DNA from: an uncultured Leptospiraceae bacterium
GTDB taxonomy: Bacteria; Spirochaetota; Leptospiria; Turneriellales; CAZHLC01
Assembly (NCBI GenBank): GCA_964532545.1
Contig: CAZHLC010000057.1
Span: 1-11,255, forward strand
Length of the DNA stretch: 11,255 bases
Direction: 5' to 3'
In this document: positions 1 through 11,255 of the stretch, one piece after another
Position numbering within the stretch: position 1 is the stretch's first letter
Layout of the letters: every line of letters begins with the position of its first letter
Program-made: the position numbers and the translations under genes
The notes under the pieces: generated by a model
Database searches by the model: none
Told to the model about the DNA's origin: nothing
Seen by the model: the letters and a program-made list of their open reading frames with translations, nothing else

Positions 1-1386
1 GATCAGCACACCACCACCGTATTGGCCCCCATGTGCAAAGGCATAGTTGCCCCCACCACCTGTTTTAGCAGAAGGAATCTCTGTGCCGCTAGAATCGTAC
101 TTGCGAACACGCCATGTTGGGCCGCCGATGTCATAGCCAATCACGATGTTATCAGCCGAATCAGTATCAATATTGTAGGGCGTTCCGCCTTCAATGCTCA
201 GTTCACCGGTAGTATTGAAAGTACCATCAGGTGAACCACTGTCATCAAATTTCATAATGCTGGCAGCACCGCCGAGATTGGCAGCCAGTACCACAAAATC
301 ACCATTGTCGATGGCCACATCGCTGGCAGTTTCACCACCACCACCATCATGCACCACGAAGCCACCCAGGCCGAAGGTGACATCAGGCCCGGCTGAACCG
401 GCAGGCGGGCCAAAACCAAATTCGCCCCCCATGCCGAGGCCAGGGTTACGAGATTCCCATAACATAAAGAGATCATGTGAGTTTACAGCATAAAGATTCT
501 GGTTACCGTCGTAGCTCTCACCCGCTGAAAAAACAAAGGCCTGATCTAGCCCATTAGAGTAAGCACTGATAAAAGTAACAAACAGACCGCTCTGAAAAAT
601 GGCTTCATTAAAAGGGAAAATCGGCCCTTCAAAAAAACCAGCTGAGCCAGCATTGACATCACCGCAGCAGGCCTTGTCTTCAGACCACCCGGTAAAGAAA
701 TAGCTGTCAGCTAAAAAAGTAATAGATTCACTAACCGGGGCTATAGATGACACCGAGCTGACCGAGTTATCAGTAAAAGTAGTGATGGTAGTATCAGTAT
801 CAAGATCTGCGACGGTAATGGTGCCCGAAGCCGTATCTTGATAGTAGAGGGCCGGGCTTTGGCCGGCACGGTGTAACATTCCCAGAACCTTACCCGAAGC
901 CTGGCTGCCATCAATATCAACCGTGCCTTCTGAGGTGCTGCCAATGCCGGTATTCGGGTCAATACCAGAAACCACGTAGACCTTACCATCGCTCTTAGTG
1001 TAGACTGCACTCAAACCAAAAGTTGTGTGAACACCGGCGCTAAAACTGATGCGGCTGGTTGAGGTGACTTCGGTGGGGTTACTGTCTTGCACCACATGAG
1101 CCGGTTTTTTAAACTTAGGAAACTGGCCAAAACCAAAATAAGGCCCCACCGATTCAGTTACGTATATCTTATGAGTAGAGCCATCAGAGCGATTTGAAGC
1201 AAAGAAAAGGGTAACAATGCCGCTGCCTTCATCAATCACCACCGCAGGGGCATAATCATCAAAACTTGATGAAATGGGAGAGTTATCTTCGAAAACAAAA
1301 CCGCGATTAAGCTCAGGAACCTTTTTGCTGTTGCCCCCACAATAAAAGGCAAGGCCCACCATAATCACACTTAGTATTTTCTTCAT
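1..1386 (-). CDS. Secreted lipoprotein with Gly-rich beta-propeller (SBBP/delta-60-like) repeats. The N-terminus is at 1386. The 3' end of the gene runs off the window edge (first 462 aa present).
   Basis: The minus-strand frame was translated by hand from the ATG at 1384-1386 to position 1 with no stop codon. The GGAG RBS lies 7 nt upstream (tataGGAGattaaaATG). The N-terminus MKKILSVIMVGLAFYCGG is a signal peptide with a lipobox-like Cys. The body is rich in G/D/T/S with repeated motifs such as VAIDNGDFVVLAANLGGAASIMKFDDSGSPDGTF, typical of SBBP beta-propeller repeats. The ORF track omits it only because it is truncated by the window edge. Confidence 0.75.
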   Translation of the reverse strand, partial: MKKILSVIMVGLAFYCGGNSKKVPELNRGFVFEDNSPISSSFDDYAPAVVIDEGSGIVTLFFASNRSDGSTHKIYVTESVGPYFGFGQFPKFKKPAHVVQDSNPTEVTSTSRISFSAGVHTTFGLSAVYTKSDGKVYVVSGIDPNTGIGSTSEGTVDIDGSQASGKVLGMLHRAGQSPALYYQDTASGTITVADLDTDTTITTFTDNSVSSVSSIAPVSESITFLADSYFFTGWSEDKACCGDVNAGSAGFFEGPIFPFNEAIFQSGLFVTFISAYSNGLDQAFVFSAGESYDGNQNLYAVNSHDLFMLWESRNPGLGMGGEFGFGPPAGSAGPDVTFGLGGFVVHDGGGGETASDVAIDNGDFVVLAANLGGAASIMKFDDSGSPDGTFNTTGELSIEGGTPYNIDTDSADNIVIGYDIGGPTWRVRKYDSSGTEIPSAKTGGGGNYAFAHGGQYGGGVLI

Positions 1387-1531
1387 TTTAATCTCCTATA
1401 GCACAATTCTGTGAATAAAATGTAAAATGACAAGATTTTTTCATCGCCCGTATTTGGCCATAAAATCAATGCTGAATTAGTTAAAGAGGTAAGAGCTATT
1501 GAGAAATACGCAGATTTTTTGGGGGGGAGTC

Positions 1532-2287
1532 TTACACCCGTGATGACAGGGTATCGCGCCCGCCAGACCAGCCATCGGCGATAAAATACGAATAGAATGA
1601 CATCGTTTTCACCACAGTTTTAGACAGGGCGAAAGAAAGCAAGGCGGGTATAGCCCGCAGGGGGTTCACCACCCGGCGGCGATTAAAGGCCCACACCCCT
1701 ACACTGGTCACAGCATGTTCGCGCTCAGCTGGCTGGTAGGTGGTTTCAGCGATCTGTTTCGAAGAAGTAATCTGGCCATCAGGTAACAGGCGAATCACTT
1801 CTTTTTTTGCGGTATCGTCACCCCAGCCTCTTGAATAGACATGGGTGGCATCTGCACCCTGCTGGTGATGGCAGGCCACCAGATGATTCAGATCAAGGTC
1901 TTGCTCGGTGAGGGCGTGATCAGCGGGCATAACCACGATTGAATTATATTTTCTTACAAACCTGCGAAACGCGCGGTTCAAATGGTATTCAAAGGCGAAG
2001 GCCATAACATGGCCCCGGCTGCCGGTCTTCTGAAAGGGCACGGGAACATTTAGTTTGTACAGGCGCTTTTTTAAATAGTCATTCAGGGGTTCAAAAAAGA
2101 CCTCATCGCGGCTCATCACCGCAAAATCAAAATCGGCCTGGTGCTTTTCAATGAAACTGATGGCATCATCAATATAATGCCGACCCTGGTCGGTTTTAAG
2201 CATAACTTTCGGCACCGATAACGGCCCCATGCGGCGCCCGTAGCCAGCAGCCATAATTAAAACCAGAGTGTCAGAGTTCTTTTTCAT
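1532..2287 (-). CDS. Nucleotidyltransferase (NTP_transferase/MobA-IspD-like fold) family protein, 251 aa
   Basis: ORF track. The N-terminal Gly-rich motif TLVLIMAAGYGRRMGPLSVPKVML matches the (L)xxAGxGxRMxxxxPKxL signature of sugar-phosphate nucleotidyltransferases (IspD/GlmU/MobA class). The C-terminal ~60 aa are atypical. No clear SD (CCCCCC) precedes the ATG. Confidence 0.65.
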   Translation of the reverse strand: MKKNSDTLVLIMAAGYGRRMGPLSVPKVMLKTDQGRHYIDDAISFIEKHQADFDFAVMSRDEVFFEPLNDYLKKRLYKLNVPVPFQKTGSRGHVMAFAFEYHLNRAFRRFVRKYNSIVVMPADHALTEQDLDLNHLVACHHQQGADATHVYSRGWGDDTAKKEVIRLLPDGQITSSKQIAETTYQPAEREHAVTSVGVWAFNRRRVVNPLRAIPALLSFALSKTVVKTMSFYSYFIADGWSGGRDTLSSRV

Positions 2288-2332
2288 AAAGGGGGGTAAA
2301 ATTTCAGATTCTGTTCAATACTTAGACGCCAT

Positions 2333-2362
2333 TTGACCTGCAAACCCAAAAAAAAGTATAAT
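2333..2362 (+). promoter_or_regulatory. Sigma70-type promoter: -35 TTGACC (2333-2338), 18-nt spacer, -10 TATAAT (2357-2362). It would drive the membrane-protein/GST genes.
   Basis: Read directly: ttgacc tgcaaacccaaaaaaaag tataat. The -10 is a perfect consensus and the -35 is near-consensus. It lies ~57 nt upstream of the ATG at 2419, in a divergent intergenic region. Confidence 0.55.
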
Positions 2363-2418
2363 AACTTGACGAGAGTTGCAGCGATTCTAGCCATTATATG
2401 CCTATCTAAGGCTTTGAA

Positions 2419-2817
2419 ATGAAACAACCAGCTGACAAACGAGTATTGGCTCTGCTGATTATTCAGGCAATTCTGGTAAACTACCAGTGCTTTTCAGCCT
2501 TTTCAGGCCATGGGGGCGACGAAGCAATGCTGATCGATTTTGGTCTGGCCTTTCTGGCGCTGATCGCTGGCTTTGTGGCGTTTTCAAGCCAACACAGAGT
2601 AGCTTATTTATTTGCAGCCCTTCTTTTCAGTGCCGATGCCCTTTACTGGGCCTACGATTTCTATTCGGTTATTGAATACCTTGATAATTCAAAGCCTGGT
2701 CTAAATTTTTCTGAACAAGTTGATATGGCCCTGAATGCCGCCCAGATGATTCTGGGGGCATTGCTGGCTTTTCTTTTCTTCAAAACTCTTAGTCAAAGCC
2801 CCATACAACCTAACTGA
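2419..2817 (+). CDS. Small integral membrane protein (hypothetical, ~4 predicted TM helices), 132 aa
   Basis: ORF track. Hydrophobic stretches VLALLIIQAILV, FGLAFLALIAGFVAF, YLFAALLFSADALYWAY and ILGALLAFLFF. AAGG lies ~8 nt upstream of the ATG. It sits downstream of the strong promoter. Confidence 0.6.
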   Translation: MKQPADKRVLALLIIQAILVNYQCFSAFSGHGGDEAMLIDFGLAFLALIAGFVAFSSQHRVAYLFAALLFSADALYWAYDFYSVIEYLDNSKPGLNFSEQVDMALNAAQMILGALLAFLFFKTLSQSPIQPN

Positions 2818-2859
2818 AATTCTTCTTGCTGCGACTGCTCAGAAAAGAGCCCTTTACCC

Positions 2860-3543
2860 ATGCTAAAACTCTACGGAACTGCGGCCAGCAACTACTATAA
2901 CAAGGTTAGAATCGCCCTGCTTGAGCGGGGTATTGAATTCGAAGAGATCTTTCAGCCCCCTTCGCAAGAAGAAGAATATCTGCAGAAAAGCGGTATGGGC
3001 AAGATACCATGTATTGAACACAATGGGCAGTTTCTTTATGAGTCTCAGGCCATCATCGAATACCTTGAAGAGGCTTTTACAGAACAACCTTCATTCTACC
3101 CCGCAGACAAAATGCAGCGGGCCATTTGCCGCCAGATCATCAACGTAACTGAACTTTATCTAGACCTGCCATTACGCCCGCTGTTTAACCAGTTTGAAAG
3201 TGGCCAGAAACCAGAGGGCCCTCTTTATGAAAGAGCCCTGCGCACCGTCGAGAAAGCCGCGGTCGCCCTGGGGCGGGTGGTAAAATTCAAACCCTTTATT
3301 ATGGGTGAGCAGATGACCTATGCCGATTGTACGGCGGCAGCTACCTGGTATATTCCCGGTAGGTTGTTAGAGATGGCCGAAACACCCAACCCCCTTGAGA
3401 AGATCGCCGGCTTTAATGAATATATGCAGATGCTCAAAGAAAGGCCCCACATTAAAAAAACCATGCGTAAACGCGATGCTACCTTCAGGGCCCGTAAGAT
3501 GGCCGAGAAAAAAGGCCTGACTAACCCTGAGCTGGCGAGCTAG
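2860..3543 (+). CDS. Glutathione S-transferase family protein, 227 aa
   Basis: ORF track. N-terminal thioredoxin-like GST domain: MLKLYGTAASNYYNKVRIALLERGIEFEE, then the cis-Pro motif GKIPCIEHNG and the ESQAIIEYLEE motif (the ES.AI..YL signature of GST N-domains). An alpha-helical C-terminal domain follows. It is 42 nt downstream of the membrane-protein gene on the same strand, so the two probably form an operon. Confidence 0.85.
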   Translation: MLKLYGTAASNYYNKVRIALLERGIEFEEIFQPPSQEEEYLQKSGMGKIPCIEHNGQFLYESQAIIEYLEEAFTEQPSFYPADKMQRAICRQIINVTELYLDLPLRPLFNQFESGQKPEGPLYERALRTVEKAAVALGRVVKFKPFIMGEQMTYADCTAAATWYIPGRLLEMAETPNPLEKIAGFNEYMQMLKERPHIKKTMRKRDATFRARKMAEKKGLTNPELAS

Positions 3544-3583
3544 TAGGTTGTTGATTTTTTCGAGTATCTTTCAAACACGCAGC

Positions 3584-4036
3584 TCAAAGAATAAGCTTAT
3601 AGGTGAGCATGGTTGAACGTTTGAAACCGTGCTTTTCATAGAGCTTCTGGGCCACAGTATTCTCAAAATCGGTGTGTAGCATCACCCTTTTGCAGTTTCT
3701 TTCTTTTTTTACATACTCAATAGCAAAGCCCAATAGGTCATTACCAATACCGCGACCGCGGTTCGACTCTGCCACGACCACATCATCGAAGAAGGCTACC
3801 GGCCCACCGAGGGCTGTTGAGATATTAAAAAGAACGTTTATCATGGCAATGACCTGGTGATTCTCACGAGCCACCAGAATTAACCCCTGATCTGGGTTTG
3901 CAAAAATCTGCTCAACACCCTGTTGCTGTAAAACACGGTCAGGTTCAAATTCAAGCTCAGCGGTGAAAAGCTCGCCCAGCAAGTCACAGATTTGTTTGAT
4001 CTCTGCTGGCTGCGCTTCGGCAAACTCGACAGCCAT
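3584..4036 (-). CDS. GNAT family N-acetyltransferase, 150 aa
   Basis: ORF track. Acetyl-CoA-binding motif A (VVVAESNRGRGIGNDLLGFAIEY, Q/RxxGxG/A) and a C-terminal YEKHGF motif typical of GNAT. The start ATG (4034-4036) lies 2 nt after the TAA stop (4039-4041) of the upstream large gene, so the two are probably translationally coupled. Confidence 0.85.
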   Translation of the reverse strand: MAVEFAEAQPAEIKQICDLLGELFTAELEFEPDRVLQQQGVEQIFANPDQGLILVARENHQVIAMINVLFNISTALGGPVAFFDDVVVAESNRGRGIGNDLLGFAIEYVKKERNCKRVMLHTDFENTVAQKLYEKHGFKRSTMLTYKLIL

Positions 4037-4038
4037 AA

Positions 4039-7000
4039 TTAAATCTGGGCCCTGATCAAATCTAATGAATAGTTATACTGTGAAGAGAGCACCAGCCTGG
4101 GTGGTTTGGTCTGCTTCTGGCTGTGGCCGAAGTTCCAGAAGCGCGAGAGACGGCGGCCCTCGGCCTCGTTATGATTCACCGGCATGGTCTCATAGTTTCG
4201 CCCACCCGGGTGTGACACAAAGTAAGTACATCCCCCCACTGAGCGTTGCAGAACAGTGTCATAAATATCAAACACCAGCTTCTGTGAAAGCTCGGCATAG
4301 GGGTGCAGGGTGAAGGTCGGGTTCCACCCTTTGTAGCGCACGCCACCTACATAGGTGCCGACCTCATCGGTGGCCCGCAGCGGAACCTGATAGCCATTGC
4401 AGGCAATTTGAAACCTTTCAGTATCGAAGTTAGCCACTTTCACCTGAATACGCTCAACCGCCGAATCGACGGGCCGCGAGGTCTGGCTGGCAAACACAGT
4501 TTCGCCCAGAACATTCCAGGGTTGCAGGGCCGAGCGCAATTCAAGCTCGATACCTTCTTTGGTGATGGCCCCGAGAGTAGGCAGTCGAAACTCAAGAAAA
4601 ACAGAATACCAGTCAGCTGAGAGTAGCTCTTCTTCGTAGTTCACATAGGCCATCACATCAAGAAAATCTTGCCATAGAAAATGGGGCAGCAGAAACTTAT
4701 CGTGTAAACGTGACTGCCAGTGAATCAAACCATGGTGATAGGGCTGCTGGTGAAAGCGCATTAACAGGGTTCGAATCAGCAGCTGCTGGGCTACACACAT
4801 CTGGTAATGGGGCGGCATTTCAAACGAACGCAGCTCAACCAGACCGAGGCGGCCGGTGGCCGAATCGGGCGAATAGAGTTTATCAATGCAGATTTCGGCC
4901 CGGTGGGTATTGCCGGTGATATCAACCAGAAAGTTGCGTAGCAGCCGGTCGAGCACATAGGGGGGCGCATCTTCACGTTTGTCGATCTGCTGCAGGGCCA
5001 GCTCAAGTTCATAAAGAATCTCATCGCGAGACTCGTCAACCCGGGGCGCCTGCGATGTGGGCCCAATAAAGAGACCGGTAAACATATAAGACAAGCTGGG
5101 GTGATGCTGCCAGAAGGTTACCAGGCTGCGCAACAGCGACGGTTCTTTAAAGAAGGGGCTCTTAGCCGCGATGGGCCCACCCAGGGTAATATGATTGCCC
5201 CCACCGGTGCCGGTAATGCGGCCATCGAGTAAAAACTTTTCGGTGCTGAGGCCGGCCAGCTCAGCAGCCTCATAGAGGTTCTGGTAAGTCTCAACCAGCT
5301 CATCAAAGTTGTGCGCCGGATGAATATTCACCTCAATTACCCCCGGGTCAGGAGTAACCTTCAGCACATTGAGGCGCTGGTCAGAGGGTGGTTCGTAACC
5401 TTCAAGAATAATTTCATAACCCAGTTTTGCGGCCACTTCATGCAGGTAAGAAACCAGCGATAAAAACTCATCGAGGGTGACCAATGGCGGCAGAAAAGCG
5501 TAAAGCTTTTCATCACGCACTTCAACACAGAGGGCCGACACAAAAAAGTCTTCTGAAACAGCCTTTGCTTTAAGGTCTTCACTACCCTGACCTGCCTCAC
5601 CCAGTTCATTAAAATTATCATCGGCCTTGGCAATGGGTGCATCGGGGCTCTTCAGTGAATTGATGGGTAGCCGATAGCCCAGGGGTGAATCACCCGGGGT
5701 GGCAAAAAGTTGCTCGCGGGGCAGCTGCCAGGCGCAGGTCTGCCATCTTTTCAGTTTAGGATTAAAACGCAGGGGCAAGACTACCCCTATGCTTTTATCG
5801 AGGCCGGCCTTCTGTATTCTGTGCAGCTTGGCCCATTCGAGTTTTTCAAAATCATTCTCGGGCTCATGCTCTTCGTTAAAATCGTGTAACTTCCACTGGT
5901 AGTACTCGCTGTCTTCAAAAGCAGGCAATGCATACTTCTCTGGCAGGGCCATGGCCTCGCAGAGCTCTCGGTTGAAAATCTGGCAGAGCCCGGTTTCAAA
6001 TTCTTTCTTTTTTATGGGATATTCTGACCACAGAGGCTGGCCTTTTTTTAACCAATACAGGTTCATCGACCAGCGGGGCAGCACCTCGCCGGGGTACCAT
6101 TTTCCCTGAGAGAACTGCAGCAGGGCTGAGCTCGAATAACGATCTTTTAATTCAAATAATAGCTTACGGGCGCACTCATACTTATGCTCACCCAGGGCCT
6201 CAGTATTCCACTGGGCAGAGTCGCGCTCTTCTTTGCCCACAAAGGTGGGCTCGCCCCCCATGGTGAGCTGCAGGCCGGTTTTGCCAAAGAACTTATCGAT
6301 GTTTTCACCAGCCACCACCAGTTTCTGCCACTGCTCAGGGGCATAGGGGCGGGTATGGCGGGGGCGCTCAAGCAGGCGCTCAACCGACATGCTGAAGTCA
6401 AAGTTGACTTCAGCTGCATCGTGGGCCCCGGTGATGGGCGAGGCACTCTGGGGTTCAGGGGTGGCCGCCAGGGGAATATGGCCTTCTGATGCAAACAGGC
6501 CCGAGGTGGCATCGAGGCCTACCCAGCCTGCGCCCGGCAGATAAACCTCGGCCCAGGCGTGCAGGTCGGTAAAATCAGCAGAAAGGCGCTCTTTCTCTTC
6601 GGCGCTCTGCAGATCGGGCACTAATTGAATGAGATAGCCAGAAACGAAGCGGGCCGCCAAGCCCATCTGGCGCAGCATCTGTACCAGCAGATAGGCGCTG
6701 TCACGGCATGAGCCCGAGCCACTTGTCAGGGTTTCGGTGGGGGTTTGCACCCCGGGCTGCATGCGAATCAGATATTTGACATCGCCTGCAATGGCACCCA
6801 CCAGGCCGCTGAGATACTCAACCGTGGGTGTGGCCTCTTTTTTGACAAACTTTGCGGTATAGTTTTTCAACTCAGTTGAATCATCTGAGTGAAAAAGAAA
6901 AGGTTTAAGCTCTTCTTTCAACCAGGGCGGGTACTCAAAGGGTATCTTTTCAGCATATTCTTCAAGAAAAAAATCAAAGGGGTTAATCACCTGCATCTCA

Positions 7001-7248
7001 GCCACCAGCTCAACATCGAACTGCAGCAGATCGGTTTTTTCAGGAAACACAAAGCGCGCCAGGTAATTGCCAAAGGGGTCTTGCTGCCAGTTGATAAAGT
7101 GCTTCTGGGGTTTAACCTCAAGCGAATAAGCGGTTACGTTGGTTTTACTGTGGGGGGCCGGCCGCAGGCGCACCACATGGGGCGCCAGATTGATCTTGCG
7201 ATCATACCTGTAGCTGGTGCTGTGTTTCAGGGCTACCCTGATTGACAT
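4039..7248 (-). CDS. Large transglutaminase-like/DUF2126-type protein, 1069 aa from the preferred ATG. The N-terminus resembles the bacterial transglutaminase N-terminal domain. A Cys-His-Asp transglutaminase-like core follows, then a long C-terminal domain.
   Basis: ORF track, frame 4039..7257. The start is moved to the ATG at 7246-7248 because GAGG lies 9 nt upstream, whereas the GTG at 7257 has no spacing to the same SD. The resulting N-terminus MSIRVALKHSTSYRYDRKINLAPHVVRLRP matches the typical N-terminus of this family. The core is GSGSCRDSAYLLVQMLRQMGLAARFVSGY ... DLHAWAEVYLPGAGWVGLDATSG (catalytic C, H, D). This ~1100-aa architecture recurs in conserved operons with circularly permuted ATP-grasp and alpha-E proteins. 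The DUF2126 label for the C-terminal domain and the operon association rest on established family knowledge, not on anything read here. Confidence 0.85.
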   Translation of the reverse strand: MSIRVALKHSTSYRYDRKINLAPHVVRLRPAPHSKTNVTAYSLEVKPQKHFINWQQDPFGNYLARFVFPEKTDLLQFDVELVAEMQVINPFDFFLEEYAEKIPFEYPPWLKEELKPFLFHSDDSTELKNYTAKFVKKEATPTVEYLSGLVGAIAGDVKYLIRMQPGVQTPTETLTSGSGSCRDSAYLLVQMLRQMGLAARFVSGYLIQLVPDLQSAEEKERLSADFTDLHAWAEVYLPGAGWVGLDATSGLFASEGHIPLAATPEPQSASPITGAHDAAEVNFDFSMSVERLLERPRHTRPYAPEQWQKLVVAGENIDKFFGKTGLQLTMGGEPTFVGKEERDSAQWNTEALGEHKYECARKLLFELKDRYSSSALLQFSQGKWYPGEVLPRWSMNLYWLKKGQPLWSEYPIKKKEFETGLCQIFNRELCEAMALPEKYALPAFEDSEYYQWKLHDFNEEHEPENDFEKLEWAKLHRIQKAGLDKSIGVVLPLRFNPKLKRWQTCAWQLPREQLFATPGDSPLGYRLPINSLKSPDAPIAKADDNFNELGEAGQGSEDLKAKAVSEDFFVSALCVEVRDEKLYAFLPPLVTLDEFLSLVSYLHEVAAKLGYEIILEGYEPPSDQRLNVLKVTPDPGVIEVNIHPAHNFDELVETYQNLYEAAELAGLSTEKFLLDGRITGTGGGNHITLGGPIAAKSPFFKEPSLLRSLVTFWQHHPSLSYMFTGLFIGPTSQAPRVDESRDEILYELELALQQIDKREDAPPYVLDRLLRNFLVDITGNTHRAEICIDKLYSPDSATGRLGLVELRSFEMPPHYQMCVAQQLLIRTLLMRFHQQPYHHGLIHWQSRLHDKFLLPHFLWQDFLDVMAYVNYEEELLSADWYSVFLEFRLPTLGAITKEGIELELRSALQPWNVLGETVFASQTSRPVDSAVERIQVKVANFDTERFQIACNGYQVPLRATDEVGTYVGGVRYKGWNPTFTLHPYAELSQKLVFDIYDTVLQRSVGGCTYFVSHPGGRNYETMPVNHNEAEGRRLSRFWNFGHSQKQTKPPRLVLSSQYNYSLDLIRAQI

Positions 7249-7340
7249 GAAACTCACCCTCTGAAAGTGAGCGGGCCCGTAAAGCAGCTTTGTTTCTTAC
7301 ACCTCATCTTATTCACTGAATAAAATGAAGTTGTTATAAA

Positions 7341-7392
7341 ATAAAAAAGCCCGCCCTTCACCCCTGGCGGGGTGTCGGGCGGGCCGGGTTTT
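7341..7392 (-). terminator. Rho-independent terminator, probably bidirectional, between the SPFH gene/repeat region and the large transglutaminase-like gene
   Basis: Read directly. A-run 7341-7348, stem GCCCGCCC (7349-7356) paired with GGGCGGGC (7377-7384), and an inner stem CACCCC/GGGGTG with loop TGGC. On the minus strand the hairpin is followed by UUUUUUAUUUUAU. On the plus strand it is followed by CGGGUUUU. Confidence 0.6.
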
Positions 7393-7435
7393 AACATCCA
7401 ACCTATGAATCGTTTCGCCCTGGCTTATCGCTCTG

Positions 7436-7573
7436 CAACGCGCCGTTCGAGCGCTATAGCACCCTAAGATTGACTTACCGCTGCCGCGGCGTCAATCTTT
7501 CGGTCAACGCGCCGTTTGAGCGCTGTAGCACCCTAAGATTGACTTACCGCTACCGCGACGTCAATCATTCAGG
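7436..7573. repeat. Tandem direct repeat, 2 copies of 69 bp (7436-7504 and 7505-7573), ~90% identical. Each copy carries an internal 7-bp inverted repeat GATTGAC-N16-GTCAATC.
   Basis: Read directly. Copy 1 is caacgcgccgttcgagcgctatagcaccctaagattgacttaccgctgccgcggcgtcaatctttcgg. Copy 2 is caacgcgccgtttgagcgctgtagcaccctaagattgacttaccgctaccgcgacgtcaatcattcagg. Copy 2 overlaps the last codons and the TGA stop (7565-7567) of the SPFH gene. The plus-strand ORF 7470..8015 reads through the repeats and is an artefact (LTYRCRGVN...LTYRYRDVN). Confidence 0.75.
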
Positions 7574-8674
7574 CTCTTTTACACCGAACAGTTTGTTCAG
7601 CTGCGATAGCAGTGGGGCCCCTGGCGAGATTGACAGGTTGGCAATTTTGTCTGAGATTCGCTCAATGTACTCCAGTTCTTTGAGCTTCATCAGGGTTGGG
7701 TTATTCTCCATCAGCCTGGCAGTATTCAGCAGGCTTCTGGTCGAAGCAGTTTCTTCACGGCGGGTGATCAGGTTAGCCTGGGCTCTTTTTTCAGCCTCGA
7801 TAACCTGGGCCAGTATGGCCTTCATCTCACCAGGCAGAATCACGTCTTTCACACCAGCGAAGATGAACTGCAGACCCATGGCCTCGCCCTGTTCTGCCAT
7901 TTTTTCAAGTACGAAGGTGCCGATTTCTTCTTTTTTTTGCAGCAGCTCTTCAAGGGTAAACATACCCACGTACTCGCGCAGAATCAGCTGGGTAAGCACA
8001 TACAGCTGGGCCTGATAATCGTTGATGTCGATTACGGCCTTGATTGGGTCTACAATGCGATATTGTACCACGAAGTTGATACGTAGGGTTACCTTGTCTC
8101 TGGTCATGATTTCTTGACCTGAGATATCAGTTTGAAGCTGACGCATATCAACCTTCTGTACCACTACCTTTACTGGCCCGTTCCAGAAGAAGTACTTACC
8201 TGGCTTTAGAACTTTTTGAAATTCACCGTTGTACAGCAGCAGGCCACGTTCAAACGAGGCCAGCTCTGCTACCTGAACCAGGCGATGAAAGGCAGGCCCA
8301 ACCAGCACTGCCTTCTCTATGGTTTCAAGCACCTCAGGGTTGCTGAGATCAACGGTCTCAAAACGATTAGTTTTCAGGGCCTTCCAGAAAGCGTATTTGC
8401 CCGCGGTCAGCACCTGAACAAAGCGACCGTCTTCGTAGCGAAGTACAATCTCTTTATCTGCGACTTCTACGACATCAAGTTCTTCTACCAGCTCTTTGTC
8501 TTTCAGGTAGAGGTTTAGATTCTTAGAAGGCGCAAATGGCAGATTTACATCAAAACGTTCAACGCTGTAGTTGGCAAACGGTGAAAACACGTATTTACCA
8601 GGTTTAAGCAGACGCTCAAAGTCGCCGTCTTTGTACAGCAGAGCACGTTCATCTTGATTTACTTTTACTCTCAT
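7565..8674 (-). CDS. SPFH/band-7 (stomatin-prohibitin-flotillin-HflK/C) domain protein, 369 aa. It has no N-terminal TM helix and carries three tandem copies of the SPFH N-terminal beta segment.
   Basis: ORF track frame 7565..8845, with the start moved to the internal ATG at 8672-8674 preceded by a perfect AGGAGG RBS 6 nt upstream (ccTCCTCC on the plus strand at 8681-8686). The track's 5' extension would begin at a TTG and runs through GC-rich palindromes. Band-7 core: QLQTDISGQEIMTRDKVTLRINFVVQYRIVDPIKAV ... IFAGVKDVILPGEMKAILAQVIEAEKRAQ. Internal repeats: ALLYKDGDFERLLKPGKYVFSPF, VLRYEDGRFVQVLTAGKYAFWKAL and LLLYNGEFQKVLKPGKYFFWNGP. Confidence 0.85.
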   Translation of the reverse strand: MRVKVNQDERALLYKDGDFERLLKPGKYVFSPFANYSVERFDVNLPFAPSKNLNLYLKDKELVEELDVVEVADKEIVLRYEDGRFVQVLTAGKYAFWKALKTNRFETVDLSNPEVLETIEKAVLVGPAFHRLVQVAELASFERGLLLYNGEFQKVLKPGKYFFWNGPVKVVVQKVDMRQLQTDISGQEIMTRDKVTLRINFVVQYRIVDPIKAVIDINDYQAQLYVLTQLILREYVGMFTLEELLQKKEEIGTFVLEKMAEQGEAMGLQFIFAGVKDVILPGEMKAILAQVIEAEKRAQANLITRREETASTRSLLNTARLMENNPTLMKLKELEYIERISDKIANLSISPGAPLLSQLNKLFGVKEPE

Positions 8675-8790
8675 TTTCGACCTCCTTTTAAAAATGATTG
8701 CAGTAACGGTCGCAGCAGCAGCCCTCGTAGACCAAAAGACGGAGAACGATTTAAGTAGCAGCGCTTTCTGTGTAACGCAGCCCGCAGCCA

Positions 8791-8826
8791 GGGCCCCGGG
8801 TGAGCGCGAAGCCCAGGCCCCGGGGC
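8791..8826. promoter_or_regulatory. GC-rich dyad-symmetric element upstream of the SPFH gene. It contains a perfect 12-bp palindrome GGCCCCGGGGCC (8815-8826) and a partner GGGCCCCGGG (8791-8800) that can form a 9-bp stem with it. Candidate operator or REP-like element.
   Basis: Read directly: ccagggccccgggtgagcgcgaagcccaggccccggggccgg. No T-tract on either strand, so it is not a terminator. It lies ~120-150 nt upstream of the SPFH start. Confidence 0.35.
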
Positions 8827-9051
8827 CGGCGGCAGGCAGATTCAAACAGGTATTGCTGGTACGGTATCTATCGTTCTGCTGGTTTCTGATTTACTGCCGG
8901 TCTGTGCGCACTGAGCAGGCCCAATTGAACCTGGCCAGAACACATAGCCGGCTGAGAAGCTGGCTACTGCAGCCGGGTAGTGGCAATTTTAACGAGTTGC
9001 CTTCTCGTTCGTAACCGATTAGCAGTCGGGCGCTGAATAATCTTCAGCAAA

Positions 9052-9166
9052 GGTGGGATTCGAACCCGAAAACCTGAATGGTTTTTTACCATGGGGGTAT
9101 CGGAAGGAGTCTAACCTTCGACAGACAGGTTATGAGCCTGTTGCTCTTACACTGAGCTACGTTACC
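9052..9166 (-). tRNA. tRNA-Met(CAU)-like element, aberrant. The 5' half is intact and a T-loop motif is present, but a ~57-nt insertion is embedded and no complementary 3' acceptor strand exists. It is a tRNA pseudogene/relic or a tRNA-mimic ncRNA.
   Basis: Minus-strand read: GGTAACG-TA-GCTC-AGTGTAA-GAGC-A-ACAGG-CTCATAA-CCTGT. This gives an acceptor 5' strand, U8A9, a D-arm, and an anticodon arm with U33, anticodon CAU (plus strand 9132-9134) and A37. It closely resembles the E. coli elongator tRNA-Met sequence as recalled from memory (GGCTACGTAGCTCAG...CTCATAA); no sequence search was run. Next come 57 nt (plus 9068-9124) containing the hairpins GAAGG-TTAGACT-CCTTC and ATGG-TAAAAAA-CCAT. Then GGGTTCGAATCCCACC (plus 9052-9067). 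The expected 3' acceptor strand CGTTACC-N-CCA is absent anywhere nearby. Confidence 0.5.
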
Positions 9167-9270
9167 AAACGTGCATCACCGATTTAACCAGCAAGTATAC
9201 GACAAGGCAGGGCCTCTCGCACTGCAAGACTGTAAAAATCTCTGCGTTAGCCGTGATAATATGATGCAAA

Positions 9271-9291
9271 CCTCACCAGGTTATGGTGAGG
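9271..9291 (-). terminator. Candidate intrinsic terminator for rtcB (8-bp stem CCTCACCA/TGGTGAGG, loop GGTTA)
   Basis: Read directly. On the minus strand the hairpin is followed by UUUGCAUCAUAUUAUC, which is moderately U-rich. It lies ~75 nt downstream of the rtcB stop. A weaker hairpin ACTCG-CGTCT-CGAGT (9316-9330) is followed on the minus strand by UUUCUGUGGCUUUUGG, and another hairpin overlaps the stop codon (9353-9368). Confidence 0.4.
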
Positions 9292-9361
9292 AGAACTGAA
9301 CCAAAAGCCACAGAAACTCGCGTCTCGAGTAGGCAAGCCGCGGCCTTAGTTGGGGATATGA

Positions 9362-10570
9362 TTATCCCTTAACGCAGACGACCTGCTTCAGGCGGTACAC
9401 TGGTTCAACCAGGTCAGCCTGGGCAGCCATGACTGCGTCAATGTTTTTGTAAGCGCCCGGGGTTTCATCAAGCACCGAGGCATCTTTTTTACATTCGACA
9501 CCTTCAGTGGCCTTGACGTGATCTTTCACACTGAAGCGGCGCTTGGCTTCAGAGCGTGACATCACCCGCCCGGCCCCATGTGAGCACGATGAAAAAGACT
9601 GGGGGTTACCCAGACCACGCACAATGTACGACCGTGCACCCATCGAACCGGGTATAATGCCCATCTCACCCTCTCGGGCACTGATGGCGCCCTTACGGGT
9701 AACATAAACATCTTCACCGAAGTGATGTTCAAGTGAAGCATAGTTGTGGTGGCAGTTGATCTCTTTGCCCACAATCTTTGCTTTTTTCTTCAGGCCAGAA
9801 TTGACCGCCTTAAGAACCCTGGCCAGCATAACCTCGCGGTTCAGCGCTGCATATTGCTGGGCCCACTTAACGGCATTCCAGTAATCGTCGAAATTCTGGG
9901 TACCTTCGGTGAGGTAGGCCAGATCTCGATCGGGCAGGCTGGCGTTAGCCTTCAGCATCTCTTCTTTAGCCTTAGAGATGAAGTATGTACCAATCTTATT
10001 GCCAATGCCCCGCGAGCCAGAATGCAGCATCAGCCAGACATTGTCTTCTTCATCAAGGCAGACCTCGATGAAGTGATTGCCACCGCCGAGAGTGCCAACC
10101 TGTTTTGCGGGGTTCTTGGCCGAGCGCAGCTTAGGGTGACGGCTGATGATCTCATCAAACCCCTCACTCACTTTGCGCCAGGCATTCAGTGAAGCCGTAG
10201 GCGCTTCACCAAACTCGCCACCGCGGCCGTTGCCCACGGGCACCAGTTTTTCGATCTCTGCTCGAATGGCACCCAGGTGATCGGGCAAATCAGCAGCATC
10301 GGTGCTGAGTTTTGCGGCAATCATACCACAGCCAAGGTCAACGCCTACAGCTGCGGGTATAATAGCCTTTTTGGTAGGAATCACCGACCCCACAGTGGCG
10401 CCCTTACCAAGGTGGCAGTCAGGCATAAGCGCCACATGCTTATAGATAAAGGGCATTTTGGCGACTTTTTCAGCCTGAATCAGGGTTTGCTCATCGACGG
10501 CGACGCCGTTCGTCCACCGTTTGATGAGCCCGTCTTTGCCGACGTCTCGTTTAACATGTGTCACTTGCAT
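9362..10570 (-). CDS. rtcB: RNA-splicing ligase RtcB (3'-phosphate/5'-hydroxyl nucleic acid ligase), 402 aa
   Basis: ORF track. MQVTHVKRD...HVALMPDCHLGKGATVGSVIPT (metal-binding Cys/His), GGGNHFIEVC, SGSRGIGNKIG, NCHHNYA and SCSHGAGR are all hallmark RtcB motifs, and the length is close to E. coli RtcB. The RBS AGGAGC lies 8 nt upstream of the ATG. Confidence 0.92.
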   Translation of the reverse strand: MQVTHVKRDVGKDGLIKRWTNGVAVDEQTLIQAEKVAKMPFIYKHVALMPDCHLGKGATVGSVIPTKKAIIPAAVGVDLGCGMIAAKLSTDAADLPDHLGAIRAEIEKLVPVGNGRGGEFGEAPTASLNAWRKVSEGFDEIISRHPKLRSAKNPAKQVGTLGGGNHFIEVCLDEEDNVWLMLHSGSRGIGNKIGTYFISKAKEEMLKANASLPDRDLAYLTEGTQNFDDYWNAVKWAQQYAALNREVMLARVLKAVNSGLKKKAKIVGKEINCHHNYASLEHHFGEDVYVTRKGAISAREGEMGIIPGSMGARSYIVRGLGNPQSFSSCSHGAGRVMSRSEAKRRFSVKDHVKATEGVECKKDASVLDETPGAYKNIDAVMAAQADLVEPVYRLKQVVCVKG

Positions 10571-10610
10571 GTGTTTGCTCCTAAATTAGAATTTCGTTCT
10601 TACATGTAAA

Positions 10611-10774
10611 GCAGGGGCCGCCCTTAAAACCCTGGCTTTAAGGGCAGGCCCCTGGCTCTTGAACACCTTTAAATCACACAAGCAGGCGAAAACCCTGAGG
10701 TTTGCTAAACGCAAACCCACGGCCAGAGGGGCCCTGCGGGCTCGTTTTCGCCTGCTTTCGCCCCTGAGGGGCGA
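10611..10774 (-). promoter_or_regulatory. Highly structured intergenic region or rtcB leader. It holds a 15-bp bulged hairpin (10614-10652), a 14-bp long-range inverted repeat (10680-10693 with 10744-10757) enclosing the hairpin GGTTTGC-TAAAC-GCAAACC (10699-10717) and a GC-rich segment, plus the hairpin TCGCCCC-TGA-GGGGCGA (10758-10774).
   Basis: Read directly. GGGGCCGCCCTTAAA[ACCCTGGC]TTTAAGGG(C-A)GGCCCC. AAGCAGGCGAAAAC ... GTTTTCGCCTGCTT are perfect reverse complements. No room is left for a promoter between the first hairpin and the rtcB RBS, which implies read-through or attenuator-type control from upstream. Confidence 0.45.
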
Positions 10775-10784
10775 TACGTGTGCT

Positions 10785-11237
10785 CTAAAGATGTTCGCGG
10801 TGCACAATATGGTCAGCCGCATGGGTTGCAGCGAATGCGTCTGGTTTGACCACAGGCTCAAGGCCAAGGGCCCTGATGTACGCAATCGCTTCTCTGGTTA
10901 CCACGTTTGAGCGGTGCTTTGGGTCTGTATTCAGATCAAGGTGCACCGAAAACGGGCGTGACCCAACTGAGTCTTCAAGAGCCAGCGCGGCCAGGCTGGC
11001 CAGCTCTACTTCTTTCCAGAGCCTTTCTCTCAGTGAAAGACGGCGTTCGATGCGGTTCGTATCATGAAAGATACGCGCCCCGTGCCGCGAATCAATGTGA
11101 ATGATAATCACAGTGACAAAATCTGTGCTCTTGCCCCTTACCTGTGAATCACACCCGACGTAGATTCCTGTTTCTAGAGAAGAGCCCTGAATCATGTTTC
11201 TGATCTTACGATAGTCAAAATCAAGTGTCAGTCTCAT
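10785..11237 (-). CDS. Hypothetical protein, 150 aa, co-oriented immediately upstream of rtcB. It may have an RNase H-like alpha/beta fold with acidic residues, but this is speculative.
   Basis: ORF track. Strong RBS AGGAGAG 5 nt upstream of the ATG. Pattern GIYVGCDSQ ... VTVIIIHIDSRHG ... HLDLNTD ... HAADH (a hydrophobic strand followed by D-S, with later acidic/His clusters). No confident family assignment is possible without a search. Coordinates follow the track. My manual indexing of the last lines is off by 1 nt. Confidence 0.6.
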   Translation of the reverse strand: MRLTLDFDYRKIRNMIQGSSLETGIYVGCDSQVRGKSTDFVTVIIIHIDSRHGARIFHDTNRIERRLSLRERLWKEVELASLAALALEDSVGSRPFSVHLDLNTDPKHRSNVVTREAIAYIRALGLEPVVKPDAFAATHAADHIVHREHL

Positions 11238-11255
11238 TGAACTCTCCTATTTTTT

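Follow-up and report, generated by a model that had tools for sequence, protein, structure and literature searches.

tRNA-like RNAs encoded beside RtcB

A tRNA-like RNA named b7a-tRNA was predicted beside RtcB and a Band-7 protein by Burroughs & Aravind (2016), as cited in bioRxiv 10.1101/312249. According to that preprint (Wang et al., 2018), b7a-tRNA had never been validated by experiment, and YrlA is sometimes found in its place. YrlA (RF02553), whose gene likewise lies beside rtcB, also mimics tRNA; it carries the Ro-binding motif GNCGAAN0-1G, and in M. smegmatis it is cleaved and opened by RNase P and gains CCA (Chen et al. 2014, PMC4201824). Both YrlA and the predicted b7a-tRNA, as tRNA-like RNAs beside RtcB, are thought to help cells handle RNA damage. 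Circularly permuted tRNA genes, which are known from Cyanidioschyzon merolae, offer a further point of comparison.

The locus described here lies in a stretch of 11,255 nucleotides from an uncultured Leptospiraceae bacterium (hereafter the window). Genes for an RNaseH-like protein, RtcB, a tRNA-like RNA and a Band-7/SPFH protein follow each other in this order on one strand, with a hairpin shortly after rtcB:

10785-11237, minus strand: RNaseH-like gene (PF04308, YkuK/DUF458), upstream of rtcB (Pfam, E = 2e-26)
9362-10570, minus strand: rtcB, encoding a 402-aa RNA 3'-phosphate/5'-OH ligase (Pfam PF01139 full length, E = 2.8e-127)
9271-9291, minus strand: hairpin CCTCACC-ATAACCT-GGTGAGG, then TTTGCATCAT, ~70 nt past the rtcB stop (read from the sequence)
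7565-8674, minus strand: Band-7/SPFH gene (slipin family), 369 aa (Pfam PF01145, E = 5.2e-31)

The Band-7 gene starts with an ATG at 8674, preceded by a AAAGGAGG ribosome-binding site, and a leader of ~417 nt separates it from the tRNA-like domain; its product is identical to the database protein P0001 over all 369 aa and is recorded only on two short duplicate contigs, while no recorded protein matched the window's RtcB exactly. An RNaseH-like homolog adjoins RtcB in none of the 160 related loci that we collected (see below); the RNaseH-like gene is context only and no conserved partner. To judge from its sequence, the hairpin at 9271-9291 looks like a weak terminator. It was not called by a consensus terminator scan, and a hairpin followed by a U-rich tract also occurs at the equivalent position in two relatives (L164 and L166).

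This arrangement agrees with the description of b7a-tRNA given in the preprint: a tRNA-like ncRNA gene adjoins a Band-7/SPFH gene, rtcB (9362-10570) lies immediately upstream of the element, and YrlA occasionally replaces the element, as seen in relatives of the window. Homology in sequence and structure to the collected members of the family (see below) is also found. The window RNA is thus a new member of the predicted b7a-tRNA class, with membership judged by the preprint's paraphrase of the original prediction.

A complete cloverleaf with a rewired elbow

The minus strand of the window at 9092-9166 encodes a complete, L-shape-competent tRNA-like RNA, made up of the following parts:

9092-9166, minus strand: complete tRNA-like cloverleaf, b7a-tRNA class (ARAGORN, RF00005, minimum-free-energy fold, model R1, covariation)
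9166-9160 (GGUAACG) paired with 9102-9096 (CGAUACC), minus strand: acceptor stem, with one A5:A68 mismatch
9157-9143, minus strand: D-arm GCTC-AGTGTAA-GAGC, preceded by U8A9 (read from the sequence)
9141-9125, minus strand: anticodon arm ACAGG-CTCATAA-CCTGT, with CAU at 9134-9132
9124-9120, minus strand: variable loop CUGUC
9119-9103, minus strand: T-arm GAAGG-UUAGACU-CCUUC
9095, minus strand: discriminator C, followed by an encoded CCA at 9094-9092

ARAGORN calls a 75-nt tRNA-Met(CAU) at 9092-9166. The Rfam tRNA model RF00005 matches 9095-9166 over model positions 1-71 of 71 with 60.8 bits (E = 1.9e-11), above its gathering score of 29 bits, and in predicted folding of the isolated 75-nt RNA the cloverleaf is the minimum-free-energy structure, accounting for 57% of the ensemble. 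The score on the family model R1 is 84.4 bits, the window being one of the 9 seed sequences of this model. With its textbook CUCAUAA loop, 7-bp acceptor stem and encoded CCA, the window copy resembles a working tRNA.

Residues U8, A14, G15:C48, G53:C61, U54, U55 and A58 are all in place, and with U33 and A37 the anticodon loop CUCAUAA has the canonical form. The elbow set conserved in functional decoders (G18, G19, U55 and C56) is incomplete: the D-loop AGUGUAA has G18 followed by U19, and the T-loop UUAGACU has A56. This combination of U19 and A56 is unique to the window among 30 family members, the other 29 having G19 and C56. The D-loop GG is missing in only two of the 67 tRNA and tRNA-like sequences of the loci, namely the window's and one other RtcB-linked tRNA-like. 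As Watson-Crick pairing of U19 with A56 is still feasible, the elbow probably folds as usual despite its off-consensus bases; the altered 19-56 tertiary pair appears from its sequence to be a compensatory swap, which points to selection for a tRNA elbow.

A family of tRNA-like RNAs upstream of Band-7 genes

Our comparative sample, drawn from genome and metagenome scans, consists of the loci of 160 RtcB relatives, the closest of which is only 69% identical to the window's RtcB, so that the sample includes no near-orthologous locus for the comparison of fine details. A Band-7 homolog adjoins RtcB in 33 of these 160 loci. In all 31 loci with enough upstream DNA, R1 finds a match ahead of Band-7, in the same orientation, that scores at least 40 bits (43 bits or more in every one except L015), and this placement is conserved across phyla. 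Among 100 RtcB loci without Band-7, eight show weak R1 matches adjoining rtcB (23-36 bits), and the remaining R1 matches are ordinary tRNA arrays. Three loci (L167, L169 and L170) carry the RNA and Band-7, with rtcB absent within the locus DNA examined.

Conservation extends to the structure. Across 30 family members, pairing is observed in 92% of cells versus 69.5% in shuffles, both sides have changed in 15 of the 21 stem pairs, and the covariation score is 0.583, as opposed to 0.166 in shuffled and at most 0.114 in slid controls. The D-arm (UAGCUCA..AGAGC) and the T-loop (GGUUCGA.UCC) are almost invariant in the family, and the window has in common with it the D-arm UAGCUCAG..AGAGCAAC, the variable loop CUGUC and the T-arm. 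A 7-nt anticodon loop is kept in nine members (CAU in seven, AGU in one, UGG in one), and CAU is retained even in distant Methylomicrobium-type loci. The other 21 lack such a loop (20 are capped by a GNRA tetraloop, and L080 by a different, longer cap), so the family is judged to be non-decoding. In many members, acceptor stems measure only 3-5 bp and a free CCA is absent. Relative to most of the collected members, in which acceptor stems are short and a tetraloop replaces the anticodon loop, the window represents a sub-type with a 7-bp acceptor stem, an encoded CCA, a CAU loop, the U19-A56 swap and a downstream module containing a T-arm and an anticodon arm.

We conclude that the element is most probably the tRNA-like first domain of a longer structured RNA of rtcB/Band-7 loci, and that it acts as a shape-based mimic, not as a decoder. 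The main alternative is an ordinary elongator tRNA-Met(CAU), or a tRNA-Ile2 with C34 modified to lysidine, that happens to lie between rtcB and Band-7. The complete 60.8-bit cloverleaf, the canonical loop with U33 and A37, the 7-bp acceptor stem with its encoded CCA and the presence of U8, A14, G15:C48, G53:C61, U54, U55 and A58 all speak for it, and the likeness to canonical bacterial tRNA-Met(CAU) (RF00005) extends to the lengths of the variable loop and acceptor stem. However, the window has G18-U19 and A56 instead of the canonical G18-G19 and C56. It also has the A5:A68 mismatch, and its discriminator is C73, where A73 is the usual base in bacterial tRNA-Met and tRNA-Ile2; both features are unusual for these tRNAs. 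In addition, the domain sits inside a conserved ncRNA between rtcB and Band-7: its D-arm and variable loop match those of Band-7-linked tRNA-likes, most of which lack an anticodon loop, its placement upstream of Band-7 recurs across phyla, and on both sides it adjoins sequence whose homologs in relatives are non-tRNA RNA. An ordinary tRNA is thus unlikely.

Conserved upstream blocks and relationship to YrlA

Two conserved elements precede the tRNA-like domain:

9193-9228, minus strand: conserved leader helix formed by CUUGCAGUGC and GUAUACUU around a hairpin, its 3' side bearing a 2-nt bulge (predicted helix, alignment A5)
9174-9192, minus strand: conserved 5' block GCUGGUUAAAUCGGUGAUG, directly upstream of the tRNA-like domain (alignment A5 and nhmmer)

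In alignment A5, the leader helix aligns with L164, L166, L169, L167, L170 and L171. An nhmmer profile built from L163, L164, L166 and L169 only matches the window at 9259-9103 (E = 5e-10), a span that includes this helix. Within groups of loci, conservation extends to the remainder of the leader. A degenerate first tRNA further upstream, comparable to the tandem pairs of Methylomicrobium type, was found neither by Rfam (E up to 10) nor by R1.

The nearest Band-7 relatives hold, between flanks homologous to those of the window, a YrlA-like element with the order T-arm, closed acceptor hairpin, D-arm. In L166, L169, L163 and L164, Rfam YrlA scores 33-44 bits at this same position, which is below the RF02553 gathering score of 69 bits. 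The same flanking blocks can thus enclose either a normal-topology unit, as in the window, or a permuted YrlA-like unit, as in L163, L164, L166 and L169. This recalls the permuted tRNA genes of Cyanidioschyzon merolae, both in the presence of normal or permuted forms at orthologous positions and in the adjacent RNA ligase gene. It differs from them in that the permuted forms are here of the YrlA type: their acceptor hairpin is closed, and their stems run into the flanks.

The window RNA resembles YrlA as a tRNA mimic beside rtcB with the same conserved D-arm and T-arm sequences, and the free acceptor end of RNase P-opened M. smegmatis YrlA is similar to the end that is directly encoded in the window. 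Unlike YrlA, the window domain has a normal, unpermuted topology, with an open acceptor end and a closed anticodon loop. An earlier note on this DNA, made from the sequence alone, had already remarked that the module order is unlike that of YrlA, and the order D-arm, anticodon arm, T-arm bears this out. The Ro-binding motif GNCGAAN0-1G is also missing: where L166 has a YrlA-type motif (AUCGAAUG) at the position of block GCUGGUUAAAUCGGUGAUG, the window reads AUCGGUG. RF02553 has no match in the window at 8850-9400 (E up to 10). As the note had said of Ro/Rsr, no rsr (Ro60) gene and no TROVE/Ro protein was found among the ten ORFs scanned on the 11-kb contig. One of its suggestions, a tRNA-mimic ncRNA akin to YrlA, therefore holds in spirit, as the element belongs to an RtcB/Band-7-tied tRNA-like family with sub-threshold YrlA-like forms in relatives.

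A downstream module with a second T-arm

Further predicted hairpins follow the tRNA-like domain:

9078-9092, minus strand: hairpin AUGG-UAAAAAA-CCAU, beginning at the A of CCA and containing the relatives-conserved block AUGGUAAA
9055-9067, minus strand: second T-arm-like hairpin GGG-UUCGAAU-CCC, the first element of the downstream module, outside the tRNA
9032-9048, minus strand: hairpin GCUGAA-GAUUA-UUCAGC, between the second T-arm (T-arm2) and the anticodon-arm-like hairpin
9015-9029, minus strand: anticodon-arm-like hairpin CCGA-CUGCUAA-UCGG, with a 7-nt loop of the form CU-NNN-AA
8981-9007, minus strand: small hairpin CGAG-AAGGCAA-CUCG, then UUAAAAUUGCC (alignments A6 and R2)

A short hairpin directly after the tRNA-like domain is common to other family members too, for example CUACC..GGUAG in Methylomicrobium loci and others in beta-proteobacterial loci. 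In alignment A6, the hairpin at 9055-9067 is collinear with the T-arm2 of L163, L164 and L166 (GCAGG-UUCGAGU-CCUGC), and the spacing between block AUGGUAAA and T-arm2 is 22-26 nt in the window and these three relatives. At the place equivalent to 9032-9048, L164 has a 13-nt insert and L171 a hairpin. The window's own hairpin there (GCTGAA-GATTA-TTCAGC at 9048-9032) is present and is not followed by a U-tract, as the earlier note had observed, and is thus no terminator. Counterparts of the anticodon-arm-like hairpin with other stems are found in L166 (CCGA-CUGUAAA-UCGG), L164 (GCGA-CUGUAAA-UCGC), L169 (CGUGU-CUGAUAA-ACACG), L163 (CGC-CUAAAGA-GCG) and L170 (CCUU-CUGGAAA-AAGG). The small hairpin has its counterpart in relatives as GAAG-AGGAUGA-CUUC, followed by UAAAAA..UCC.

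R2, a structure model of the downstream module from whose building the window was excluded, has its best window match at 9050-8982 (22.8 bits, E ~0.009). The best match of a downstream-only sequence profile in the whole window is a weak one at 9069-8981 (nhmmer, E = 0.1). From these comparisons, homology to the relatives' module appears moderately supported. The third downstream element has a 4-bp stem and an anticodon-loop-like loop, with no GG; the module (T-arm, hairpin, 4-bp stem-loop) is only loosely like the permuted YrlA order, and no Rfam YrlA match was obtained for a YrlA-like permuted domain starting at T-arm2.

Three alignments differ on which window hairpin matches the T-arm2 of relatives. 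It is 9055-9067 according to A6, the hairpin at 9032-9048 and not GGGUUCGAAUCCC according to R2, and the tRNA's own T-arm according to the nhmmer flank profile; this last pairing is less likely, as it fits neither the collinear order with the AUGGUAAA block nor the A6 spacing.

Proposed function and alternative explanations

The feature is real, and we infer that it serves as a structural mimic of tRNA in conjunction with RtcB and Band-7. The longer RNA would consist, in order, of the leader helix, the tRNA-like domain, a short hairpin, the second T-arm, a further hairpin, the anticodon-arm-like hairpin, the small hairpin and the long leader. It would be transcribed together with rtcB or just after it and released by tRNA-processing enzymes; with its U at -1, 7-bp acceptor stem and encoded CCA, the window RNA should be a good RNase P substrate. 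Action would be through tRNA shape (the elbow and the acceptor/T helix), with decoding not used. Two features of the comparative set narrow the possible mechanisms towards shape recognition, namely the preservation of the tRNA body where the anticodon loop is usually discarded, and the switching between normal and permuted topologies among close relatives. The likeliest role would be similar to that proposed for YrlA, as an adaptor, decoy or competitor that couples tRNA-recognising proteins (RtcB, tRNA-targeting nucleases or the Band-7 protein) in an RNA-damage response. In the subgroup with a CAU loop, which includes the window, the anticodon loop may be used, and the RNA may even be aminoacylated. 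The window provides an unusually tRNA-like member of the class (full acceptor stem, encoded CCA, intact CAU loop and compensated elbow pair), which should lend itself readily to detection, to assays of RNase P processing, CCA status and charging, and to service as bait for binding partners.

Alternatively, the element could be a cis-acting 'tRNA punctuation', at which RNase P and 3' processing split the rtcB mRNA from the Band-7 mRNA, with Band-7 controlled by the cleavage or by the leader and the released RNA serving no separate function. In every case the element is part of the long leader that precedes Band-7 in the same orientation, the rest of this leader is conserved within groups, the window copy has the RNase P substrate features listed above, and RNase P does cleave M. 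smegmatis YrlA (PMC4201824). However, many members have acceptor stems of 3-5 bp and no free CCA, and should thus be poor RNase P substrates. Furthermore, the D-arm and T-loop hardly vary and the 19-56 pair is compensated, which suggests recognition in trans of a folded elbow and exceeds the needs of a cleavage signal. A cis-acting signal is compatible with a shape-based mimic; as the explanation of the element it is quite improbable.

A more elaborate scheme would have RtcB act directly on these RNAs, ligating the permuted forms end to end in the anticodon region; opening of the acceptor hairpin by RNase P would then yield a 'sentinel' tRNA(CAU)-like molecule. This route resembles the maturation of Cyanidioschyzon permuted tRNA genes. 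If it operated, cleavage and re-ligation of the sentinel would report or buffer attack by anticodon nucleases, and the window's sentinel, already encoded in the mature topology, could even be aminoacylated. We regard this scheme as highly doubtful; on the note's simpler suggestion of an RtcB substrate, the results speak neither for nor against.

Finally, the earlier note had read the element as the 5' half of a tRNA with ~57 nt inserted and the 3' acceptor strand missing, and hence as a pseudogene or relic, or as a precursor in need of non-canonical processing, possibly by RtcB. The pieces that it named are all present on the minus strand: GGTAACG at 9166-9160, U8A9, the D-arm, the anticodon arm, GAAGG/CCTTC at 9119-9103, ATGG/CCAT at 9092-9078 and GGGTTCGAATCCC at 9067-9055. 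It is true that 25 nt past the CCA there is a consensus-like T-arm, GGGUUCGAAUCCC, and that CCCACCUUUGC, which comes next, is unable to pair with GGUAACG. This hairpin at 9055-9067 is real but lies outside the cloverleaf, so its assignment to the tRNA was mistaken. According to ARAGORN and Rfam, the 'insertion hairpin' GAAGG/CCTTC is the true T-arm, and CGATACC (9102-9096) pairs with GGTAACG and is followed by the discriminator C and the encoded CCA. What was taken for an insert thus includes a genuine T-arm and the acceptor 3' strand that complements the 5' one. ARAGORN and Rfam (60.8 bits), two tools independent of each other, close an insert-free cloverleaf at 9092-9166, which is also the thermodynamically preferred fold. 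The note itself had named such an outcome, in which tRNA finders fold the region canonically and pair the acceptor stem, as contrary to its reading. The 'insertion-bearing, unclosable tRNA' arose from a mis-assigned T-arm. Counterparts of the downstream hairpins exist in relatives, and the reading of a tRNA interrupted by an insertion is refuted.

Related candidates fare no better. An intron-containing or split tRNA is ruled out, as 75 contiguous nt suffice for the cloverleaf. A relic or scar left by integration into a tRNA gene, also proposed in the note, finds no support: with the sequence GGGUUCGAAUCCC, as against GAAGGUUAGACUCCUUC in the tRNA itself, the second T-arm is no copy of the tRNA's 3' end, hence not an att-site repeat; no integrase, IS or other mobile gene was found among the ten ORFs scanned; and the element has the same placement in many distant genomes. 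BLASTN of 8850-9400 gave no match to plasmids and a single match to phages (61 nt, generic tRNA similarity), and thus no sign of a mobile-element origin.

Expression signals

A consensus sigma-70 and terminator scan gave no convincing candidate close to the tRNA-like element, and a sigma-54 promoter search of the window found nothing exceeding chance. Sigma-54 promoters are visible in the loci of relatives, one of which also has an RtcR-like activator.

A closed cloverleaf between rtcB and the Band-7 gene

ARAGORN detects a 75-nt tRNA-Met(CAU) at 9092-9166 on the minus strand, and the full length of the Rfam tRNA model aligns to 9095-9166 (60.8 bits, gathering score 29, E = 1.9e-11).

Features of the locus, all on the minus strand, in 5' to 3' order
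10785-11237: RNaseH-like gene (PF04308, YkuK/DUF458; Pfam)
9362-10570: rtcB (Pfam)
Between rtcB and Band-7: RNA region (ARAGORN/Rfam), with the elements below, read from sequence
From 9166 downward: acceptor 5' strand GGUAACG, then UA
After UA: D-arm GCUC-AGUGUAA-GAGC, then A
After the D-arm: anticodon arm ACAGG-CUCAUAA-CCUGU, then CUGUC
After CUGUC: T-arm GAAGG-UUAGACU-CCUUC (also Rfam/ARAGORN fold)
After the T-arm: acceptor 3' strand CGAUACC, discriminator C, encoded CCA
Directly 3' of CCA: hairpin UGG-UAAAAAA-CCAU, then UCAGGUUUUC
9067-9055: hairpin GGG-UUCGAAU-CCC (GGGUUCGAAUCCC), then ACCUUU
9032-9048: hairpin GCUGAA-GAUUA-UUCAGC, then G
After G: anticodon-arm-like hairpin CCGA-CUGCUAA-UCGG
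7565-8674: Band-7/SPFH (slipin) gene (Pfam; true start, ATG at 8674)

The two acceptor strands pair with a single A:A mismatch, and fold prediction gives the cloverleaf as the minimum-free-energy structure of the isolated 75-mer (57% of the ensemble). The earlier note had described a tRNA 5' half that carried an insertion of about 57 nt, lacked a 3' acceptor strand and could not close. All the sequence pieces it named are present on the minus strand, but they were wrongly assembled: 75 contiguous nucleotides form the canonical cloverleaf without any insert, CGAUACC is the strand thought to be missing, and GAAGG/CCUUC, taken for an insertion hairpin, is the T-arm. Its near-consensus T-arm, GGGUUCGAAUCCC, is a real hairpin but lies 25 nt beyond CCA, in a downstream module. 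The features that had appeared striking stem from this mis-parse, and the insertion or relic model is refuted by the closed cloverleaf with its paired acceptor strand (ARAGORN, Rfam and minimum-free-energy fold). Such a result from tRNA-finding tools is what the earlier note itself had named as refuting.

A family of Band-7-linked tRNA-like RNAs

We compared 160 RtcB loci taken from both genome and metagenome data, the nearest RtcB being only 69% identical to that of the window (L-numbers below denote related loci). A Band-7 homolog adjoins rtcB in 33 of them, in two layouts. The first, found in Methylomicrobium and allies, has the window's order (rtcB, tRNA or tRNAs, Band-7); Methylomicrobium-type loci always carry two abutting tRNAs with one nucleotide in common, and the second of the pair, which has anticodon CAU, gives a good alignment with the window tRNA. 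The second, found in Acidovorax and other beta-proteobacteria, runs tRNA-like, Band-7, rtcB, with a sigma-54 promoter upstream; a promoter search found no sigma-54 promoter in the window. In the abutting pairs (L020:5284-5431, L041, L076, L131, L135, L155 and L111, with the window's gene order), the common nucleotide is the A of the first CCA and position +1 of the second tRNA-like. The anticodon loop of the first member is variable (CCA, CCG, UGG), and U33 is lost in L041 and L135.

A cloverleaf covariance model (R1) was built from nine Band-7-linked RNAs including the window's. Each of the 31 RtcB and Band-7 loci with enough DNA has an R1 match that lies on the Band-7 strand, upstream of the gene (at least 43 bits in 30, and 40.6 bits in L015). 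By contrast, the 100 RtcB loci without Band-7 yield, besides ordinary tRNA arrays, only eight weak matches beside rtcB (23-36 bits), which are probably YrlA-type. Among 30 aligned members, 92% of cells are paired (69.5% in shuffles), 15 of the 21 base pairs have changed on both sides, and covariation scores 0.583 (shuffles, 0.166; slid controls, at most 0.114); these figures come from a model-fitted alignment of sequences akin to one another.

The 7-nt anticodon loop is kept in only nine of these 30 members (seven CAU, one AGU, one UGG); of the other 21, 20 close the stem with GCAA or GAAA, and L080 with a different cap. As the anticodon loop is mostly gone and D-arm and T-loop sequences are near-invariant, the family retains the tRNA body, not the decoding function. 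The window RNA alone among the 30 has D-loop G18-U19 instead of G18-G19 and T-loop A56 instead of C56, U19-A56 being a Watson-Crick substitute for the G19-C56 tertiary pair. This swap, a single case, argues for selection on the elbow, and hence on the L-shape. A genuine tRNA-Met or tRNA-Ile2 is possible for the window copy but improbable, in view of its lost G19 and C56, its discriminator C73 and the family to which it belongs.

Flanking modules shared with permuted relatives

At the equivalent position, the closest Band-7 relatives (L163-L166 and L169, 59-69% identical) give sub-threshold Rfam YrlA matches (33-44 bits, gathering score 69). Their units are circularly permuted tRNA-likes, with a T-arm, a closed acceptor hairpin and then a D-arm. 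The window RNA and these YrlA-like RNAs are homologous in their flanks: they have in common an upstream flank (leader helix CUUGCAGUGC-hairpin-GUAUGCUG, then block GGUUAAAUCGGUGAUG) and a downstream flank (block AUGGUAAA, with a second T-arm, T-arm2, 22-26 nt further on), and a profile made from the relatives alone matches window positions 9259-9103 (E = 5e-10). T-arm2 is followed by a hairpin. Its loop, CU-NNN-AA, resembles an anticodon loop, and its stem varies by locus (CCGA/UCGG, GCGA/UCGC, CGUGU/ACACG, CGC/GCG, CCUU/AAGG). A further, small hairpin precedes UAAAAA.

For the downstream module, a structure model (R2) built from neither the window nor L164 scores 45.5 bits on L164, used as control. 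In the window it scores best at 9050-8982, with 22.8 bits and E about 0.009; a sequence-only profile matches 9069-8981 (E = 0.1). From these matches, the region after the window tRNA reads as a conserved second module, which contains the hairpin GGGUUCGAAUCCC. The counterpart of T-arm2 differs by alignment: GGGUUCGAAUCCC in the block alignment, the 9032-9048 hairpin with R2, and the tRNA's own T-arm with the profile. We favour GGGUUCGAAUCCC as the probable counterpart, since with this choice the conserved blocks retain both their order and their spacing.

Loci of spirochaete and firmicute type (window 9193-9228, minus strand; L164:4327-4373; L166:4456-4516; L169:3311-3345; L167:3566-3603; L170:2701-2738; L171:3598-3635) share the conserved leader helix, CUUrCAGUGC-hairpin-GUAUGCUG with a bulge of 2 nt, 5' of their tRNA-like domains. 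The helix has a beta-proteobacterial analogue (CGGUGC-hairpin-GCAUGCCG) and matches no Rfam family. In L171, from the cultured firmicute Dehalobacter sp. DCM (CP092282), the order is ncRNA, Band-7, RtcB, and a divergent sigma-54 activator (RtcR-like) adjoins the locus; its RNA reads, in order, as T-arm, closed hairpin, degenerate D-arm and anticodon-like arm, the layout of a tRNA whose permutation point lies in the variable loop.

Assignment and possible role

According to the YrlA-structure preprint (bioRxiv 10.1101/312249), Band-7-associated tRNA-like RNAs (b7a-tRNAs), encoded beside RtcB and a Band-7 protein, are a computational prediction by Burroughs & Aravind from 2016, were unvalidated at the time of the preprint, and are sometimes replaced by YrlA. 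The window RNA shares with them its tRNA-like fold, Band-7 adjacency, rtcB linkage and homology to other members. It differs from YrlA in several respects: it has no Rfam YrlA match, no permuted order in its tRNA-like domain, no Ro-binding motif and no rsr gene close by. The ten window ORFs scanned include no gene for Ro/Rsr, RtcA or RtcR, which the earlier note had raised for the wider locus, and no integrase or IS gene. The window RNA is thus a further member of this already predicted class, as described there, and its most tRNA-like form, placed where close relatives have the permuted one. The class is still uncharacterised, and the window copy would offer a convenient experimental handle.

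The RNA would be transcribed together with rtcB or just after, and the U at -1, the 7-bp acceptor stem and the encoded CCA suggest release through RNase P and 3' trimming. By analogy with roles proposed for YrlA (PMC7790460; PMC4201824), its probable part in the RtcB/Band-7 RNA-damage response is that of an adaptor, decoy or competitor with the shape of a tRNA. That the element serves Band-7 purely in cis, as a processing or leader signal, seems very improbable.

Neighbouring genes

No RNaseH-like homolog adjoins RtcB in the 160 related loci, so this gene is probably not a component of the conserved system. A weak terminator-like hairpin lies 3' of rtcB in the window, as in L164 and L166. The Band-7 product (369 aa) has an identical database protein. 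Ahead of the SPFH domain, its N-terminal ~140 aa contain three repeats resembling LLYxDGxFxxxLxPGKYxFW and no obvious membrane segment, which suggests a soluble protein with an uncharacterised N-terminal domain. Within a spurious upstream extension of the ORF, the Band-7 leader is very rich in G+C and partly palindromic at ~8780-8850 (minus strand; GCCGGCCCCGGGGCC...CCCGGGGCCC).

In several loci, arrays of ordinary-looking tRNA genes stand beside RtcB (L125:225-2021, with up to 17; L008:65-511; L053:2259-2907; L070:7357-8872; also L126 and L127), a further association of tRNA genes with RtcB that differs in kind from the first. The closest relatives have tRNA genes directly upstream of rtcB, namely Gln(UUG) and Asp(GUC)-like genes, or Lys(UUU) (L164:2649-2840, L165:25-216, L081:2348-2540, L166:3076-3146); in the window, the 214 nt that separate rtcB from the RNaseH-like gene hold nothing comparable. 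The Asp(GUC)-like gene has a D-loop without GG and an odd anticodon loop (UUGUCUG), and therefore may be a mimic too.

Follow-up and report, generated by a model that had tools for sequence, protein, structure and literature searches.

A nested cluster of hairpins between a DUF458 gene and rtcB in an uncultured Leptospiraceae bacterium, and its possible kinship with REP-like repeats

Introduction

In the genome of an uncultured Leptospiraceae bacterium, a 214-nt spacer (10571-10784) between a DUF458 gene and rtcB is crowded with inverted repeats, and the question raised by this locus is what kind of element such an accumulation of helices represents. The initial annotation of this DNA described four inverted repeats, regarded them as a multi-helix junction RNA of the attenuator, protein-binding leader or riboswitch-like type, and named a family of REP-like repeats as the alternative. 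The window analysed here is the whole stretch of 11,255 nt to which all coordinates refer, and its features are collected in Table 1.

Passages of one preprint (bioRxiv 10.1101/312249) connect RtcB with Y RNAs or with a band-7-associated tRNA, and credit the RtcB / band-7-associated tRNA / YrlA system to Burroughs and Aravind 2016. The rtc locus of Pseudomonas aeruginosa also contains a Band-7 gene (PMC13086221).

Results

The rtcB start codon occupies positions 10570-10568, and the AU-rich sequence that precedes it carries, besides the Shine-Dalgarno (SD) sequence, a start-stop AUGUAA at 10606-10601 on the minus strand. A Band-7/SPFH gene comes next on the 3' side of rtcB, after about 685 nt of non-coding DNA. 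This non-coding DNA contains the only tRNA gene called by ARAGORN, which found nothing in the hairpin cluster, together with further T-arm-like and anticodon-arm-like pieces that are enclosed by an 8-bp closing stem. The RtcB and Band_7 domains were both found in the window by Pfam, and with RtcB, Band-7/SPFH and the tRNA-like gene adjoining one another the locus is the known RtcB / tRNA-like RNA / Band-7 RNA-repair cassette, a statement about the context and not about the hairpin element. PADLOC gave no defence-system match among the neighbouring proteins, and a Pfam search of the 11-kb window found no gene for an RtcR-like enhancer-binding protein.

Table 1. Positions of genes, helices and motifs discussed in the text
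Feature	Positions	Strand	Basis or remark
Intrinsic terminator after the Band-7 gene	7349-7384	minus	canonical; GC stem and U6
tRNA-Met(CAT)-like gene in the non-coding DNA 3' of rtcB	9092-9166		60.8 bits; ARAGORN and Rfam
rtcB, RNA 3'-phosphate ligase gene, downstream of the element	9362-10570	minus	Pfam PF01139, E 3e-127
AU-rich spacer with rtcB Shine-Dalgarno AGGAG (10582-10578)	10571-10611	minus	read in the sequence
Unit 2 (hairpin 1)	10612-10654	minus	19-pair stem, one bulged U, CAGG tetraloop
Basal helix P1, 3' arm (GUGUG-A-UUUAAAGGUGUUC)	10661-10679	minus	MFE and centroid of 270-nt and 451-nt folds
Unit 1, 78-nt palindromic unit	10680-10757	minus	perfect 14-bp helix (AAGCAGGCGAAAAC / GUUUUCGCCUGCUU) capped by a three-way junction
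Inner hairpin (GGUUUGC GUUUA GCAAACC)	10699-10717	minus	perfect 7-bp stem, 5-nt loop
TGGCCGTGGGTTTGC, centre of unit 1	10711-10725	minus	weak TGGC-N7-TTGC match (sigma-54 -24/-12 spacing)
Hairpin A (UCGCCCC UCA GGGGCGA)	10758-10774	minus	perfect 7-bp stem, 3-nt loop, -12.2 kcal/mol
Basal helix P1, 5' arm (GAACAUCUUUAGA-G-CACAC)	10778-10796	minus	MFE and centroid of 270-nt and 451-nt folds
DUF458/YkuK family gene (PF04308), 150-aa RNase H-like protein	10785-11237	minus	Pfam PF04308, E 2e-26
12-nt perfect complement in the DUF458 coding region	10974-10985	minus	partner 10652-10663 (linker and hairpin 1 base); P about 0.003 against shuffled flank

All four inverted repeats of the initial annotation can be read directly in the sequence, at the positions given there. 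The structured region was well described as far as it went, its extent having been drawn too small, as a basal helix has to be added. In folds of the minus strand that include the flanks, this helix, P1, pairs positions 10796-10784 and 10782-10778 with 10679-10675 and 10673-10661, giving 18 pairs with a single G/A mismatch; two of the pairs are G.U and would be A.C mismatches on the plus strand. P1 encloses hairpin A and unit 1 and so delimits a multi-helix domain of 136 nt (10796-10661). The stop codon of DUF458, UAG (10787-10785), lies inside P1 together with the last four codons of that gene, which means that the structured domain starts within the upstream reading frame.

The arms of unit 1 form a perfect 14-nt inverted repeat, 10680-10693 with 10744-10757, the two copies being 50 nt apart, and the unit folds with -43.2 kcal/mol, equally on both strands. 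Hairpin 1 lies outside P1, about 30 nt from the rtcB Shine-Dalgarno sequence. Its arms read AGGGGCC GCCCTTAAA / TTTAAGGGC (with an A bulge) GGCCCCT on the plus strand (10613-10653), and an extra C-G pair extends the stem to 10612-10654. It is predicted to fold with -34.0 kcal/mol on the minus strand against -30.5 kcal/mol on the plus strand; the minus strand adds one G.U and one C-G pair, which close the CAGG tetraloop. The tail that follows it on the minus strand, GCUUUACAUG, has three consecutive U at most, in contrast to the U6 of the genuine terminator at 7349-7384. The long double-stranded stems measure about 19-22 bp, and apart from three G.U pairs, the G/A mismatch of P1 and the bulge of hairpin 1, all helices are perfect Watson-Crick helices. 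The cluster is therefore nearly strand-symmetric, and the plus strand folds almost equally well. The pairing of the 12-nt complement in the DUF458 coding region with 10652-10663 could not form alongside part of P1 or the base of hairpin 1; in the minimum free energy fold of 451 nt, this coding segment pairs with the rtcB SD region and not with 10652-10663.

The initial annotation held that this density of structure is far above chance, and here hairpin counts, the expectation for inverted repeats and folding z-scores agree with it. The 214-nt spacer contains three perfect hairpins of at least 7 bp where 0.067 are expected (P about 0.001), and apart from the 14-nt repeat the whole contig has no perfect inverted repeat of at least 12 nt within 100 nt, with 0.065 expected. 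For the minus strand of the spacer the predicted folding energy is -103.2 kcal/mol (z -6.0), for the plus strand -97.3 kcal/mol (z -5.7). When both strands of the whole contig were scanned in sliding windows of 150 nt, the segment 10651-10800 ranked first of 446 windows on both, with z-scores of -6.8 and -6.7. The advantage of the transcribed strand amounts to about 7.6 kcal/mol over 150 nt, and this difference in predicted energy, together with the three G.U pairs, is suggestive, though not proof, of selection at the RNA level on the minus strand. It is very probable that the element works in cis, and that it does so as RNA of the transcribed minus strand.

Whether the units of the cluster are copies of one another bears on the REP-like alternative, and here the answer depends on the scoring. 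A gap-tolerant local alignment of units 1 and 2 brings out a common CAGGGUUUU...CCUGCUU, its parts ordered alike in both units (P 0.002; against a structure-preserving null, 0.0015). The alignment of unit 2 with the hairpin at 7349-7384 takes in both arms, loop and tail; it has P 0.001-0.002 when the two are oriented alike and 0.11 when one of them is reversed. About seven comparisons of this kind were made, and after allowing for them the similarity suggests, on alignment scores, that the units are related. Under strict scoring the spacer was no more similar to other intergenic regions than expected by chance, and nhmmer gave no cross-matches among the units. The recurrence of hairpin 1 in the 7349-7384 hairpin, as claimed in the initial annotation, thus holds under gap-tolerant scoring (P about 0.002 against the structure-preserving null) and disappears under stricter scoring and in nhmmer; two of the four matches to the motif given there fall in coding sequence. 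The REP-like alternative gains some support in the same qualified way, from two large units and a 7349-7384 hairpin that are weakly related and in the same orientation, with strict scoring and nhmmer both blank. The three weakly related units in these 11 kb each lie just 3' of a minus-strand gene. The small hairpins show no kinship with the large units, and neither a GTAG-type REP head nor target-site duplications around the units were seen.

Comparison with known classes of RNA was largely negative. No Rfam 15 model matched the spacer in a search of the whole window at E<=10. On the 291-nt region 10540-10830 the only matches were to models of eukaryotic miRNA precursors, at 16-22 bits against gathering scores of 80-100, and these are generic hairpin matches. 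At E<=10 no tRNA or YrlA model matched 10540-10830, which has no T-arm (GGUUCGAAUCC), cloverleaf or Ro-binding features. Within 10571-10784 no terminator-like site was called and no helix is followed by a U-tract. In the ensemble the mean unpaired probability is 0.30 for the rtcB SD and 0.52 for its AUG, both being only partly paired, and the local fold contains no dedicated anti-SD helix. No promoter-like site was called in the spacer, which, with a structure that starts in the upstream coding region, is consistent with read-through transcription. The long perfect helices and tiny loops resemble palindromic repeat units more than a ligand-binding aptamer.

Several other classes of element were considered and rejected. 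Perfect 14-nt terminal repeats would suit a MITE, but the flanks hold no target-site duplication: unit 1 is bordered on the plus strand by ...CACAC/AAGCAGG and CCTGCTT/TCGCC, and P1 by CCGC/GAAC ... GUUC/AAGA (slashes mark the boundaries), neither with a direct duplication. Integron attC sites have RYYYAAC ... GTTRRRY core sites and an imperfect stem with extrahelical bases; the arms here end in CGAAAAC / GTTTTCG, where the purine/pyrimidine pattern is wrong, and the stem is perfect and lacks extrahelical bases. A retron or an omega-RNA-like element was set aside on the anatomy, for lack of a reverse transcriptase or TnpB and in view of DUF458 homologs that occur elsewhere without the RNA. A tRNA-derived origin found no backing either in tRNA models, none of which matched, or in similarity to the tRNA-Gln/Asp region of one of the closest relatives (locus L172).

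The closest RtcB in the collections has 72% identity, and no close relative of the organism was found in them. Three further short contigs that carry these genes (L081, L082 and L307) are 100% identical to the window across the spacer, and since the resulting four copies, the window included, are identical, no covariation signal can be obtained from them. Blastn and nhmmer found no homolog of the element among 177 rtcB and DUF458 loci, and a covariance model of the multi-helix domain, run over about 1.3 Mb of such loci, gave as its best foreign match an unrelated GC-rich site at E 0.03. The three methods combined leave the element absent from about 185 rtcB and DUF458 loci, and in about 170 rtcB loci there is neither a sequence nor a structure homolog upstream of rtcB. 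In phage and plasmid collections blastn and nhmmer found no match to the element, and an exact 14-mer scan of viral contigs gave single chance matches only, the two arms never occurring together. The comparison of rtcB leaders that had been proposed for relatives therefore went against a conserved structure, which was absent from all those retrieved, at RtcB identities of at most 72%.

What the closest relatives do have upstream of rtcB is tRNA genes, at distances of 23-200 nt. In three loci (L172, L173 and L083) tRNA-Gln and tRNA-Asp stand immediately upstream of rtcB on the same strand, and in L174 a tRNA-Lys lies on the same strand, 23 nt before the rtcB start codon; L172 and L083 have an unrelated hairpin between the last tRNA and the ribosome-binding site. 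The arrangement of rtcB, one or more tRNAs and SPFH also occurs in L172, L174 and Methylomicrobium loci, and the Rfam YrlA model scores 40.7 bits in L174 and 33.4 bits in L172 on the region 3' of rtcB, both below threshold. The DUF458 homologs otherwise lack linkage to rtcB and are frequently found inside phage tRNA arrays. In L163 the gene for DUF458 stands behind the conserved promoter, attenuator-like leader and small ORF that L172 and L174 have ahead of their tRNAs and rtcB. Judged from these sequences, DUF458 and rtcB plausibly share a single operon type, with a control region beyond the end of the window. The proposal that the small ORF is ArfA was dropped, Pfam giving a weak DUF7230 match only. 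A structured RNA as a general follower of DUF458 was likewise rejected, as only two of nine homolog loci are structured downstream (L165 with z -4.9, and the first 75 nt in L184); in this comparison the copies L164-L167 are identical.

Discussion

The reading that best accounts for these observations, to which a probability of roughly 0.42 is given, is that the spacer holds a lineage-specific cluster of palindromic hairpins, REP/BIME-like or terminator-derived, with a generic action in the operon, as seen from a contig of only 11 kb. The cluster would consist of two related large units, one small hairpin and the enclosing basal helix. The reading is based on the extreme z-scores, the strand-symmetric perfect helices, the suggested kinship of the units with one another and with a terminator hairpin, the lineage-specificity and the position overlapping a stop codon. 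Strand-equal folding, long Watson-Crick helices and minimal loops are typical of young palindromic repeats rather than of aptamers. Such a cluster would be transcribed within a polycistronic DUF458-rtcB RNA, where its very stable helices may act generically, blocking 3'-to-5' decay of the upstream cistron. It may also cause some leaky termination or pausing, and its long stems could offer cleavage sites of the RNase III type. The amounts of the two cistrons would thereby become independent of each other. Termination or translation of the upstream gene may also be dampened by the burial of its stop codon, as with REPs near stop codons. Against a REP-like origin stand the similarity of the units, which is weak, depends on the scoring and is absent in nhmmer; the small hairpins, which unlike those of a classical BIME are unrelated to the large ones; the lack of a GTAG-type head and of a target-site duplication; and the 12-nt coding complement and buried stop codon, which hint at a more specific role.

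By analogy with yrlB/yrlA of Salmonella, the 136-nt domain might instead be a dedicated, stable non-coding RNA that is cut from the operon transcript, occupies the slot held by tRNA genes in relatives, and serves as a cofactor, decoy or substrate mimic for RtcB, DUF458 or Band-7. This is unlikely, if not without points in its favour: the closest relatives have tRNA genes ahead of rtcB and in the same direction, phage tRNA arrays contain DUF458 homologs, the cassette already has a tRNA-like / YrlA-like RNA 3' of rtcB, RtcB is linked to Y RNAs or a band-7-associated tRNA in the preprint passages cited above, and P1 closes a compact domain whose G.U pairs favour the sense strand. But the 291-nt region matched no tRNA or YrlA model at E<=10, the loci searched hold no second example and hence no covariation, the 5' arm of P1 is coding sequence, and perfect helices suggest a young element and not an RNA that has been maintained for long. 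A further-reaching idea is quite unlikely. In it the domain at 10796-10661, alone or together with hairpin 1, would be an undescribed structured RNA of the repair cassette that replaces the tRNA genes of relatives and is released from the transcript as a cofactor, decoy or sensor; the burial of the stop codon and the 12-nt complement might couple it to DUF458 translation.

Control of rtcB in cis, which was the leading proposal of the initial annotation, could take the form of a ligand- or protein-sensing junction, or of a translation-coupled switch in which ribosomes finishing DUF458 melt P1 and thereby change the pairing downstream. The stop codon inside P1 invites such a model, as do the 12-nt DUF458 complement (P about 0.003) that excludes P1 and hairpin 1, the ability of the same segment to pair with the SD region, and the resemblance of hairpin 1, some 30 nt from the SD, to a terminator hairpin. 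Yet a leader or attenuator of this kind is improbable: no helix is followed by a U-tract, neither the SD nor the AUG is clearly sequestered, Rfam gave no match, no relative retrieved keeps the structure upstream of rtcB, perfect helices and small loops leave little room for a binding pocket, and the conserved attenuator-like leader of relatives lies far upstream, before the small ORF, which suggests that the operon is controlled elsewhere. On the favoured reading the element would neither sense a ligand nor be a conserved RNA that regulates rtcB, and the riboswitch-like junction, attenuator and protein-binding leader of the initial annotation find no backing in Rfam, tails, SD pairing or homologs. 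Its anatomy and its non-random character were right, its specific proposals are unsupported, and as a whole that reading is partly supported. A control region that acts at the DNA level was considered as well. Sigma-54 promoters have the consensus TGGCAC-N5-TTGCW at -24/-12 and need an enhancer-binding activator; a site for rtcB, TGGCCG-N5-TTGCG (10725-10711), would here have one copy of the 14-bp inverted repeat placed symmetrically on each side, and activators or repressors would bind the remaining palindromes upstream, an arrangement that has very little probability. The contig has no other TGGC-N7-TTGC match, and this one lies on the rtcB strand, 141 nt before the start of rtcB and centred in the inverted repeat; the palindromes are strand-symmetric. 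The strict motif occurs within 500 nt upstream in 48 of 168 rtcB loci. Without L081 and L082, which are identical copies of the window, 46 remain, nearly all with a strong CTGGCACG-N4-TTGCAATA; proteobacterial homologs have strong sigma-54 promoters upstream. However, the site scores 1.4 bits with the position weight matrix, against at least 14.7 for real sites, and ranks seventh in the contig; chance alone would give roughly one match of this kind per contig, the closest relatives have no comparable site, the 11 kb hold no activator gene, and four unrelated perfect palindromes are unlikely as operators. A sigma-54 promoter is thus unlikely.

Among known systems, the REP-like reading finds its nearest counterpart in REP/BIME elements such as the malE-malF REPs of E. 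coli, which are likewise GC-rich palindromes that cluster between cistrons, directly behind a stop codon. Here too the cluster is lineage-specific and nearly strand-symmetric, and it may have related units elsewhere on the contig. REPs act as barriers to mRNA decay, cause weak attenuation, and down-regulate the upstream gene when near its stop codon, and these roles match what the anatomy of the cluster allows. The units, in contrast, exceed classical REPs in length (43 and 78 nt) and in perfection, are nested in a basal helix that reaches into the coding region, and show no conserved GTAG head. The RNase III sites of phage T7 and the puf hairpins of Rhodobacter are also long irregular hairpins of about two helical turns between cistrons of one transcript, and by this analogy the position and stability of the cluster could fit a role in segmental mRNA stability; they share no sequence or structural homology with it, and the known cases are usually single hairpins whereas this is a nested cluster. 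With Rho-independent terminators hairpin 1 has in common that it is GC-rich, very stable and weakly similar to the hairpin at 7349-7384, and it differs in its far longer stem, in a tail with three consecutive U only, and in that no terminator was called in the spacer. In Salmonella, yrlB/yrlA lie just upstream of rtcB. The rsr-yrlB-yrlA-rtcBA operon of that genus and the cassettes of RtcB, band-7-associated tRNA and Band-7 resemble the present locus in having a structured RNA directly upstream of rtcB, and the window has its own tRNA-like / YrlA-like RNA and Band-7 gene 3' of rtcB; unlike the RNAs of those operons, the element has no tRNA, T-loop or Ro-binding features and no homolog in the other cassettes searched.

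Conclusions

If the REP-like or terminator-derived reading is right, the spacer holds an ordinary lineage-specific cluster of hairpins, and its significance is mainly that of a caution: extreme folding z-scores and nested perfect repeats beside an interesting gene do not amount to a riboswitch. More would follow if the element should turn out to be processed and present in one copy: the RtcB cassettes, which are already known to recruit tRNA-like RNAs, would then gain a new partner, an RNA other than tRNA in the tRNA slot. The context of the element, with tRNA genes upstream of rtcB, DUF458 in tRNA arrays and a conserved attenuator-like leader, may be more informative about bacterial RNA repair than the element itself.

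The rtcB to Band-7 region

The rtcB gene and the Band-7/SPFH gene are separated by about 685 nt of non-coding DNA (window 8677-9361, minus strand), and this region looks like the known band-7-associated tRNA or YrlA RNA of RtcB repair cassettes. An 8-bp stem, GCUGGUUA with UAGCCAGC, closes around a tRNA-Met-like gene and two further tRNA-like pieces (see table), and the counterparts in L174 and L172, two of the closest rtcB relatives, gave sub-threshold Rfam matches to YrlA. In the window, a Ro (Rsr) gene is not adjacent to this region.

The Band-7/SPFH ORF is listed as window 7565-8845, with a TTG start at 8845. The alignment of its homologs begins only at residue 54-59 of the listed ORF, so the true start is probably an ATG near 8677, and the opening 56 codons as listed are likely to be non-coding RNA sequence. 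Directly 3' of the stop codon are two tandem direct repeats of 66-69 nt that are 92% identical (window 7436-7570), each with the hairpin AAGATTGAC...GTCAATCTT; the entire 7258-7580 region, which includes repeats and terminator, folds with a z of -6.8.

Features of the window and of related rtcB or DUF458 loci
Feature	Position	Strand	Remarks
Canonical terminator	7349-7384		downstream of the two tandem repeats
Anticodon-arm-like piece CCGACTGCTAATCGG	near 9020	minus	rtcB-Band-7 gap
Second T-arm-like piece GGGTTCGAATCCC	near 9060	minus	rtcB-Band-7 gap
tRNA-Met(CAT)-like gene	9092-9166	minus	60.8 bits; one mismatch in acceptor stem; without CCA
Conserved promoter/leader	L172 ~5100-5330; L174 ~2940-3180; L163 ~1590-1790		counterpart position past the window's right end

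Sequences upstream of rtcB and around DUF458

In many proteobacterial rtcB loci (L006-L157), the Band-7 gene lies upstream, or tRNA-like genes separate it from rtcB. The motif TGGC-N7-TTGC occurs at most 500 nt upstream of rtcB in 48 of 168 loci; two of these are identical copies of the window, and in nearly all of the other 46 it reads CTGGCACG-N4-TTGCAATA.

In the window itself, a start-stop mini-ORF, AUGUAA (10601-10606, minus strand), lies just past hairpin 1 of the DUF458-rtcB spacer, inside the palindrome ACAUGU. Codons 4-6 of rtcB hold a second ACAUGU, and pairing of the two, which is possible, would loosely enclose the rtcB ribosome-binding site.

L172, L174 and the related L163 share a conserved TTGAC promoter followed by a leader with a conserved 3' terminator, GCAAAGGCGAACC-loop-GGUUCGCCUUUUUU; the 5' arm of this terminator has a potential pairing partner in an upstream GCCUUUGUC. 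After the leader there is a small basic ORF, and next comes DUF458 in L163, as opposed to tRNAs and rtcB in L172, L174 and L083. The leader, for which an Rfam match was not found, is a candidate transcription attenuator of a DUF458/tRNA-rtcB operon family.

A strongly structured 207-nt stretch (z -4.9) also lies 3' of a 56%-identical DUF458 gene in L165 (818-1025; four copies, all identical), where a perfect 10-bp inverted repeat bounds a 78-nt unit and a strong hairpin comes next. Some assemblies annotate a 55-aa ORF there, and sequence similarity to the window's hairpin cluster was not found.

In the phage-like contigs L164, L168-L171 and L181-L184, DUF458/YkuK RNase H-like genes lie inside tRNA-gene arrays, some beginning about 30 nt past a tRNA. 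This embedding suggests that the function of the uncharacterised DUF458/YkuK nuclease family has to do with tRNA or RNA.
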